Assembly: GCA_016867975.1 (NCBI GenBank)
Contig: VGIC01000004.1
Location: 11,252 to 75,251, forward strand
From: Betaproteobacteria bacterium
GTDB lineage: Bacteria > Pseudomonadota > Gammaproteobacteria > Burkholderiales > Methylophilaceae
DNA length: 64,000 nt
Direction of reading: 5' to 3'
Of this stretch, positions 1 through 64,000 are shown one piece after another. The notes under the pieces are model-generated. The model saw nothing but the letters and a program-made list of their open reading frames with translations. It was not told where the DNA came from and searched no databases. The position numbers and the translations under genes are program-made. Every line of letters begins with the position of its first letter. Positions within the stretch are counted from its first letter, which is position 1.

Positions 1-101
1 GCCAAATTGTCAGGAATGGGAGCCCACTCCGCCTCGTCTGCACTTGCAGGCACGACCAATCCCCATAACAAAAAGAACAAAAGCCGTTTGCTGCAACGCA
101 C
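1..101 (-). CDS. 5' part of a probable secreted protein, truncated by the window edge
   Basis: GTG at 101 preceded by GAGGG, 16 nt after the fccB stop. It reads VRCSKRLLFFLLWGLVVPASA-DEAEWAPIPDNL with no stop to the edge (basic N-region, hydrophobic core, ASA cleavage site). Not in the ORF track. Confidence 0.5.
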   Translation of the reverse strand, partial: MRCSKRLLFFLLWGLVVPASADEAEWAPIPDNL

Positions 102-117
102 GTTACACCCTCACTGA

Positions 118-1389
118 TTAAGTAAGCACATCAGACCAAATGTTATTCGCCCAAGACATGGCGTATGCCCCTTCTTGCTCACTTGGTTTTGCTGAAACAC
201 CCCCACCTTCCGTAGGTACCATGATCTTTTTGGCCGCATCATAACGGAATACATTCGCCACATGCATCGCTTGTTTATCATCGACAAAACTGTAACAGGT
301 ATTGGCAAACACTGGCATTGGATCAGGCTCCCCCCCTTGCATGATTTCCACAATCGCACTGGCGCAGATCCGAGCCTGACTGGTGGCCACATGTGCAGAC
401 TTCGGCAATCCAGAAGCCACGCTATCTCCTATCACATGGACAAAAGGAACACGCTTAGATTCATACGTCAGAAAATCCACTTCACACCAAGGATAGTCAG
501 GCTCAAGCAAATCTGCCATTTGCGCTGGCTTTCCTGCACGTTGTGGCGGAATGACATTCAGTACATCCGCCTTAATCTTGTCAAACTCTGTTCGCACTGT
601 GCGAGTGGTCACATCCACACTGAGCACGGCGTGGTCAGGACGGTACTCTACCATTCCGGGATACAACTCTGCCCAGGCTTTCATGAACAAGCCTTTTTTA
701 GAGGTCACCTCCAGGTTAGCATCCAGCACGATCACCTTGCTGTTCGGCTTATGCGCTTTGAAATAACTGGCCACCTGACAGGCGCGCTCATAAGGTCCAG
801 GAGGACAACGATAGGGCGCTTTGGGCACACTCATGACAAACACACCGCCATCTCGCATTGCTTCAAGCTGTTGACGTAGATTCACGGTTTGCCAACCTGC
901 CTTCCAGGCATGAGGGATAAGCTGTTGCACTTTAGGCGATTGCAGCTCGGGTAACTGATCATCACTGAAATCCACCCCAGGTGCCACAATCAAGCGATCG
1001 TAGGTCAACTCCCCTCTGTTCATCTTAACCGTTTTGGATGCCGTATCAATCGCAGTCACTTCATCCTGCACCCATTTTATGCCATGATGCTTCTTGACTA
1101 AATCATAGCCAAAAGTCAGGTCATGGATTGATTTAACGCCCCCCAACACCAAGTTGCTCATCGGACAAGAGACAAATTGGCTCGCCCGCTCGACGACAAC
1201 GACCTCTATTCCGCCCAAACTCCACATGCGCAAATATTTGGCGGCTGTAGTGCCGGCATAGCCACCACCGATGACCACAACCCGCCCCATAGGCGGCTTC
1301 CTCGCCATGGCAAAAGCAACAGATTGAGCCAGCATCAGGCTGGCGGCTGTCACGGTCTTGAGAAAATCACGTCGGTTAGTATTCATCAT
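118..1389 (-). CDS. fccB: Flavocytochrome c sulfide dehydrogenase flavoprotein subunit (FccB/SoxF-like)
   Basis: Tat signal NRRDFLK, GGGYAG FAD-binding motif, CPMSN, CPPGPYER and NTCYS motifs; overlaps the upstream cytochrome gene by ATGA. Confidence 0.9.
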   Translation of the reverse strand: MMNTNRRDFLKTVTAASLMLAQSVAFAMARKPPMGRVVVIGGGYAGTTAAKYLRMWSLGGIEVVVVERASQFVSCPMSNLVLGGVKSIHDLTFGYDLVKKHHGIKWVQDEVTAIDTASKTVKMNRGELTYDRLIVAPGVDFSDDQLPELQSPKVQQLIPHAWKAGWQTVNLRQQLEAMRDGGVFVMSVPKAPYRCPPGPYERACQVASYFKAHKPNSKVIVLDANLEVTSKKGLFMKAWAELYPGMVEYRPDHAVLSVDVTTRTVRTEFDKIKADVLNVIPPQRAGKPAQMADLLEPDYPWCEVDFLTYESKRVPFVHVIGDSVASGLPKSAHVATSQARICASAIVEIMQGGEPDPMPVFANTCYSFVDDKQAMHVANVFRYDAAKKIMVPTEGGGVSAKPSEQEGAYAMSWANNIWSDVLT

Positions 1390-1778
1390 CGTGAGCCCTC
1401 TTTCAGCACTTGAGATTGAGGCGGATAGCGCTTTACCACTTTCTGTTGTGCAAAATGCTGCGCCAGCAGATTGATCTCATCCACGGTCAAACCTTTGGCA
1501 TGATGATGCATCACAGTCGATGTGCGTTTACCAGCTCTATAGTCCATTAAGCGCCCAACGATTAAATTAGGATCCTGACCTGCGAGTGATACCGTTTCCA
1601 TCGGCTTGTTCTCACCGACAGCATTACCTAGTGTGCCATGACACACTGCGCAAGAAGCTGCCAACGTACGAATATGTAATGTATCTCGCTCAGAAAAAAT
1701 AAAATCCTCGGTAGCGTGGCCCACAACAGACCACACCAGCGAGGATATAAGAGCAAAGATTAAGATTGATGCTTTCAT
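1386..1778 (-). CDS. fccA: Monoheme cytochrome c, probable FCSD cytochrome subunit
   Basis: Signal peptide, CAVCH heme motif, distal Met region STVMHHHAKG; translationally coupled to fccB. Confidence 0.8.
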   Translation of the reverse strand: MKASILIFALISSLVWSVVGHATEDFIFSERDTLHIRTLAASCAVCHGTLGNAVGENKPMETVSLAGQDPNLIVGRLMDYRAGKRTSTVMHHHAKGLTVDEINLLAQHFAQQKVVKRYPPQSQVLKEGSR

Positions 1779-1858
1779 GCTTGCATTCCCAGCATACTCA
1801 AGGGCACCATTCTAGAATATTTTTAACAGTCTCCTGTGACTTAAGTCACGCTTTGATG

Positions 1859-2350
1859 CTAGAAACACTTTTCATCAGAACAGCCGTCGTCCTTTACGCC
1901 CATTGAAAGTAACAGGTCAACGATCTTGGTATTCCCCTCATCGCGCATAAATCGCACGATGCTGACATCTCCTCGCATTTTTTTGTTCATATCGGCACCT
2001 TTCTCTGCCAAATATTTCATCATCGCTTCATTGCCGAAATAAGCTGCGTGCATAAAAGCCGTCCATTTATTGATTGGGTGAACATAATTGACATTGCCAC
2101 CCTTTTCAGCGAAATATTTCACCAACTCAAGATTGTTCTTCGCCGAAGCCATTAGAACAGGTGTCCAGCCAACAAAGTTGTAGTCAATATTCATACCGCC
2201 TTCCACATACTTTTTCACAACTTTCATATTATTTTCACTGACCGCACCAGTGAATTCCATGTACTCATCATCGGTCAGGGCTTGAGCCGCCATAGCATTG
2301 AATGAAAAACTTAACACCACTGTCGCCAAAACTACTTGTAAAAATTTCAT
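1859..2350 (-). CDS. Secreted ankyrin-repeat protein
   Basis: Signal peptide (FNAMA-A); ankyrin repeats GWTPVLMAS..NNLELVKYF and KWTAFMHAAYFGNEAMMKYL. Confidence 0.85.
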   Translation of the reverse strand: MKFLQVVLATVVLSFSFNAMAAQALTDDEYMEFTGAVSENNMKVVKKYVEGGMNIDYNFVGWTPVLMASAKNNLELVKYFAEKGGNVNYVHPINKWTAFMHAAYFGNEAMMKYLAEKGADMNKKMRGDVSIVRFMRDEGNTKIVDLLLSMGVKDDGCSDEKCF

Positions 2351-2400
2351 GTTCTTTATTCTCCAAAGTCTTTTGATTAAGATCTTAAATTACAACGCTA

Positions 2401-5400
2401 CTACCCTATAAACTTCCTTGCATTACGGAACATCCGCATCCAGGCAGCGTCTTCCGCATCACCACTACGCTGCCAAGTGTTCTGTACATTGCGAATCACA
2501 CGTTCTGGATGAGGCATCATAATGCTGAAACGCCCATCCGTACTTGTCAAGCCTGTCACTCCTTGTGGCGAGCCATTCGGATTGAAAGGGTATGACTCAG
2601 TCGGATTTGAGGCATTATCAATGAAACGCATGGTCACTAACTTCTTATCCAGCAATCCATTGACTGCATCTGGCTGAGGAAACTCCGCAAATCCTTCGCC
2701 ATGGGCAACCGCAATCGGCATCCGACTGCCTGCCATCCCATTCAAGAATAAGGATGGAGACTCCAGCACCTCAACCATGCTCAAACGAGCCTCGAACTGC
2801 TCTGACTTGTTACGCACAAAATGTGGCCAATGCGCTGCGCCTGGAATCAGCTCACGCAGATTGCTCATCATCTGACAACCATTACACACGCCAAGCGCAA
2901 AACTGTCCTGGCGATTGAAGAATGCCGAGAACTCATCCAATGCACGCGCATTGAACAAGATTGACTTAGCCCAGCCCTCACCAGCACCCAGCACATCACC
3001 ATAAGAGAAACCACCACAAGCGACAAAACCAGCAAACTCTTTCAGTGAAACTCGACCCGTGATGATATCACTCATGTGTACATCATAAGTGGCAAAACCA
3101 GCACGATCGAACGCAGCCGCCATCTCGACATGCCCATTCACGCCCTGCTCACGCAGAATCGCCATTTTTGGACGTGCGCCAGTAGCAAGATATGGTGCGG
3201 CTATATCTTCACCTGGATTGAACGTGAGTTCTGCAAACAAACCTCGGTCAGCGTCATTGAGTAGCCTGTCGTACTCCTGCTGCGCACTGACAGGATTGTC
3301 ACGTAATTTTTGCATCTGATAAGTCGTTTCAGACCACATACGATGCAAGTTGACTCTAGTTTCGGTAAACACCACGTTCCCATGTTGCTTGATCTCAATT
3401 TGATCAGTGTCACTCACCTCACCAATCACGTGGGCCAAGCCATTAAACCGGGCAACAATCGCCTCAGCATCAGCGGCTAATACTTGAATCACCGCACCGA
3501 GTTCTTCGTTATAAAGCACTTCCACCACATGACTCGCCAGCGAAGACACATCCACACTGATCCCGCAATGTCCAGCAAAGGCCATTTCAACAAGCGTAGT
3601 GAATAAGCCACCGTCTGAACGATCATGGTAAGCCAAAATCTTGCCTGACTTATTCAACTGCTGAATGGTGTTAAAGAAATGTTTAAGCTGATTTGCATCA
3701 TCAACATCTGGCGCCACATCGCCCACTTCGGCATACACCTGCGCTAGGCTTGAGCCACCCATGCGATTTTTACCCGCCCCCAAATCAATCAGAATCAACT
3801 TGCTTGCGACCTTGGTCTGCAACTGTGGCGTAAGTGTTTTGCGTGCGTCTGGTGTGGCAGCAAATGCCGTGACTACCAATGAGATTGGCGAGGTTACGGC
3901 TTTGCTCTGCCCAGCCTCATTCCATACACTCTTCATACTCATCGAGTCTTTACCTACAGGGATACTAATTCCCAATTGCGGGCATAGTTCCATGCCCACC
4001 GCCTTGACGGTGGCATATAAAGCAGCGTCTTCGCCAGCATGACCAGCAGGGGCCATCCAGTTGGCGGACAGTTTCAAATCACTGAGGTCATCAATCAATG
4101 ACGCGGCAATATTGGTAATTGATTCGCCAATCGCCATGCGACCTGAAGCTGGCGCATTGATCAACGCTAAAGGCGCCTTCTCACCGATGGTAAATGCTTC
4201 GCCACGGTAAGTTTCAAACCCTGCCAACGTGACCGCAACATCCGCCACTGGCACCTGCCATGGCCCCACCATCTGTTCACGCGCCACCATCCCAGTCACC
4301 GAACGGTCACCGATGGTAATCAAGAAAGTCTTGTCAGCGACACCCGGCAATCTTAATACGCGGGCAGCCGCATCTTTCAAATCAACTTTACTGGCATCAA
4401 ATGGACGCAACTCTTTAGCAACACTCTTTACATCACGCGTCATTTTGGGTGGTTTACCCAACAACACCGATAAATCCATATCGACTGGCTTGTTATCAAA
4501 GTGGCTGTCTGCCACCGTTAAATGACGTTCAGCCGTTGCATAACCGACAACCGCATACGGACAACGCTCGCGCTCACAAATCGCTTTGAAGCGTGGCAAA
4601 TCCTCCTGCGCAATCGCCATGACATAACGCTCTTGCGCCTCATTGCTCCACAACTCACGTGGTGACATACCTGGCTCTTCATTATTAACATCGCGTAATT
4701 GGAACATCGCGCCAACACCCGCATCATTCACCAACTCAGGAAATGCATTTGAAATCCCGCCAGCACCCACATCGTGAATACTTAAAATTGGGTTGTCTTC
4801 ACCCAACTGCCAGCAGCGGTCAATGACCTCTTGCGCACGACGCTCCAGCTCTGGGTTGCCACGTTGAACAGAATCAAAATCAAGATTCTCGACGTTACTG
4901 CCAGTATCCATGCTCGATGCAGCACCTCCGCCCAAACCGATTAACATCGCCGGACCACCTAGCTGGATCAGCGCGGCACCAGCTGGAATTGGATTCTTCT
5001 TAGAATGTTGTGCCGAGATGTTACCGATACCTCCCGCCAGCATGATGGGTTTGTGATAACCGCGCATCTCATGGCTCGATTCCACTTCCAGCGTACGGAA
5101 ATATCCAGCGATATTAGGACGCCCAAACTCATTGTTATAAGCTGCGCCACCTAAAGGCCCATCCACCATAATCTGCAACGGAGAAGCAATACGGCTAGGC
5201 TTGCCGTAAGCATTGACTTCCCAAGGTTGGGTAAAATCAGGAATATTCAAGTTGGAGACTGAAAAACCCGTCAATCCTGCCTTAGGCTTAGAACCGCTAC
5301 CAGTGGCTCCCTCATCACGAATCTCACCCCCTGCACCTGTTGCAGCGCCCGCGAATGGAGAGATAGCAGTGGGGTGATTATGCGTTTCCACCTTCATCAG

Positions 5401-6282
5401 GAAGTGCATTTCCTCTTCCACAAAACGATAAGCACCCTGCTCACCTGGATAGAAGCGTTTAGTCTTCTCTCCTGCCTGCTGACCTGCCACGATAGAGGCA
5501 TTATCTGAATAGGCCACGACGGTATTACCTGGATTAAGCTTATGCGTATTGCGTATCATGCCAAACAGCGACATTTCTTGCTGCACACCATCAATCACCC
5601 AATCCGCATTGAAAATCTTATGCCGGCAATGCTCAGAGTTGGCTTGAGCAAACATCATCAACTCGACATCAGTAGGGTTACGTTGCATCTTCGTATAATT
5701 ATCGAACAGATAATCCACCTCATCCTCAGACAATGCCAGCCCCATTTCACTGTTTGCCTGTTTAAGCGCACCCTTGCCGCCCCCTAGAGTGTCCACCGTA
5801 CTAAGAGGCTTTGGTGTGTCAGCATGGTAAAGCTTGGCGGCCTGTCCCATCTCAGAGAATACAGACTCCGTCATGCGATCATGAATCAAGGGAAGTAATT
5901 GCTGACGCTCATCCGCAGTTAAGGGTTGCCCATTCTTAGTTTGAACATAGTAAGCAATACCACGCTCTACTCGCTGAATCTCAGGCAAGCCGCAATGCTG
6001 TACGATATCTGTCGCACGGGAAGCCCACGGAGAAATCGTCCCTACACGTGGCAATACCAAGACGAGTTCACCTTTGGCATCTTCCTCCTGCATGGTCGGA
6101 CCATAGGTCAAAATTTGACGTAAAGTATACGCCTGCTCGTCCGTCAACACCCCATTTACCCAGCAGAAATGCCAGAACTCCGCATACAGATGACCAATAT
6201 TAGGGCACTTCGCATTAAGCGTGGATTGGATCTTATCAATGCGAAATTGTGACAAAGCTACACTGCCACGTAGACGCATCAT
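2401..6282 (-). CDS. purL: Phosphoribosylformylglycinamidine synthase (large form)
   Basis: [28 protein letters not shown] glutaminase Cys and MMPHPER motifs; start placed at MMRLRG (the ORF track extends to 6324). Confidence 0.98.
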
Positions 6283-6350
6283 TTCAAGGGTAGAATTAAA
6301 CGGACTCATGTGAACTAAAACCAAGACAAGAGAAGTAGATGTAAGATGAA

Positions 6351-6375
6351 AGGTGAATTCTAACAGAATTCACCT
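6351..6375. repeat. Perfect 10-bp inverted repeat upstream of purL (hairpin or operator)
   Basis: AGGTGAATTC-taaca-GAATTCACCT. Confidence 0.5.
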
Positions 6376-6632
6376 CATGCAAACTTTCCATCCGCAACTT
6401 TGCTCCATCCAAATGCTAAAAGGTCTTTGCAAGTTTGTTATATTGCTGCACAACGCATCATTTCTACCTGTCGAAATCGCTTTTAGCAGGCGACCAGCGA
6501 AGCCGATGCTCGCAAAAAAATGTATTGACAGTAGCACTCTTAACTCAAACACGAATTGTTAAGTACATCACAACTCGAATTTAAATTAAGCTTTAGGGCC
6601 ACCTGACTAATCAAGGGGTATGGTATCGCTAT

Positions 6633-9155
6633 TTATTTCTTGGCTTTACCTTTAACGTTTGAAGCCACATGCCAAATATTATTTGCATAATCGGCAATCG
6701 CACGGTCGCTCGAGAATTTAGCCATATTCGCCACGTTCAAGATCGCCATACGCGTCCACCCATCCTGATTCTGATACAGTGCACCTACCCTGTCCTGCGT
6801 ATCGATATAGCTGGCGTAGTCAGCCAATAGTAGGTATTGGTCATTATTCAGCAAGTTATCAACAATCGCCTGATAACGACTTGGCTCATCAATCGAGAAG
6901 TGGCCATTTGCGATCATATCAATCACCTGTTTCAATTCCGGATTGTTGTCATAGTAGTCACGAGGGCGATAACCATTTGCCTTAACCTCAGCAACTTCAG
7001 GCGTAGTTAAGCCAAAAATAAAGATATTTTCATCCCCCACTTCTTCCATAATCTCGACGTTAGCGCCATCAAGCGTGCCAATTGTCAACGCGCCATTCAA
7101 AGCCATTTTCATGTTACCGGTGCCACTTGCCTCGGTACCTGCAGTTGAAATCTGCTCAGACAGATCACTGCCTGGGAATAGGATTTCAGCGGCTGAAACC
7201 TCATAGTTCGGGTAGTACACTACTTTAAGTTGATCACCGATCGCCACATCTTCATTGACGATGACCGCAACATCATTGATCAACCGAATGATTTGCTTCG
7301 CCATCCAGTACCCTGGCGCCGCCTTACCACCAAAGATCACCGTGCGTGGCGTAATGTTTTTCTCGCCATTTTTGATCCGGTTATACAAGGTGATGACATG
7401 CAACACATTCAACAACTGACGCTTATACTCATGGATACGCTTGATCTGCACGTCAAACAGACTGTCGACGTTCAATTTCACCCCTGTTTTTTCTAGAATC
7501 TTAGCGGCCAGTCGTGCCTTGTTGGCTTTTTTGACTTGTGAAAACGCCTTTCTGAAGTCGGCATCATCCGCCAATGGCACGATCTTCTTGATAAGTTTAA
7601 GATCTTTCTTAAACTCAGGACCAATAGCCTTCTCAATCAGGGCAGTTAAATTAGGGTTAGCTTGATTAAGCCAACGGCGTGGCGTAATGCCGTTCGTCAC
7701 ATTGGTCATCTTGCCTGGATAGATACGGTCAAAATCTGCGAACAGCGTCTTTTTCAGCAACTCACTGTGCAGCTCGGCTACACCATTCACGGTGTGACTA
7801 CCTACCACGGCCAAGTGCGCCATGCGCACACGACGACCATGCGTTTCATCAATGATAGAAACACGCTTTAACAGATCTGCATCGCCAGGAAAGTGGTGGT
7901 TCACCATATGTAGAAACTCATGGTTAATCTTGTAGATAATTTCCAAATGACGTGGTAACAGGCGGCCAAACAGATCAACAGACCATGTTTCCAACGCTTC
8001 CGGCATCAATGTGTGGTTGGTATACGCAAAAATCTTGCCTACCAATCCCCATGCAAAATCCCATGGTAGCCCGTGCTCATCAACTAGTTGATACATCATT
8101 TCCGCAACGCCAATCGCCGGATGGGTATCATTTAATTGAATCGCAATTTTCTCAGGTAACAACTTCCAGTCTTCTTGTGTCTTAATCGAATGCGCACTTA
8201 AGAAGCGACGAAGAATGTCTTGAATAGAGGCTGAAACAAAGAAATATTGCTGTTTTAGACGTAACTCTTTACCCAACACAGAAGAGTCGTTCGGGTATAG
8301 CACTTTTGAAATACTTTCTGTGCGGTTACGCTCTTCAACTGACTTTTCATAGTTACCATCATTGAAGTGCCACAAATCAAATTCACGCGCCGCTTTTGCT
8401 GACCATAAGCGCAATGTATTTACGGTATCGGTACCATAACCAGGCACCGGCACATCGTATGCAGTTGCCACAACATGTTCTGCATCGACCCAACGCTGAC
8501 CTTCACCTTGGTCTGCCGAATACCTCAGAACATCTCCATAGAACTTAATGACGTATGTAGACTCTGGCCGCTGGAATTCCCAGACATTGCCATAGCGCAG
8601 CCAGTTATCCGGATTCTCGATCTGCTGCCCCCCCTCGATACTCTGCCTGAACATGCCATACTCATAGCGGATACCGTAGCCTGAAGCCGGAATGTCCAAG
8701 GTAGCCATAGAATCAAGAAAACAAGCAGCCAACCTGCCTAAGCCCCCATTGCCTAAGGCCGCATCCGTTTCCATTTCCACAGTAGTTTCCAGATTGCGTT
8801 CCAAATCAGTCAAACCATCTCTTAATTCCTCATTGATGCCCAAATTAAGTGCAGCATTGCTCAACATGCGCCCAATTAGGAACTCAAGCGACAAATAATA
8901 AACACGCTTCGGGTCTTCCAGATAGTAAGATTCCGTAGTTTTGATCCACCGCTCAACCACATGGTCGCGCACGGTGTAACTCGCCGCGTCGTACCAATCG
9001 CGTGGCGTTGCTGCTGCGTCAGTCTTGAAAGTTGAGTAGATCAGATGATTATGCAAAGCCTGCTTGATCGGCAATAGCTTTGGCACAGAAGCAACTTTAG
9101 CCCTCACTGCTCTTTTAGGTTTTGCTTTTGGGGCTTCTTGCATTTTCATATTCAT
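6633..9155 (-). CDS. glgP: Glycogen/alpha-glucan phosphorylase
   Basis: LGNGGLGRLAACF, QLNDTHP, KRIHEYKRQ and EASGTGNMK (PLP lysine) motifs. Confidence 0.97.
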   Translation of the reverse strand: MNMKMQEAPKAKPKRAVRAKVASVPKLLPIKQALHNHLIYSTFKTDAAATPRDWYDAASYTVRDHVVERWIKTTESYYLEDPKRVYYLSLEFLIGRMLSNAALNLGINEELRDGLTDLERNLETTVEMETDAALGNGGLGRLAACFLDSMATLDIPASGYGIRYEYGMFRQSIEGGQQIENPDNWLRYGNVWEFQRPESTYVIKFYGDVLRYSADQGEGQRWVDAEHVVATAYDVPVPGYGTDTVNTLRLWSAKAAREFDLWHFNDGNYEKSVEERNRTESISKVLYPNDSSVLGKELRLKQQYFFVSASIQDILRRFLSAHSIKTQEDWKLLPEKIAIQLNDTHPAIGVAEMMYQLVDEHGLPWDFAWGLVGKIFAYTNHTLMPEALETWSVDLFGRLLPRHLEIIYKINHEFLHMVNHHFPGDADLLKRVSIIDETHGRRVRMAHLAVVGSHTVNGVAELHSELLKKTLFADFDRIYPGKMTNVTNGITPRRWLNQANPNLTALIEKAIGPEFKKDLKLIKKIVPLADDADFRKAFSQVKKANKARLAAKILEKTGVKLNVDSLFDVQIKRIHEYKRQLLNVLHVITLYNRIKNGEKNITPRTVIFGGKAAPGYWMAKQIIRLINDVAVIVNEDVAIGDQLKVVYYPNYEVSAAEILFPGSDLSEQISTAGTEASGTGNMKMALNGALTIGTLDGANVEIMEEVGDENIFIFGLTTPEVAEVKANGYRPRDYYDNNPELKQVIDMIANGHFSIDEPSRYQAIVDNLLNNDQYLLLADYASYIDTQDRVGALYQNQDGWTRMAILNVANMAKFSSDRAIADYANNIWHVASNVKGKAKK

Positions 9156-9260
9156 GACTCTTTAAACTGATTAATAATGGCGTGATTTTAGCAAAAATTA
9201 CGCCAACTTTTTGACTACGCGATTGAAAGTTACAATTGATAATATCTATACAAGATTCTC

Positions 9261-9302
9261 AAAAAACACAAAGCCGATCAGTCATCACCGAGCGGCTTTG
9301 TG
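9261..9302 (-). terminator. Intrinsic terminator after htpG
   Basis: CACAAAGCCG/CGGCTTTGTG stem followed by a U-tract on the minus strand. Confidence 0.75.
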
Positions 9303-9362
9303 CTGCCTGTAGGCTTAACTCCAAAAACCGCAGATTCAACGTATTTAACTGCGGCTTCTAGG

Positions 9363-11249
9363 TTAGCTAATCAAACTATTCATCCGCTTAACAAAACTGG
9401 CAGGATCTTCCAAAGTACCGCCTTCGGCCAATAAAGCTTGATCAAACAGCACATGCGCCAAATCACCAAACAAGGATTCAACCGCCTCGCTCTCTAGACG
9501 CTTCACCAACTTATGGGTTGGATTCACCTCAAGAATCGGTTTGGTTTCAGGCATCTTCTGCCCGGCAGCCTTCAACATGCGCGCCAGATTACCAGACAAC
9601 TCATGCGCATCACTCACCAGACATGCAGGAGAGTCGGTCAGGCGATGGGTCACGCGCACATCTTTAACTTGATCACCCAAGCTTTGCTTGATGCGCTCAA
9701 CTAGGGACTTGGAATCTTCTTCAATTTTCTTTTGGATCTCTTTCTCAGTATCTGATTCCAGTTTACCCAAATCCAAATCACCCTTGGCGATAGACTGTAG
9801 TTTCTTGCCCTCAAACTCGGTTAAACTACCCAGTAACCACTCATCCACACGGTCAGACATCAGCAACACTTCGATGCCTTTCTTGCGGAAGATCTCCAAA
9901 TGCGGACTATGTTGTGCGGCGGCAAAGCTATCTGCCGTGATGTAATAGATAACGTCCTGTTCAGACTGCATGCGCGAGATGTAGTCCTTCAATGACACTT
10001 CTTGCGCATCCGTATCGGCCTTGGTCGAGGCAAAGCGTAACAAACCAGCGATCTTTTCTTTATTCGCAAAATCTTCACCCGGACCCTCCTTCAATACCCG
10101 ACCAAACTCTTGATAGAATTTTGTATAGTCTTCCGGTTTATTTTCTGCCATATCTTCCAGCAGCCCCAACACCTTTTTCACAGAACCCGCCTTGATGGCT
10201 TCAACATCACGGCTAGATTGCAGAATCTCGCGTGACACATTGAGTGGCAAATCTGCTGTATCAATCACCCCACGCACGAAACGCAGATATTGCGGCATCA
10301 ATTTTTCTGCGTCTTCCATAATGAATACGCGCTTCACATACAGTTTGATGCCATGACGACGCTCACGATCATACAAATCAAACGGCGCACGACTTGGAAT
10401 ATAGAGCAGAGAAATATATTCCTGCTTCCCCTCGACACGACTATGGGTATGGGCGAGCGGATTTTCGAAATCATGTGATACGTGCTTATAAAACTCCTGA
10501 TACTCCTCTTCGGTAATGTCGTTTTTATTGCGAGCCCACAAGGCAGAAGCCTTATTCACTGTCTCATCTTCATCCGTAGGCACTTCTGCGCCATCTTTCC
10601 ACTCCGACTTCTTCATCACGATCGGCAAGGTGATATGGTCTGAAAATTTACGGATGATGGTTTTCAATTTCCAATCACTCAGAAACTCGTCTTCACCATC
10701 ACGCAGATGCAACACAATGTCTGTACCGCGAGCCGACTTCTCTACGGTTTCGATCGTGTAATCGCCCTCCCCGGCAGACTCCCAGCGCACAGCCTCTTGG
10801 GTGCCAGCACGACGCGTTGTTAGGGTAACTTTGTTGGCAATAATGAATGCTGAGTAGAACCCTACCCCAAACTGCCCAATCAAGTTCGCATCTTTTGCCT
10901 GATCACCCGTTAGCGCATTGAAGAACTCTTTTGTGCCAGATTTTGCAATGGTACCAATATGCGAAATCACCTCATCGCGGCTCATTCCGATCCCATTGTC
11001 TGAAATCGTCACGGTGCGTGCCGCTTTGTCATAAGCAATACGAATCTTTAATTCACTGTCGTTTTCATACAATGCGCCATTAGCGAGCGCTTCGAAACGC
11101 AACTTATCGGCAGCATCCGACGCATTAGAAATCAACTCACGCAATACGATCTCTTTGTTGCTGTATAACGAGTGAATCATCAATTGCAACAACTGCTTGA
11201 CTTCGGCCTGAAAAGCCATCGATTGTTTTTGTGCTGTCTCTACAGACAT
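9363..11249 (-). CDS. htpG: Hsp90-family chaperone HtpG
   Basis: [21 protein letters not shown] and LPLNVSRE motifs. Confidence 0.98.
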
Positions 11250-11291
11250 AGATTTCGCTCCTGAAAGTTTAAGAAATAAACGATGGAGCTT

Positions 11292-11320
11292 AATTGGGGA
11301 TCGCCCGTCCGTTTTTCAAG
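11292..11320 (-). promoter_or_regulatory. Sigma-32 (RpoH) promoter of htpG
   Basis: Minus strand CTTGAAA-14 nt-CCCCAATT, matching the RpoH consensus CTTGAAA/CCCCATNT. Confidence 0.8.
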
Positions 11321-11641
11321 TGGGGCATTCTGAAATAAAAGACTTCACGGAAAAAAGGTGTTCGATCGCCTGCTATCCAATCTCTATCCATCCGACAGCA
11401 AGCTCTTGATGTTACAAATGGCGCATCCACAAACCTAAAAAAAAGCAGTTAAAAAGCAAGTTAGAAGCCTAAACCACGTCCAGCAAGGCAACACCCTCAC
11501 CCTGCCCATCTATCTCAGGGAGAGTGACCGTGGATGACCCAGCCATTGGTTTTCCCGTGGAATATACACAATAATCTTATCAACAAAGAAGTGTAATATG
11601 TATTGGCGGGAGACAACACCTTGTATCAGGGAATGAATTGA

Positions 11642-11669
11642 CATATTATATAACTATATAGTTATTTAG
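11642..11669 (+). promoter_or_regulatory. AT-rich operator-like site upstream of ccoG
   Basis: Contains the perfect 16-bp palindrome ATAACTATATAGTTAT (11650-11665); 23/28 identical to 24128-24155. Confidence 0.55.
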
Positions 11670-11694
11670 AGTTATAACACTAAGGGGTGGTTAC

Positions 11695-13143
11695 ATGTTA
11701 GAAAAAAAAGAGAGAGCTTCCTCAAACACAAAAGCTGGCGTCTCAGATGATGCCGCTGTTATCAATCTTTATGCCGCTTCAGACAAGATATACCCGCGCA
11801 GCACATCTGGTTTTTTTACCCAATGGCGCTGGGTCATGATCTGGATGACCCAACTTTTCTTCTACGGTATGCCGTGGCTAGAATGGGGACAGCGTCAAGC
11901 ACTGCTATTTGACTTGGAAGCTCGCCGCTTCTATATCTTCAATCTGGTGCTGTATCCGCAAGATCTTATCTACCTGACCGCAATTCTGATTATTTCCGCG
12001 TTATCGCTGTTTCTATTCACCACGGTCGCAGGGCGCCTGTGGTGTGGTTACACTTGCCCGCAGACGGTCTACACCGAGATATTTCTCTGGATAGAGACCA
12101 AGGTCGAGGGGGATCGTGCCGCACGTATGAAGCTTGATGATGGCGAGCTATCGGTGAAGAAATTTGCCTCCAAGGTCACAAAACATCTGATCTGGGTTGC
12201 GTTTGCACTATGGACCGGCTTTAGTTTTGTTGGATACTTCACCCCCATCCGCGAGCTGGGAATATCTGTGACTAACCTCAGCTTGGGTCCATGGGAGACA
12301 TTCTGGGTGCTGTTCTACGGATTTGCCACCTATGGTAATGCAGGCTTTATGCGAGAGCAGGTCTGTAAATACATGTGCCCCTATGCGCGGTTCCAAAGCG
12401 CGATGTTCGATGATGACACCTTGATCGTCACGTATGACGAGCAACGCGGCGAACCTCGCGGAAAAGTGTCTCGCAAAGGAGACTTGAACACCACCAGTCA
12501 GGGCGCCTGCATTGATTGCAGCCTATGCGTTCAAGTGTGCCCAACCGGCATTGATATTCGCAAAGGGCTACAATATGAATGTATCGGCTGTGGCGCATGT
12601 GCAGATATCTGCGATACCGTGATGGACAAAGTCCACTCACCGCGCGGTCTGATCAGATACTCCACTCAAAACGCTGTCAGAAACGGGTGGTCACGCAATG
12701 AGATGTTGCGTCGCATCGCACGACCACGCGTCATGATCTATACCGGATTACTGATGATATTGACCATCGCCACCATCACCAGCCTGATCTTGCGACCGAC
12801 ATTCAAGGTAAATGTCATCCGTGATCGAGGCGTCATGGCACGTCTGGCTGAAGGCGGCATGCTGGAGAATGTGTATCGTCTGCAAATCATGAACGCCACA
12901 GAAACCCGGCAACATTATCAAATCAGTGCCAACGGTTTAGATAAGCTGGTACTGCAATCGGATGTCAATGATGCGCAAGGCACGGTAGCCGTTAATCCGG
13001 CTCAGTTGCGTTCGATTCCCGTGCGACTACAGATCCCAGACGGCACGAAGCCATCAGGCTCGCACCCTGTTAAGTTCAGCGTGAAATCAATTGAGCAGAA
13101 TGAGACCTTGGTCGAGAAGTCGGTGTTCCTCGTGCCGAGATAA
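11695..13143 (+). CDS. ccoG: Cytochrome c oxidase accessory protein CcoG/FixG (membrane 4Fe-4S protein)
   Basis: CGYTCPQ, CKYMCPY, CIDCSLCVQVCP and CIGCGACADIC motifs; C-terminal Ig-like FixG domain. Confidence 0.92.
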   Translation: MLEKKERASSNTKAGVSDDAAVINLYAASDKIYPRSTSGFFTQWRWVMIWMTQLFFYGMPWLEWGQRQALLFDLEARRFYIFNLVLYPQDLIYLTAILIISALSLFLFTTVAGRLWCGYTCPQTVYTEIFLWIETKVEGDRAARMKLDDGELSVKKFASKVTKHLIWVAFALWTGFSFVGYFTPIRELGISVTNLSLGPWETFWVLFYGFATYGNAGFMREQVCKYMCPYARFQSAMFDDDTLIVTYDEQRGEPRGKVSRKGDLNTTSQGACIDCSLCVQVCPTGIDIRKGLQYECIGCGACADICDTVMDKVHSPRGLIRYSTQNAVRNGWSRNEMLRRIARPRVMIYTGLLMILTIATITSLILRPTFKVNVIRDRGVMARLAEGGMLENVYRLQIMNATETRQHYQISANGLDKLVLQSDVNDAQGTVAVNPAQLRSIPVRLQIPDGTKPSGSHPVKFSVKSIEQNETLVEKSVFLVPR

Positions 13144-13171
13144 TGAGCTTAATCCCAAGTGCTGGGCTACT

Positions 13172-15781
13172 TTACCCCAAAAGGCTCTTTAACTGGTATA
13201 AAAAATCCAGCGCCTGCTTCGGCGTCAGGTCATCCGCCTGCATCGATTCTAATGCCGAGATCACAGGATGCTGAGGCAACTCATCCACCTGCTCATTTGC
13301 CACAAACATATCCGCTTGTGGTGAATGGGCAGGCTCTTGTAGCAACTGACTCACCTCTAGCTGTGCTAACTTACGCTTTGCCGCTGCAATCACCGGCTTA
13401 GGGATGCCGGCAAGTTGCGCCACTTGCAGACCATAGCTCTGATTCGCCGCCCCCTCTTCCACCTTGTGCATAAAGACAATGCTATTGCCATGCTCGATCG
13501 CATCGAGATGCACATTAGCGGCATATTTAAATTCATCGACGATACGTGTTAGCTCGAAATAGTGCGTGGCAAACAGCGTGTAAGCACGATTCTTTTCCAG
13601 TAGTTGCTTAGCCACCGCCCACGCCAAACTCAGGCCATCAAACGTCGAGGTACCACGCCCGATCTCATCCAGTAGCACCAGACTCTTGTCAGTGGCATTA
13701 TGCAGAATATTGGCTGTTTCTGTCATTTCCACCATAAAGGTTGAACGACCACCCGCCAAGTCGTCAGATGCGCCTATTCGCGTCATGATGCGATCTATTT
13801 CACCTATTTTTGCCGATGTTGCAGGCACATAGCAGCCAGAATAGGCCAACAACACAATCAAGGCTGTCTGACGCATAAAAGTGGATTTACCCCCCATATT
13901 AGGGCCGGTAATCAGCAACAACTGTCGGTACGGATTCAGTGTCACATCGTTCGCAATAAAAGGTTGCCCTGAGGTCGCAACAGAGATCTGCTCAACGACA
14001 GGATGGCGACCGTGAACAATCTCGACACCCGCTTCAGCAGTGAATTGCGGCGCAACGTAGTTTAAACTCTCGGCACGCTCTGCAAAGCAGCACAACACAT
14101 CCAGCATAGCGACCGCCCCTGCATTGTTCTGCAAAGATTCGATAAACTCTGCCAGCGCCACCAGCACTTGCTCGTACAGCATCTTTTCACGCGCCAGCGC
14201 ACGCTCATTGGCACTCAACACTTTGTCTTCAAAGGCTTTAAGCTCCGGCGTGATAAAGCGCTCCACATTTTTCAGTGTCTGACGTCGCCTGTATTCCGGC
14301 GGAGCACTTTCTGCCTGTGTGCGACTCATCTCGATATAAAAACCATGCACACTGTTGTACTCGACTTTTAGATTGGCAATGCCAGTGCGCGCTTTTTCCG
14401 CCGCCTCGAATTGAAGCAAAAAGTCACCATGATTAGTCTGAATCGCTCGCAATTCATCAAGCTCACGATCATAACCATCCGCGATCACACCCCCCTCGCG
14501 CAACACAACACTGGGTTCTGTCTTAATGGCACGGCGCAATATATCCAGCACGGGTTCTGGCGCAAGCAAACTTATTGTGAGTGTTTGCAACAATGCCGCT
14601 TGCAACCCAGTCAGCTGGCTTTGCAATTCCGGCAACTGCTGTAAGCTTAAATGCAGCGCAGATAAATCTCTGGGCCGCGCGGTTTTTAACGCCACGCGTG
14701 CGGTGATGCGCTCAATATCAGCGATTGACCGCAATCCCTTTCTGACAGCGTCATATTTCTTACTGCATATCAAATCGCCAACGGCCTCGTGACGCTGACT
14801 GACCTGATGCCGATCCTGCAATGGATGGTGCAGACAATGCCTGAGCAATCGTGCGCCCATCGCCGTGTATGTGGTATTCAGTAGCGAGTACAAGGTCGGA
14901 CTTGCCTCCCCCCGTAATGTCACATCGATCTCCAGATTACGGCGCGTCGCTGCATCCAGCTGTAAGTAGGCGCTGGTTGATTCCACTATGAGCGCATTGA
15001 TATGGGGCAACGTAGTTCTCTGTGTATGTTTCACATAATCGAGTAACGCACCCGCCGCACAGATCGCGGGCTTAAGGTCCGCGCAGCCGAACCCATTCAA
15101 ATCATAGGTATTGAATTGCTTGGTCAACGTTTGGAATGCACTGTCAAAATCAAACTGCCAGGAGCTGAGTCGTTTTTTAGCAACTTTGCTACTGGTGATC
15201 GCGGCATGTTGAAAATCATCTGCCAGCAATATCTCACTGGGGGTGATACGCTCAATTTCATGCCCCAGCATCCCCACCGCAATCTCGCTCAAAACAAATC
15301 GGCCGGAGGCAAGATTGAGCCGCGCCAAGCCAATCACCCCCTCGGCTTGAAAGAGACTTAATAATGGATAGTCACGCGATTCATCCAGCAAGGCCGCATC
15401 GGTGAGCGTACCCGGGGTCAATATTCTAGTCACCTCGCGCGCTACCGGTCCCTTGCTGGTCGCAGGGTCGCCGACTTGCTCGCAGATCACCACCGCCTCC
15501 CCTAGCTTAGCCAGCTTAGCCAGATAACCCTCAGCAGCATGATACGGCACACCCGCCATTTTGATGGGCTGACCATTGCTACTGCCACGCTGTGTCAGTG
15601 TAATGCCGAGCAACTTGGCAGCCTTTTCAGCATCGTCAAAGAACAGCTCGTAAAAGTCCCCCATGCGATAGAACAACAACATATCGGGATGCTGTGCTTT
15701 TAGCCCAAGATACTGACGCATCATGGGCGTATGGTTTTCCACGTCAGCTACATTGACGTGGCTATTCTGCTGTGTTGTCAT
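13172..15781 (-). CDS. mutS: DNA mismatch repair protein MutS
   Basis: [35 protein letters not shown] and YGLQVA motifs. Confidence 0.98.
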
Positions 15782-15850
15782 TCAGTCGTTCACACGTTTT
15801 AAAGTGAGGGTATTTTAACCCAACTGAAACTCTCCAACACGAATGAAGTG

Positions 15851-17790
<1,940 letters not shown>

Positions 17791-17799
17791 TTTTTACTC

Positions 17800-18192
17800 C
17801 TACAACCTTGTCTGCGCCGTCTGCAACCCATCGCTAACCCACGCATTGATACCCCCAGTCAGATTATATACCTGAGTAAATCCTGCCATCTGCAATTTGA
17901 TGGCGGCTTTAGCTGAACGTTTACCACTACGGCACTGCACGATGACCGAGCTATGTTTATATTGAGCGAGTTCGCTCAATCTTTGCTCCACCTGTGCAAG
18001 CGGGATATGAATCGCACCCGTAATATGTTGCGCCTGCCACTCATCTAATTCGCGAACATCGAGAATAATCGCTTCTTTACTGGCAACCATTGATGCTGCC
18101 TGCCTAGGGGAAACTGACGCCAACTCTGAAGAGCAAGCAGATAAAAATACTGATCCAATTAACGCCAAACTGACAGTACAGTTTTTAAACAT
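17800..18192 (-). CDS. Single-domain rhodanese (sulfurtransferase) lipoprotein
   Basis: Lipobox FLSA-C; LDVRE..EW...HITGA; active-site loop CRSGKRS; NLTGGINAW. Confidence 0.9.
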   Translation of the reverse strand: MFKNCTVSLALIGSVFLSACSSELASVSPRQAASMVASKEAIILDVRELDEWQAQHITGAIHIPLAQVEQRLSELAQYKHSSVIVQCRSGKRSAKAAIKLQMAGFTQVYNLTGGINAWVSDGLQTAQTRL

Positions 18193-18211
18193 GCCACTTC
18201 CCTTTTATTCA

Positions 18212-19612
18212 TCAATGAAAGATCTGGTTGATTTCCTGTAACCGTGGTTCGTCCAACTCTCCTGCCGCCGCAGAAAGATTAAGCAATGCCTGCAGCGTCT
18301 GGTATTTGCTGCGTGACAATGCAAGGCGGGTATTGTGCAACTCCTGCTCAGAATTCAGGACATCGAGCGTGGTGCGGTCACCCACATCGCGGCCTAATCG
18401 GGTTGAATCAAGCTTCACCTGTGCCGAATGTAACGCTTGTTCCAATGCCTTCACCTGACCCTGACCAACGGTCACTGCCATCCAGGCAGATCTTGCACTC
18501 TGCGCTACCTGCTGACGTGCAGAATCAGTCTGACTGCGCGATTTTTCTTCTAAAGCCAGCGCTTCCTGATATTTTGCATCGCGCATACCGCTACTGTAGA
18601 GCGGAATGGTCAACTGTACACCAAGACTCAGCTGCCGATTGGTCACATCAGCATCGCTGCCTATCAACCCCTGCAGACGCTCACCTCCCGCCTGCGCAAC
18701 CAGATTCACCGTCGGTGAGTATTTTGACTGAAACTTCTCGCTTTCAACCTGCGCGATTTCCTGCTGCAATTGCTGTGCATGCACCTGTGGATGATTAGTT
18801 TGTGCACGCGCCAGCCAGCTTTGCAAATCGCCATTCATATAGCGCTTGAAATCCACCTGATCAGTCATCTGCGCCAACCCTGCATCCTGATTGCCTGAGA
18901 AATCAGCCAATATCGCGCGACTAAGCTGCACATTACTTTCGGCCTCCATTATCTGTGAGCTCAGCATGTCATAACGCGCCTGCGTTTCATGCGTATCAAT
19001 GATGGCGGCATCCCCTTCTTTATAACGCGCCTGCGCACTCTCTAATGCCTTGGCCACCGCCAGTTGCTGCACCTTTACCGCAACAAGCGCGTCTGTAGCC
19101 AGCAGTGCATCAAAATAGGCCTGCGCCACACGCAGGATTAATTGTTGCGACTCTGCCTTCAACTGCACCTCCGCAAGTCTGGCCTGCTTGCTCAACTGGG
19201 TTGCCGAACTCGTACGAACCGCATCATACAGCGGCAACTCCGCACGCAGATTCAGATTCAAATCCAGACCACCATCCGTCTTGGTGCGAAAATCCGTTGT
19301 GCCTCCTGTACCGGAAGAGCCGCCGCCAAACTGTGCATTGGAAAATTGCGCATTGGCAATCTTGTTATCGCTACTTACTCCAGCCACGCCTGCATTCAAT
19401 GTTACTTGGGGACCTTTTAGCGCCGAGGCCTGCATGTTTTTTGTACGGCCAGCTTCAGCGGATGCTCTCGCAGAAGCAAAGGCAGGATCTTGCGTAAGCG
19501 CCAATCGCCAGGCTTCTAATAAATCCAAGGCCTGCACCTGACCTGAAACTAAGGTCAACAGCAAAAGGGTGCCACATATCAATGGTCGGGATGTCAATGA
19601 ACAAGTCCGCAT
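18212..19612 (-). CDS. TolC-family outer membrane efflux protein
   Basis: Signal peptide, LRVAQAYFD, LTIPLYSSG, RTTLDVLNSEQ. Start placed at the ATG at 19612, just after the DUF2892 stop. Confidence 0.9.
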   Translation of the reverse strand: MRTCSLTSRPLICGTLLLLTLVSGQVQALDLLEAWRLALTQDPAFASARASAEAGRTKNMQASALKGPQVTLNAGVAGVSSDNKIANAQFSNAQFGGGSSGTGGTTDFRTKTDGGLDLNLNLRAELPLYDAVRTSSATQLSKQARLAEVQLKAESQQLILRVAQAYFDALLATDALVAVKVQQLAVAKALESAQARYKEGDAAIIDTHETQARYDMLSSQIMEAESNVQLSRAILADFSGNQDAGLAQMTDQVDFKRYMNGDLQSWLARAQTNHPQVHAQQLQQEIAQVESEKFQSKYSPTVNLVAQAGGERLQGLIGSDADVTNRQLSLGVQLTIPLYSSGMRDAKYQEALALEEKSRSQTDSARQQVAQSARSAWMAVTVGQGQVKALEQALHSAQVKLDSTRLGRDVGDRTTLDVLNSEQELHNTRLALSRSKYQTLQALLNLSAAAGELDEPRLQEINQIFH

Positions 19613-19613
19613 A

Positions 19614-19823
19614 TCAGCAGCCAGCACGCACACCCAGTTTACGCAGGATATTTTCCATCAGACACCAGCCGGTAAAGCCACTTTGCAAAAGATTAACTCC
19701 CACAAAGGCCGTGAAGTAGAGCCAGTAGTGGCTCACAAAGAACGGACTTTCTGCCACGCCAAGCGCCAATGAAAGCAGAATAAAAAATCCAGCCATTACA
19801 CGAACAAATCTCCATGAAGTCAT
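19614..19823 (-). CDS. DUF2892 (YgaP-like) small membrane protein
   Basis: Two TM helices; VGVNLLQSGFTGWCL motif with the conserved Cys; C-terminal Cys. Confidence 0.85.
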   Translation of the reverse strand: MTSWRFVRVMAGFFILLSLALGVAESPFFVSHYWLYFTAFVGVNLLQSGFTGWCLMENILRKLGVRAGC

Positions 19824-19835
19824 ATCTAATTTCTC

Positions 19836-22800
19836 CTAATTAACATTCTGTTCAGCATATTTGTGACGGTAAGCCACAAAATAAAGCAACGGGATTACGA
19901 CCAGCGTCAGCACAGTCGAGACAAAAATACCAAAGATCAGCGAGATCGCCAGACCGTTAAAAATCGGGTCATCCAGAATAAAGAACGCACCTAGCATAGC
20001 CGACAAGGCCGTCAGCATAATAGGCTGTGCTCGGGTAATTGCCGAGTTTACCACCGCTTCTTTGAACGACTTGCCCAATGTGACTTCGAGATTAATAAAA
20101 TCCACCAGCAAAATAGAATTTCTGACAATTATCCCTGCCAATGCGATCATGCCAATCATTGAAGTAGCGGTAAATTGCGAGCCCAGTAATACATGTCCAG
20201 GCATCACCCCAATAATGGTCAGCGGAATCGGCGCCATGATGATCAGCGGGGTCAGATATGAACCAAACTGCGCGACCACCAACAGGTAAATCAATATCAA
20301 GCCTACCGCATAAGCCGCGCCCATGTCGCGGAAGGTTTCGTAAGTCACCTGCCACTCGCCATCCCATTTTATGGCATAGCTACGCTGAGTGCCTTCAGGC
20401 TGCTGAATAAAATATTCGCCTAGTGAGTCGCCACCAGGTACCGCTATTTTTGACACGTCCGAGCGCATGCCGAACATGCCGTATAACGGGCTATCCAGCT
20501 TACCAGCCATATCTCCCACCACATAATTGACCGGCAGCAGATCTTTATGAAAAATAGGTTGTTCGCGCTGATCCTCACGAATCAGTACAAGCTCACGTAT
20601 CGGCACCAGCTTGCCAGAAGATGTGGTCACTGAAAGTTTGAGCAAATCATCTGTATCGCCTTGCGATGCCACTGGTAAACTCAGGCGTGTCGCTGTTGGA
20701 TATTTGCTCTCATCATGCAAATAGGTCACCTCTTCTCCGGAAAGCCCTGCTCGTAAGGTACTGACAATCGCGGCCTGCGGCACGCCAAGCAATGCAGCTT
20801 TTTTCTTGTCCACTTCCAGAAAGATTCTTTTCGCATCTGCGATACTGCTGTCATCCGTATCAACAACACCTGCGGTACGCTCAAACACTTGCCGCACCTG
20901 TCTAGCCAAGCGTGTTCTGTCAGCATCATCCGGACCGTAGATCTCTGCAACAATTGGCGAAATCACTGGTGGTCCTGGCGGCACCTCGACCACTTTTACT
21001 TTAGCGCCAAGATTAAGTGCGATTTTCTGCAGTGCAGGGCGCATGCGGCTTGCAATTTCATGGCTTTGTTCGCTGCGATGATGCTTGTCGACCAGATTAA
21101 CCTGAATATCGCCAACTTCGCCACCGCTCCTCAAATAGTACTGACGGACCAAGCCATTAAAATTGATGGGGGCAGAAAATCCAACATAAGCCTGATAATT
21201 CGTCACCTCCGGCACAGTATTAAGATAGGCTGTCATCGCATGCAATACTGTTGCTGTTTTCTCTGGCGGCGTGCCAACAGGCATATCGACCACCACCTGA
21301 AACTCAGATTTATTATCAAACGGCAGCATCTTCATCACCACCAGCTGCGCAACTGGCAAAACTAATGAAATCAAAATCAATCCCAGCACAGCCAAGCTTA
21401 ATTTTCGTCGATTCTTCTTGCCACCTGCATCACGCAGGAATGGCGTAAAAATACGTGTAAAGACTGGCGCAATGCGTTTGGCCAGCGCATCCTCATGCTG
21501 GGCATGACGCAACCATATCCGCGATAACCAAGGGGTGATAATAAACGCAACGGCAAGAGAAATCAGCATCCCCATACTTGCGTTAATCGGGATTGGGCTC
21601 ATATACGGTCCCATCAAGCCACTGACGAAAGCCATAGGCAACAGTGCGGCAATCACCGTCAATGTAGCCAATATAGTTGGGCCACCGACCTCATCCACTG
21701 CCGCCGGAATAATTTCCGTCAGCGCTGCACTCGGCTTCAGCTTCATGTGCCGATGAATATTTTCCACCACCACAATCGCATCATCAACCAGAATCCCGAT
21801 AGAGAAAATCAGCGCAAACAAGGAGACTCGATTCAGCGTAAACCCCCACGCCCAAGATGCGAACAAAGTCGCGGTGAGCGTCAATATTACCGCTGCCCCC
21901 ACAATTGCGGCTTCCCGGCGCCCTAGTGCAACCAGCACCAGCAACACCACGGCCGAAGTGGCAAAAATCAGTTTTTGGATAAGCTTCTGCGCTTTTTCGT
22001 TGGCTGTTTCGCCATAGTTACGCGTGATCTTCACTTCCACGTCTGCAGGAATCAGCACATTCTTAAGGCTATCAATTTGCTTAATCACGGCATCAGAAAC
22101 TGCCACCGCATTCTGTCCTGGCTTTTTGGTCACACTTAATGTCACCGCAGGATACTCGGCGACGCTGCCCCCCTCCCCGTACCAGACAAATCGTTCTGCC
22201 GGCAATGGACCATCCGTTACTTCTGCCACTTCACCTAGATATACTGGCTGACCTGAGTGCAGTCCGACGACCAACTGGGCAACATCATCTGCATCTGCCA
22301 GATACTTACCCACCTCTACCGCAATCGCCTGATTGGCGTTGACCACTTCTCCCAAGGGGGCACCCAGATTCGCAGATTGCAATGCACTACGCAAATTTTC
22401 GATGGTGACGTTAGCCGATGCCATGCGTGCGGGATCCAGCATAATCTTTACCGCCCTGCCTGGCCCACCATGCGTCACGACTTCACGCGTACCTTTCACA
22501 TGCTTGATTTCTGCCTCCAGCGCATGTGCAACCCGCTCAAGTTCGTAAGCCCCCTGCTGATTGTTTTTTGTGTAGAGCGTCGCAGTCAGAATAGGCACAT
22601 CATCAATCCCTTTAGGTTTGACGATGGGTTCACCTACACCCAGGTTTTTCGGCAACCAGTCCTGATTAGACTGTATCGTGTTATACAGTCGCACCAATGC
22701 CTCGGTGCGCGGCACGCCTACTTCAAACTGTACGGTAATTACCGCCATACCCGGACGTGAAACTGAAGTCACATGCTCAATATCTGCAATTTGCGATAAC

Positions 22801-23039
22801 ACCTGCTCCGCTGGTACCGCAACCATCTGCTCAACATTTTTGGCAGATGCGCCTGGAAACGGAATGAGCACATTGGCCATCGTGACATTGATCTGCGGCT
22901 CTTCTTCACGCGGCGTCACCAGCAAGGCAAATAAGCCTAGCAGCAAAGCAATCAATGCAATCAAAGGCGTAATTTGTGCACTCTGGAAATATCTGGCGAT
23001 ACGTCCTGAAACACCTAAATTTTCTGCGTTATTGATCAT
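19836..23039 (-). CDS. RND efflux transporter permease (AcrB/AcrD/AcrF family)
   Basis: 1067 aa; two large periplasmic loops; ILVDDAIVVVENI and RAQPIMLTAL proton-relay motifs. Confidence 0.95.
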   Translation of the reverse strand: MINNAENLGVSGRIARYFQSAQITPLIALIALLLGLFALLVTPREEEPQINVTMANVLIPFPGASAKNVEQMVAVPAEQVLSQIADIEHVTSVSRPGMAVITVQFEVGVPRTEALVRLYNTIQSNQDWLPKNLGVGEPIVKPKGIDDVPILTATLYTKNNQQGAYELERVAHALEAEIKHVKGTREVVTHGGPGRAVKIMLDPARMASANVTIENLRSALQSANLGAPLGEVVNANQAIAVEVGKYLADADDVAQLVVGLHSGQPVYLGEVAEVTDGPLPAERFVWYGEGGSVAEYPAVTLSVTKKPGQNAVAVSDAVIKQIDSLKNVLIPADVEVKITRNYGETANEKAQKLIQKLIFATSAVVLLVLVALGRREAAIVGAAVILTLTATLFASWAWGFTLNRVSLFALIFSIGILVDDAIVVVENIHRHMKLKPSAALTEIIPAAVDEVGGPTILATLTVIAALLPMAFVSGLMGPYMSPIPINASMGMLISLAVAFIITPWLSRIWLRHAQHEDALAKRIAPVFTRIFTPFLRDAGGKKNRRKLSLAVLGLILISLVLPVAQLVVMKMLPFDNKSEFQVVVDMPVGTPPEKTATVLHAMTAYLNTVPEVTNYQAYVGFSAPINFNGLVRQYYLRSGGEVGDIQVNLVDKHHRSEQSHEIASRMRPALQKIALNLGAKVKVVEVPPGPPVISPIVAEIYGPDDADRTRLARQVRQVFERTAGVVDTDDSSIADAKRIFLEVDKKKAALLGVPQAAIVSTLRAGLSGEEVTYLHDESKYPTATRLSLPVASQGDTDDLLKLSVTTSSGKLVPIRELVLIREDQREQPIFHKDLLPVNYVVGDMAGKLDSPLYGMFGMRSDVSKIAVPGGDSLGEYFIQQPEGTQRSYAIKWDGEWQVTYETFRDMGAAYAVGLILIYLLVVAQFGSYLTPLIIMAPIPLTIIGVMPGHVLLGSQFTATSMIGMIALAGIIVRNSILLVDFINLEVTLGKSFKEAVVNSAITRAQPIMLTALSAMLGAFFILDDPIFNGLAISLIFGIFVSTVLTLVVIPLLYFVAYRHKYAEQNVN

Positions 23040-23054
23040 GTCAATTTAATGAAA

Positions 23055-24086
23055 TTACTTAAAGTTTGCTGCCGAGATAGGATCAAGTGCAATTTTTTCA
23101 CCGGCTTGCAAACCTGAAAAAACCTCAATGTTATCGCCCTGTTTTCGACCTAATCTTATCTGCCGTAACTGTGGCTGTCCTTTACTGTTCACCACATACA
23201 CGGCTGTTAACTCGCTACGTTTAACCACTGAGCTTGTCGGCACAATAATTTGAGGGGGTGCGTCACTCACAGCCACTGGCAACGCTGCACGTGCGAACAT
23301 GCCCGGACGCACGCTGGCAAGCCCTGGTGGCAAAGTCACACGAACCTTCACCATATTGCTCACCGCATCAGTTGTCGGTAATACTGTCACTTGTGTGCCT
23401 GTCAAACCACGCTCAGTTTCTATTGCAGCAGGAATCGACACCTGGATGCTTGTATCTTGCTTAATTTGTACTAACTGGCTCTGTGGCACATTCACGACTA
23501 CGCGTAACGCTTTGGGGTCATAAATAACCAATAGTGGCTTACCTGGCATCGCCATATCCCCCTGCTCAACGTTGACTTCAGCAACCAAGCCGGCATAAGG
23601 TGCATTAATAGTATGCAAACCAGTCTGCACATTAGCTGCACCTGTTTGTGCCAACTGCACTTTAGTTTGCGCCTCAGCTGCCTTGTAATCAGACTCTGCC
23701 CGCTCTAATGCCGCTTGACTGATATATTGTTTCTCATACAGGCGGCGTTTACGCTCAAACTCCTGACGCGCTGCATTCAACTGCGCATTGGCAGCCGTAA
23801 CCCGTGCCTGATTGGAGATTACTTGCTGATCGGCAATACGCATATCAATCCGTGCCAATAACTGCCCTGCTTTCACATAATCACCGGCTTTCACCGACAG
23901 TACGGTGATACTGCCTGCAACCTGTGGTGCAATTAAACTGGATTTAATCGCTTCAACCGTGCCTTCAGCTGTAACTGTCTGTGCCTGATGATGCGACTGT
24001 ATTGTCACCGTGGACAGCCCCGCCGCCCAAGCTACATTTAAACAGCCAGAAATTACCACCAACGCTATCAATAATGTTTTATTCAA
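23055..24086 (-). CDS. RND periplasmic adaptor (membrane fusion protein)
   Basis: APQVAGSI..VKAGDYVKAGQLL lipoyl motif, alpha-hairpin, INAPYAG, RPGMFAR. Confidence 0.92.
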   Translation of the reverse strand: MNKTLLIALVVISGCLNVAWAAGLSTVTIQSHHQAQTVTAEGTVEAIKSSLIAPQVAGSITVLSVKAGDYVKAGQLLARIDMRIADQQVISNQARVTAANAQLNAARQEFERKRRLYEKQYISQAALERAESDYKAAEAQTKVQLAQTGAANVQTGLHTINAPYAGLVAEVNVEQGDMAMPGKPLLVIYDPKALRVVVNVPQSQLVQIKQDTSIQVSIPAAIETERGLTGTQVTVLPTTDAVSNMVKVRVTLPPGLASVRPGMFARAALPVAVSDAPPQIIVPTSSVVKRSELTAVYVVNSKGQPQLRQIRLGRKQGDNIEVFSGLQAGEKIALDPISAANFK

Positions 24087-24127
24087 GTCATCCCCTATTT
24101 ACAAATTGCTTCTTTGACCAAAGTATG

Positions 24128-24155
24128 CATAATATATTACTGCATAGTTATATAG
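24128..24155. promoter_or_regulatory. Probable ArsR operator in the divergent arsR/efflux promoter
   Basis: CATAATATATTACTGCATAGTTATATAG, an imperfect palindrome between the two divergent starts; near-copy at 11642-11669. Confidence 0.65.
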
Positions 24156-24191
24156 TCAAACAATAAATTTTGTGTATAATGATTCTCGCAG

Positions 24192-24578
24192 ATGGACGAC
24201 GGATTTAATTTGATAGAAGAAAAAATGAGCGCATTGGATGACAGAGCACTTGAACATGTCGCCAGATACTTCAAAGCCTTGGCGGAGCCAATGCGATTAA
24301 AAGTATTAAGCGCCTTGCGGGACGGTGAAAGAAATGTTGGTGAGTTAACGGAAATCTCGGGCGGTTCACAAGCCAACGTGTCAAAACACCTGTCTTTGCT
24401 CACCCAATACGAATTAGTGAAACGGGAGTCTCGCGGCACTAGCGTGTATTATAAAATTGCCGACCCCAGCGTGTATACGCTGTGTGAATTAGTTTGCGGG
24501 CAAATCGGCAACCGATTGGCAGAGGCAGATGAAATCAAAAAACTGTTTTTACCCGACAACAAAAACAATTCAATATAG
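24192..24578 (+). CDS. ArsR/SmtB-family repressor with a C-terminal CxxxC
   Basis: FKALAEPMRLKVL, VGEL, SQANVSKHL winged HTH; only Cys are C98 and C102 (LCELVC). Confidence 0.92.
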   Translation: MDDGFNLIEEKMSALDDRALEHVARYFKALAEPMRLKVLSALRDGERNVGELTEISGGSQANVSKHLSLLTQYELVKRESRGTSVYYKIADPSVYTLCELVCGQIGNRLAEADEIKKLFLPDNKNNSI

Positions 24579-24617
24579 AGCCTCTTGCACAATAGCTGAA
24601 CAAAATGGTTTCAGCAG

Positions 24618-24647
24618 GAAAAATCTCACCCAAAGGTGAGATTTTTC
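24618..24647. terminator. Probable bidirectional terminator between arsR and suhB
   Basis: GAAAAATCTCACC-caaa-GGTGAGATTTTTC, a perfect 13-bp stem between convergent genes. Confidence 0.75.
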
Positions 24648-24705
24648 AATATCGGCGTGACCTGCCCCAAAAAGCCGATCCAATTTTTAAGTTAGTAAAA
24701 TCCGT

Positions 24706-25512
24706 TTATGCAGACGTTCTCAGGCTTGCAGTCAAGTGCGGATCCAAAGTTTGCAACATCTGCGCAAACACTTTCGGGTTGGCCGCTACGATGTTACCGG
24801 TTTTCAGCCAACTTTCATTGCCTTCAAAATCCCCTACAATACCGCCAGCTTCCTGTACCAACAAACCACCCGCTGCAATATCCCAAGTGGAAAGATTGAT
24901 CTCGAAAAAGCCATCAACCCAGCCCGCGGCCACGTAAGCCAAATCCAAAGCAGCAGAACCTGGACGACGAATGCCCGTGGTCTTTTTGATCATGTCTTTG
25001 AGCATCCCCATGTAAGTATCCAAATGCGTGAAATCGCGGAATGGGAAACCGGTAGCAATCAACGAGTCTTGCAGCCTGGTGCGCTTAGTTACGCGGATAC
25101 GCTTATCGTTCAAGAACGCACCACGACCTTTGGTCGCGGTAAACAGGTCATTATGCACCGGGTCGTAGATCACCGCTTGCGTCAGCACGCCTTTTTGCTG
25201 CAAAGCGATCGATATGCAATACTGGGGAAAACTGTGCAAAAAATTGGTTGTGCCATCCAGGGGATCAATGATCCAGATATTATCCGCTTGCTGATTACTC
25301 TCACCGCTCTCTTCTCCCAAGAAACCATGATCAGGATACGCCTCTTTGAGCGTCTCAATGATGGCCTGTTCTGCCGCACGGTCTACATCGCTCACAAAAT
25401 CATTATAGGTTTTGGATTGGATGACGAGTGAACCGACATCTTGCGAAGCGCGATTAATGATAGTGCCGGCTTTACGCGCGGCTTTGACTGCGTTGATGAG
25501 CATTGGGTGCAT
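24706..25512 (-). CDS. suhB: Inositol monophosphatase / Nus factor SuhB
   Basis: [32 protein letters not shown] and WDIAAG motifs; divergent from trmJ. Confidence 0.95.
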
Positions 25513-25594
25513 GGCGAATAAACTTTAAAGAACTGATAAAATGTTATTTTAACTTTTTATCGTGCTTAATCCAAATTAAACACTCAAACCAACC

Positions 25595-26338
25595 TTGAAT
25601 AATCAACACATCTTCAACAACATCCGCGTGGTACTTTGCCAGACTAGCCACCCCGGCAACATCGGCTCTACAGCACGCGCCATGAAGACCATGGGGCTAC
25701 ATCAGCTCTATCTGGTACGCCCTAAACATTTTCCTGATGGCGAAGCCAAATCGCTTGCCGTCAATGCGGGTGATGTGCTGGATCGCGCCATCGTCACCGC
25801 TACACTAGAAGAAGCTATTGCAGACTGCCAGTTTGTCATTGGCGTCAGCGGCAAAGAACGCTCGCTCTCTCAGGAAGTCATGACCGTCCGCGAGGCCGCA
25901 CAACTCGTGCATCAAATTGCCGGCCAGCAACAAGTGGCCTTGGTATTCGGCACGGAAATGAGTGGCTTATCGAACGTCGAGGCGAATCGCTGTCAGGTAC
26001 TGGCAACCATACCGGCGAATCCGGAATACACCTCGCTCAATTTAGCGCAAGCTGTGCAAATCATGTGCTACGAAGTGCGCATGGCGATTACGGATGGAAA
26101 GTTGCACTACGCAGAAAAGCCGCTGGAATTAGCCAGCCAAGAGGATTTAGAGCGCTTTTATCAGCACATGCAGGAGGTTTTAGCTGAAATTGGCTACATC
26201 AACCCTCGCGCCCCCAAAAAACTGTTCGAACGCATACGCCGCATCTACGCGCGCAGCCGACTAGAAAAGGAAGAGGTCAATCTTTTACGCGGCATATTAA
26301 CGCTCTCCATTACACCCAAAAAACATACCAAATATTAA
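25595..26338 (+). CDS. trmJ: tRNA C32/U32 2'-O-methyltransferase (SPOUT)
   Basis: SHPGNIGSTARAMKTMG, VFGTE..GLSN and SLNLAQAV motifs; typical suhB-trmJ-cysE-iscR context. Confidence 0.9.
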   Translation: MNNQHIFNNIRVVLCQTSHPGNIGSTARAMKTMGLHQLYLVRPKHFPDGEAKSLAVNAGDVLDRAIVTATLEEAIADCQFVIGVSGKERSLSQEVMTVREAAQLVHQIAGQQQVALVFGTEMSGLSNVEANRCQVLATIPANPEYTSLNLAQAVQIMCYEVRMAITDGKLHYAEKPLELASQEDLERFYQHMQEVLAEIGYINPRAPKKLFERIRRIYARSRLEKEEVNLLRGILTLSITPKKHTKY

Positions 26339-26467
26339 GGAAGCGCGGATGAATTCCGTTCGTGGTGAGTGTTTTCCGCTCGCTCCTTCGATACACCGCG
26401 CTACGTGCGGCAGTCAGGACGAACGGAAAACGTATCGAACCATAACGCAGAATTCATCAATGTCTCC
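26339..26467. mobile_element. MITE-like element with IS5-like ends and palindromic cargo
   Basis: Imperfect 18-bp TIRs (GGAAGCGCGGATGAATTC / revcomp GGAGACATTGATGAATTC) flanked by TTAA direct repeats, the left one containing the trmJ stop. Internal IRs CCGTTCGT/ACGAACGG and TTCGATAC/GTATCGAA are interleaved. Confidence 0.7.
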
Positions 26468-26496
26468 TTAAACTGCACTTGTGAATACGATGTTAG

Positions 26497-26518
26497 AAAT
26501 TGACTAAAATCCTCATTT
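26497..26518 (+). promoter_or_regulatory. Possible IscR-type site upstream of cysE
   Basis: AAATTGACTAAAATCCTCATTT shares TTGACTAAAA with the iscR-proximal site. Confidence 0.4.
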
Positions 26519-26578
26519 ACTCCACATAAACTACGGCTTTTTGTCAATTTTGCCTAGCCTTCACCGCGTTCTTCTATA

Positions 26579-26592
26579 CGTGCAAAGGTCTC
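26579..26592. repeat. Solo copy of the GAGACCTTTGCA terminal repeat
   Basis: CGTGCAAAGGTCTC matches the right ends at 38401 and 56757; no partner end seen nearby. Confidence 0.45.
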
Positions 26593-26614
26593 CAGTAAAT
26601 TCTTTTATGGCATA

Positions 26615-27379
26615 ATGTCGCCTATGTTTAATCACATCAAAGAAGATATTTCCATCGTGTTCGAGCGAGACCCCGCGGCGCGCACACGCTGGGAAATTTT
26701 GACCACTTATCCAGGTGTGCATGCCTTACTAATACACCGCTTCAGCCATTGCTTGTGGCGTAAGAACTGGTTTTGGCTGGGTCGCTTCTTTTCACATTTA
26801 GGCCGCTGGCTGACAGGCATTGAGATTCATCCCGGCGCAACCATTGGTCGCCGCGTGTTCATTGACCATGGCATGGGCATCGTGATTGGCGAGACCGCAA
26901 CGATTGGTGACGATTGCACGCTCTACCACGGTGTCACTCTAGGTGGGACATCATGGAACAAAGGGAAACGCCACCCTACGCTAGAAAACGGCGTGGTGAT
27001 TGGTGCTGGCGCCAAGGTGCTAGGCCCTATCACAATAGGTGTAGGGGCGAAAATCGGCTCCAATGCCGTCGTTGTTAAAGATGTTCCTGCCAACGCCACG
27101 GCTGTCGGCATTCCTGCTCGGATCCTGGAAGAAGAGAAATCCAAGCAACGCGAAGCCACCGCACAGAAAATCGGATTCGCAGCTTACGCAGTTGGCAATG
27201 ATGAGAATGATCCAATGATTAAAGCCATTCACTCCTTGCTGGACCATGCAACAAAGCAAGATATCGCCTTACGGCAGCTACAGGCGCAGCTTGATAGGCT
27301 CAACGTGAATGAAGAAACCGATGCTGAAATCGGAGATGCATTTGATGTTCAACCTAACACCCAATCGTCAAAAGAGTGA
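26615..27379 (+). CDS. cysE: Serine O-acetyltransferase
   Basis: [34 protein letters not shown] and hexapeptide repeats. Confidence 0.96.
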
Positions 27380-27401
27380 TCCGACGAACCTAAATCGCAC
27401 A

Positions 27402-27426
27402 ATAGTTGACTAAAAACGTAGGGAAT
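27402..27426 (+). promoter_or_regulatory. IscR type-1 binding site / iscR promoter
   Basis: ATAGTTGACTAAAAACGTAGGGAAT resembles ATASYYGACTRWWWYAGTCRRSTAT. Confidence 0.7.
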
Positions 27427-27468
27427 TATACAATCGCCTCCTAGGTCAACTTTTATAAAGTACACACT

Positions 27469-27930
27469 ATGCGCCTCACCACCAAAGGACGATTTGCCGT
27501 CACTGCCATGCTGGATTTGGCAATGCACGAAGCGAAAGGCACTGCTCATGAAAAACCCGTGACGTTAGCTGCTATCAGTGAGCGCCAGAACATCTCGCTC
27601 TCTTATCTGGAACAGCTTTTCAGTCGGCTACGTCGCGAAGGGTTGGTCAATAGCGTACGCGGCCCTGGTGGTGGTTACAATCTTGCCAAGAATTACAACG
27701 AAATCTCCATTGCTACCGTCATCCAAGCGGTGGACGAGTTGATTGATGCCACCCAATGTGGGGGTGAGAAAAATTGCCGCAATGACAAAGGCCCATGCAT
27801 GACGCATGAGCTATGGGCATCGCTCAACGTCAAGATTCTGGACTACCTTTCAGGCGTCACACTTGCCGATGTAATTGCCAGCCAAACTGGGAAAAAGATT
27901 GAAATGAGGGCGCGGCCTAAAAAGGCTTAA
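27469..27930 (+). CDS. iscR: Fe-S cluster assembly regulator IscR
   Basis: [34 protein letters not shown] and three Cys ([14 protein letters not shown]). Confidence 0.96.
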
Positions 27931-27957
27931 CCTGAGGCGGATAAACAAGACTTATAC

Positions 27958-29118
27958 ATGAACGACACCTACCTAGACCACAACGCCACAACCGCACTTG
28001 ATCGCCGAGTGCTTGATGTCATGTTGCCTTGGTTGCTTGAGCAAGCTGGCAACCCAACCAGTCGTCATACTTTTGGTCGAACAGCGCGCAATGCCATTGA
28101 ACATGCAAGGACACAAGTGGCTGAGGCATGCGGCGCCCATGCATCGCAGGTCATCTTCACAGCTTCAGGCACGGAAAGCAACAACTTTGCCATCAAAGGT
28201 ATCAGTGCGAATCTGACGCATAAACGTGTCTTACTCAGCACAATCGAGCATCCTTGTGTTGCGCGCCCAGCCGCAACATTGCAAGCACAAGGCTTTGCCA
28301 TCGAGCGTATTGATGTAGATTACAATGGTAAGCTGAACAAAGCACAACTGAAGACGCAACTTAAAAAACCAGCAGGACTGATTTCGGTCATGCTGGCCAA
28401 CAACGAAACTGGTGGGATTCAAGACATTGCCCAAATAGGCGAATTGGTAAAACAGGCTGGCGCGCTCATGCATACCGATGCCGTGCAAGGCTTGGGCAAG
28501 CTACCATTACATTTCAATAGCCTGAATGTACACGCCATGACCATTTCCAGTCACAAGGTTCATGGTCCGCAAGGCGCGGCTGCGCTGATTCTCGACAAGC
28601 GAGTCGACATTCAACCACTGCTACATGGCGGCGGTCAGGAAAAAGGATTACGCAGTGGCACAGAAAACATCGCCGCCATTGTCGGTTTTGGCATGGCGTG
28701 CGAGCTGGCGATGACCAATCTAGCACATTTCTCCAGCCATACCGCAGCATTGCGCGACCGACTTGAACAAGGGCTAATGCAGTTAAACGCCACGCGCACC
28801 AGCATCACCATATTCGGCAAAACGACAGCCCGACTCCCCAATACCAGCTTTTTCGCAGTCGATGGCATTGAAGGGGAAACCCTGGTAATGGCGCTGGATC
28901 GTGCTGGGTTTGCAGTTGCCAGCGGCTCAGCCTGTTCAAGCGACAGCACCGAACCCAGCCACGTCCTGCTGGCCATGGGAGTAAGTGAAGATCTGGCACG
29001 CGGTGCCATCCGTGTCAGCTTTGGTACTAATAATACCTTGCAGCAGGTCGATGATTTTCTCGCCACATTGACTCAGGAAATATCAAGATTAAAACAGTTA
29101 ACAAGCATTGCAGCTTAA
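27958..29118 (+). CDS. Second cysteine desulfurase (NifS/IscS-like, short C-terminus)
   Basis: YLDHNATT, HTDAVQ, SHKVHGPQG (PLP Lys) and SGSACSS (catalytic Cys); 386 aa. Confidence 0.92.
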   Translation: MNDTYLDHNATTALDRRVLDVMLPWLLEQAGNPTSRHTFGRTARNAIEHARTQVAEACGAHASQVIFTASGTESNNFAIKGISANLTHKRVLLSTIEHPCVARPAATLQAQGFAIERIDVDYNGKLNKAQLKTQLKKPAGLISVMLANNETGGIQDIAQIGELVKQAGALMHTDAVQGLGKLPLHFNSLNVHAMTISSHKVHGPQGAAALILDKRVDIQPLLHGGGQEKGLRSGTENIAAIVGFGMACELAMTNLAHFSSHTAALRDRLEQGLMQLNATRTSITIFGKTTARLPNTSFFAVDGIEGETLVMALDRAGFAVASGSACSSDSTEPSHVLLAMGVSEDLARGAIRVSFGTNNTLQQVDDFLATLTQEISRLKQLTSIAA

Positions 29119-29133
29119 GGATCACATCAACAA

Positions 29134-30387
29134 ATGTCAGCTTCTATCGAATTACCCGTATTAAAACATCGCGATGACGCACATCCGCTCTATCTGGATT
29201 ATTCTGCCACCACACCCGTGGATCCTCGTGTAGCCGCGAAAATGATTCCCTATCTGACCGAGAATTTCGGCAATCCAGCTTCACGCAGCCACCCATACGG
29301 CTGGACTGCAGAAGAAGCCGTCGAAAATGCGCGTGAAGAAGTCGCCAAGCTGGTTGGTGCTGACCCCCGAGAAATTGTCTGGACATCAGGCGCAACAGAA
29401 TCCAACAACCTAGCCATCAAAGGTGCTGCTCACTTTTATGCAGCAACCAAAGGGAAGCACATCATCACTATCGCCACCGAGCATAAGGCAGTGATTGACC
29501 CTGTGCGTGAGCTGGAGCGTCAAGGCTTTGAGGCAACCTTCTTGATACCTGAGCCCAATGGATTGGTGGATATCGAGAAATTCAAAGCTGCAATTCGCCC
29601 CGATACCGTGCTGGCCAGCGTGATGTTCGTTAACAATGAGATCGGTGTAATTCAAGACATCGAGGCAATTGGTCATATCTGCCGCGCGAATAACGTGATT
29701 TTCCATGTCGATGCCGCGCAAGCCACAGGAAAGGTACAGATCAACCTGGAAAAACTACCGGTTGATTTAATGAGTCTCAGTGCTCATAAAACCTACGGAC
29801 CTAAAGGCATTGGTGCGTTGTATGTGCGTCGCAAACCGCGTGTCCGTATTGAAGCGCAAATACACGGTGGTGGGCATGAGCGCGGCATGCGCTCCGGCAC
29901 CTTGGCCACACACCAGATTGCAGGCATGGGAGAGGCCTTCCGCATCGCACGTGAAGAAATGGATACAGAAAACGAACGCATTCGTCGCCTACGTGACAGG
30001 TTGTTACAAGGGCTACTAGAAATCGAAGAAGTGTATGTGAACGGTGAGTTAGAGCATCGTGTACCGCACAATTTGAACATCAGCTTCAATTATGTAGAAG
30101 GCGAATCGCTGATCATGGCGGTCAAAGGCATCGCGGTTTCCAGCGGTTCAGCCTGTACTTCAGCCAGCCTAGAGCCCAGCTATGTGCTACGCGCCTTAGG
30201 TCGTAGCGATGAGTTAGCACACAGCTCTATTCGCTTCTCAATCGGCCGCTTCACCACTGAGGCCGATGTTGATTACACGATTGAACTGATGAAAAGCAAG
30301 ATTGGTAAATTAAGAGAACTGTCACCACTCTGGGAGATGTTCCAGGACGGAATTGACATCTCCAAAGTACAGTGGGCAGCACATTGA
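29134..30387 (+). CDS. iscS: Cysteine desulfurase IscS
   Basis: [36 protein letters not shown] and the C-terminal [14 protein letters not shown] tail. Confidence 0.97.
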
Positions 30388-30401
30388 TAATTTATCTTTG
30401 A

Positions 30402-30475
30402 CTTGTCTGACGTTGTTATCGGCAAGCTCATTTAGAACAAACTAAATGTCGCTTGCCTCTGCCTAATCAGCCAAG
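30402..30475 (-). repeat. Hairpin repeat, divergent variant of the AAGGCG...CAAC family
   Basis: Nested IRs CTTGTCTGA/TCAGCCAAG, GGCAAGC/GCTTGCC and ATTTAG/CTAAAT; minus strand reads AGGCA...CTAAATGAG...CAACG. Confidence 0.55.
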
Positions 30476-30520
30476 CAAATCTTAAATTATCGTAACGATT
30501 GTTTGATAGGAAGTTTATTA

Positions 30521-30624
30521 AAAAATTAAAAGGCAAAGCAAAATCAAGGCGGCAAGGCGCAGAGCAGTACGTATTTGTACGGCAAGCCGAGCCAACGACG
30601 ATTTTGCGAAGCGTTTTAATTTTT
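30521..30624 (+). repeat. Palindromic element (AAGGCG core) directly before the iscU RBS
   Basis: 25-bp arms with 21/25 match; core CAAGGCGG-N6-GCAGAGCAGTACG-TATTT-GTACGGCAAG-N6-CAAC shared with 50391-50490. Confidence 0.7.
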
Positions 30625-30637
30625 AAGGAGTGTTGAA

Positions 30638-31033
30638 ATGGCTTATAGCGACAAAGTACTAGATCATTACGAAAACCCACGTAACGTGGGCAGTCTAGAC
30701 AAAAATGATCCTCAAGTAGGCACCGGCATGGTGGGTGCACCGGCATGTGGCGACGTGATGAAACTCATGATCAAGGTTAATGACGACGGCATCATTGAAG
30801 ATGCCAAATTTAAGACCTATGGTTGCGGCTCCGCGATTGCCTCTAGCTCATTGGTCACAGAGTGGCTAAAAGGCAGAACCATTGAAGAAGCTTATGCAAT
30901 CAAGAATTCTGAGATAGCAGAAGAGCTGGCTTTACCGCCGGTCAAAATCCACTGCTCTGTACTGGCAGAAGATGCCATCAAAGCAGCTGTTGCTGACATC
31001 AAAGCCAAGCAGGCAGCCAAAGATAACGCTTAA
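30638..31033 (+). CDS. iscU: Fe-S scaffold IscU
   Basis: GAPACGDVMKL, KTYGCGSAIASSS and LPPVKIHCS motifs. Confidence 0.98.
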   Translation: MAYSDKVLDHYENPRNVGSLDKNDPQVGTGMVGAPACGDVMKLMIKVNDDGIIEDAKFKTYGCGSAIASSSLVTEWLKGRTIEEAYAIKNSEIAEELALPPVKIHCSVLAEDAIKAAVADIKAKQAAKDNA

Positions 31034-31061
31034 TAAATTTGATGATAAAGACTAAATAGAA

Positions 31062-31385
31062 ATGGCAATCACACTGACACAAACTGCGGCTACCCGCGTA
31101 GAAAAATTCCTGGCGAACCGTGGCAAAGGCATTGGCCTTCGTCTAGGCGTTAAAACTACCGGCTGCTCCGGCATGGCCTATACGCTTGAGTTTGTAGATG
31201 AGATGCAGCCGGAGGACCTTTCATTTGAGAGCCATGGCGTAAAGGTGATTGTAGACCCCAAGAGTCTGGTTTACATCGATGGCACGGAGCTGGACTTTAC
31301 GAAAGAGGGTTTGAACGAAGGCTTTAAATTTAACAACCCGAATGTGAAAGATGAATGCGGCTGTGGCGAAAGTTTCACTGTATAA
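31062..31385 (+). CDS. iscA: A-type Fe-S carrier IscA
   Basis: TTGCSG and ECGCGESF motifs. Confidence 0.98.
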
Positions 31386-31504
31386 AATGCATATGCAAGC
31401 CACTGACTTTGTTGCGCGGTACTCAAAATCCTCATGTACTTCTAGTACATTCCGGCTTCTGCGTTCCGTGCGCCTCGTCATCAATCTTGCTTAAGCATTT
31501 TATA
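31381..31504 (-). repeat. Palindromic element (AAGGCG core, reverse orientation) between iscA and hscB
   Basis: 19-bp arms TATAAAATGCATATGCAAG / CTTGCTTAAGCATTTTATA (17/19) overlapping the iscA stop. Shares GCGCACGGAACGCAGAA and GAGTACCGCG with 35752-35894. Confidence 0.75.
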
Positions 31505-31512
31505 ACTGCCTC

Positions 31513-32031
31513 ATGTTACAAAACCACTTTCAACTTTTCTCTCTGCCCAAGCAATTTGATATCGATGTAAAAGCGCTCGAGTCGAATTACCGCAAGATTC
31601 AATCTGCCAGCCACCCAGACAGATTCGTCAATGCATCTGCATCGGAAAAACTTCAGTCCATGCAACTGGCCACCTCCGCCAACGAGGCCTATCAAGTACT
31701 CAAAAAGCCAGCCAGACGCGCGCAGTATCTGCTTGAACTGAACGGAGTCAATGCGATAGCAGACACCAACACGGCGATGCCTGTCGAATTTCTGATGCAG
31801 CAAATGGAGTGGCGCGAGCGCATGGAAGATGCAAAAGCAGCGCGTGACATCGCAACCTTGGAAACGCTCAACGCTGAACTGCACAAGGATGCACGCTCTA
31901 TCCAGACCGAGTTGGCGCACCTGTTCGATAGGCAAAACGACCTAAGCAAAGCCACCGCAGAGACACGTAAACTCATTTTTATTGATAAAGTCTGTGCCGA
32001 TATTCTGCATGCCATAGAACAAATTGAGTAG
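31513..32031 (+). CDS. hscB: Co-chaperone HscB
   Basis: J-domain HPD motif, NEAYQVLK..RAQYLL and EFLMQQMEWRE. Confidence 0.96.
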   Translation: MLQNHFQLFSLPKQFDIDVKALESNYRKIQSASHPDRFVNASASEKLQSMQLATSANEAYQVLKKPARRAQYLLELNGVNAIADTNTAMPVEFLMQQMEWRERMEDAKAARDIATLETLNAELHKDARSIQTELAHLFDRQNDLSKATAETRKLIFIDKVCADILHAIEQIE

Positions 32032-32083
32032 GCTCGGCTAGAATAAGCACCTCAGATTAATCACACCCACTTTAAATTCAGGT

Positions 32084-33979
32084 ATGGCATTACTCCAAAT
32101 TTCCGAACCAGGCATGAGCGCCGCTCCCCACCAGCACCGACTGGCTGTGGGCATCGACCTAGGCACCACGAACTCCTTGGTAGCCACAGTGCGCAGCGGC
32201 ATGAGTACTGTGCTGCAGGATGACCATGGTCATGCCCTACTACCTTCTGTGGTGCGCTATGCCATCAACGGTGAAGTGATTGTCGGCCATGAAGCACAAG
32301 CGCAGCAAAGCGCCGACCCCGCCAACACCATCAGCTCGGTCAAACGCTTCATGGGGCGCGGCATCCACGACATTGTGGATCGAGCACATATCCCTTACCG
32401 TTTTGTGACCAGTCAGCAAGCGCAGTCATCAAAGATGCTGCAAATCGATACGCGCGCTGGACTCAAAACGCCGGTAGAAATCTCTGCCGAGATTTTGAAG
32501 ACGCTCAAAGCACGTGCAGAAAAGTCACTCGGTGGCGAATTGGTCGGTGTAGTGATCACCGTGCCCGCTTACTTTGATGACGCACAGCGCCAAGCCACTA
32601 AAGATGCAGCGAGACTAGCCGGCCTAAATGTGCTACGCCTGCTGAATGAACCCACTGCAGCGGCTGTTGCCTATGGTTTGGACAATGCTTCAGAAGGCAC
32701 CTATGTGATTTACGACTTAGGCGGCGGCACCTTCGATGTTTCTATCCTGCGGCTTGCCAAAGGCGTGTTTGAGGTACTGGCCACTAACGGCGACTCTGCC
32801 TTGGGAGGCGATGATTTTGATCACCGCATCTACTGCTGGGTACTAGACAAAGTACGTGAAGCAAGCAAAAACTTCGTCCCACTCAATGAAGAAGACACGC
32901 GCCTCTTGCTCAACAAAGCGCGGCAGGCAAAAGAATGGCTCACCGATAATTTTGAAGCTCAGATCCTCTGCAAACTCAGCACGGGCACATTGGTAGATGT
33001 CACGCTGACCGCACCGCAACTGGTTGAGATCACGGAGCATCTTGTCACCAAGACACTTTCCCCCACTCGCAAAGCCATGCGCGATGCCAACCTGAGCATT
33101 GAAGACATCCATGGTGTAGTACTGGTAGGCGGCGCGACACGCATGCCGCACATCCGGCAGGCAGTCGAAGATTTCTTCAAACAGGAACCACTCACCAATT
33201 TAGATCCTGATAAAGTCGTCGCGCTGGGTGCAGCCATCCAAGCCAATGCATTAGTAGGCAACCGCAGTGATAACGATTTACTGTTGCTAGATGTCACACC
33301 ACTTTCTCTTGGTCTGGAAACCATGGGCGGCTTGGTAGAAAAAATCATTCCGCGTAACAGCACCCTGCCGATTGCACGCGCGCAAGATTTCACCACTTAC
33401 AAGGATGGCCAGACTGCGATGAGCATCCATATCGTACAAGGTGAGCGTGAGCTAGTCAGTGATTGCCGCTCACTGGCACGTTTTGATTTGCGAGGCATTC
33501 CACCCATGGCAGCTGGGGCAGCGCGTATCCGCGTCACGTTCACGGTAGATGCCGATGGCTTGTTATCAGTTTCTGCGCGAGAGCAAAGCACTGGCGTGGA
33601 AGCCCACATCGAAGTGAAGCCTTCCTATGGACTTACGGAAGAAGAAATCACTAACATGCTCAAAGCCTCTTTCGCCAGCGCGGCGACCGACAAAAAAGCC
33701 CGCATGTTGCATGAAGCCAGAGTCAGCGCTGGTGCAATTATTCAATCAGTGAATCTAGCGCTGAAAAATGATGGACATCTCATTAACAACGCAGAACAAC
33801 AAGCCATTCGTGATGAAGTTGCACGACTAGAAGCGGTTGCACAAGCTGATGATGCACATGCCATTAATCAGGCGGTGGAAAAGCTCAATCAAGCAACTGA
33901 GGCTTTTGCAGCCGCCCGTATGAATGCAAGTGTCAGCTTGGCCTTAAGCGGCAAAGCCATTAACTCTTTGGAAATGTAA
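32084..33979 (+). CDS. hscA: Fe-S chaperone HscA (Hsp70 family)
   Basis: [34 protein letters not shown] and DLGGGTFD motifs. Confidence 0.97.
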
Positions 33980-33981
33980 CC

Positions 33982-34323
33982 ATGCCACAAATCATCGTAC
34001 TGCCTCACATTGAACTCTGCCCGGAAGGCGCGGCAATTGAAGCCAACACAGGTGACTCCATTTGCGACACCTTACTCAACCACGATATTGATATTGACCA
34101 TGCCTGCGACAAAGTTTGCGCATGCACCACTTGCCACGTCATTGTGCGTGAAGGCTACAAAAGCCTGAACCCAGCTGAAGAGAGTGAAGAAGACCTGCTC
34201 GACAAGGCGTGGGGGCTGGAGCCCTTGTCACGCCTATCTTGCCAGGCCATTGTGGGTGATAGCGACCTTGTAGTGGAAATTCCCAAATACAGCATCAACA
34301 TGGCCAAAGAAGGCAAACGCTAG
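33982..34323 (+). CDS. fdx: ISC 2Fe-2S ferredoxin
   Basis: HACDKVCACTTCH and SRLSCQ motifs. Confidence 0.97.
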   Translation: MPQIIVLPHIELCPEGAAIEANTGDSICDTLLNHDIDIDHACDKVCACTTCHVIVREGYKSLNPAEESEEDLLDKAWGLEPLSRLSCQAIVGDSDLVVEIPKYSINMAKEGKR

Positions 34324-34343
34324 GGCCTATTCACAGGCCCTAG
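34320..34343. terminator. Hairpin between convergent fdx and SulP
   Basis: CTAGGGCCT-attcac-AGGCCCTAG; no clear U-tract. Confidence 0.45.
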
Positions 34344-34353
34344 TTAACAGACC

Positions 34354-35724
34354 CTAGTTCGCATCCACCTTCTCGATTTCCACCGTATCTTCTTTGCTGT
34401 GATGCAGCGGCACTTTTTTCAATAAAACAGCCATTGCAAAAATCACAATCGCGCTCAACACCGCTGGCAAGAAACCAGTGAGCGGCACCATGGCAGCGGT
34501 ATAAATCATCAGCCAAAAGTGAAACTTGCTTTTCATCTCCAGCACTTCCACAACTTCTTCCCATTTCACCATGCCAGAAGCCACATACAACAAAATGCCG
34601 CCGATACAAGCCATAGGTACTTGTTCCAAATGTGTTGCCAAATAGGCCGCCAGCAACAATTTGAACACGAATTTTGCAATACCAGCCAAAGGCGAAATCG
34701 CGCCCATGCGGATATTCACAGCGGTTCTGGCCAATGCACCAGTGTGCGGAAATCCGTTGAACAAGGGTGTGAAAATGTTCACCATACCCTGCCCCCATAG
34801 CTCTTTATTGGGGTTGTACGGTATGCCGGTGTTATTTGCCAACCTATCTGCCATGCGGCTACACAGCAGGCTTTCCACTGCGGCCACAAAGTAAATCGCC
34901 ACCGCAAAATACGCCAAATCCAGCCATACTGCGCCCGTCATTTCAGGTAATGCTGGCATGGTGAAGTTGAGAAAATCGGTTGGGATATTACCGTATTTAT
35001 CTTTGATTAAGACTAAGCCTTTGTCTTTCCAAAAAGTAGCGGCAGCCAACCAACCCAGCCCCAAACCAAATATCGGCGCGGGGATAAACACAGAGATTTT
35101 GATCAGGGTTTTGCAAATGGCAAATGTCGCCAGCGCCACAATCAGCGCGTAAACATTCATGTCCGGCAAAAATTCCAAGGTCTTTTGAATTTGGCTCATG
35201 AAGTTGTAGCCAATTTTCTCTTTAAAGCCAAACACCTCGCCCATTTGCGACATGGCAATCACAATCGCAATGCCGATGGTAAACCCCACCACAATGGAAT
35301 GCGGCACCAATGCCACGATACGGCCTTTTTTGGCAAGCCCTGTCATCATCAACATGGCACCTGCGATGATGGAACACAGCACCAAAAAGCTGTGATTATA
35401 AGTGGCCATTAAGCCCGCAATCACGGGGATATACGCCGCTGTGGGGCCATAGACTTGATATTTACTACCGCCAAACAGCGCGCCCAGCAAGCCCGCCACC
35501 GCCCCGCCCACAATGCCTTGCTCAGGGCGCAAGCCACTGGCCATGGCAAAGCCCATCGCCAGCGGAATGGCCACCATGGCGACCACCAAGCCGGCGGTTA
35601 AATCCTTAAATATATTTTTAGCAATATTGCCTTTTTTTAAGTCTTCATAACGCCCGTCATTGGGGTTCATGTAAAACTTGAGCGTACGTAGCAAATCGTG
35701 GCTATCTGTCTCGTGTTTAGTCAT
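34354..35724 (-). CDS. SulP/SLC26-family anion transporter lacking a STAS domain
   Basis: DLTAGLVVAMVAIPLAMGFAMASG, QVYGPT, NKELWGQG and ALARTAVN motifs; ends shortly after the last TM helix. Start placed at MTKHE; the ORF-track extension lies in a repeat element. Confidence 0.9.
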   Translation of the reverse strand: MTKHETDSHDLLRTLKFYMNPNDGRYEDLKKGNIAKNIFKDLTAGLVVAMVAIPLAMGFAMASGLRPEQGIVGGAVAGLLGALFGGSKYQVYGPTAAYIPVIAGLMATYNHSFLVLCSIIAGAMLMMTGLAKKGRIVALVPHSIVVGFTIGIAIVIAMSQMGEVFGFKEKIGYNFMSQIQKTLEFLPDMNVYALIVALATFAICKTLIKISVFIPAPIFGLGLGWLAAATFWKDKGLVLIKDKYGNIPTDFLNFTMPALPEMTGAVWLDLAYFAVAIYFVAAVESLLCSRMADRLANNTGIPYNPNKELWGQGMVNIFTPLFNGFPHTGALARTAVNIRMGAISPLAGIAKFVFKLLLAAYLATHLEQVPMACIGGILLYVASGMVKWEEVVEVLEMKSKFHFWLMIYTAAMVPLTGFLPAVLSAIVIFAMAVLLKKVPLHHSKEDTVEIEKVDAN

Positions 35725-35751
35725 TTTATAAGTGTCCTGTGTGTTGTTTAA

Positions 35752-35894
35752 GGAAAGGCTGATTAAATCGGCGAGCGAGATAAAGTGCAAGGCGCACGGA
35801 ACGCAGAAACCGAGATAGTATGCGGTATACAGCGAGGTTGCGAGTACCGCGTAACGAAGCAATTTGCTCGCGTAGACATTTAATCAGTGTTTCC
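35752..35894. mobile_element. MITE-like element: GGAAA..CTGATTAAAT shell with AAGGCG core
   Basis: 17-bp TIRs (15/17) flanked by TTAA and TTAG; the right flank is the carbonic anhydrase stop. Core is homologous to 31381-31504 and 56344-56757. Confidence 0.75.
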
Positions 35895-36539
35895 TTAGAT
35901 TTTAAGGGTGTCTTGCATGAAGTGAACCTTGCCTGTACTAATGTCATACACTGCACCGATGATTGCGATTTTTTTGTCTTGTATCATGTCGGTGACAATG
36001 TCGCTACTACGGATGATGGTGTCAATTTGATGTTGCACGCTCAGGCGGTTAATTTTTTCCACGAAATCAGGGTTTTTTGAGCACCGATCTTCTGGGTTTG
36101 TAATGGTTTTTTCATGTCTAATCGCCGGTTTAATCAAATTGATAATCTCACCAATGTGACCATCCATAAAGTTATCGCAGGCTGCTTTAACTGCACCGCA
36201 TGAGGTATGCCCCATCACCACAATCAGCTTGCTGCCTAAATATTTGCTGGCAAACTCTAGGCTGCCAATGGCTTTGTCTGAGGCGATATTGCCTGCCAAA
36301 CGCACACTAAATATATCCCCCAGCGCTTGATCAAATACCAACTCTACTGGAGCGCGAGAATCACTGCAGCTTAAAAAAGAAGCAAAAGGGTGTTGCTTGT
36401 CCTTGGTTTGGTGGATGAGCGTTTGAAAGTCTTTGTCTTCCTCGCAGTCAGACAAAAAACGCTGATTACCTTCAATCAAAATATCCAGCGCCTCTTGCGG
36501 CGTCATTTTGTCACGGTCTAATAACGGGTGTTTATACAT
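35895..36539 (-). CDS. Beta-class carbonic anhydrase
   Basis: EGNQRF, CSDSR and GHTSCGAV zinc-ligand motifs; GDIFSVRLAGN. Confidence 0.95.
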   Translation of the reverse strand: MYKHPLLDRDKMTPQEALDILIEGNQRFLSDCEEDKDFQTLIHQTKDKQHPFASFLSCSDSRAPVELVFDQALGDIFSVRLAGNIASDKAIGSLEFASKYLGSKLIVVMGHTSCGAVKAACDNFMDGHIGEIINLIKPAIRHEKTITNPEDRCSKNPDFVEKINRLSVQHQIDTIIRSSDIVTDMIQDKKIAIIGAVYDISTGKVHFMQDTLKI

Positions 36540-36555
36540 CAGGTTCTCCTTATTA

Positions 36556-38100
36556 TTAACTCTTAGGTTGTATAAATGCTACTTTTTCTACTGTAATGTT
36601 TTTGAGTTTTGCATGTAACTCGTAGTCACGTAAATACTCTGCCACATCATAAGAAATGGATTTGGACTTAGTGCAATCGAGAATCACCTTAGCGTTGGCA
36701 GGTATGGCCTCCAAAGCCTCAATGATGCGTGCCTTGTTAAAGAAAGAGACTTCTTCTGCCAACACAATATGGTGTACCTCGTGACCTTCTTCTGTGGTTT
36801 GAATGTCTTTCATATGGTAAGAATTACGGTAGCTGTGGTGCAAGGCAAAACCCAGCCCCACCAGCAAACCTAAACCAATACCAGTCAGCAAATCTGTGAA
36901 TACAATGGCGACAATCGTCACCATGAAGGGGGAAAACTGTTCCCAACCCAGCGCATACATTTGTTTAAACAAAGCGGGTTTTGCTAGTTTATAACCTACA
37001 ATAATCAAGATAGTCGCCAAGCTCGCCAACGGAATTAAGTTCAAATAACTGGCAATGGTAATGGCGCTGATTAACAACCAAAAGCCATGCAATATGGCTG
37101 ATAACTTGGTTCTCGCGCCAAAGGTAATGTTAGCAGAGCTACGCACAATCACTTGCGTGACGGGCAAGCCGCCGATTAAACCTGAAAGCATGTTGCCCAA
37201 GCCTTGCGCCTTAAGCTCTTGGTTGGTAGGCGTCACGCGTTTCAGGGGGTCTAATTTATCAGTCGCTTCGACGCACAATAAGGTTTCCAAGCTTGCCACG
37301 ATGGCTAATACAATCGCCGTTTTAATGACCGCCACATTATTCCACTGGCTAAAGTCCGGGTAAGTAAAGAAACTCACAAACTCACCTACACTATTGGCTA
37401 CCGGTAAACTGACAATCTGACTAGGTTCTAAACTGAATGGTAATAAGCCTTTTTGATACGTCACATTCATGGCAATACCGACCAATACCACCACAATTGG
37501 ACCTTGCAATACTTGAAAAAACTTATGCTTTTTAGTGAGAAACACATCCCACAAAATAAGGATTGCGAATGAAATCAAGGCAATCGTCACTGCCCCGGGC
37601 GTTAAATAGTCCCAAGCGTTGGAGAGCGTTGTAAAGGTATTTTCACCTGACGCCTGCTCAAACGACATACTTCCCTCAAAGTCTGCATCATAGCCAAAGG
37701 CATGCGGGATTTGTTTTAAGATGATCAATAAACCAATACCGGTGAGCATGCCCTTAATGACCGATGAGGGCACAAAATAGGCGACAAACCCCGCTTTAAA
37801 AAACCCCAAGGCATATTGAATCGCGCCCGCCAACACCACCGCGAGCAAAAAGGCCTCAAAGCTGCCAAGCGCACCAATTGCGGTGAGCACAATCACGGCC
37901 AAGCCGGCGGCCGGGCCACTGACACCTAACTGAGAACCACTAAAAATACCAACGACGATACCGCCCACAATGCCCGCAATAATGCCGGAAAATAATGGCG
38001 CGCCTGAAGCCAAAGCGATGCCCAAACACAAAGGCAGAGCGACGAAAAATACCACGATACTTGCCGGCAAGTCACTTTTAAATTCTTTAAATAATTGCAT
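36556..38100 (-). CDS. SulP-family anion permease with STAS-like tail (probably bicarbonate)
   Basis: SDLPASIVVFFVALPLCLGIALASG, VSGPAAGL, NQELKAQG, VIVRSSAN and a short STAS-like C-domain; AGGGAG RBS before the ATG at 38100. Confidence 0.92.
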   Translation of the reverse strand: MQLFKEFKSDLPASIVVFFVALPLCLGIALASGAPLFSGIIAGIVGGIVVGIFSGSQLGVSGPAAGLAVIVLTAIGALGSFEAFLLAVVLAGAIQYALGFFKAGFVAYFVPSSVIKGMLTGIGLLIILKQIPHAFGYDADFEGSMSFEQASGENTFTTLSNAWDYLTPGAVTIALISFAILILWDVFLTKKHKFFQVLQGPIVVVLVGIAMNVTYQKGLLPFSLEPSQIVSLPVANSVGEFVSFFTYPDFSQWNNVAVIKTAIVLAIVASLETLLCVEATDKLDPLKRVTPTNQELKAQGLGNMLSGLIGGLPVTQVIVRSSANITFGARTKLSAILHGFWLLISAITIASYLNLIPLASLATILIIVGYKLAKPALFKQMYALGWEQFSPFMVTIVAIVFTDLLTGIGLGLLVGLGFALHHSYRNSYHMKDIQTTEEGHEVHHIVLAEEVSFFNKARIIEALEAIPANAKVILDCTKSKSISYDVAEYLRDYELHAKLKNITVEKVAFIQPKS

Positions 38101-38116
38101 GTTAGTGAAACTCCCT

Positions 38117-38401
38117 GAGACCTTTGCACAAAGCATTTTTAACCTAAAAATCTATCAAGTTTGTCATTCCGGCGGAGGCCGGAATCCAGACAGGCTCCAT
38201 AGCCAACTAAAATAACTTTAGCAAGGGCGATTGTTAACTAAACTATAAAAACAATAGGTTATATTGATTTTTCCGACATTATTTTCACTAAAGTTACTAC
38301 TCTAAATGTCACCTTGCCTAGATTCCGGCCTCCGCCGGAATGACGGGTTTTTGATATTTTAGTTAAAAATTGAACCATTTTTTGTTTTGTGCAAAGGTCT
38401 C
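38117..38401. mobile_element. 285-bp nested-palindrome MITE with GAGACCTTTGCA ends and an inverted REP-like doublet
   Basis: Perfect 16-bp TIR GAGACCTTTGCACAAA; subterminal AT-rich IR; inner 27-bp IR GTCATTCCGGCGGAGGCCGGAATCCAG (38163-38189 vs 38318-38344, 26/27). Confidence 0.8.
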
Positions 38402-38523
38402 TCTCTGTTATTAAATAGTGGCTTAAGCTAATACAGATGACGACTGCGCATATGCCTTAAACCACAAAAACCCTGCTTGTGAATATTCACAGGCAGGGCA
38501 GCTTACCAGCCGATATATTACAG

Positions 38524-38802
38524 TCAGTCTTTACTGCCTTCCAAATAAGGTTGTTTACCCAACATATTGATTCGCAATTTTTGATATTCAGTCGGGCCGT
38601 CTTTGGCCTTATCTTCTCCAGTCACCTTCGTCGCACCTTCCCAACCTTCTTCTTTGTTGTTTGCAGACTCATCCGGCAATTGCTGATATGGGCGCTTGGA
38701 CAGGTTCTGGTTGTTTACATTATCCTTGTCAGTTGCATATGCCAAACCACTCGCCAACAAAATCGCGGTAGATACAATCACTGCCAAATTAAAGCTTTTC
38801 AT
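38524..38802 (-). CDS. Small secreted protein B (two KRPY-like motifs flanking GWEGAT)
   Basis: AGGAG RBS, signal peptide (LAYA-T); paralogous to 38838-39110 with a 20-bp identical stretch. Confidence 0.85.
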   Translation of the reverse strand: MKSFNLAVIVSTAILLASGLAYATDKDNVNNQNLSKRPYQQLPDESANNKEEGWEGATKVTGEDKAKDGPTEYQKLRINMLGKQPYLEGSKD

Positions 38803-38837
38803 GTCCATCTCCTAATCCCTTATTCGCACACTCACTA

Positions 38838-39110
38838 TTAATATGGACGCTTAGACAAATTATTGAGACGTTGTACGTGCTGTTTCTGATCTACAGCATT
38901 GCCATCTTCACTTACTTCGCCACGCACCAATGTCGCACCTTCGAAGCCATCAGCTTTTTGATAAGCACTCTCAGGCAGAGGTTGTGCATAGGCACGTTTT
39001 GCGAAGTTTTGATTGTGTACATTTTTCTTGTACGCATCTTCCGCATTGGCCAAACCAGAAGCCATTAAAGCTACTGCTGATACAATCACTGCCAAATTCA
39101 TCGTTTTCAT
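38838..39110 (-). CDS. Small secreted protein A (two KRPY-like motifs flanking GFEGAT)
   Basis: AAGGAG RBS, signal peptide (LANA-E), paralogy with the downstream gene. Confidence 0.85.
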   Translation of the reverse strand: MKTMNLAVIVSAVALMASGLANAEDAYKKNVHNQNFAKRAYAQPLPESAYQKADGFEGATLVRGEVSEDGNAVDQKQHVQRLNNLSKRPY

Positions 39111-39203
39111 GTTCATCTCCTTCATCAATTACTGCTTCGTTAATTTAAGTTTCAATCGCTTTGTTGATGGAACGCATTATGCAGGGGCTTAGTCAATGAA
39201 AAA

Positions 39204-39221
39204 TCTACCAAAATAGGTAGA
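39204..39221. promoter_or_regulatory. Palindrome in the divergent peptide/luxR promoter (candidate LuxR/NarL-type operator)
   Basis: TCTACC-aaaata-GGTAGA. Confidence 0.5.
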
Positions 39222-39242
39222 ACGGTATATACTATATGGCAT

Positions 39243-40004
39243 ATGCCAAATGACATATCACACACGATTGAGCAGCCCGCCAGCGCACGAGCGTTGCGGC
39301 AAAGCCTGAAACAGACACAGGCCAATGATACGCATCTGCGCCTTTACCAGAATCTGGGTCAGCAATTATTTGAACATGGCTGGAGTGCAGCCACTGCATC
39401 CAATCTGCTACATTCCCTTTGCACCTTACTCTCGGCACAGCACGCCATATTGGCGATAGAGGACTCCGGCAAGTTGATTGTATCCAGCCAAGTCGGTCAG
39501 GCCCTGCCAGTAGGCGCCAGGATTCCCATGATGGGCATACTGGCAATGATGTTGAAAAACCCAGTCAATTTTACGCTGTATGAGAACAAGAATACGCAAT
39601 TATGGACACATGGTGAGGCTGCCCACCATGAATGCTTGATCCCCATCGCGCTGAACCGCCATGGCGTGGGCATCATTGCGCTTTCCGGCAAAAAGCTCAC
39701 GCTGAACCCGGCAGAAATCGAGTCTTTACAAGCGTTTGCAGGCCTGTTGGCGCTCGCCATCTCCCAGCACCAAAACCCGACACGTAGCGAGGCGGATCAA
39801 ACCATCCTGGAAGCGTTAACCCCAAGGGAACGCGAGATTCTGGCCTTGCTGCCTTCCGGCCTAAGCAACAACGAGCTGGGTGCAAAGCTCGGCATTGCGC
39901 CTGGCACAGCCAAAATCCACGTCGAGCGCGTGCTGAGTAAGCTGGGCGTCAAGGACAGGACACAAGCGGCTGTGAAAGCGGTTGAACTGGGGTACAAAGC
40001 ATGA
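39243..40004 (+). CDS. GAF-like domain plus LuxR-type HTH regulator (no receiver domain)
   Basis: C-terminal LTPREREILALL..GLSNNELG..LGIAPGTAKIHVERVLSKLG; N-terminal IPIAL..GVGIIAL..LQAFAGLLALAI, GAF-like. Confidence 0.88.
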   Translation: MPNDISHTIEQPASARALRQSLKQTQANDTHLRLYQNLGQQLFEHGWSAATASNLLHSLCTLLSAQHAILAIEDSGKLIVSSQVGQALPVGARIPMMGILAMMLKNPVNFTLYENKNTQLWTHGEAAHHECLIPIALNRHGVGIIALSGKKLTLNPAEIESLQAFAGLLALAISQHQNPTRSEADQTILEALTPREREILALLPSGLSNNELGAKLGIAPGTAKIHVERVLSKLGVKDRTQAAVKAVELGYKA

Positions 40005-41941
40005 ACCCGCTTGGCCGCATTGCACAGGCTTGGCAGAACCTTCCCCTCGGGCTCAAGGGTGTTTTCGTCATTGCCCTTCCCTTGCTGGTCTTGCTGGCTT
40101 CTTTGGGCTCTCTGTATTTAAGGGAACAAGAATCCACACAGCTTGAAAACAAGCTCCGGCTGGCGCTGCAAAACCAGCGCGACATCCAGACCGTGCATAG
40201 CCAACTGCTGGAAGCTTCCACCGGTGTCAGGGATTACTTGCTGACTGGTGACAAACATTTTCTGAATATTTTTTTTCGCGTCGAGCAAGCTTTGCCAACG
40301 ACTCTTGTACAACTTCAAACCCAGCTGGAAAACGAAACGCAGAAGCAGCGCCTCGCCAGAATTACGCCTTTGGTTGAACAAAACCTGCATGATTTGCGCA
40401 TCATGTCTGAATACGAATCTGAGGTCGCCTCGGAAAACCTGATTGCCAAATTCAAATCGCAAGTGAACACACTGGATAAACTTCGCTACGAGATTGAACT
40501 GCTCAATGCGGAAGAAGCGATTTTGGTAGCCAAAGACCAGCAGGATGTCTTTGAGCAGCGACAGCGCAATATCACCATCACCTTACTGGCCGCCATTACC
40601 GGCATCATCGGCTCTTTGGTAGCCGTTTGGATATTCTCACGCACCATCGTCAAACGTGTACGATTGCTGAGAGACAGTGCAGCTCACCTGGCCAAGGCAG
40701 AAGCCTTGGACCTGCCCTCCAGCAGCCGTGACGAATTAGGACAACTCTCCGACGAGCTGGAACACGCTTCGCAATTACTGGCACAAAATATCAATGCCGC
40801 CAATCAGTCGCGGCATGAAGCCGAAGAGGCCAGCGCTGCAAAAAGCATGTTTTTATCTCGCACCAGCCATGAGCTGCGAACCCCGCTTAACGCGATTTTA
40901 GGGTTCGCCCAACTTTTGGAGCTGGATTTAGCACCAGGCAAGCAGTTGAATAGCGTTCAGCTGATTAAAGGCGCTGGCCAGCATTTGCTTAAGCTCATCA
41001 ACGAAGTGCTTGAAATCGCAAGAATCGAATCTGGTGAAACAACCCTAGAGCTTACGCCAGTTTCAATCAACAGCCTGCTGGAAGAGGCCGCGCATTATAT
41101 TGCCCCGATTGGTAAAGTGAGAGACATTGAGATTCGCTCTAACATCTCGCCTGATTTATGGGCAATGGCTAACCGGCAGAAGCTATTGCAGGTGACATTA
41201 AACCTGCTCTCCAACGCATTGAAATACGGCCCTGTCAGCTCTACTGTGCAGTTAAACGCCTATCGCCGCAGTGATGTGATTGTGATTGAAGTGCAGGACA
41301 CTGGTCCAGGCATCCCTGCCGACCTGAGAGAACGGGTGTTTACCCCATTTGACAGACTGGGCGCTGAGAATACCAAAGTGGAAGGCACAGGTTTGGGGCT
41401 GGCGCTATCCAAGCAGATTATGCTGGCGATGCATGGCAACATCCAGCTTGCAACAGACAAGAGCTTATTCTGGATAGAGATCACAGCCTGCGCTCCGGAT
41501 ATGTCTGTACCAGAGCAGGCTCAACAGACCAACATTAGCAAACCGGTGAGCCTGTCTGACAAACACTCTATTCTTTATGTGGAAGACAATATCAGTAACC
41601 GCGCTTTGGTCGAGGCGATTATCATGCGCCAGCGCGACTTACGCATCCATTGCGTATCCACCATCAAGGATGCCAAACGATACTTGGCAGAAGTACACCC
41701 TTCGGCATTGCTGATTGATTTAAACCTGCCAGATGGCTCAGGTGAGGAGTTGGTATATCACGTACTGAATGCGCCTGAGCTCAAAAATATTCCAATGATG
41801 ATTTTAAGTGCAGATGCGCTGCCAGATACTATCAGCCGTTTACAAGCCGCCGGCGTGGCAAGCTATATGACAAAGCCATTGGATGTTGCATTGTTCAATA
41901 AGCAAATCAGAGAACTTCTTCAAAATCAGGATCAATCATGA
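40001..41941 (+). CDS. Hybrid sensor histidine kinase (CHASE3, HAMP-like, HisKA, HATPase, REC)
   Basis: Two TM helices; STGVRDYLLTGD (CHASE3), SHELRTPLNAILGF, NALKY, DTGPG, GTGLGL; C-terminal receiver YVEDN..IDL..TKP. Confidence 0.92.
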   Translation: MNPLGRIAQAWQNLPLGLKGVFVIALPLLVLLASLGSLYLREQESTQLENKLRLALQNQRDIQTVHSQLLEASTGVRDYLLTGDKHFLNIFFRVEQALPTTLVQLQTQLENETQKQRLARITPLVEQNLHDLRIMSEYESEVASENLIAKFKSQVNTLDKLRYEIELLNAEEAILVAKDQQDVFEQRQRNITITLLAAITGIIGSLVAVWIFSRTIVKRVRLLRDSAAHLAKAEALDLPSSSRDELGQLSDELEHASQLLAQNINAANQSRHEAEEASAAKSMFLSRTSHELRTPLNAILGFAQLLELDLAPGKQLNSVQLIKGAGQHLLKLINEVLEIARIESGETTLELTPVSINSLLEEAAHYIAPIGKVRDIEIRSNISPDLWAMANRQKLLQVTLNLLSNALKYGPVSSTVQLNAYRRSDVIVIEVQDTGPGIPADLRERVFTPFDRLGAENTKVEGTGLGLALSKQIMLAMHGNIQLATDKSLFWIEITACAPDMSVPEQAQQTNISKPVSLSDKHSILYVEDNISNRALVEAIIMRQRDLRIHCVSTIKDAKRYLAEVHPSALLIDLNLPDGSGEELVYHVLNAPELKNIPMMILSADALPDTISRLQAAGVASYMTKPLDVALFNKQIRELLQNQDQS

Positions 41942-42405
41942 CCGAAGCAGACATTCTAAACGCTAAGATTCTCATCGTAGACGATGCAGAGGCCAATTTA
42001 AAGCTACTGGAAGATTTACTGGCAAGAGAGGGATTTCATCAAATCATCAGCACCGCAGACTCCACACGTGCATTGGATTTATTCAAAGCGTTTGAGCCGG
42101 ACTTAATCCTGCTGGACTTAATGATGCCCGAGTTAGATGGCTACGCGGTATTAGAAATACTCTCGCGCCATATCGCAAAAGATGAGTATCTACCGGTACT
42201 GGTACTGACGGCAGATGCCACCATTGGCGCAAAAAGAAAAGCCTTGGCTTTAGGGGCCAAGGACTTTTTAACTAAACCTTTTGATACCATTGAGGCGATG
42301 CTTCGCGTTTGGAACCTGCTTGAAACGCGCCTGTTGTATCGCCATTTGAAATCACTCAATGCCGACATTAAACCTGCGGTGCATTCACATCAATCTACTG
42401 AATAA
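41938..42405 (+). CDS. Single-domain response regulator (REC only)
   Basis: ILIVDD, LLDLMMP, LTA and FLTKPF motifs with only a short tail. Confidence 0.92.
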   Translation: MTEADILNAKILIVDDAEANLKLLEDLLAREGFHQIISTADSTRALDLFKAFEPDLILLDLMMPELDGYAVLEILSRHIAKDEYLPVLVLTADATIGAKRKALALGAKDFLTKPFDTIEAMLRVWNLLETRLLYRHLKSLNADIKPAVHSHQSTE

Positions 42406-42432
42406 CTAAGCTGCTGAATAAAAGCCCTGTAG

Positions 42433-43416
42433 TTATTGAGTAAGCATCGCCACTTGATTCAAAGCCACATCAGCACGTGCAGTTCTTTCAGTGATCTTAT
42501 TCAAATAAGCGATCGCTTGTGGATGCTCAGCATTTAATGACAGCACTTTTTTGAAGTGATCTTTAGCTTGTTCATAAGCTTGTGTTTCATACTCAGCTGC
42601 AGCCAAGTGAAACCAAGACTCAGCTACTTCAGGCTCGCTTTTTACCCAAGCTTGAGAAACCGCCAACAAAGATTTCCAATTTTTGGAAACATAAGGTTGC
42701 ACCACTTGCATAAAGTAAGGACGTTCCTTTTCACTTGCAGCCCAGAAAGGTTTTTTACTTTCAACCCCCAAAGCCTGAGCAGGCTTATCCATCAGTGACT
42801 GCACCCACTCTACCGGCATATAGAAATACTGTGCTTCGCTACCACGGCTTTTTAAGGTGATGATTCCCACCAGAGACCCAGTTTCATCAAACACGCCACC
42901 GCCACTAGCCCCTAATTTGAAAGGACTGCTTGCGCGTATTACCATACTGCCATCCATGGGAAACATTGCCTTAACGACACCATAAGTATTCACTGGCACA
43001 GTAGTCTCACCAGGATAGCCCACAGTAAAGACTGCGGTTTCATATTTCAAACTCTTAGTAGCATGCATCTTTGCTACAGGAGCTTCTAAATCAGCAACCG
43101 TAAGAATACATAAGTCATGGTGCCAATCCGGCTTGACTGACGTTGCTTCATGAGCGACACCATTCGCCACCACTTTTACATCACGTGCATCGGTCACCAC
43201 ATGGCAATTGGTCACCACTTGGTCTTTAGCAATGACCACTGCTGATCCAAGACCATCAGACCCATTATTGTGCTTTACTTGCACTCGCAACACTTGTGCA
43301 TTCAACTCGCGCACCATTTCATCGGTAGGCGTAGCCCAAGCATGATGAGTCAAACACCCCATGAAAACTGTCGAACCTAATATGGCTAGATTTAATACTC
43401 TAAGATAATGTTTCAT
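42433..43416 (-). CDS. Secreted trypsin-like (S1C) serine protease with C-terminal TPR
   Basis: Signal peptide; triad motifs TNCHV, HDLC and GASGGG; TPR-like AESWFHLAAAEY. Confidence 0.88.
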   Translation of the reverse strand: MKHYLRVLNLAILGSTVFMGCLTHHAWATPTDEMVRELNAQVLRVQVKHNNGSDGLGSAVVIAKDQVVTNCHVVTDARDVKVVANGVAHEATSVKPDWHHDLCILTVADLEAPVAKMHATKSLKYETAVFTVGYPGETTVPVNTYGVVKAMFPMDGSMVIRASSPFKLGASGGGVFDETGSLVGIITLKSRGSEAQYFYMPVEWVQSLMDKPAQALGVESKKPFWAASEKERPYFMQVVQPYVSKNWKSLLAVSQAWVKSEPEVAESWFHLAAAEYETQAYEQAKDHFKKVLSLNAEHPQAIAYLNKITERTARADVALNQVAMLTQ

Positions 43417-43550
43417 GATTGCTTGCCTCGCTTCACTAACTTAAACGTTGCTGACAATCACTACACTGCAATTACCGTTCCAACTAGAAAATATTTGGCG
43501 CAACCTACCATTAAACCTTTCATAAACAAATAGTTATAGAATTTTAAGAA

Positions 43551-43580
43551 AAGAAAAAGGCCTCTAGAATTTAGAGGCCT
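43551..43580 (-). terminator. Intrinsic terminator after the beta-barrel operon
   Basis: AGGCCTCTA/TAGAGGCCT stem with a U-tract on the minus strand. Confidence 0.7.
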
Positions 43581-43658
43581 CAAAAGACAATTACGCACAT
43601 TATCAGTGCGCTTGGTATTTAATGGTGCATGTTGCACCTGTAAGGAAAACACATTGAA

Positions 43659-44747
43659 CTAGTAAGCAAAAATAATGGCTGTTGTGGCAATCAAGTTATT
43701 TTGACTTGGCTCACCATGATTCAAATAGATTTTATCTTTACTGTGAAATTTTCTTAATTCCGCGCGTAAAGTAACATGACTTAACACTTTGAAATCAGCA
43801 TTTACTGAATAGCTCGTTGTTCTAAAACCAGATGGCGTGCCGGTATCAACAATCACCCCATCTTTATCCTGATAATATTCTGCCCTTGCCGTAAAGCCCA
43901 ACCTTTCAGAATAGGCGTATCTAGCAATCACAATCGGTGTAAACCATATATTATAGCGATTGCTGTTTTTCTCTTTTTGCTCTGCGCCAATGTCGAATCC
44001 GGTCAGCAGACTCCATTGATCACCCAACTGGTATTGCCCATAGAAATTATGAAAATAACGCATTTTGTGGGTTCTGTCTGACTTATCGTTACCAATAAAC
44101 GAGCTGCTATTGAGTGTAATCTTAGCGTTCGGTTTATAAGTGAGTTGATGCCCGAATGATGGCATCGTGTTCCCATCTGGTCGCTGGATGCGCTGCCAGC
44201 CGTTTAACAGCAACCCACTGGCATACCATCGGCCATCTTCTGAGGTATATGAAACTCTTACACCCGTCTCAAAATAAGGCGAATTGTCGGCAAGGATGCT
44301 CCTTGTCAATGTCCAGTTTTCTGCGCCTATGGCACTCTCAAAGCCAATATGCGAAGGCAAAACGCCAGCATCCAGCCACAAATCATGTGTATCGGACAAC
44401 TTCATCCCGACATTGACTTCAAAAATCTTTTGTAAATCATCAGGTTCGGCCGCGTAATTTGCCCGCATATAAGTCCCGGAGCCCAGTGAAAGATTCGCCC
44501 GAACACGGTCGGACTCCAGCTTGGCTTTGACTATGGCCAGATTGAGACTGGGCTTACCTGTTTTGTTGTGGCTATAAGCAAAACTTGGGCGCGTATCATC
44601 TGAGGCATGATCAAAGTCATGTATATGGTAAGTTTCCAGATACCCGCCAAAACTTAACTTAGCGCGCTCATCATCTACTGTCTCGTCGGCCAACAAAACT
44701 TTGGGCAAAGACAAGACAGCAATGAGTAGGATTTGCTTACTTTTCAC
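43659..44747 (-). CDS. Outer membrane porin, BBP2/OmpL-like family
   Basis: Signal peptide, LWLDAGVLPSHIGFE, NWTLTRSILADNSPYFETG, alternating beta-strands and C-terminal aromatic residue. Confidence 0.8.
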   Translation of the reverse strand: MKSKQILLIAVLSLPKVLLADETVDDERAKLSFGGYLETYHIHDFDHASDDTRPSFAYSHNKTGKPSLNLAIVKAKLESDRVRANLSLGSGTYMRANYAAEPDDLQKIFEVNVGMKLSDTHDLWLDAGVLPSHIGFESAIGAENWTLTRSILADNSPYFETGVRVSYTSEDGRWYASGLLLNGWQRIQRPDGNTMPSFGHQLTYKPNAKITLNSSSFIGNDKSDRTHKMRYFHNFYGQYQLGDQWSLLTGFDIGAEQKEKNSNRYNIWFTPIVIARYAYSERLGFTARAEYYQDKDGVIVDTGTPSGFRTTSYSVNADFKVLSHVTLRAELRKFHSKDKIYLNHGEPSQNNLIATTAIIFAY

Positions 44748-44773
44748 AATTAGCCATGCATTAAAAGCAATGA

Positions 44774-45472
44774 TTAAAAACTCAGCACCAAAGTTGAAGA
44801 GGCCACATGATTTTCCGAGTCAGGCTTACCGTGTTGATTCACATACTGATTTAAATAACCGACCTCAAATTTAACATCAGGCTGAAACGCCCAGTTGACG
44901 CCCAGAAAGGCACGATTCTGATCAAAACCACGACGCGCGCCGTAATCGGTATCGTTTAAATTGATGAAATACTCATCATACGCAACCCAGTGCAACTTGG
45001 GGCTTATGGCAGAAGGCATGGTCAGGCGGATCATCTGCCGAATTTTATGTCCGGTTTCATGGGAGTTCTCGATAAAGCGCTGCTCCAGACGGGTGCGGCT
45101 CTGAATCGACAGCGAACCTACTGGCTCAAAATTATGCAGCAGTTGCTGCCACACACGATTTTCCTCAAAGGATGGCTTACTATTCGGATGTGTCGTCACA
45201 TGCGCATAACCCAGCCACAAGCTGGTTTGTTTGTTCAAAGCATAAAAAACCGCCGGGCGAATAAGCAGTTGATCAAAATGGCTACCTTCTTCACGCCAGC
45301 GCGGCTGCAGTTCGGCATACCAGCGCCAGTTTTCCAGCGGCAACGCACCGGTTGCATTCACATTCAGCCAAAAACGACCATCTTCTTCAGTATCGGCATT
45401 AGCCTGCGTACTGAGTAATAACAAAAAAAATAACATTCGCGCACTAAACATAAAGCGCATAAGTAACTCCAA
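44774..45472 (-). CDS. DUF2490-family outer membrane beta-barrel
   Basis: ENRVWQQ, RTRLEQRF, YDEYFINL..GFDQNRAFLG and EVGYLNQ motifs; terminal Phe. Confidence 0.85.
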   Translation of the reverse strand: MELLMRFMFSARMLFFLLLLSTQANADTEEDGRFWLNVNATGALPLENWRWYAELQPRWREEGSHFDQLLIRPAVFYALNKQTSLWLGYAHVTTHPNSKPSFEENRVWQQLLHNFEPVGSLSIQSRTRLEQRFIENSHETGHKIRQMIRLTMPSAISPKLHWVAYDEYFINLNDTDYGARRGFDQNRAFLGVNWAFQPDVKFEVGYLNQYVNQHGKPDSENHVASSTLVLSF

Positions 45473-45502
45473 AACAAAGCCGATTATTGTTCCTTAAGGA
45501 TA

Positions 45503-47041
45503 TTAAAACCCTAATAAGGTCAATTCCGTATAGAAGAAATCAGAATCCATATCGCGGTCTGCCTGACCAGCAACCTTTCTTGAAATGGTTTTAACAAAAT
45601 CTTCCGCCCAGAAGTGGGCGTAGCCCAAGTTAAGCGATGCGTATTGGTTGATTGGGAAGCGCACGCGCAAGTCGAACTCTTTACCTAGATCCTTGCCACT
45701 CTTGCCTGTCTGGTCGCGCAGGTTGGCACCAGCATTCCAGCGATCAGTCGCGCTATCCAGTTGAAACCAGCTAAAACCGGTATCTACTTTCACGTTATCC
45801 AGAAAGGCTATTTTAGGGTCAAACTCCAACCGTAATTTGGGCGTACGGATATTTTCCATCTGGATGTAATCATCGTTTGACCAAGGGCGGGCAAAACCGA
45901 ATAACCGTTCAAAGCGTTGGTGCTTGCCATCATTCGGGTGCTTGTCACCGTTGACCACGCCATAGAAGGCACTCAAGCGCGGTTTCCATGGGTACTTGAA
46001 GCTGTAGCCAATCTCGGCGTTGTAGGCATAGGCGTCGTGATCCAGTTCAGCAATGAATGCGCCAGCATTGCTCAATTCGTCCTGATGCCCCCATTGTTTA
46101 ATATAGCTAACGTCATAATCAAATCCGCTTTTACCAACCATGCCGTAGGCACGCAAACCGGCAGTATGAATCTCACGGTCAATTTTAGTGTTAGCCGCAG
46201 CAGCTTTGCCGTTGCTGTCGTATTTCACCTCGTCGCCATCCTGCTTCAGCAACAGATAATAAGGTTCTAGTGTGACCGTTTCCGACCAGCCGCGCCAATT
46301 ACCAATCACACCGTAAAAGTCCTGCGCATGGTCTACTTCATCCAGCCGCGTGGTAAAGCGTTGCACCGGTTTCACCGCGAGCAGTTCCAATTGCCAGTCA
46401 TTCTTCTTGTCTCCTATCTGCGCCCTTAGCCCTTGAAAGGTGTTGGTGGTGTTACGCCACTCATTGCGCGCAATCAGGCGGCGGTCTATGGCTTCCCAGG
46501 CGTGGCGCCCGGCACGTACCCAAACAGGGCGTGCGTTACCAAGATCATCTTTCCCTAGAAAACTCTCTTTAAAGTTAAGCTCCAGATAGCCTTGCAGAAT
46601 ATCGGCTTGGTCGATATCGCGTGTGTCGTATTCACGGGTATAGTCGCCATGGTTGCGGCGAGAGTCTTGCACTTCGATAGCAAATCGCAATGGATCGAGA
46701 GTATTCTTCACCCCCAGATAAGCGCGGGTGCGTTGCAACAATAGCTCGTCGATGTTTTGATCTGCACGGCGAAAATCATTATCGCGGCGCTCAAAACGCG
46801 CACGGTATTCCAGCCCCACATCCAGCCAATCCACATCGGCAAAAGTGTCGTAATCTTTCAGCCAGGTCTTGTTCGCCTGCTTTACATAGCGTGGCGGCTC
46901 AGTCTCTTTCTGTGTGCCATAACTTTTACGTTCGACGTAATAATCCTGACGCTCCAACTGCCCAGCAGCATCCTCTGCGGCAATAACGCCTCCGCAGACC
47001 AATAACCCTATCAGTGCAAACCAATTACGATACATAAGCAT
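45503..47041 (-). CDS. Alginate-export (AlgE-like) family outer membrane beta-barrel
   Basis: Signal peptide, LEYRARFE, RAGRH..DRRLIARNEWRNTTNTFQG, FGFARPWS, GKEFDL and terminal Phe. Confidence 0.8.
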   Translation of the reverse strand: MLMYRNWFALIGLLVCGGVIAAEDAAGQLERQDYYVERKSYGTQKETEPPRYVKQANKTWLKDYDTFADVDWLDVGLEYRARFERRDNDFRRADQNIDELLLQRTRAYLGVKNTLDPLRFAIEVQDSRRNHGDYTREYDTRDIDQADILQGYLELNFKESFLGKDDLGNARPVWVRAGRHAWEAIDRRLIARNEWRNTTNTFQGLRAQIGDKKNDWQLELLAVKPVQRFTTRLDEVDHAQDFYGVIGNWRGWSETVTLEPYYLLLKQDGDEVKYDSNGKAAAANTKIDREIHTAGLRAYGMVGKSGFDYDVSYIKQWGHQDELSNAGAFIAELDHDAYAYNAEIGYSFKYPWKPRLSAFYGVVNGDKHPNDGKHQRFERLFGFARPWSNDDYIQMENIRTPKLRLEFDPKIAFLDNVKVDTGFSWFQLDSATDRWNAGANLRDQTGKSGKDLGKEFDLRVRFPINQYASLNLGYAHFWAEDFVKTISRKVAGQADRDMDSDFFYTELTLLGF

Positions 47042-47148
47042 TCATCCGATACTGGGCTAATCATAGCAAACTTGGCACCTCCTGCTAAATAATAATTAAG
47101 CATTTACTTATGGAAGCACGGAATAAGGTTCCATATGCAATCGGCAAT

Positions 47149-47169
47149 AAAAAACCCCGCAATTGCGGG
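47149..47169 (-). terminator. Intrinsic terminator after the OprO/P porin
   Basis: CCCGC-aatt-GCGGG followed by GTTTTTT on the minus strand. Confidence 0.65.
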
Positions 47170-47247
47170 ATAAAGAGGGAGTTTGTAAACCTTTTATTGG
47201 AATGAATTTGTCGTTCTAAATGTGCAATTCACATGCCTTTTACACGC

Positions 47248-48627
47248 CTAGAAAGACAAATCCCACTGCGCCCATAGGCGTGTTTCATCATCTCTCTTTT
47301 TAGAGGTCGTAGTTGTTGCAGGGTCTTCCACCGTCAATCGACTGGCTTGCAGACTAATCTTATTGTTATGCCCATCGAAGAAGTAATTGACCACAGCACT
47401 CAATTCTTTTTGCTTGTCATTATCTCGGTCGGTATCCATATCCACAACGGCATAACGCGCTGCGATTTCTAGCTCTTTTGGAATGCCTGAAATGATGCCG
47501 TGAGGAAAATAACCTGCCTGCACAAAACCACCCAATAATTTGACCTCTTCATCAAAGTTCAAAGTATCTTTGATTTTCTTGGAGTGCAATTCATGCAAGA
47601 ATGAAAAGCCTTTATATTTAAAACTAACTTCTCCCAGCATTTGGTCGATCTTATATTGTCCAGGTGCAGGTCTCTTTGCAGAATCTTTATCATTTGGATC
47701 TTTATATCTGCTATCTTTTAATACCCTGCAACCGTCATTTGCTGTCTCAAATGCCGTACATTTGCTTTGGTTAGTATTGGCAGCAATCGAGATATTTAAA
47801 TGCGGCTCTTCGCTGAAGTCGGTATCCGATTGGTCCCATTTCATTTCTCCGCCCATGGCATTCCATTGCAGGCGACCGGAATACATCATATTGTCATCGT
47901 CATTATCACGCTCACCCACGCCCACGCCAGTGAAAGCACCCACGTAGTAGGTCATATCTACAGGCGTACCAGCAAACAAATTACCTTTAAGCTCAACACC
48001 TTGTTGACGATCGACCGTGAAAATATCGTTGACGATAGAACGATTGACAAACTGTTGTGCACCGGATGAAGCCACACGCTCGTTGTTGTACGAGACTTTG
48101 CCACGCCCAACACGCAACTGCGCCCATTTATATTTGTCCACCGTCAGTGATAAATCACGCAGAACCGGTTGTGACCAATCATACTGCATGTAGTATTTAA
48201 TCCAGGGTACAAACGCGTGGCCCTTCAATTTGGTACGCGCACGGCGAATCATAAAGGAATTGGTGTCTGCATCAAGATCTTTCGTTGTGCGTGGGTCTTT
48301 ATCAAACGGTTCTGCATACCTAAATTGTATTCTATTCTGGATAGCCAGTGAAAACTTGTCATCTTCGGTCCCAAATTCGAAACCACTCTTACCATAACTG
48401 ACACTCGCCGGCGCATACCCTTTCTTAGGCTCCTTTTTCTTGTTGCTAGCAACTTCGCCCCCATGCCCCTTCATCAACAACGCACCTTCCTCTTCAGTCA
48501 ACACCCCTTTAGCCACCAGCGCCTGAACCAAATCGCTCGTAGTGTCAGCAGATGACTGCGTACCAAACCCCATCATCACTGAACCTGCAAGCGCTGCTGC
48601 CAACATGCCATGTAGTTTGTAGCTCAT
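47248..48627 (-). CDS. Phosphate-selective porin, OprO/OprP family
   Basis: LVQALVAKGVLTEEE N-terminus, RIQFRY, IRRARTKLKG, FVNRS and RQQGV motifs; upstream Pho box. Confidence 0.85.
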   Translation of the reverse strand: MSYKLHGMLAAALAGSVMMGFGTQSSADTTSDLVQALVAKGVLTEEEGALLMKGHGGEVASNKKKEPKKGYAPASVSYGKSGFEFGTEDDKFSLAIQNRIQFRYAEPFDKDPRTTKDLDADTNSFMIRRARTKLKGHAFVPWIKYYMQYDWSQPVLRDLSLTVDKYKWAQLRVGRGKVSYNNERVASSGAQQFVNRSIVNDIFTVDRQQGVELKGNLFAGTPVDMTYYVGAFTGVGVGERDNDDDNMMYSGRLQWNAMGGEMKWDQSDTDFSEEPHLNISIAANTNQSKCTAFETANDGCRVLKDSRYKDPNDKDSAKRPAPGQYKIDQMLGEVSFKYKGFSFLHELHSKKIKDTLNFDEEVKLLGGFVQAGYFPHGIISGIPKELEIAARYAVVDMDTDRDNDKQKELSAVVNYFFDGHNNKISLQASRLTVEDPATTTTSKKRDDETRLWAQWDLSF

Positions 48628-48686
48628 TTAAATTCCCTCTTGTTTTAAGTAGTGATTTACTGCATTTTAAATTTTGAACTGCCTGT

Positions 48687-48704
48687 GTGACAATTTGATG
48701 ACAA
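48687..48704 (-). promoter_or_regulatory. Pho box upstream of the porin
   Basis: TTGTCAT-caaa-TTGTCAC on the minus strand, 11-bp periodicity. Confidence 0.8.
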
Positions 48705-48754
48705 AAAGCAATTTGCTCACAAACCCTGACTAAATGTTGCTTTTTTGCAACAAC

Positions 48755-48788
48755 AAAAAGCCGCCTGTCGTTTCCGGCAGGCGGCTTT
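48755..48788 (-). terminator. Intrinsic terminator after lysS
   Basis: AAAGCCGCCTG/CAGGCGGCTTT stem with a U-tract. Confidence 0.8.
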
Positions 48789-48815
48789 CTAAATGGGACT
48801 GCTGCGATGTAAGAA

Positions 48816-50351
48816 CTAAGCTTCAGCGCGCATATGTGGAAACAGAATCACATCACGAATACTTGGGCTGTCGGTGATCATCATCACCAAACGGTCGATA
48901 CCGATCCCGCAACCGCCTGTCGGTGGCATGCCATATTCCAGCGCGCGAATAAAGTCTGCATCGTAATACATCGCTTCTTGGTCACCCGCCTCTTTTGCTT
49001 TCATTTGTGCATGGAAGCGTGCTGCTTGGTCTTCGGCATCATTCAGCTCGCTAAAACCATTGGCGATCTCACGACCACAGACGAATAATTCGAAACGCTC
49101 GGTGATTTCCGGGTTGGCATCCGAGGCACGCGCCAAAGGTGACACTTCCACCGGATAATCAATGATATAGGTCGGGTTCCATAATTGCGCTTCGGCGGTT
49201 TCTTCAAACAAGGCTAATTGCAAGGCGCCTAAACCGGCATGGTCAAACGGTTTGGTGCCGAACTTCATGATTTCTTTACGCAGGAAAGCTTCATCATGCA
49301 ATTGCTCTAAGGTATATTGCGGTGCATATTTCTGAATCGCCCCCACAATGGTCAAACGCTCGAACGGCTTGCTTAAATCCAGCTCACGCCCCTGATACTG
49401 CAACACGGCAGAACCGGTGGCCGCAATGGCTGCGGTACGGATACAACGCTCGGTAAAGTCCATCAGCCACAGGTAATCGGTATAGGCCGCATAGAATTCC
49501 ATCATGGTGAATTCTGGGTTATGACGTACGCTTAAGCCTTCATTACGGAAGTTACGGTTCACCTCAAACACACGCTCAAAACCGCCAACGACCAAACGCT
49601 TTAAATAAAGCTCAGGCGCAATACGCATGAACATCTGCATATCCAGCGCATTATGATGCGTAATAAATGGCTTGGCCGATGCACCGCCCGGAATCGGGTG
49701 CAGCATGGGCGTTTCTACCTCAAGGAATTGATTCTCCAGCATAAACGCACGAATGGCAGACACCACTTTACTGCGCGCAACAAAGGTTTTGCGTGTTTCT
49801 TCAGACACAATCAAATCCACATAACGCTGACGGTATTTCACCTCTTGGTCTTGCAGTCCGTGGAATTTTTCTGGCAATGGGCGCAATGACTTGGTCAATA
49901 AGCGCAATTCAGACACTTTGACGGAAAGTTCGCCTGTTTTGGTTTTAAACAACACGCCCTTGGCCGCGATGATGTCGCCTAAGTCCCAGTGTTTAAAAGC
50001 CTCATAAAGCGCTTCACTATTCTCACCCGCCAAGTTGTCTTTAGAAATAAACAACTGAATACGGCCAGTACTGTCTTGCACGGTGGCAAAGCTGGCTTTA
50101 CCCATCACGCGCTTGAGCATCATGCGGCCGGCAATACTCACGTGCACGGCTTTAGGGTCTAAGATTTCGTTTTCAAAACCACCAAATTCGGCATGCAGCA
50201 CCGCTGCTTGTGAGTCAGGCTTGAAATCATTAGGAAAAGCCGCGCCGCCATTTGATTTAGCGTGTTCACGTATTGTTTTTAATTTTTCGCGACGCTCGGC
50301 AATGACGTGGTTTTCATCTATGGGCTGTGGAGTTGTTGATTGTTCAGTCAT
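48816..50351 (-). CDS. lysS: Lysyl-tRNA synthetase (class II)
   Basis: [38 protein letters not shown] and GIGIDRL motifs. Confidence 0.98.
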
Positions 50352-50390
50352 TTTTTTAAGTGTTTAATTTCAAAGGTTAAATTAACAAAA

Positions 50391-50490
50391 TTTCGTTTGC
50401 ATTCCTGCTCAGACAAGGCGGAGACACGCAGACAGTACGCATTGTACGGCAAGTGGCGACAACACCGTATGAGCGGGAATGAAAGCGTAA
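50391..50490 (+). repeat. Palindromic element (AAGGCG core) between prfB and lysS
   Basis: Arms CATTCCTGCTCA/TGAGCGGGAATG with imperfect extension; core CAAGGCGG-N6-GCAGACAGTACG-CATT-GTACGGCAAG-N6-CAAC. Confidence 0.7.
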
Positions 50491-50491
50491 A

Positions 50492-51596
50492 TCATACGCC
50501 CTGCTTCAAACTTTCAGTAACAAATGGGTCAAGGTCACCATCCAGCACCCCTTGGGTATTGCCAATCTCCACGCCTGTGCGTAGATCCTTGATACGTGAC
50601 TGATCGAGCACATAAGAGCGGATCTGATGCCCCCAACCGATGTCGGTCTTGGCATCTTCCAGCGCTTGTTTTTCTGCGTTGCGCTTGTTCAGCTCAAGGT
50701 TATACAGCGCACCTTTCAGCATATTCATGGCTTCGTCTTTATTGCGATGTTGTGAACGGTCGTTTTGACATTGCACTACCACACCAGTTGGCAAGTGCGT
50801 GATACGCACCGCTGAATCGGTTTTGTTAATATGCTGACCGCCTGCGCCACTGGCGCGATAGGTATCGATACGCAGATCTGCCGGATTAATTTCAATCTGA
50901 ATTGAATCATCCACCTCCGGAAACACCTGCACACTGGCAAAACTGGTATGCCGTTTGGCGTTCGAGTCAAACGGCGACTTACGCACCAGTCGATGCACAC
51001 CATTCTCGGTGCGCAGTGTGCCATAGGCGTAATCGCCCGACACCTTGATAGAGGCGCCTTTGATACCAGCGACATCGCCTTCAGACTCTTCTAGCACCTC
51101 GACCTTGAAGCCCTTGCGCTCGCAGTAGCGTAAATACATGCGCAACAGCATATTCGCCCAGTCTTGCGCTTCCGTACCGCCACTGCCAGACTGAAATTCT
51201 ACAAAGCAATTGGCAGAGTCTAGCTCTCCAGAGAACATACGCCTGAACTCCATTTCGGCGATTTGCTTCTCAATAGCGATGGAATCTGCATCAACACTGA
51301 ACAGTGTCTCATCATCATTCTCTTCACGCGCCATTTCAAAGAGTTCTTGCGCATCTTTCAGGCTAGACTGCACCCCGATCAAGGTGCCCACAATCGTCTC
51401 TAACTCCCGCTTTTCTTTACCTAGCTTCTGACTTTTAGCGTTATCGTCCCAAATCTTAGGGTCTTCTAAAAGACCATTCACTTCTTCTAGGCGCTGACTT
51501 CTAGCTTCAAAGTCAAAGATACCCCCGAAGGGCGTTGTTGCGATCACCTAAATCGTTGATGCGATTGGCGATGATATTGAGTTGTTCTGCTTCCAT
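50492..51596 (-). CDS. prfB: Peptide chain release factor 2, translated via a +1 frameshift
   Basis: ATG at 51596 gives [27 protein letters not shown] then CTT TGA C; the +1 frame continues DFEARSQRL with SPF and GGQ motifs. Confidence 0.97.
51512..51526 (-). promoter_or_regulatory. prfB programmed +1 frameshift cassette
   Basis: Internal SD GGGGG, 3 nt, then CTTTGAC. Confidence 0.95.
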
Positions 51597-51652
51597 AACC
51601 GATTGAGCTTAATCACTAAACCCAGCATTATACATCAAGTGCTTATGCTCAC

Positions 51653-52066
51653 TTAGCTGGCTTGAGCATTCACCACTTCGCCATCTTCTTTAGTAAAAGT
51701 ACCAATGTTAGGATTCTCCAATATCGACAGCACCAACTCGGAAGGGCGACACAGCTTAACGCCTTTAGCAGTCACGACTATCGGGCGGTTAATCAGTATC
51801 GGGTGTTGCAACATGACAGCAATTAATGCCTCTTCAGACAGACTCGGATTATCCAACCCAAGCTCGGCAAAGGGCGTACCTTTTTCGCGCAAGATATCTC
51901 TGGCATTAACGCCCATGGCGGCAATCAGCTCTATCAGACGCTCTCGACTAGGTGGTGTCTTCAAGTACTCGATGACCTCTGGCTCCACACCGCTCGCATG
52001 AATCATAGCTAGGGTGTTACGTGAGGTGCCACATGCCGGATTGTGGTAAATCGTGACCTTGTTCAT
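51653..52066 (-). CDS. arsC: Arsenate reductase, glutaredoxin-dependent ArsC family
   Basis: TIYHNPACGTSRN, ILREKGT, HPILINRPIV and LCRPSE motifs; start placed at MNKVT. Confidence 0.93.
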   Translation of the reverse strand: MNKVTIYHNPACGTSRNTLAMIHASGVEPEVIEYLKTPPSRERLIELIAAMGVNARDILREKGTPFAELGLDNPSLSEEALIAVMLQHPILINRPIVVTAKGVKLCRPSELVLSILENPNIGTFTKEDGEVVNAQAS

Positions 52067-52191
52067 GTGATATATTCCTTTGATTGATATGTTTCGACAA
52101 TTTAACCTCAATGTAAAACAACCTGATGGATAATCTACGATTAAATCCGATTAAACACTCACAGATTTTGCGTTAGGCGATTAAACTTGTA

Positions 52192-52220
52192 CTGTCATAA
52201 AAATGTAATAAATTAGCAAT
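52192..52220 (+). promoter_or_regulatory. Pho box array upstream of DUF47-pit
   Basis: CTGTCAT-aaaa-ATGTAAT-aaat-TAGCAAT, half-sites at 11-bp spacing. Confidence 0.7.
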
Positions 52221-52273
52221 ATAATAAATCTGAAATGTAATAAATCAGAAATTATTTAGGGAGATTAAACACT

Positions 52274-52930
52274 ATGGCGAACGCAACGTTAGGCCGCTTG
52301 ATGGCAGCAGTTTCACCACGCAACGACAATTATTTTGTACTATTCAACAGCTTAGCAGATTGTGCGGTGAAGGGCTCTAAAGTGTTGGCTTTAATGACCA
52401 GCTTGCGAGATTCAGAAAAATTTGACGAGCACTTTGCAGAGCTCAGAAAAATAGAATCCGAGGCAGATGAGTACACCAAGGAAATTCTGCTGTCCTTACA
52501 TAAGACTTTCATTACACCGTTCGACCGCCGTGAGATCCGTGAACTGGCCATGGCGCTTGATGACATCATCGACTATATGGAAGATATTCCGCAAAGTGCA
52601 AAGATCTACGGTCACACTGCATTCACACCAGAAATGGTTGCACTGGCCCAGATTCTGTTGCGTGCATCTGAAAAAGTGCGTGAAGCAGTCAACATGCTGG
52701 CAGACATGAAAGATGCAGGGCGCATCCTGCGTACCTGTGAAGAAATCAGCGCCATTGAAGGTGAAGCTGATCATGTCATGCGAGCCGGCATGCACCGTTT
52801 GTTTGAGGAAGAGTCAGACGCGCGCACCTTGATTCGATCTAAGGAACTCTACGATATTTTTGAAGAGGCAGTAGACAGCTGTGAAGATGTGGCCGATGTG
52901 ATTCACGGCGTAGTGTTAGAGCGAATTTAA
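52274..52930 (+). CDS. DUF47 / PhoU-like Pit accessory protein
   Basis: IESEAD, LHKTFITPFDRREI..LDDIID, EGEAD and LE..VD.CEDVAD motifs. Confidence 0.92.
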   Translation: MANATLGRLMAAVSPRNDNYFVLFNSLADCAVKGSKVLALMTSLRDSEKFDEHFAELRKIESEADEYTKEILLSLHKTFITPFDRREIRELAMALDDIIDYMEDIPQSAKIYGHTAFTPEMVALAQILLRASEKVREAVNMLADMKDAGRILRTCEEISAIEGEADHVMRAGMHRLFEEESDARTLIRSKELYDIFEEAVDSCEDVADVIHGVVLERI

Positions 52931-52940
52931 GGGGCACGGT

Positions 52941-53942
52941 ATGGATCACGCAATTCTCATCATGGCCTTGCTAGTGATGGTTGCCCTCATATTTGACTTT
53001 ATGAATGGCTTCCATGATGCAGCGAACTCTATCGCACTCATGGTCTCCACACGCTTGCTGACCCCGCAAGCGGCCGTAGCATGGGCTGCTTTCTTTAACT
53101 TCATTGCATTCTTGTTCTTTGGTCTGCATGTTGCCGATACCATTGGCAAAGGCATTATCGATCCCCATATCGTCAATAACGCCGTGATATTTGGGGCACT
53201 CGGTGGCGCCATTGCCTGGAACGTTATCACGTGGTGGTTTGGCATTCCCTCTTCATCGTCACACGCTTTGATTGGTGGCTTACTCGGTGCCGGCGTGGCG
53301 CACGCAGGGACCAAGGGCATTATCATTGGTAGCAAGCTCATCACCACCGGTGTTGCGATTGTGCTATCGCCTTTGTTCGGCATGCTACTGGCGATGGTGC
53401 TATCAGTGCTTTTGTTATGGGTATTTCAGAAGTCATCCCCATACAAAACGGAGAGTCGCTTCAATAAGCTACAGTTCATCTCGTCCTCTTTATTCAGCTT
53501 GGGACACGGCGCAAACGATGCACAAAAGACCATGGGGATTATTACTGTTTTACTATTCGCCAATGGTTATCTTCAAGGTGATTTCCACGTGCCATTTTGG
53601 GTGGTAATTTCATGCCAGCTTGCTATGGGACTTGGCACGCTAATGGGTGGCTGGCGTATTGTACGCACGATGGGCATGGGCATCACTAAAGTGCGCCCAA
53701 CTGGTGCTTTTTGCGCACAAACTTCCGGTTCCATCGCCTTGTTCTTAGCCACATCACTGGGCATCCCGGTCTCTACCACACACACCATCACTGGTGCGAT
53801 TGTAGGGGTAGGCGTGTCGCGACGTGCTTCTGCAGTGCGCTGGGGATTAGCATCCAGAATTGTCTGGGCTTGGGTGCTCACGATCCCTTGTGCAGGGCTG
53901 ATCGCTGCGATGACTTATCATCTAGGTCGCAGTTTCTTATAA
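52941..53942 (+). CDS. PiT-family inorganic phosphate transporter
   Basis: GFHDAANSIA, PSSSSHALIG, GHGANDAQK and PVSTTH motifs. Confidence 0.95.
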   Translation: MDHAILIMALLVMVALIFDFMNGFHDAANSIALMVSTRLLTPQAAVAWAAFFNFIAFLFFGLHVADTIGKGIIDPHIVNNAVIFGALGGAIAWNVITWWFGIPSSSSHALIGGLLGAGVAHAGTKGIIIGSKLITTGVAIVLSPLFGMLLAMVLSVLLLWVFQKSSPYKTESRFNKLQFISSSLFSLGHGANDAQKTMGIITVLLFANGYLQGDFHVPFWVVISCQLAMGLGTLMGGWRIVRTMGMGITKVRPTGAFCAQTSGSIALFLATSLGIPVSTTHTITGAIVGVGVSRRASAVRWGLASRIVWAWVLTIPCAGLIAAMTYHLGRSFL

Positions 53943-54088
53943 CCGCACTCAAAAATCTCCTTACAAAAGGGCTCGACTCGAACTTTTTTTTATGCGGTCG
54001 AGAACAGAACACTAGGCTTCAGCTACGCAGAAGAAAGAAACTCGCCAGCCGGGCGAGAGCAGCAAAAAGCAAAGCCACCCATACTCCA

Positions 54089-54118
54089 TAGGGCAGACTG
54101 CAAACGAGTCTGCCCTAC
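54089..54118 (-). repeat. GTAG-type REP-like hairpin
   Basis: Minus strand GTAGGGCAGACT-cgtttgc-AGTCTGCCCTA, just past the glmM stop. Confidence 0.6.
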
Positions 54119-54125
54119 GCGGGCT

Positions 54126-55481
54126 TTATGAGGCTGCTTGCGCCACTACGTCCGCAATCTTCTGCGCCAGCGTTTTTACCTGCGCTGCATTTTCGCCCTC
54201 TACCATGACGCGAATTTTCGGCTCCGTACCAGAAGCCCGCAGCAGTACGCGACCTGTATCCTGCAACTCAGTCTCTGCCTGCTTCACGGCTTCCTGAATG
54301 CGCGGATTATTCAAATCCAGGTTCTGCTTGGTAGTAACATTAATCAGTAGCTGCGGATACAGCGTCAAATTGGCACCCAATTGGCCTAATGTTTTGTTAC
54401 TTTGAATAACGGCATGTAGCACCTGCAATGCAGCGATAATGCCATCACCGCTACTGTGCTTGTCTAATGTCAGGATATGCCCGGAGTTCTCACCGCCCAA
54501 CTGCCAATTATTCTGAATGAGCAACTCCAGCACATAGCGGTCACCCACTTTGGCTCGCGCAAACGGGATATTCATCGCCGCCAGCTGATGCTCCAAGGCC
54601 AGATTCGTCATCAGTGTGCCGACCACGCCACCTTGCAAAGTGCCAACTTGTTGCCTTGCAGCCGCAATAATGTAGAGCAGCTGATCCCCATCCAATAAGC
54701 GACCATTGCCATCCACCATCATCACGCGGTCACCATCACCATCAAACGCAATGCCTAAATCTGCCTGATGCTCCACAACGGCTTTTTGCAATGCTTCAGG
54801 GTGCGTAGAACCCACCTGCTCATTGATGTTCAAGCCATCTGGTTTATTGCCAATGACGACCACCTCAGCACCCAATTCATGGAACACTGGTGGCGCCACA
54901 TGGTAGGTGGCACCATGCGCACAATCCAACACGATCTTCAGACCACGCAAATCTAGTTGATTGGGGAATGTGCTTTTACAAAATTCCACATAGCGTCCGG
55001 CGGCATCGTCAATGCGGCGCGCTTTACCCAGCTTTGCAGACTCCATCACATGCATCGGCTTTTCCAACTCTGCCTCGATTGCATGCTCAATATCATCTGG
55101 AAGCTTAGTGCCCAAACTGGAGAAGAACTTGATACCGTTATCGTAGTACGGGTTATGTGAGGCCGAGATCACGATACCGGCTTGCGCCCGCAAAGCACGT
55201 GTTAAATAGGCTACTGCAGGCGTAGGCATCGGGCCGGTCAGTAGCACATCAACTCCGGCTGCAGACAATCCCGCCTCCAATGCCGCCTCCAGCATGTAGC
55301 CGGAGATTCGCGTGTCTTTACCGATCAGCACCGCTGGATGCGCACCCTTAGCTAGATGGCTCTCGATACCGGTGAGCACCCGACCAGCTGCATATCCTAA
55401 GCGCATCACAAACTCTGGGGTGATGGTAGCATCCCCTACACGACCACGAATCCCGTCTGTACCAAAATATTTCTTAGTCAT
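54126..55481 (-). CDS. glmM: Phosphoglucosamine mutase
   Basis: [21 protein letters not shown] and GGENSGH motifs. Confidence 0.97.
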
Positions 55482-55498
55482 TATATTCTTTCCACTCT

Positions 55499-56341
55499 TC
55501 AATTAAGCAACATCACTGCCTCAACGACCTTCAAAGCCTCTACCGTTGCTTTCACATCATGGACGCGTACAATTTTTGCGCCCTTCATCGCAGAAACAAC
55601 AGACGCTGCAATCCCTGCATGCAATCGCTGCTGTTCACCCCCCCCTGCTATCCTGCCCAAGACTGATTTACGCGACAACCCGACCAATAATGGGTAACCA
55701 ATATTCACCAAGCGATCCAAATGCTGGATCAAAGCTATGTTATGTTCTTTGGTTTTACCAAAACCGAAACCCGGATCCAGCAAGATACGATCAGCCGCGA
55801 TACCCTTTGCCACGGCGGCATCAGCTCGCCCACACAAGAACTGCTGCACTTCCAACACCACATCATGATAGGTGGGGTTCAGTTGCATCGTCTGTGGCGT
55901 CCCCTGCATGTGCATCAGACAAACACCCGCATCACTGTCAGCCACCACGTCTAGCGCACCTTCCTCTTGTAAAGCACGCACATCATTCACAATATCCGCA
56001 CCTGCTTGAATTGCTGCGCGCATCACTTCCGGCTTGTAAGTATCAATCGAGAGTGGAATCTGCGTCGTTGCGCTAAGCACCTCAATCACAGGAATAACGC
56101 GATCCAACTCTACTTGTAGCGGCACTGGTTCTGCACCTGGGCGTGTGGACTCACCACCAATATCAAGAATATCTGCGCCTTCTTCAATCAGTCGCAACGC
56201 ATGTGCAACAGCCAAATCCGTTGCAGCGTATTTTCCACCGTCAGAAAATGAGTCAGGCGTCACATTGACGATCCCCATTACGCGGGAGCGACTCAGATCA
56301 AGCTGATATCGGCCGCAGGAAAATATATGATTGCTAACCAT
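55499..56341 (-). CDS. folP: Dihydropteroate synthase
   Basis: [38 protein letters not shown] and RVHDV motifs; start placed at MVSNH. The 113-codon upstream extension lies in the MITE. Confidence 0.96.
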
Positions 56342-56343
56342 AT

Positions 56344-56757
56344 GAGACCTTTGCAAAAGTGCTTCTTGTGGATGAAGCGTACCAGTGATTGGCATATCCG
56401 TGGAATATATGCGCTGAAGCGCATTATTCACACGCCAAAGGCGCACACCCGCACGGGGCATCACCAACCTCGCTAGATGCTGAAGCATTAAGTCGGTTGT
56501 GACGGAACGCATAAACCGAGAAAACCAACGCAGTGTTTCGGCGTAGGCTAACTCACGAAGCGATGTTAAGCGTAGCGGCCGAAGCCATAGTATGCGGTAT
56601 ACAGCGAGGTTGCGAATTTGTTTTTGGCAGGCATTTGAGCGTAGCTCAAAGCTCGCACAACGTAGTTGCGGTGTAGGCATAACCTTAAGGTTATGCCGTA
56701 ACCAAAAAACCGCGTAACGCAGTGATTCGCCATAGGAAGTAGTTTTGCAAAGGTCTC
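56344..56757. mobile_element. 414-bp composite MITE with GAGACCTTTGCAAAA ends between ftsH and folP
   Basis: Perfect 15-bp TIRs; four collinear blocks match the 35752-35894 core, separated by hairpin-rich inserts including GTAG-GCATAACC-TTAA-GGTTATGC. Confidence 0.8.
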
Positions 56758-56846
56758 CATACGCAGATTATACTGAATTAGCGTCGTGACATGAAAAAGG
56801 GCTGGAAATTTCCAGTCCACATCGCACTATTGTACTCCGTAAAATA

Positions 56847-58745
56847 TTAGGTCTTTGCAGTCGGTTGCGGAGCATGACTTGCACCCGAGTCAGTCGACTC
56901 GGCATCCCTGCCCGCAGAAGGCGGTGTTTTGCTTTGTTTGGGCTTGGGTTCACGCACAGGCAAACCTGCCATGATGTCATTGATCTGATCCGCATCAATG
57001 GTCTCATACTCCATCAATGCCGCGGTCATCGCCTCAACCTTGTCACGATTGCCTTCAAGTAGTTTGCGTGCAAGGGCATACTGCTCATCCAGAATCTTGC
57101 GGATCTCTGCGTCAACTTTCTGTTGTGTCGCTTCCGAAACTGTTCTTGAGCTCATACTACCAAAGAAGGAATCCTGCTCACTGCTCGCATACACCATCGT
57201 CCCCAAGATATCGCTCATACCATATCGTGTCACCATATCGCGCGCCAATTTGGTTGCCCGTTCAAAATCATTAGAAGCCCCTGTCGACATCTGCCCCATG
57301 AAAATCTCCTCAGCGATACGCCCGCCGAACAAAATGGAAATTTCTTCCAGCATCTTGTCCTTGTAATTGCTGATACGATCAAATTCTGGCAACTGCCATG
57401 TCAAACCCAATGCCCAGCCGCGCGGCATGATGGTAACTTTGTGTACAGGATCAGCTTTCGGCAATAATTTGGCCACCACCGCATGACCGGACTCGTGATA
57501 AGCCGTATTGCGGCGCTCCTCTTCACGCATCACCATCGATTTACGCTCTGGCCCCATGAATATCTTGTCTTTAGCATCTTCAAAGTCTTGCATATCCACC
57601 GTGCGCTTATTCCGTCGCGCAGCAAATAACGCAGCCTCATTCACTAAGTTTGCCAGATCTGCACCGCTAAATCCTGGCGTACCGCGTGCCAGCACATCTG
57701 CTTTGACGTTCGGGTCAATCGGCACTTTACGCATATGAACCAGTAAGATTTGTTCGCGACCTTTGATATCCGGCAAACCAACCATGACCTGGCGATCAAA
57801 GCGCCCAGGGCGCAGCAAGGCCTTATCCAGCACATCTGCACGATTAGTCGCTGCAATCACGATCACACCAGAGTTAGCCTCGAAGCCGTCCATCTCCACC
57901 AGCATCTGGTTCAATGTTTGTTCACGCTCATCATTACCGCCACCAGTTCCCGCCCCACGGCTACGACCCACAGCATCAATCTCATCAATAAAAATGATGC
58001 ATGGGGAGTTCTTTTTCGCCGTTTCGAACATGTCGCGTACGCGGGACGCGCCCACGCCAACAAACATCTCAACGAAATCAGATCCTGAAATCGTGAAAAA
58101 TGGCACTTTCGCCTCCCCTGCAATGGCACGCGCCAGCAAGGTTTTGCCAGTGCCAGGAGGACCAACCATCAACACCCCACGCGGGATGCGCCCGCCAAGT
58201 TTTTGGAATTTACCTGGATCCCGCAAAAACTCAACCAGTTCAAACACCTCCTCTTTAGCTTCATCACAGCCTGCAACGTCGGCAAATGTCGTCTGATTAT
58301 TTCCCTCATCCAGTTGACGCGCTTTGCTCTTACCAAATGAGAACGGGCCTCCCCCTTTGCCGCCACCTTGCATCTGGCGCATAAAGAATATCCAGACCCC
58401 AATTAGCAGAATCATCGGGAACCACGAAACGAAGAGGCTCATCAAGAACGATTGCTCTTCTTCTGGTTTCGATTCAACGGTCACATTATATTTCAGCAGA
58501 TCAGACACCAGCCATGGATCAGAAGGTGCATAGGTGGTAAACCGCTTACCCTCCTGAGTCGATCCTCGCAACACGCGACCATCAATCTGCACTTTGGCAA
58601 TACGGCCATCTTTGACATCCTGAATGAATTGGGAATAAACAATCTGACCATCCGTGCCACTCTTTACACCAGTCAGATTAAAGACCGCCATCAGCACCAT
58701 GGCAATGGCAAGCCAAATCGCGATATTCTTAACAACGTTGTTCAA
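56847..58745 (-). CDS. ftsH: ATP-dependent zinc metalloprotease FtsH
   Basis: Two TM helices, [23 protein letters not shown] and HESGH zinc motif. Confidence 0.98.
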
Positions 58746-58825
58746 AATTTTGTCCTCTTAGAGCCTATTTCAATAGGTTATTAATGCAACGACGATACAT
58801 TTTTATTGATAGCTTACCGCAAATT

Positions 58826-59446
58826 TCAGGGTTTTCGTCCAATTCCCAACAAATAAACCTCGCTACTGCGATCACGTGAGGCTTTAGGCTTACGCGTCAC
58901 CACCTTATCAAACATCTGGCGCATGTTGTGTAGAATTTCTTCAAACCCTGCACCGATAAAGACCTTGACTAAAAAAGAACCTTTTGGCTTCAACCAGTCG
59001 CGACTAAACTCCAACGCCAACTCAGTCAAATAGGCGGCGCCTGCCTGATCCACATCCTTCACTCCGCTTATATTGGGTGCCATGTCCGCAATTACAAGGT
59101 CAAGCTGCTTATTATTTAATTGAGCTTCCAACTCACGAAGCACGGACTCTTCACGGAAATCACCCTGTATAAAGGTCACGCCACCAATCGGCTGCATCTC
59201 AAGAATATCCAGCGCAATGACCTTACCCTGACCCTTTAGACGTTGTGTGGCGACTTGAGACCAGCTACCTGGTGCTGACCCTAAATCTACAATCGTCATT
59301 CCCGGCCTGATAAGTTTGTCCTTATCGTCAATCTCAATGAGCTTGTAAGCAGCGCGGGCGCGATAACCCTCCTTCTGTGCACGCTTCACAAATTCATCGT
59401 TCAAATGCTCTTGCATCCAAGCTTTACTAGTACGGGATGGTTTCAT
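58826..59446 (-). CDS. rlmE: 23S rRNA Um2552 methyltransferase RlmE/FtsJ
   Basis: [23 protein letters not shown] and [13 protein letters not shown] motifs. Confidence 0.97.
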
Positions 59447-59500
59447 TGATTTGTAATTTGCATTTAAAACGGCGTATTCTACGCCTTATTTTAAATACTT

Positions 59501-59530
59501 AAAAAAACAAAGCCCCTAACGGGGCTTTGT
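59501..59530 (-). terminator. Intrinsic terminator after the DUF1097 gene
   Basis: ACAAAGCCCC/GGGGCTTTGT stem with a U-tract on the minus strand. Confidence 0.8.
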
Positions 59531-59576
59531 TCACAACAAAAAAACACCTTCTAGTCAGTAGACTAAACCATGCTAT

Positions 59577-60089
59577 TTATTTGCCCAGCTTACCAGCCAG
59601 TTGACCAGAAAACTTACCGAATACCGCACCTAACACGACTGAAATGATCACCAATAATGCGGGATTAGATAAATCCAGTGCTGTTGCATTCGCAGCTGTA
59701 TTGGTAGAAAGCGCCAAACCAGCTGTAGCAGCATAGCCATAAACATTGGCTGGAACCACGGACAGTAGATTTACGCCTGCAACAATTACTAAAGGAAACA
59801 CAGTGATAGCGATAATAGCCGGAACTTCAAGAGACTCCAACGCACCCAAATCTCCCATTGGATCACCCACCACCAAGGCCAATGCAACTGCAGCCATTAC
59901 AGCACCAAAAGCCATACCCGCAATTGTTTTTTGCAATGCCGCGTTGTCGCCGCCTGTATGAAAATAACAACCCCAGGCAATAAAGCCCACCCAGATAATT
60001 GCAGTACCTGCGAGCGGATTCAATGCAAGAAAAGTCCAAACGCCACCTAAAACAGCAATACTTAAAGCCAGTGCAGTTAATTTCGACAT
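59577..60089 (-). CDS. DUF1097-family membrane protein
   Basis: Multiple TM helices; W.GFIAWGCYFHTGG and VPANVYGYA motifs. Confidence 0.8.
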   Translation of the reverse strand: MSKLTALALSIAVLGGVWTFLALNPLAGTAIIWVGFIAWGCYFHTGGDNAALQKTIAGMAFGAVMAAVALALVVGDPMGDLGALESLEVPAIIAITVFPLVIVAGVNLLSVVPANVYGYAATAGLALSTNTAANATALDLSNPALLVIISVVLGAVFGKFSGQLAGKLGK

Positions 60090-60424
60090 ACCTATTTCTC
60101 CCTAATTATTTAGTTGAATTTCAAGTTAATGCGAAAAGCAGCGAGGTGTGCAGAGCGAATAAAGATGTAAATAGCAACTCCACTGCATCAACGCTATGGC
60201 GATAATGAATGATTTTTGACGAAATGTAAATGACTACCCAACACTTCAACATGAATTATTGGCGATCGTAGGCGAGTGAGGATGCACCTAAATCACTGAA
60301 TGACTGGGAGCACGAGCACTAGGGGACAGGCCACGATTATTTCTCTTAAAACCCTAAGGAATCTATCAGCCTACAATCAGCTAACAGGTTTATGTTAAAA
60401 TGCGAGAAATTTCTAAGGAAGTCA

Positions 60425-60733
60425 ATGAAACTCACCACCAAACAAATCGCTCATTTACGTGGGCTTGCACACAGCCTTAACCCTGTCGTGATGATCGGCA
60501 ATAATGGGCTCACTGAAAATGTCATCAAAGAAATCGATGTCAATCTCAATGCCCACGAGCTAATCAAAGTGCAAGTAGCCGGCGATGACCGCGATGCGCG
60601 TAAAGCCATTTACGCAGATATCTGTACCGCAACAGGTGCTATCGCTGTACATCATATTGGGAAACAGCTGGTGTTTTACCGCGCGAGTAACACAATCAAG
60701 GAAAGTGCTAAAGTAGTCGTGCCAAAAATGTAA
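60425..60733 (+). CDS. yhbY: Ribosome assembly RNA-binding protein YhbY
   Basis: LRGLAHSLNPVVMIG, HELIKV and HIGKQLVFYR motifs. Confidence 0.95.
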   Translation: MKLTTKQIAHLRGLAHSLNPVVMIGNNGLTENVIKEIDVNLNAHELIKVQVAGDDRDARKAIYADICTATGAIAVHHIGKQLVFYRASNTIKESAKVVVPKM

Positions 60734-60774
60734 TACTGATCAACGTCTACGCTGCGCTGGTCTAGCGTCCAAGG

Positions 60775-61212
60775 TCAGCGCACTTTCAACACCATCACAA
60801 CGGCCAGCAGGCACTCCATCACATAAGCCACACTCGCAACACCGTGCCAGGTTTTAAAGCGATCCGCAAACACCGTCTGCATTACATCAGAAGGAAGGGC
60901 TTGCGCTTTTAAGCTTTCCAATACAGGCTGTATGCCAAAGTGTCCAGCAAGCACCAGCAACAACATCAAAAATACCGTCCAAAAGAACAACTGCTTCAAG
61001 GCCTGCGTACCATACTGCACCAAACGATGAGTCAGCAAATAGAATGCACTGACTAGGCCGATATAGCTCACCACCTTGAACAGCTCACCGGCCAACCTGC
61101 CAGCCATTTGCTTATCTTGCAGGCTGTCAAACAACACGTAAGCACTACCTGCTGTCATCCACAGCCCTCCGGCCCATAATGTCATGATGATGAGTGATAG
61201 TCTATTTGCCAT
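60775..61212 (-). CDS. DUF4149 membrane protein
   Basis: LWAGGLW, AGRLAG.LF and FKTWHGVAS motifs; usual greA neighbour. Confidence 0.85.
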   Translation of the reverse strand: MANRLSLIIMTLWAGGLWMTAGSAYVLFDSLQDKQMAGRLAGELFKVVSYIGLVSAFYLLTHRLVQYGTQALKQLFFWTVFLMLLLVLAGHFGIQPVLESLKAQALPSDVMQTVFADRFKTWHGVASVAYVMECLLAVVMVLKVR

Positions 61213-61238
61213 ATTGATACCCCCAACGTACGCTATGA

Positions 61239-61721
61239 TTAAATATACAAGACATCCAATATTTCATACTCTCTGACACCGCCTGGCGCAGCCACCTCGG
61301 CGATATCTCCCGCAGACTTGCCAATCAAGCCACGTGCGATAGGTGAAGCCACAGAGATCTTACCGTTTTTGATATCGGCTTCATCTTCCCCCACGATTTG
61401 ATAAGTCTTGTTGTCACCAGAGTCCAAATCTTCAATATTGACCGTTGCACCGAACACCACACGACCATCTGCATTGAGGGTTTGTGGATCGATCACCTGA
61501 AGGTTAGACAGCTTAGCTTCCAACTCCGCAATACGTCCTTCAATAAAACTCTGACGCTCTTTTGCTGACTCATATTCTGCATTTTCAGACAAATCACCTT
61601 GAGCACGCGCCTCGGCGATTGCCTGTATGATATTAGGTCTATCGACACCACGTAAGCGTTGCAACTCTTCTTTTAGCAACTCTGCACCACGCACCGTTAC
61701 TGGGATTTGACTGACTGCCAT
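61239..61721 (-). CDS. greA: Transcription elongation factor GreA
   Basis: ARAQGDLSENAEY, VVFGATV and ISVASPIARGL motifs. Confidence 0.98.
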   Translation of the reverse strand: MAVSQIPVTVRGAELLKEELQRLRGVDRPNIIQAIAEARAQGDLSENAEYESAKERQSFIEGRIAELEAKLSNLQVIDPQTLNADGRVVFGATVNIEDLDSGDNKTYQIVGEDEADIKNGKISVASPIARGLIGKSAGDIAEVAAPGGVREYEILDVLYI

Positions 61722-61738
61722 ACGACTTTCCTTATACT

Positions 61739-61771
61739 AAAAAACAAAACCACACTCGCAAGGAGCGTGGT
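61739..61771 (-). terminator. Intrinsic terminator between carB and greA
   Basis: Minus strand ACCACGCTC-cttgc-GAGTGTGGT-TTTGTTTTT (9-bp stem with one G-U pair). Confidence 0.65.
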
Positions 61772-61809
61772 CTTTAATAAAACCAAACTAGATTTAGGCT
61801 TAGTTTATT

Positions 61810-64000
61810 TTAAGCCAGTTGTTTATGCAAGCTCTGCAAAGACTCAACCTGAATCTCCTGCATGTGTGCCATACCGATGCACGCAGCTTTTGCACCCGCA
61901 ATCGTTGTGTAATAAGTCACTTTGTTTTGCAAGGCACTGCGGCGAATCTCATATGAATCAGCCACCGCACGTTTATCTTCCGTCACGTTCACAATAAAAC
62001 TGATATCACCGTTCTTGATCATATCCACGATGTGCGGGCGACCTTCTGCCACCTTGTTAACCGCCTGAACCTGCAAGCCTTCCGCTGCAATTGCTGCCGC
62101 AGTACCCTTAGTCGCTACCAAATCAAAGCCCAACTGATCCAACTGCTGAGCGATCTCAATCACTTTAGCGTAATCCTCTTTACGCACACTGATAAACGCT
62201 CTGCCGCCTTGTGGCAACTTGGTAGAAGCCCCCAACTGTGACTTCAGGAAAGCCTCCGCAAATGTAGTACCAACCCCCATCACTTCACCAGTGGATTTCA
62301 TTTCCGGTCCTAAAATCGTATCGACACCCGGGAATTTGATGAATGGAAAAACCGCTTCTTTCACAGAGTAAAACGGCGGAATGACTTCGTTTGTCACTTT
62401 TTGTGAGGACAGACTCTGGCCCACCATACAACGTGCTGCCACTTTAGCCAATTGCAAGCCACAGGCTTTAGAGACGAATGGCACAGTACGTGAAGCACGA
62501 GGATTCACCTCCAGTACATAGACCGTTTCACCTTGAATGGCGAACTGCACGTTCATCAAACCGACCACGCCCAGTGCTTTTGCCATTTGCTTGGTTTGCA
62601 CCCGCAACTCATCCTGCAGCTTGGCTGACAGGCTATACGGCGGCAATGAACAGGCAGAATCGCCTGAGTGTACACCTGCCTGCTCCACGTGTTCCATGAT
62701 GCCGCCGATAACAACTTCCTCACCATCGGACAACGCATCAACATCCACTTCCAGCGCGTCATTCAAGAAACGATCCAGCAATACTGGCGATTCATTCGAT
62801 ACCTTCACAGCCTCACGCATGTAGCGCTCAAGCTGGCTTTGCTCCTGCACAATCTCCATCGCGCGCCCCCCTAACACATAACTTGGGCGTACTACGAGTG
62901 GATAACCAATCTCACCGGCTAATCGCAACGCCTCATCTTCAGTGCGTGCAGTACGATTAGGCGGTTGCCTCAGGCCTAGGTCATGTAGCATCTTCTGAAA
63001 ACGCTCGCGGTCTTCTGCACAGTCGATTGCGTCAGGCGTTGTGCCGATGATAGGCACGCCTGCTTTTTCCAAATCGCGCGCCAATTTCAGCGGAGTCTGG
63101 CCGCCGTACTGCACAATCACGCCCACTGGTTTCTCCAGCGCAACGATTTCCAGTACATCTTCCAGCGTCACAGGTTCAAAGTACAAACGATCCGAGGTGT
63201 CGTAATCCGTAGAAACCGTTTCAGGGTTACAGTTCACCATGATGGTCTCATAGCCATCTTCACGCATCGCAAAGGCTGCATGTACACAGCAATAGTCAAA
63301 CTCAATGCCTTGACCGATACGATTAGGACCACCGCCCAACACCATGATTTTTTTCTTGCTACTTGGCTGAGCTTCGCACTCTTCCTCATAAGTGGAGTAC
63401 ATATAAGCCGTATTGGTCGAAAACTCCGCCGCACAAGTATCAACACGCTTATACACTGGGCGCACGTTCAATGCCTGGCGGTAAGCACGCACTGCATGCT
63501 GATCTGTCCCCAGCAACTTAGCCAAACGCCTATCAGAGAAACCGCACCGTTTCAGCTGCCACAAGGCCGCCTTATCCAGATCTGCAATGTTTTTTCCTTT
63601 GAGCGCCTGTTCACGGTCGATAATGTCTTTCAGTTGCACGAGGAACCAAGGGTCAATCTTGGATAAGTTAAACACCTCATCAATACTCAAACCTTTCCTA
63701 AAGGCATCCCCCACGTACCAGATACGCTCCGGGCCAGGCACCCCGATTTCCTTGGTAATGATATCCAAGTCGGTTGTTTTCTCATCCAGCCCATCCACCC
63801 CCACCTCCAAGCCTCGCATGGCCTTTTGAAACGACTCCTGGAAGGTGCGACCAATCGCCATCACCTCACCGACCGATTTCATTTGCGTGGTCAGGCGTGA
63901 ATCTGCTTGTGGAAATTTCTCAAAGGCAAAACGTGGCACTTTGGTGACGACATAATCGATGCTGGGTTCGAATGATGCTGGCGTTGCACCACCGGTGATC
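61810..64000 (-). CDS. carB: Carbamoyl-phosphate synthase large subunit (3' part)
   Basis: Frame open to the window edge ([20 protein letters not shown]); [28 protein letters not shown] and EVNPRASRT motifs; MGS domain. Confidence 0.98.

Follow-up and report, generated by a model that had tools for sequence, protein, structure and literature searches.

Small exported proteins are routinely left as "hypothetical." In the envelope-stress circuit of E. coli, CpxP is a small Sec-exported periplasmic protein that is encoded divergently from its signalling genes, forms the strongest output of the Cpx system, and probably acts back on the periplasmic domain of CpxA; the HtrA-family protease DegP belongs to the same circuit. 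The acid-shock protein Asr of the Enterobacteria is made as a Sec precursor of approximately 100 amino acids; its mature chain, in which short motifs recur, is basic, polar, and disordered, and its induction runs through a two-component system. The unstructured translocation domain of colicin E9 carries two OmpF-binding sites that flank a TolB-binding epitope. Host-type regulatory mini-proteins also travel with phages, as illustrated by AimP of the arbitrium system, the Rap-Phr cassettes of Bacillus phages, and CP12 of cyanophages. To our knowledge, the ligands of CHASE3 sensor domains are essentially unknown. The CHASE3-like four-helix-bundle domain of GlnX has been proposed to contact periplasmic GlnH (PMC9769921).

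Here, we describe two adjacent small genes, A and B, in a 64,000-nucleotide stretch of DNA (the window). They represent a new, previously undescribed protein family by the sequence comparisons below. Our preferred reading, to which we assign a probability of roughly 0.4, is that A and B are LuxR-driven periplasmic ligands or feedback modulators of a CHASE3 kinase, by analogy with CpxP.

A family of small exported proteins in the Methylophilaceae

Genes A (38838..39110) and B (38524..38802) lie within minus-strand open reading frames at 38838..39128 and 38524..38808, respectively. Starts compatible with a ribosome-binding site are found at 39110 for A (MKTMNL, 90 amino acids) and at 38802 for B (MKSFNL, 92 amino acids). 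The two proteins are 54% identical (BLASTP, E 6e-25), and an exact 20-bp identity, gatacaatcactgccaaatt, links positions 38771-38790 and 39079-39098 as part of a longer direct repeat (79 nt, 76% identity) across the ribosome-binding site and the signal peptide. Orthologues of A are 60-91% identical, with dN/dS values of 0.06-0.12, and B, which has 25 close homologues, gives values of 0.23-0.24. Sequence comparison confirms A and B as real paralogous genes under constraint, and each falls into its own clade of the family tree, indicating two old subtypes.

Both proteins carry a Sec-type signal peptide with an AxA site at residues 1-23 (39042-39110 in A and 38734-38802 in B, minus strand). Mature A has 67 amino acids and terminates in ...LSKRPY-COOH, while mature B terminates in ...GKQPY-LEGSKD, where LEGSKD (38527-38544, minus strand) is an acidic tail directly after the second motif; both mature chains are Cys-free. 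AlphaFold2 placed helix only in the signal peptides (pLDDT 62 and pTM 0.20 for A, and pLDDT 59 and pTM 0.18 for B), and a hidden fold was rejected on the pTM of ≤0.20 in two runs, which used 25- and 60-sequence alignments. A and B are thus predicted to be Sec-exported, intrinsically disordered periplasmic proteins of approximately 67 amino acids.

The chain follows a simple plan, in which two copies of a linear motif of 8 to 9 residues, [N/H]x[L/M][S/G]-K-R-P-Y, flank a [W/F]EGAT core. Protein A contains NQNFAKRAY (residues 33-41, 38988..39014), FEGAT (residues 56-60, 38931..38945), and the C-terminal LNNLSKRPY (residues 82-90, 38841..38867); protein B contains NQNLSKRPY (residues 31-39, 38686..38712), WEGAT (residues 54-58, 38629..38643), and INMLGKQPY (residues 78-86, 38545..38571), all on the minus strand. 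Exactly two motifs are present in 132 of the 157 distinct family members, against 0.006 per protein expected from composition. The first motif has the profile Q-N-L-S-K-R-P-Y (K 84%, R 96%, P 87%, and Y 93% in 141 sequences) and the second L-R-L-N-M-L-G-K-R-P-Y. FEGAT or WEGAT occurs in 73 of the 157 members, and most of the other listed members have a near variant. In each of three alignments, of 25, 72, and 60 sequences, no columns are better conserved than the motifs.

This pattern bears on whether A and B could be hydrophilins or chaperones of the Asr or Spy kind, which would protect the periplasm against stress in general and have no specific partner. In favor of this, both proteins are small, exported, predicted to be disordered, charged, polar, and Cys-free, and they appear to answer to a dedicated stress-type regulator. 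However, the two near-invariant motifs, the [W/F]EGAT core, and the very low dN/dS of A argue for specific recognition, as does the domain-specific co-variation of A with CHASE3 described below, and we regard a generic protective role as very improbable.

The family comprises approximately 97 clusters among 1.84 billion proteins. It was found in 74 of 251 Methylophilaceae genomes and in none of approximately 390 other genomes of the order that were examined; by sequence, it is confined to methanol-using Methylophilaceae and their phages. The mature chain had no significant match in Pfam-A, NCBIfam, PHROGs, PADLOC, or PDB sequences, and the sole PHROG match, phrog_24782 (E 0.0013, residues 2-35), covers essentially the signal peptide. 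Two Pfam candidates were rejected: DUF4148 (PF13663; 10.7 bits against a gathering threshold of 27, E 0.73) aligns to residues 1-24, which are signal peptide only, and DUF6520 (PF20130; 12.5 bits against 25.4, E 0.19) aligns to residues 1-38 only. Membership in the CpxP/Spy family was likewise rejected, given no Pfam match and no fold in AlphaFold2 (pTM 0.18-0.20). Literature on Methylophilaceae with SulP or carbonic anhydrase (CA), and on CHASE3 in methylotrophs, yielded nothing on these genes.

The B subtype is present in every carrier, and a short acidic tail is typical of it. All LuxR-proximal copies lack a C-terminal tail. Two conserved C-terminus types exist, one with a free aromatic residue and one with an acidic ...D-COOH. 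The number of small genes per genome ranges from 1 to 7, B diverges faster, and the carriers include streamlined planktonic genomes of 1.2-1.6 Mb as well as the culturable Methylotenera mobilis 13. A first-pass annotation of the window had described a paralogue pair of polar, Cys-free, probably disordered chains with a conserved motif and had assigned it to no characterized family. Its coordinates, strand, sequences, and 20-bp identity are all confirmed, and the motif is indeed conserved in homologues. The absence of Cys is seen directly, disorder is supported by AlphaFold2, and database searches returned only signal-peptide noise.

Promoter, regulator, and co-variation with the CHASE3 kinase

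A and B form their own short, terminated transcription unit, judging from the sequence downstream of B. An intrinsic-terminator-like hairpin on the minus strand (38462..38498), CCCTGCCTGTG-AATATT-CACAAGCAGGG and then UUUUUGUGG, lies 26 nt past the B stop codon and was recognized from its predicted fold (-34.6 kcal/mol, z -3.4) and as palindrome I5. An equivalent hairpin and U-run follow the last small gene in approximately 20 of 25 related loci.

Upstream of A, the palindrome TCTACC-N6-GGTAGA (39204..39221) is the presumed operator of a GAF-LuxR regulator, with its center approximately 43.5 nt upstream of the predicted A-B transcript start, which lies near 39169. The 1.56-Mb genome contains a single perfect copy, and related loci contain one copy each. 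The core CTACC-N6-GG[GT]AG is retained in the distant loci L038-L041 and L073, and only a degenerate remnant without a pattern match is left in the divergent locus L005. A wider regulon was rejected, as one-mismatch sites in the genome occur at the level of a reversed-pattern control. The putative -10-like hexamer of the small-gene promoter, CATAAT (39176..39181, minus strand), is embedded in the conserved GCATAATGC, and the surrounding block of columns is conserved in 9 diverse loci and in 29 loci. There is no good -35 element (ATTTTT), which suggests that the A-B promoter depends on an activator. Approximately 100 nt of the promoter are kept even beside LuxR proteins of only 45% identity, and also in second loci with no LuxR gene.

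The GAF-LuxR regulator itself (39243..40004, plus strand; Pfam GerE and GAF_2) lacks a receiver domain, and its gene diverges from the small genes. Its ATG is preceded at a distance of 9 nt by a TATACT box (39228-39233), so its mRNA is probably leaderless. The small genes are divergently adjacent to the GAF-LuxR gene in all main loci. This gene is present in 76 of the 251 family genomes, including all 74 small-protein carriers; the two LuxR-only genomes are 87-88% complete assemblies, and in G006 the LuxR gene lies approximately 100 bases from a contig end. It appears from these sequence patterns that one dedicated regulator switches the small genes on.

Downstream of the regulator gene, Pfam identifies a hybrid histidine kinase with the architecture CHASE3-HAMP-HisKA-HATPase-REC and a periplasmic CHASE3 domain at about residues 35-190 (40001..41941, plus strand), followed by a stand-alone receiver (REC) protein (41938..42405, plus strand) that is syntenic in approximately 30 loci. 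No Hpt is present; together with the missing receiver domain of the regulator, this weighs against our preferred reading, in which the kinase has to reach the promoter. The genes for GAF-LuxR, the hybrid kinase, and REC always accompany the family. The kinase persists even in split islands, for example in genus g5, where its full-length CHASE3-kinase homologue (42-45% identical) is on another contig and, in G004, next to SulP.

We compared the divergence of the small proteins with that of their neighbors by mirror-tree analysis, an indirect measure, in which the A subtype co-varies with the CHASE3 domain of the neighboring kinase in a manner suggestive of co-evolution. With the cytoplasmic kinase part controlled, the partial correlation between A and CHASE3 is 0.80 (partial Mantel test, p 0.0002) in a small sample of 13-17 loci that are phylogenetically related, and it stays at 0.80-0.88 (p <= 0.0007) under Poisson, rank, de-duplicated, and close-only variants. 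The kinase core and the protease encoded nearby retain no signal with A once CHASE3 is controlled; for the GAF domain, three variants leave a negative residual and two a weakly positive one (partial r 0.31-0.34, p ~0.02). The Methylotenera mobilis group illustrates the same pattern, being closer to the window than most other loci in the kinase core (83-84%) and REC (82-86%) and more distant in CHASE3 (66-69%) and A (44-47%). The periplasmic protease also tracks CHASE3 somewhat (partial r 0.57), and part of the co-variation may therefore reflect the shared fast evolution of exported sequences. Co-variation between B and CHASE3 is weak and unspecific (0.23-0.43).

Under our preferred reading of A and B as ligands or modulators of the kinase, the circuit would be triggered by activity of the CHASE3 kinase/REC pathway or by a ligand of the GAF domain. 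GAF-LuxR would then bind the palindrome as a class-II-type activator and drive strong expression of A and B. In the periplasm, the two proteins would act as bivalent ligands, using their pair of KRPY motifs to bind a partner. This partner would most probably be the CHASE3 sensor of the same kinase, a dimeric four-helix bundle, and the binding would close a feedback loop in the manner of CpxP on CpxA. The A subtype would be the kinase-matched component. B would be the ancestral, more generally acting one, which phages might copy to interfere with the same circuit.

The same data could be read differently, with A and B as self-made ligands of the CHASE3 kinase in an autocrine or quorum-type signal, A being lineage-matched and B having been stolen by phages to seize or jam the circuit; we consider this somewhat unlikely. 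A stricter version holds that A and/or B, possibly trimmed, constitute an extracellular quorum signal that leaves through outer-membrane channels or vesicles, is sensed by the CHASE3 kinase of neighboring cells, and is autoinduced through GAF-LuxR, with phage-borne B mimicking or jamming it. The layout is classic, with a signal gene beside its sensor and regulator and an autoregulated shared promoter, and A and B combine an export signal with a membrane sensor kinase in the divergent operon, as secreted pheromone precursors of the ComC, AgrD, or Phr kind do. The variable copy number, the faster divergence of B, the co-variation of A with a sensor domain as in pherotypes, the carriage by phages, and the three outer-membrane barrel genes and protease gene nearby also fit. 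However, no outer-membrane export route is evident for a 7-kDa protein, and no conserved processing enzyme accompanies the genes, as the protease is neither present in distant loci nor carrier-specific. Conservation extends over the whole chain (dN/dS of A, 0.07) rather than over a short mature peptide only, and streamlined planktonic genomes of the size noted above are a less likely setting for density signalling. An exported quorum signal is therefore quite unlikely.

Neighboring protease, SulP/carbonic anhydrase genes, and phage copies

The protease encoded beside the small genes is HtrA/DegS/MarP-like by its sequence, in which Pro rather than Asp stands six residues ahead of the catalytic Ser171. 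Its gene is adjacent in approximately 24 of 31 loci, including g5 loci without an adjoining kinase and SulP, and is absent from distant loci; the protease family occurs in 235 of the 251 Methylophilaceae genomes, in 1 to 6 copies, with or without the small proteins. We rejected the protease as a specific partner, given an uninformative phyletic profile and an S1 pocket that is not basic-specific. A canonical serine-protease inhibitor or trypsin-like substrate was also rejected, since the sequence provides no acidic S1 pocket for Lys or Arg. The suggestion in the first-pass annotation that the nearby protease may cut the chains at their basic motif is not supported, given the S1 Pro, the uninformatively wide distribution of the protease family, and its absence from distant loci.

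A and B might be regulated periplasmic effectors of a widely conserved envelope component, either the HtrA-like/TPR protease paralogues, as an activator (through a C-terminal ...RPY-COOH or ...TD-COOH), decoy substrate, or inhibitor, or a porin, as a plug. The outcome would be a change in envelope proteostasis or permeability and, for phages, superinfection exclusion. DegS is activated by the C-termini of outer-membrane proteins, TPR domains form carboxylate clamps, and both C-terminus types of the family resemble peptide ends that PDZ or TPR domains recognize. The resistance of Arg-Pro bonds to trypsin-type cleavage also counts in favor of this role. The frequent adjacency of the protease gene, including in g5, is in keeping with it; a protease family this widespread would give phage-borne B a target in most hosts, and the co-variation of B with the protease (partial r 0.37-0.48) roughly equals that with CHASE3. 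On the other hand, the Pro at the S1 position confers no basic specificity, the protease gene is not adjacent in distant lineages, close protease paralogues occur in genomes without small proteins, no A-protease co-variation is left once CHASE3 is controlled, and porin binding is without any support. Taken together, an effector role of this kind is unlikely.

Downstream of the terminator and on the minus strand, Pfam identifies a beta-carbonic anhydrase (35895-36539) and a SulP transporter (36556-38136). The gene context given by the first-pass annotation is accurate: the small genes are followed on their own strand by SulP, beta-CA, and SulP, and the GAF-LuxR, kinase, and REC genes diverge from them. 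A shared operon with SulP-CA is not supported, given the recurrent terminator, the 3 of 74 carriers without the SulP orthologue, a weak SulP correlation, and the absence of a correlation with CA. In the 388-nt gap before sulP, a riboswitch or sRNA was rejected, as Rfam gave only a sub-threshold WsnRNA46 match on both strands. The WsnRNA46 region is a nested palindromic insert.

A and B could also serve SulP/beta-CA in anion (bicarbonate) uptake, through periplasmic gating or tethering or through anion buffering by Lys and Arg in their motifs, a reading near to what the first-pass annotation drew from the gene context. The order small genes-SulP-CA is preserved from close to very distant loci, the SulP orthologue is distributed almost identically (80 genomes, 71 of the 74 carriers among them), and one locus runs on into DabA/DabB inorganic-carbon pump genes. 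Nevertheless, a terminator separates the small genes from sulP, 6-7 genomes have SulP without small proteins, and no transporter gene lies near the second loci or the phage copies. Small-protein divergence correlates with SulP at 0.38-0.54 and with CA at 0.06-0.19, versus 0.78-0.90 with CHASE3, and the beta-CA has no signal peptide. We therefore consider an accessory role in uptake decidedly improbable and infer that SulP and beta-CA are co-inherited island cargo rather than direct partners. The tight co-inheritance with SulP could still mean a transport-related role.

B-type genes are present in 16 viral contigs, and their sequences point to two independent captures of the B type, by two kinds of phage, one with the host promoter/operator. 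A tblastn search of 50,697 deposited genomes of isolated phages returned no match. Radical-SAM genes lie approximately 2-5 kb from the B copy in one phage and are absent from the other phage loci; a RiPP precursor was rejected, as host loci have no modifying enzyme and radical-SAM genes are near this one phage copy only. The double capture, once with the operator, is consistent with a gene that can act unaided on a host circuit, and it suggests that the protein by itself suffices to change host physiology. Only approximately 30% of hosts carry the kinase, so a more widespread target would explain phage carriage better. The first-pass interpretation survives in part: a bivalent periplasmic regulator is still the best kind of reading, with CHASE3 as a candidate partner through its co-variation with A; a direct SulP-CA role and protease cleavage are not supported.

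Significance and comparison with known systems

If A and B are ligands of the kinase, they would give CHASE3 domains their first identified class of ligands and might amount, in a Gram-negative methylotroph, to autocrine or quorum-type signalling based on proteins. The case is compact and testable, with two short secreted proteins, a unique operator, a single regulator, and a single kinase, and evolutionary evidence favors the sensor domain as the partner. The SulP/CA island is present in approximately 30% of Methylophilaceae, including abundant freshwater plankton lineages, and may bear on how methylotrophs adjust anion or inorganic-carbon uptake. Should phage-borne B prove sufficient alone, it would add a new type of phage auxiliary gene.

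Phage B resembles AimP, Rap-Phr, and CP12 in being a small host-type protein with short motifs encoded by a stand-alone gene. CP12 is cytoplasmic, and AimP and Phr are Gram-positive oligopeptides with known receptors, whereas B is a predicted 65-amino-acid periplasmic protein of a Gram-negative host and, unlike any of these, was kept by one phage together with the host's own operator. Like Asr, A and B are predicted to be exported, disordered, and polar, with repeated short motifs. They have no homology to Asr, which is His/Lys/Ala-rich, processed, and distinguished by its acid induction, and the KRPY and [W/F]EGAT elements and the A/B pair are exclusive to the present family. The two similar motifs that flank a central [W/F]EGAT in a disordered chain recall colicin E9, although A and B share no sequence similarity with it, have no toxin domain, and are made and kept by the cell itself.

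The GlnH-GlnX pair of Corynebacterium and Mycobacterium offers a parallel on the sensor side, as a CHASE3-type domain is proposed to take its signal from a separate secreted protein (PMC9769921). GlnH has no homology to A and B, being a folded solute-binding protein that carries a small ligand, and the pair has a Ser/Thr kinase as its output. CpxP is a helical hairpin with LTXXQ motifs, whereas A and B are predicted to be disordered, come in two subtypes, and vary in copy number. The regulator here is a GAF-LuxR protein without a receiver rather than an OmpR-type protein, the sensor domain is CHASE3 rather than that of CpxA, and the feedback is a proposal. The correspondence with Cpx lies in the divergent layout, the unique operator, the HtrA-like protease neighbor, and the co-variation with the sensor domain; as with CpxP and Spy, A and B are encoded beside the system that they would modulate and, judging from sequence, are controlled by it.

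A lineage-restricted family of exported proteins with two motifs

Two ORFs occupy the minus strand of the window at 38524-39128, where the first-pass annotation had placed paired small secreted proteins at 38524-39110; RBS-compatible starts reproduce this span exactly. Gene A (38838-39110) starts at 39110 (GGAG-N6-ATG, MKTMNL...) and encodes 90 aa, and gene B (38524-38802) starts at 38802 (AGGAG-N6-ATG, MKSFNL...) and encodes 92 aa. The suspected paralogy holds, as the products are 54% identical (E = 6e-25) and the 20-bp match between 38771-38790 and 39079-39098 is exact, lying within a 79-nt repeat (76% identity) that spans the RBS and signal peptide. Each protein has a hydrophobic N-terminal helix closing with AxA, in which A23 is invariant. 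The mature chains (67-69 residues) contain 10-11 Lys+Arg, 9-13 Asp+Glu and 12 Asn+Gln, and both show the motif pattern and the complete lack of Cys that had been described. With dN/dS values against close orthologues of 0.06-0.12 for A and 0.23-0.24 for B, these are real, conserved genes.

Neither mature chain matches a curated family in Pfam, NCBIfam, PHROGs, PADLOC or PDB chains, in line with the earlier failure to recognise a characterised family, and the few weak curated-database matches span essentially the signal peptide. A and B belong to a new, previously undescribed family. A word-indexed search recovered 25 relatives, and among 1.84 billion cluster representatives an exhaustive profile search returned just 97 clusters, ranging from 46 to 124 aa. 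Members are present in 74 of 251 Methylophilaceae genomes (9 of 41 genera) and in none of ~390 genomes from other families of the same order; the 1.56-Mb genome that contains the window has no copies besides A and B. The pattern [KRQ][KRQ][PAGS][YFWHL] occurs exactly twice in 132 of 157 distinct members, so the motif first seen in A and B is conserved among homologues; some distant members have three, and the stricter core [KR][KRQ]P[YF] is expected 0.006 times per protein. The profiles of motif 1, (H/N)-N-Q-N-L-S-K-R-P-Y, and motif 2, L-R-L-(N/H)-M-L-G-K-R-P-Y, are alike and therefore represent variants of a single element, x-(N/H)-x-(L/I/M)-(S/G)-K-R-P-Y, with a [W/F]-E-G-A-T core between them. 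AlphaFold2 predicts no fold for A (60 sequences; pLDDT 62, pTM 0.20) or B (25 sequences; pLDDT 59, pTM 0.18) and confines helix to the signal peptide, bearing out the expectation of disordered chains. The family thus comprises lineage-restricted, exported, disordered, two-motif proteins. For chains with a duplicated, conserved motif, a role as a non-specific protectant seems very improbable.

The family divides into two subtypes. Subtype A comprises the LuxR-proximal gene(s) of every tandem array and ends on the motif 2 aromatic (...KRP[Y/F]-COOH); subtype B is the array's last gene, with a tail of 2-7 mostly acidic residues (MEGNKD, MEKSTD, AEKNTD, APTNND), and is the only subtype at loci with one copy. 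On the maximum-likelihood tree, the labels change 4-6 times versus ~27 when shuffled, and large clades that are purely A or purely B extend across genera. The subtypes therefore diverged long ago, and both have been maintained. Genomes carry one to seven copies, the genus of one Methylophilus-type genome reaching seven. A locus in that genome (L073, G176:C1:1957000-1976500) holds five members within 10 kb. One pair lies beside LuxR, a single copy is convergent with the REC gene, and another A+B pair adjoins a sulfate-type ABC transporter and two ORFs of 224-225 aa that lack annotation.

Conserved neighbourhood and shared promoter

A common gene order is found in ~25 of 31 genome loci and also in metagenomic contigs: a rightward HtrA-like/TPR protease; leftward REC, CHASE3 hybrid kinase and GAF-LuxR genes; then rightward small genes (1-3 copies), SulP and beta-CA. 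A GAF-LuxR orthologue is present in 76 of the 251 genomes, including all 74 carriers of the family; the two LuxR-only assemblies are 87-88% complete, and in one of them (G006) the LuxR gene lies ~100 bases from a contig end. SulP orthologues occur in 80 genomes and in 71 of the 74 carriers. The phyletic profile of the paralogous protease family says nothing specific, because the family is present in 235 of 251 genomes at 1-6 copies each. The signalling module is co-inherited with the family. In genus g5 (G004:C79 and C43; G064), protease, REC, GAF-LuxR and A+B share a contig, and the CHASE3-kinase homologue (full-length, 42-45% identical) is on another, adjoined in G004 by SulP; three loci retain protease, REC, LuxR and small genes without an adjoining SulP-CA. 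The island therefore has two parts, kinase with SulP and protease with REC, LuxR and small genes. At a further locus (L012), SulP and CA are 91% and 87% identical to those of the window and LuxR and kinase only ~70%, which suggests that the transporter pair and signalling module were exchanged independently between lineages. In a divergent locus (L005, 7962-12358), DabA/DabB genes of the DAB inorganic-carbon pump directly follow small gene-SulP-CA, strengthening the inorganic-carbon reading of the island's transporter part.

The window's protease (42433-43416) is secreted and HtrA-like, with a C-terminal TPR instead of PDZ and a possible lipobox (FMGC). Cleavage of A and B at the basic motif by this nearby S1C protease, as once proposed, is unsupported: the enzyme is HtrA/DegS/MarP-like, with Pro instead of Asp at the S1-determining position.

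The divergent intergenic region (~130 nt) between A and GAF-LuxR is more conserved than the proteins. Its block, CATATGCC (LuxR start) - AGTATA(T/C)ACCG - TCTACC-N6-GGTAGA - TTTTT...TTGAC... - GCATAATGC - ..CCATC, is near-identical in 29 loci and recognisable even at a LuxR identity of ~45%. The central palindrome (39204-39221) occurs once in the whole genome and once per related locus, and 1-mismatch variants are no commoner than a reversed control pattern. Two LuxR-less second loci keep it ahead of their small genes, intact in L075 and as a one-base variant within the surrounding promoter in L033. A conserved, genome-unique palindrome in a shared promoter points to a dedicated regulator-target pair. 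With CATAAT (39176-39181) as the presumed -10 box, ATTTTT occupies the -35 position and the palindrome is centred ~43.5 nt upstream of the start, a spacing that would suit a class II activator of LuxR type. In the opposite direction, a TATACT box 9 nt ahead of the LuxR ATG leaves no room for an RBS (39226-39258), suggesting that the LuxR mRNA is probably leaderless and autoregulated. The LuxR ATG sits inside a conserved GGCATATGCC palindrome, and a vestigial LuxR start is kept in L033, L075 and a phage cassette; retained without LuxR, it may be a piece of the cis-element itself.

A GC-rich hairpin with a U-run (38462-38498; z -3.4) follows the last small gene, and ~20 of 25 loci have an equivalent with an unrelated stem sequence. 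The small genes thus form their own short transcription unit, and sulP-CA would be transcribed only via read-through or from its own promoter. Between the B terminator and sulP lies a 285-bp nested palindromic insert (38117-38401) with three inverted-repeat layers of 19, 18-22 and 30 nt and sub-threshold Rfam WsnRNA46 matches on both strands; in close relatives without it, the B-sulP spacer is 118 nt versus 391 nt in the window. Because the insert's outer arm runs into the opening codons of the longest sulP ORF, Met13 is probably the true sulP start.

Repeated capture by phages

Sixteen IMG/VR contigs, the longest 104 kb, and a single phage-like contig from metagenomic data carry a subfamily of B-type genes whose tail is AEKNTD; none of 50,697 deposited phage genomes gave a tblastn match. 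The phage contigs encode a gp32-type SSB, head-maturation protease, GroEL, endolysin and virion proteins, along with terminase, portal, major head, anti-restriction and methyltransferase genes, and the B-bearing viral contigs are true phages. Eleven phage copies form one clade (99/98 support), which groups with Methylotenera B genes among others at weaker support (87/75). The copy in L064, a 52-kb phage, stands apart with a Methylotenera B gene (98/86). These separate positions imply two captures; phages have captured family genes repeatedly. The L064 gene lies immediately upstream of the terminase module and has kept the host regulatory block in full, palindrome and vestigial LuxR start included. 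This 496-bp, moron-like cassette joins the host promoter/operator to a B-type gene (9812-10358 of IMG/VR UViG_3300021093_000107), with an anti-restriction/methyltransferase block on one side and the terminase genes on the other. Imperfect direct repeats of ~25 nt (AAAGACTAATTTGTAAGAyTAAGT), spaced 496 bp apart, enclose it.

Within a few kb of its B-type gene, another, large phage of at least 89 kb (L056, 4774-14691 of IMG/VR UViG_3300017917_001434) has a ClpP-like head protease with a radical-SAM gene on either side, as well as a full-length GroEL. Small ORFs preceding that gene (122, 99 and 58-60 aa) recur in an unrelated contig, L037.

Co-variation with the CHASE3 sensor and possible function

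For each neighbour, we compared its pairwise divergence with that of A and of B across 14-24 loci; these loci are few and related, and the approach is correlative. Correlations with the CHASE3 segment reach r = 0.90 for A and 0.78 for B, versus 0.38 and 0.54 with SulP and 0.06 and 0.19 with CA. A function as SulP/CA accessories would suit the position of these genes downstream of B; alongside such values, it looks distinctly improbable.

In partial Mantel tests, A still tracks the periplasmic CHASE3 segment with the same kinase's cytoplasmic part removed (r = 0.80, p = 0.0002), and likewise with the protease (0.88) or GAF domain (0.74) removed. The result is stable to Poisson distances, ranks, and removal of near-duplicates or three distant loci. 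In the M. mobilis group, identity to the window is higher than at most other loci for the kinase core (83-84%) and REC (82-86%), and CHASE3 (66-69%) and A (44-47%) are more distant. With CHASE3 controlled, A retains no correlation with the kinase core or protease; three variants of the test leave a negative GAF residual and two a weakly positive one (0.31-0.34, p ~0.02). A released quorum-type signal, conceivable for exported proteins beside a LuxR-type gene, is unlikely. The partial correlations of B are weak and unspecific (CHASE3, 0.23-0.43; protease, 0.37-0.48), and the protease also tracks CHASE3 with the cytoplasmic part controlled (0.57). An envelope effector acting on HtrA-TPR proteases or porins would accommodate the values for B and leave those for A aside; we consider it fairly unlikely.

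Our preferred reading, based like all our functional statements on comparative genomics, is that GAF-LuxR activates the small genes, whose products would work by way of their linear motifs once in the periplasm. A, at least, would most likely dock on the kinase's CHASE3 four-helix-bundle sensor, and the outcome would be a CpxP-like feedback or self-signalling loop. We give this reading a probability of roughly 40%. The phage captures and the sensor-domain co-variation lift A and B above the ordinary "hypothetical secreted protein." Functionally, their nearest counterparts are the small accessory proteins that two-component sensors have in the periplasm. For a CHASE3-like domain with input from a secreted protein, GlnX-GlnH offers a proposed precedent (PMC9769921).

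Follow-up and report, generated by a model that had tools for sequence, protein, structure and literature searches.

The 414 nt at positions 56344 to 56757 of the window (the whole 64,000-nt stretch of DNA that was analysed) are very probably one copy of a non-autonomous DNA transposon (MITE), built on a modular chassis with IS5-type ends, to which modules were added and then reshuffled (Table 1). The copy is bounded by terminal inverted repeats of 28 nt (GAGACCTTTGCAAAAG... / ...CTTTTGCAAAGGTCTC) that are 86% complementary, with the outer 15 nt perfect, and it is associated with a target-site duplication and with an empty site in relatives. It is short, has counterparts at about 60 loci and carries no transposase gene, and a full-length IS with the same type of ends exists in N. 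polysaccharea. Only short ORFs without any family signal cross it. The genome is represented by a 1.56-Mb assembly of 44 contigs (47.7% G+C, 92.7% complete), in which pieces of the element were found at 57 loci by short-word BLAST or at 63 loci in a module-based catalogue. Every copy with both arms recognised lies between flanking long ORFs (0 within one). The family is genus-wide in Methylotenera; no match to the element was found in phage and plasmid collections.

Table 1. Features of the 414-nt copy, its insertion site and the short copy, in window coordinates.
Feature	Position	Strand	Remarks
folP (dihydropteroate synthase)	55499..56341	-	start codon is the insertion site
Target-site duplication, left copy CATAT	56339..56343	.	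contains the folP start codon (ATG, minus strand, 56341-56339)
Shell B left arm	56344..56378	+	terminal inverted repeat GAGACCTTTGCAAAA makes up its first 15 nt
Optional module X	56379..56437	+	CCAGTGATTGG mini-hairpin, then long hairpin with TGAA loop
Core block a, AAGGCGCAC	56438..56446	+	internal-loop segment of the chassis
Insert 1 (module I1)	56447..56503	+	two hairpins, at the loop/helix H6 boundary
Core block b, GGAACGCATAAACCGAGA	56504..56521	+	5' strands of helices H6-H8
Insert 2 (module I2)	56522..56587	+	GTAG-tagged hairpins, between helix H8 and the apex hairpin
Core block c	56588..56615	+	apex hairpin GTAT-GCGGT-ATAC and 3' strand of H8
Insert 3 (modules I3a and I3b)	56616..56708	+	three hairpins; replaces the short-form GT (3' strand of H7)
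Core block d, ACCGCGTAACGCAGT	56709..56723	+	
Shell B right arm	56724..56757	+	ends in terminal inverted repeat TTTTGCAAAGGTCTC
Target-site duplication, right copy CATAC	56758..56762	.	matches the left copy 4/5
Original extended -10 box of folP, AGTATAAT	56767..56774	-	now split from folP by the element
ftsH	56847-58745	-	other flank of the 414-nt stretch; glmM follows folP
Bare 143-bp short copy	35752..35894	+	shell A arms, GGAAAGGCTGATTAAAT...

The element has inserted at the start codon of folP with a 5-bp duplication, the two copies of which are imperfect (CATAT/CATAC). The empty site was found in 14 related Methylotenera genomes, where ftsH, a terminator, AGTATAAT-N5-6-ATG and folP follow one another with nothing between. 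A closer inspection of the interval in these relatives reveals the ftsH stop, a terminator-like hairpin (AAAAGGGCTAG..CTAGCCCTTTTT) and then TTnAGTATAAT-N5-6-ATG of folP. The window keeps both the terminator-like hairpin and AGTATAAT, and the insertion point of the element coincides with the ATG, itself part of the duplicated pentamer. The element is selfish DNA. By inserting on the start codon of folP, an essential folate gene, and replacing the promoter-proximal context, it constitutes a natural experiment in MITE-driven expression rewiring. The terminal repeat places an element-borne, Shine-Dalgarno-like AAAGG 6 nt before the true folP ATG.

Several further features of this locus were observed. 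With the element in place, the box is 415 nt away from folP in this genome. From the duplicated ATG beside the old -10 box, a frame of 64 codons (METFAKLLPMANHC...) extends into the element as far as a stop at 56566 (56566-56760, minus strand), and the folP frame itself is open for 113 codons upstream into the element, with an ATG at 56680 (56341-56680, minus strand). A terminator-like hairpin with a T-run (ACTGCGTTACGCGGT TTTTTGG) lies inside the element in the folP direction (56700-56723, minus strand), and this predicted structure could attenuate read-through into folP. In the alignment of the 14 relatives, the AGTATAAT box stands just 5-6 nt upstream of the folP ATG, directly after the ftsH terminator hairpin. 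Such a short distance between box and ATG suggests a leaderless or near-leaderless folP mRNA in Methylotenera.

The sequence-only reading had described the 414 nt as an expanded form of a core at 35.8 kb, split into four collinear blocks by three structured inserts. Sequence comparison bore this alignment out, as the blocks at 35789-35856 recur in the same order at 56438-56719 and all matches are exactly as claimed: 9/9 nt (56438-56446 vs 35789-35797), 17/18 nt (56504-56521 vs 35798-35815), 28/28 nt (56588-56615 vs 35816-35843) and 11/11 nt (56709-56719 vs 35846-35856). Blocks that are contiguous in the short copy are separated here by gaps of 57, 66 and 93 nt. The 28-mer of block c occurs at two sites only in the window (those just given), which excludes chance. 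The complementarity over 10 nt between insert 1 (CAACCTCGCT, 56465-56474) and block c (AGCGAGGTTG, 56603-56612) was likewise recovered, as were the two perfect hairpins of insert 3, one a palindrome at 56676-56697 and the other, TTTGAGC-GTA-GCTCAAA, read directly in the sequence. Parts of the description had to be amended, however. What had been treated as a mere core is a complete 143-bp element, of which a second shell-A copy exists at C12:36752-36894 (93% identical). The inserts are not limited to three, since the left arm is separated from block a by a fourth, likewise optional module (X) that had been missed, and insert 3 does not lie simply between blocks but replaces the dinucleotide GT of the short form.

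Across the genome, the conserved core consists of the same blocks a (AAGGCGCAC), b, c and d, enclosed by at least four unrelated pairs of arms, here termed shells. The arm sequences are GGAAAGGCTGATTAAAT in shell A, GAGACCTTTGCAAAAG in shell B (the arm type of the 414-nt copy), GGGCRCTTCTATAAATRC in shell C and GGAAATACGGAATAAGT in shell D. Bare copies measure 143-144 bp in shells A, B and D and 141 bp in the sole bare shell-C copy, and the four bare forms align with just a 1-3-column indel, in the right arm. The resulting chassis comprises two arms of ~35-37 nt, the outer 15-19 nt of which are the terminal inverted repeats, and an asymmetric core of ~70 nt. Its consensus fold is one long imperfect hairpin, the helices of which covary in both arms and core (48:97 GC/CG, 50:95 AT/TA/GC, 59:87 CG/GC, 68:80 GC/AT/TA, 71:77 TA/CG); the apex stem of block c also covaries in relatives (T:A vs C:G). 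Target duplications of shells A-D span 3, 4 and 5 bp. Exact 4-bp duplications flank shell C (ATTA three times, TTTA twice, and TAAA, ATAA, CTTA and AACA), for which 51 end matches were found, exact 5-bp duplications flank shell B in this genome (CATCA, CTTCA, TTTCT), and the duplication of shell A is ~3 bp (YTA). This bacterial MITE is a case of layered modular evolution, in which a single chassis combines with exchangeable, transposase-specific ends and with hairpins that are optional but occupy fixed junctions.

Shell-B ends were also observed around other contents. At 38117-38401 of the window they surround wholly different cargo, a GTCATTCCGGC..GCCGGAATGAC doublet flanking an AT-rich spacer, and dRS3-like ATTCCCGCG..CGCGGGAAT cargo of 75-546 bp lies within shell B in N. 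dentiae and a Neisseria sp. Many shell-C right arms (e.g. C5:28585-28873, C9:18171-18574) carry an extra arm hairpin, GCAATCAGCGAAGCTGATGC, and optional hairpins are therefore not confined to the core.

The ends of the element resemble those of ISs of the IS5 family. An IS of this family from N. polysaccharea (1219 bp) has perfect 19-bp terminal repeats, GAGACCTTTGCAAAATTCC, and the shell B end begins with the same 15 nt as that repeat. A Methylotenera IS ending in GGGCACCTCTA(A/T)(A/T)AAT agrees with shell C at 16/18 positions. ISs with shell-C-like ends were located in another Methylotenera genome (G031, locus L056) and at L069, a 1.5-kb contig assigned to a different bin. The relative G005 contains a multicopy IS with such ends, present at contig ends only, whose body was recovered from the 1.5-kb contig. 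The transposases of the shell-B-type and shell-C-type ISs both match NCBIfam NF033581 (IS5 family, transpos_IS5_4) as well as Pfam DUF772 and DDE_Tnp_1, and share 28% mutual identity. The likeness of the element to IS5-family ISs thus lies in its ends and in a short duplication (4-5 bp), whereas it has no transposase gene and shows no relation to these ISs in its interior; by sequence comparison, the MITE interior is not derived from the subterminal sequence of the N. polysaccharea IS.

Because the shell B ends are identical to IS5-family ends, the element has most likely moved in trans by means of an IS5-type transposase, and trans-mobilisation of this kind is the best-supported mechanism. 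A search of this genome found neither of the end-matching ISs, the shell-B type having been seen only in Neisseria, and no DDE_Tnp_1 (PF01609) or IS5-family transposase gene was found in the assembly. Mobilisation here would therefore be either historical or reliant on an unassembled copy. IS5-family ISs found through PF01609 in relatives were considered as a source and set aside, since they lack the shell ends. A second Neisseria IS type was sought for comparison with classical Correia ends, and only another copy of the same IS was recovered.

Placed on the consensus fold, each module lies at or beside an internal loop and none falls within the arms of the 414-nt copy. Module X separates helix H5 from the AAGGCG loop, I1 lies where the loop meets H6, I2 at the junction of H8 with the apex hairpin, and I3 on the 3' strand in place of the GT of H7. 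At these inter-helix junctions the accessory modules leave the chassis hairpin intact. There is differential occurrence of the modules among copies. The intermediates whose existence the sequence-only reading had proposed as a check all exist, and 13 of the 16 possible combinations of X, I1, I2 and I3 were seen among 45 core-bearing loci. Fourteen of these loci are bare, and two (the 414-nt copy and the shell-C copy C19:29882-30214) contain all four modules. The 414-nt copy is the largest and most richly decorated of the family. X is present or absent independently of the other modules, and I3a and I3b are found separately in other copies.

Moreover, modules occur outside this family. I1 is found with sharp boundaries in a different composite repeat at 5 loci (L113-L117) from four relatives, and X in an unrelated hairpin context in one relative, where it occupies the loop of a GTCATTCCGAC hairpin (L118). 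The mini-hairpin that opens both X and I1 (ACCC-N4-GGGCAT type) is also an insert in an N. shayeganii copy. There is paralogy among the modules, X+a and I1+b sharing one architecture and I2 and I3b likewise, and the paralogous stems differ by fully compensated swaps (e.g. ATGCGC/GCGCAT vs ACCAGC/GCTGGT).

The modules are probably additions to an ancestrally bare chassis. The bare form is common to shells and families, and the 414-nt query returned only one weak match (E 7e-4) from 24 genomes of other genera of the same order, which makes module gain the more parsimonious history. Individual modules are marked by neither a target duplication nor a terminal repeat, and their description as insertions therefore rests on outgroup parsimony. 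Of the two explanations originally put forward, serial gain at fixed hotspots, which correspond to the inter-helix junctions of the fold, fits best, and precise deletion is real but secondary.

The converse history, in which a large structured element came first and the 143-bp and intermediate copies arose from it by repeated precise deletion of hairpins, is unlikely. Deletion clearly occurs, given that copies are joined at direct repeats (b-d at AACGCAG, I2-d at CAACGCAGTG and I2-I3b at GGYGTAGGC), and hairpins flanked by short repeats are classic substrates for replication slippage. However, the bare 143-bp form is gap-free across four shells and the distant Neisseriaceae, the 24 genomes are nearly devoid of matches to the long form, and just two of the 45 core-bearing loci have all four modules. 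The insert boundaries show merely 1-2 nt of microhomology, insert 3 replaces GT and does not lie between repeats, and I1 and X exist in unrelated elements.

Neither of the original explanations included a third process, gene conversion between copies, which explains the mosaic pattern of identity. Positions 162-335 of the element are 99.4% identical to C11:34915-35088, yet the left arm of that copy is only 88% identical and it lacks I1, and over positions 48-380 there is 95.8% identity to the shell-C copy. Taken together with the junction sequences, this pattern suggests that modules have been redistributed via the shared core, by gene conversion or by recombination, and lost by slippage between internal direct repeats. 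Under module gain, a bare chassis would acquire hairpin modules at helix junctions, the ~60 copies would then exchange them via gene conversion or recombination, and slippage would remove them again. A shell-D element in one relative (G017, C1:2254500-2255050, L121) carries I2+c at 96% identity to that of this genome. FolP is 77% identical between the two genomes, and the repeat is thus far better conserved than coding sequence, which would imply either horizontal spread or strong constraint.

We compared the element with known families of small repeats. The core motif CGCAGACAGTAC-N5-GTACGG is common to real Correia copies and many Betaproteobacteria. Scanning public genomes for this motif recovered the Neisseria Correia elements together with copies in Eikenella, Kingella, Bergeriella, Vogesella, Rivihabitans and Cupriavidus, and also in Mycoavidus, Accumulibacter, Methylobacillus, Nitrosomonadales and others. 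The aligned motif copies have AAGGCG-s1-CGCAGA-CAGTAC-N5-GTACGG-CAAG-s1'-CAACGnCG in common, with s1 and s1' covarying and the outer arms genus-specific. Judged by its sequence, the core of the 414-nt element appears to be a derived version of the Correia core in which motif and helix order have been kept. The exact motif is found elsewhere in the window, at 30558 and 50427, in two copies that read CGCAGA(G)CAGTAC-N5-6-GTACGG. With these included, three further small hairpin elements with a Correia-type core and other arms were noticed in the window, at 30500-30625, 50375-50490 and 31385-31500 (minus strand); two have the exact CGCAGA-CAGTAC-N5-GTACGG and the third has a different apex hairpin, ATGTACTAGAAGTACAT.

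Like Correia (CREE/NEMIS), the element is a small non-coding hairpin MITE that is intergenic and of high copy number, and it appears to keep, in derived form, the directional core AAGGCG..CGCAGA..[GTAY-N5-RTAC apex hairpin]..CAAG/CGAG..CAACGC. Both also occur as discrete size classes, long and short, an internal hairpin insert accounting for the difference. In Correia these classes are 104-108 and 153-157 bp (PMC2649163), and real long and short copies differ by a 50-nt central hairpin insert. This insert resembles the reverse complement of I1, with a score of 39 that was reached by 0 of 2000 shuffles. The element nevertheless differs from Correia in its arms (GAGACCTTTGCAAAAG...), which are unrelated to the 26-bp Correia repeat (TATAGYGGATTAA...), in its duplication of 5, 4 or 3 bp (5 bp in shell B) as opposed to TA, and in the extra core segments AACCGAGA and TTGCGAGTACCGCG. 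It has four insertion points where Correia has one, with the I1-like hairpin elsewhere and in the opposite orientation, its host is Methylotenera, and its ends match IS5-family ISs. The Correia repeat has been stated to occur only in Neisseria, its mobilisation mechanism being undetermined and no mobilising enzyme known (PMC2649163). We searched the literature for MITEs of Methylotenera and for Correia-like elements in hosts other than Neisseria and found no report of either.

A related element occurs in the Neisseriaceae. Counts of the terminal repeat GAGACCTTTGCAAAA are 171+174 for N. shayeganii, 89+84 in a Kingella MAG, 118+103 in N. dentiae, 55+56 in N. weixii and 44+56 in a Cardiobacteriaceae MAG. 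There are more than 170 copies of the chassis in N. shayeganii and ~85 in the Kingella MAG, in which the end pairs, among the matches listed, are mostly spaced exactly 143 bp apart. The 143-bp elements of Kingella, N. shayeganii and N. dentiae align almost gap-free with those of Methylotenera. These GAGACCTTTGCAAAA-ended MITEs (Kingella, N. shayeganii, N. dentiae, N. weixii) share with them the terminal repeat, the length, the core architecture and a homologous arm extension (TGTGGATGMAG), along with the 5-bp duplication, for which AGGCA, AGACC, AGCCT, AAGCC and AGGCT were seen in Kingella and N. shayeganii. In contrast to the Methylotenera copies, which have X, I1, I2 and I3 and a diverged core, they are nearly all bare; one N. 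shayeganii copy contains two other small hairpin inserts. No name for this 143-bp MITE was found in the literature searched.

Optional internal units between fixed ends, with stable hairpins, are also characteristic of BOX from Streptococcus pneumoniae and of ERIC with inserts, and the element shares this modular build. It has, however, no sequence relation to either, and BOX varies by tandem copies of one unit, whereas the element has four different modules at four fixed junctions. Both BOX and ERIC are listed in PMC3184786.

A broader proposal, which we regard as tentative and rather less than even in probability, is that the conserved core shared with Correia is a portable chassis that has repeatedly taken the 15-19-nt ends of different IS5-family transposases, the accessory hairpins being tiny mobile units in their own right, a second layer that homes to helix junctions. 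The core would then persist by aiding the transposition of very short elements, for example by bending or extruding so that the ends meet. If this were true, classical Neisseria Correia elements should also be substrates of IS5-family transposases. To our knowledge, the enzyme that mobilises Correia has been unknown since 1988, and a Correia-type core in Methylotenera and many Betaproteobacteria, with two chassis variants bearing IS5-family ends, points to a candidate enzyme class.

It has also to be considered whether the 414 nt form an RNA gene, encoding a large structured non-coding product whose core is conserved and whose expansion hairpins are lineage-specific; a discrete RNA of this kind had been raised by the sequence-only reading. 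The fold is very stable (plus strand -170 kcal/mol, z -8.4; minus strand -154, z -6.8), helices covary, the inserts are placed at junctions like expansion segments, and loop sequences are asymmetric between strands (GTAG 6:0, CGNAG 8:0). Such a gene is nonetheless highly improbable, as the stretch has transposon ends and a target duplication at its boundaries, the site is empty in relatives, and ~60 copies exist with shuffled module content. A comparison with Rfam 15 found nothing at the gathering score, nor with the threshold relaxed to E<=5, and the better-folding strand is antisense to the ftsH-folP operon. There is no preference of orientation relative to flanking genes (15 co-oriented, 17 anti) and no bias relative to replication or GC skew (28:32), while the covariation of the arms is expected of any inverted-repeat transposon. 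Mismatches in the arms comprise 81 G.T vs 25 A.C, and the consensus arms contain G.T and no A.C. Together with the loop asymmetry, the G.T-only consensus hints at a single-strand constraint, which plain double-strand cut-and-paste does not require. An ongoing constraint was rejected, because the 81:25 excess falls to 21:17 when distinct private changes are counted; the bias thus stems from few ancestral positions and not from ongoing selection. We conclude that the fold is a property of mobile DNA and does not in itself indicate an RNA gene. Transcription of the element may have incidental RNA effects.

A REP/BIME-type array of GTAG-tagged palindromes spread by a RAYT on single-stranded DNA is just as implausible: six GTAG and eight CGNAG motifs lie on one strand, several directly before stems (e.g. 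GTAG-GCATAACC..GGTTATGCC), and the genome has a Y1_Tnp (IS200-like/RAYT-like) gene, but that gene is a pseudogene (in-frame TAG and frameshift) flanked by a different repeat, GGGGTCAGACACG, in 12 copies, the hairpins lack BIME-like alternation of orientation and a replication-strand bias, and terminal inverted repeats with 4-5-bp duplications are not products of Y1 transposition. The alternating tagged palindromes without duplication and the intact RAYT with the same REPs that define such arrays were thus not found, and a MITE remains the preferred reading. The Y1_Tnp pseudogene lies at C28:1140-1920, and its inverted GGGGTCAGACACGATTA flanks make up a small family of their own, with ~12 copies on C3, C19, C23, C28 and C31.
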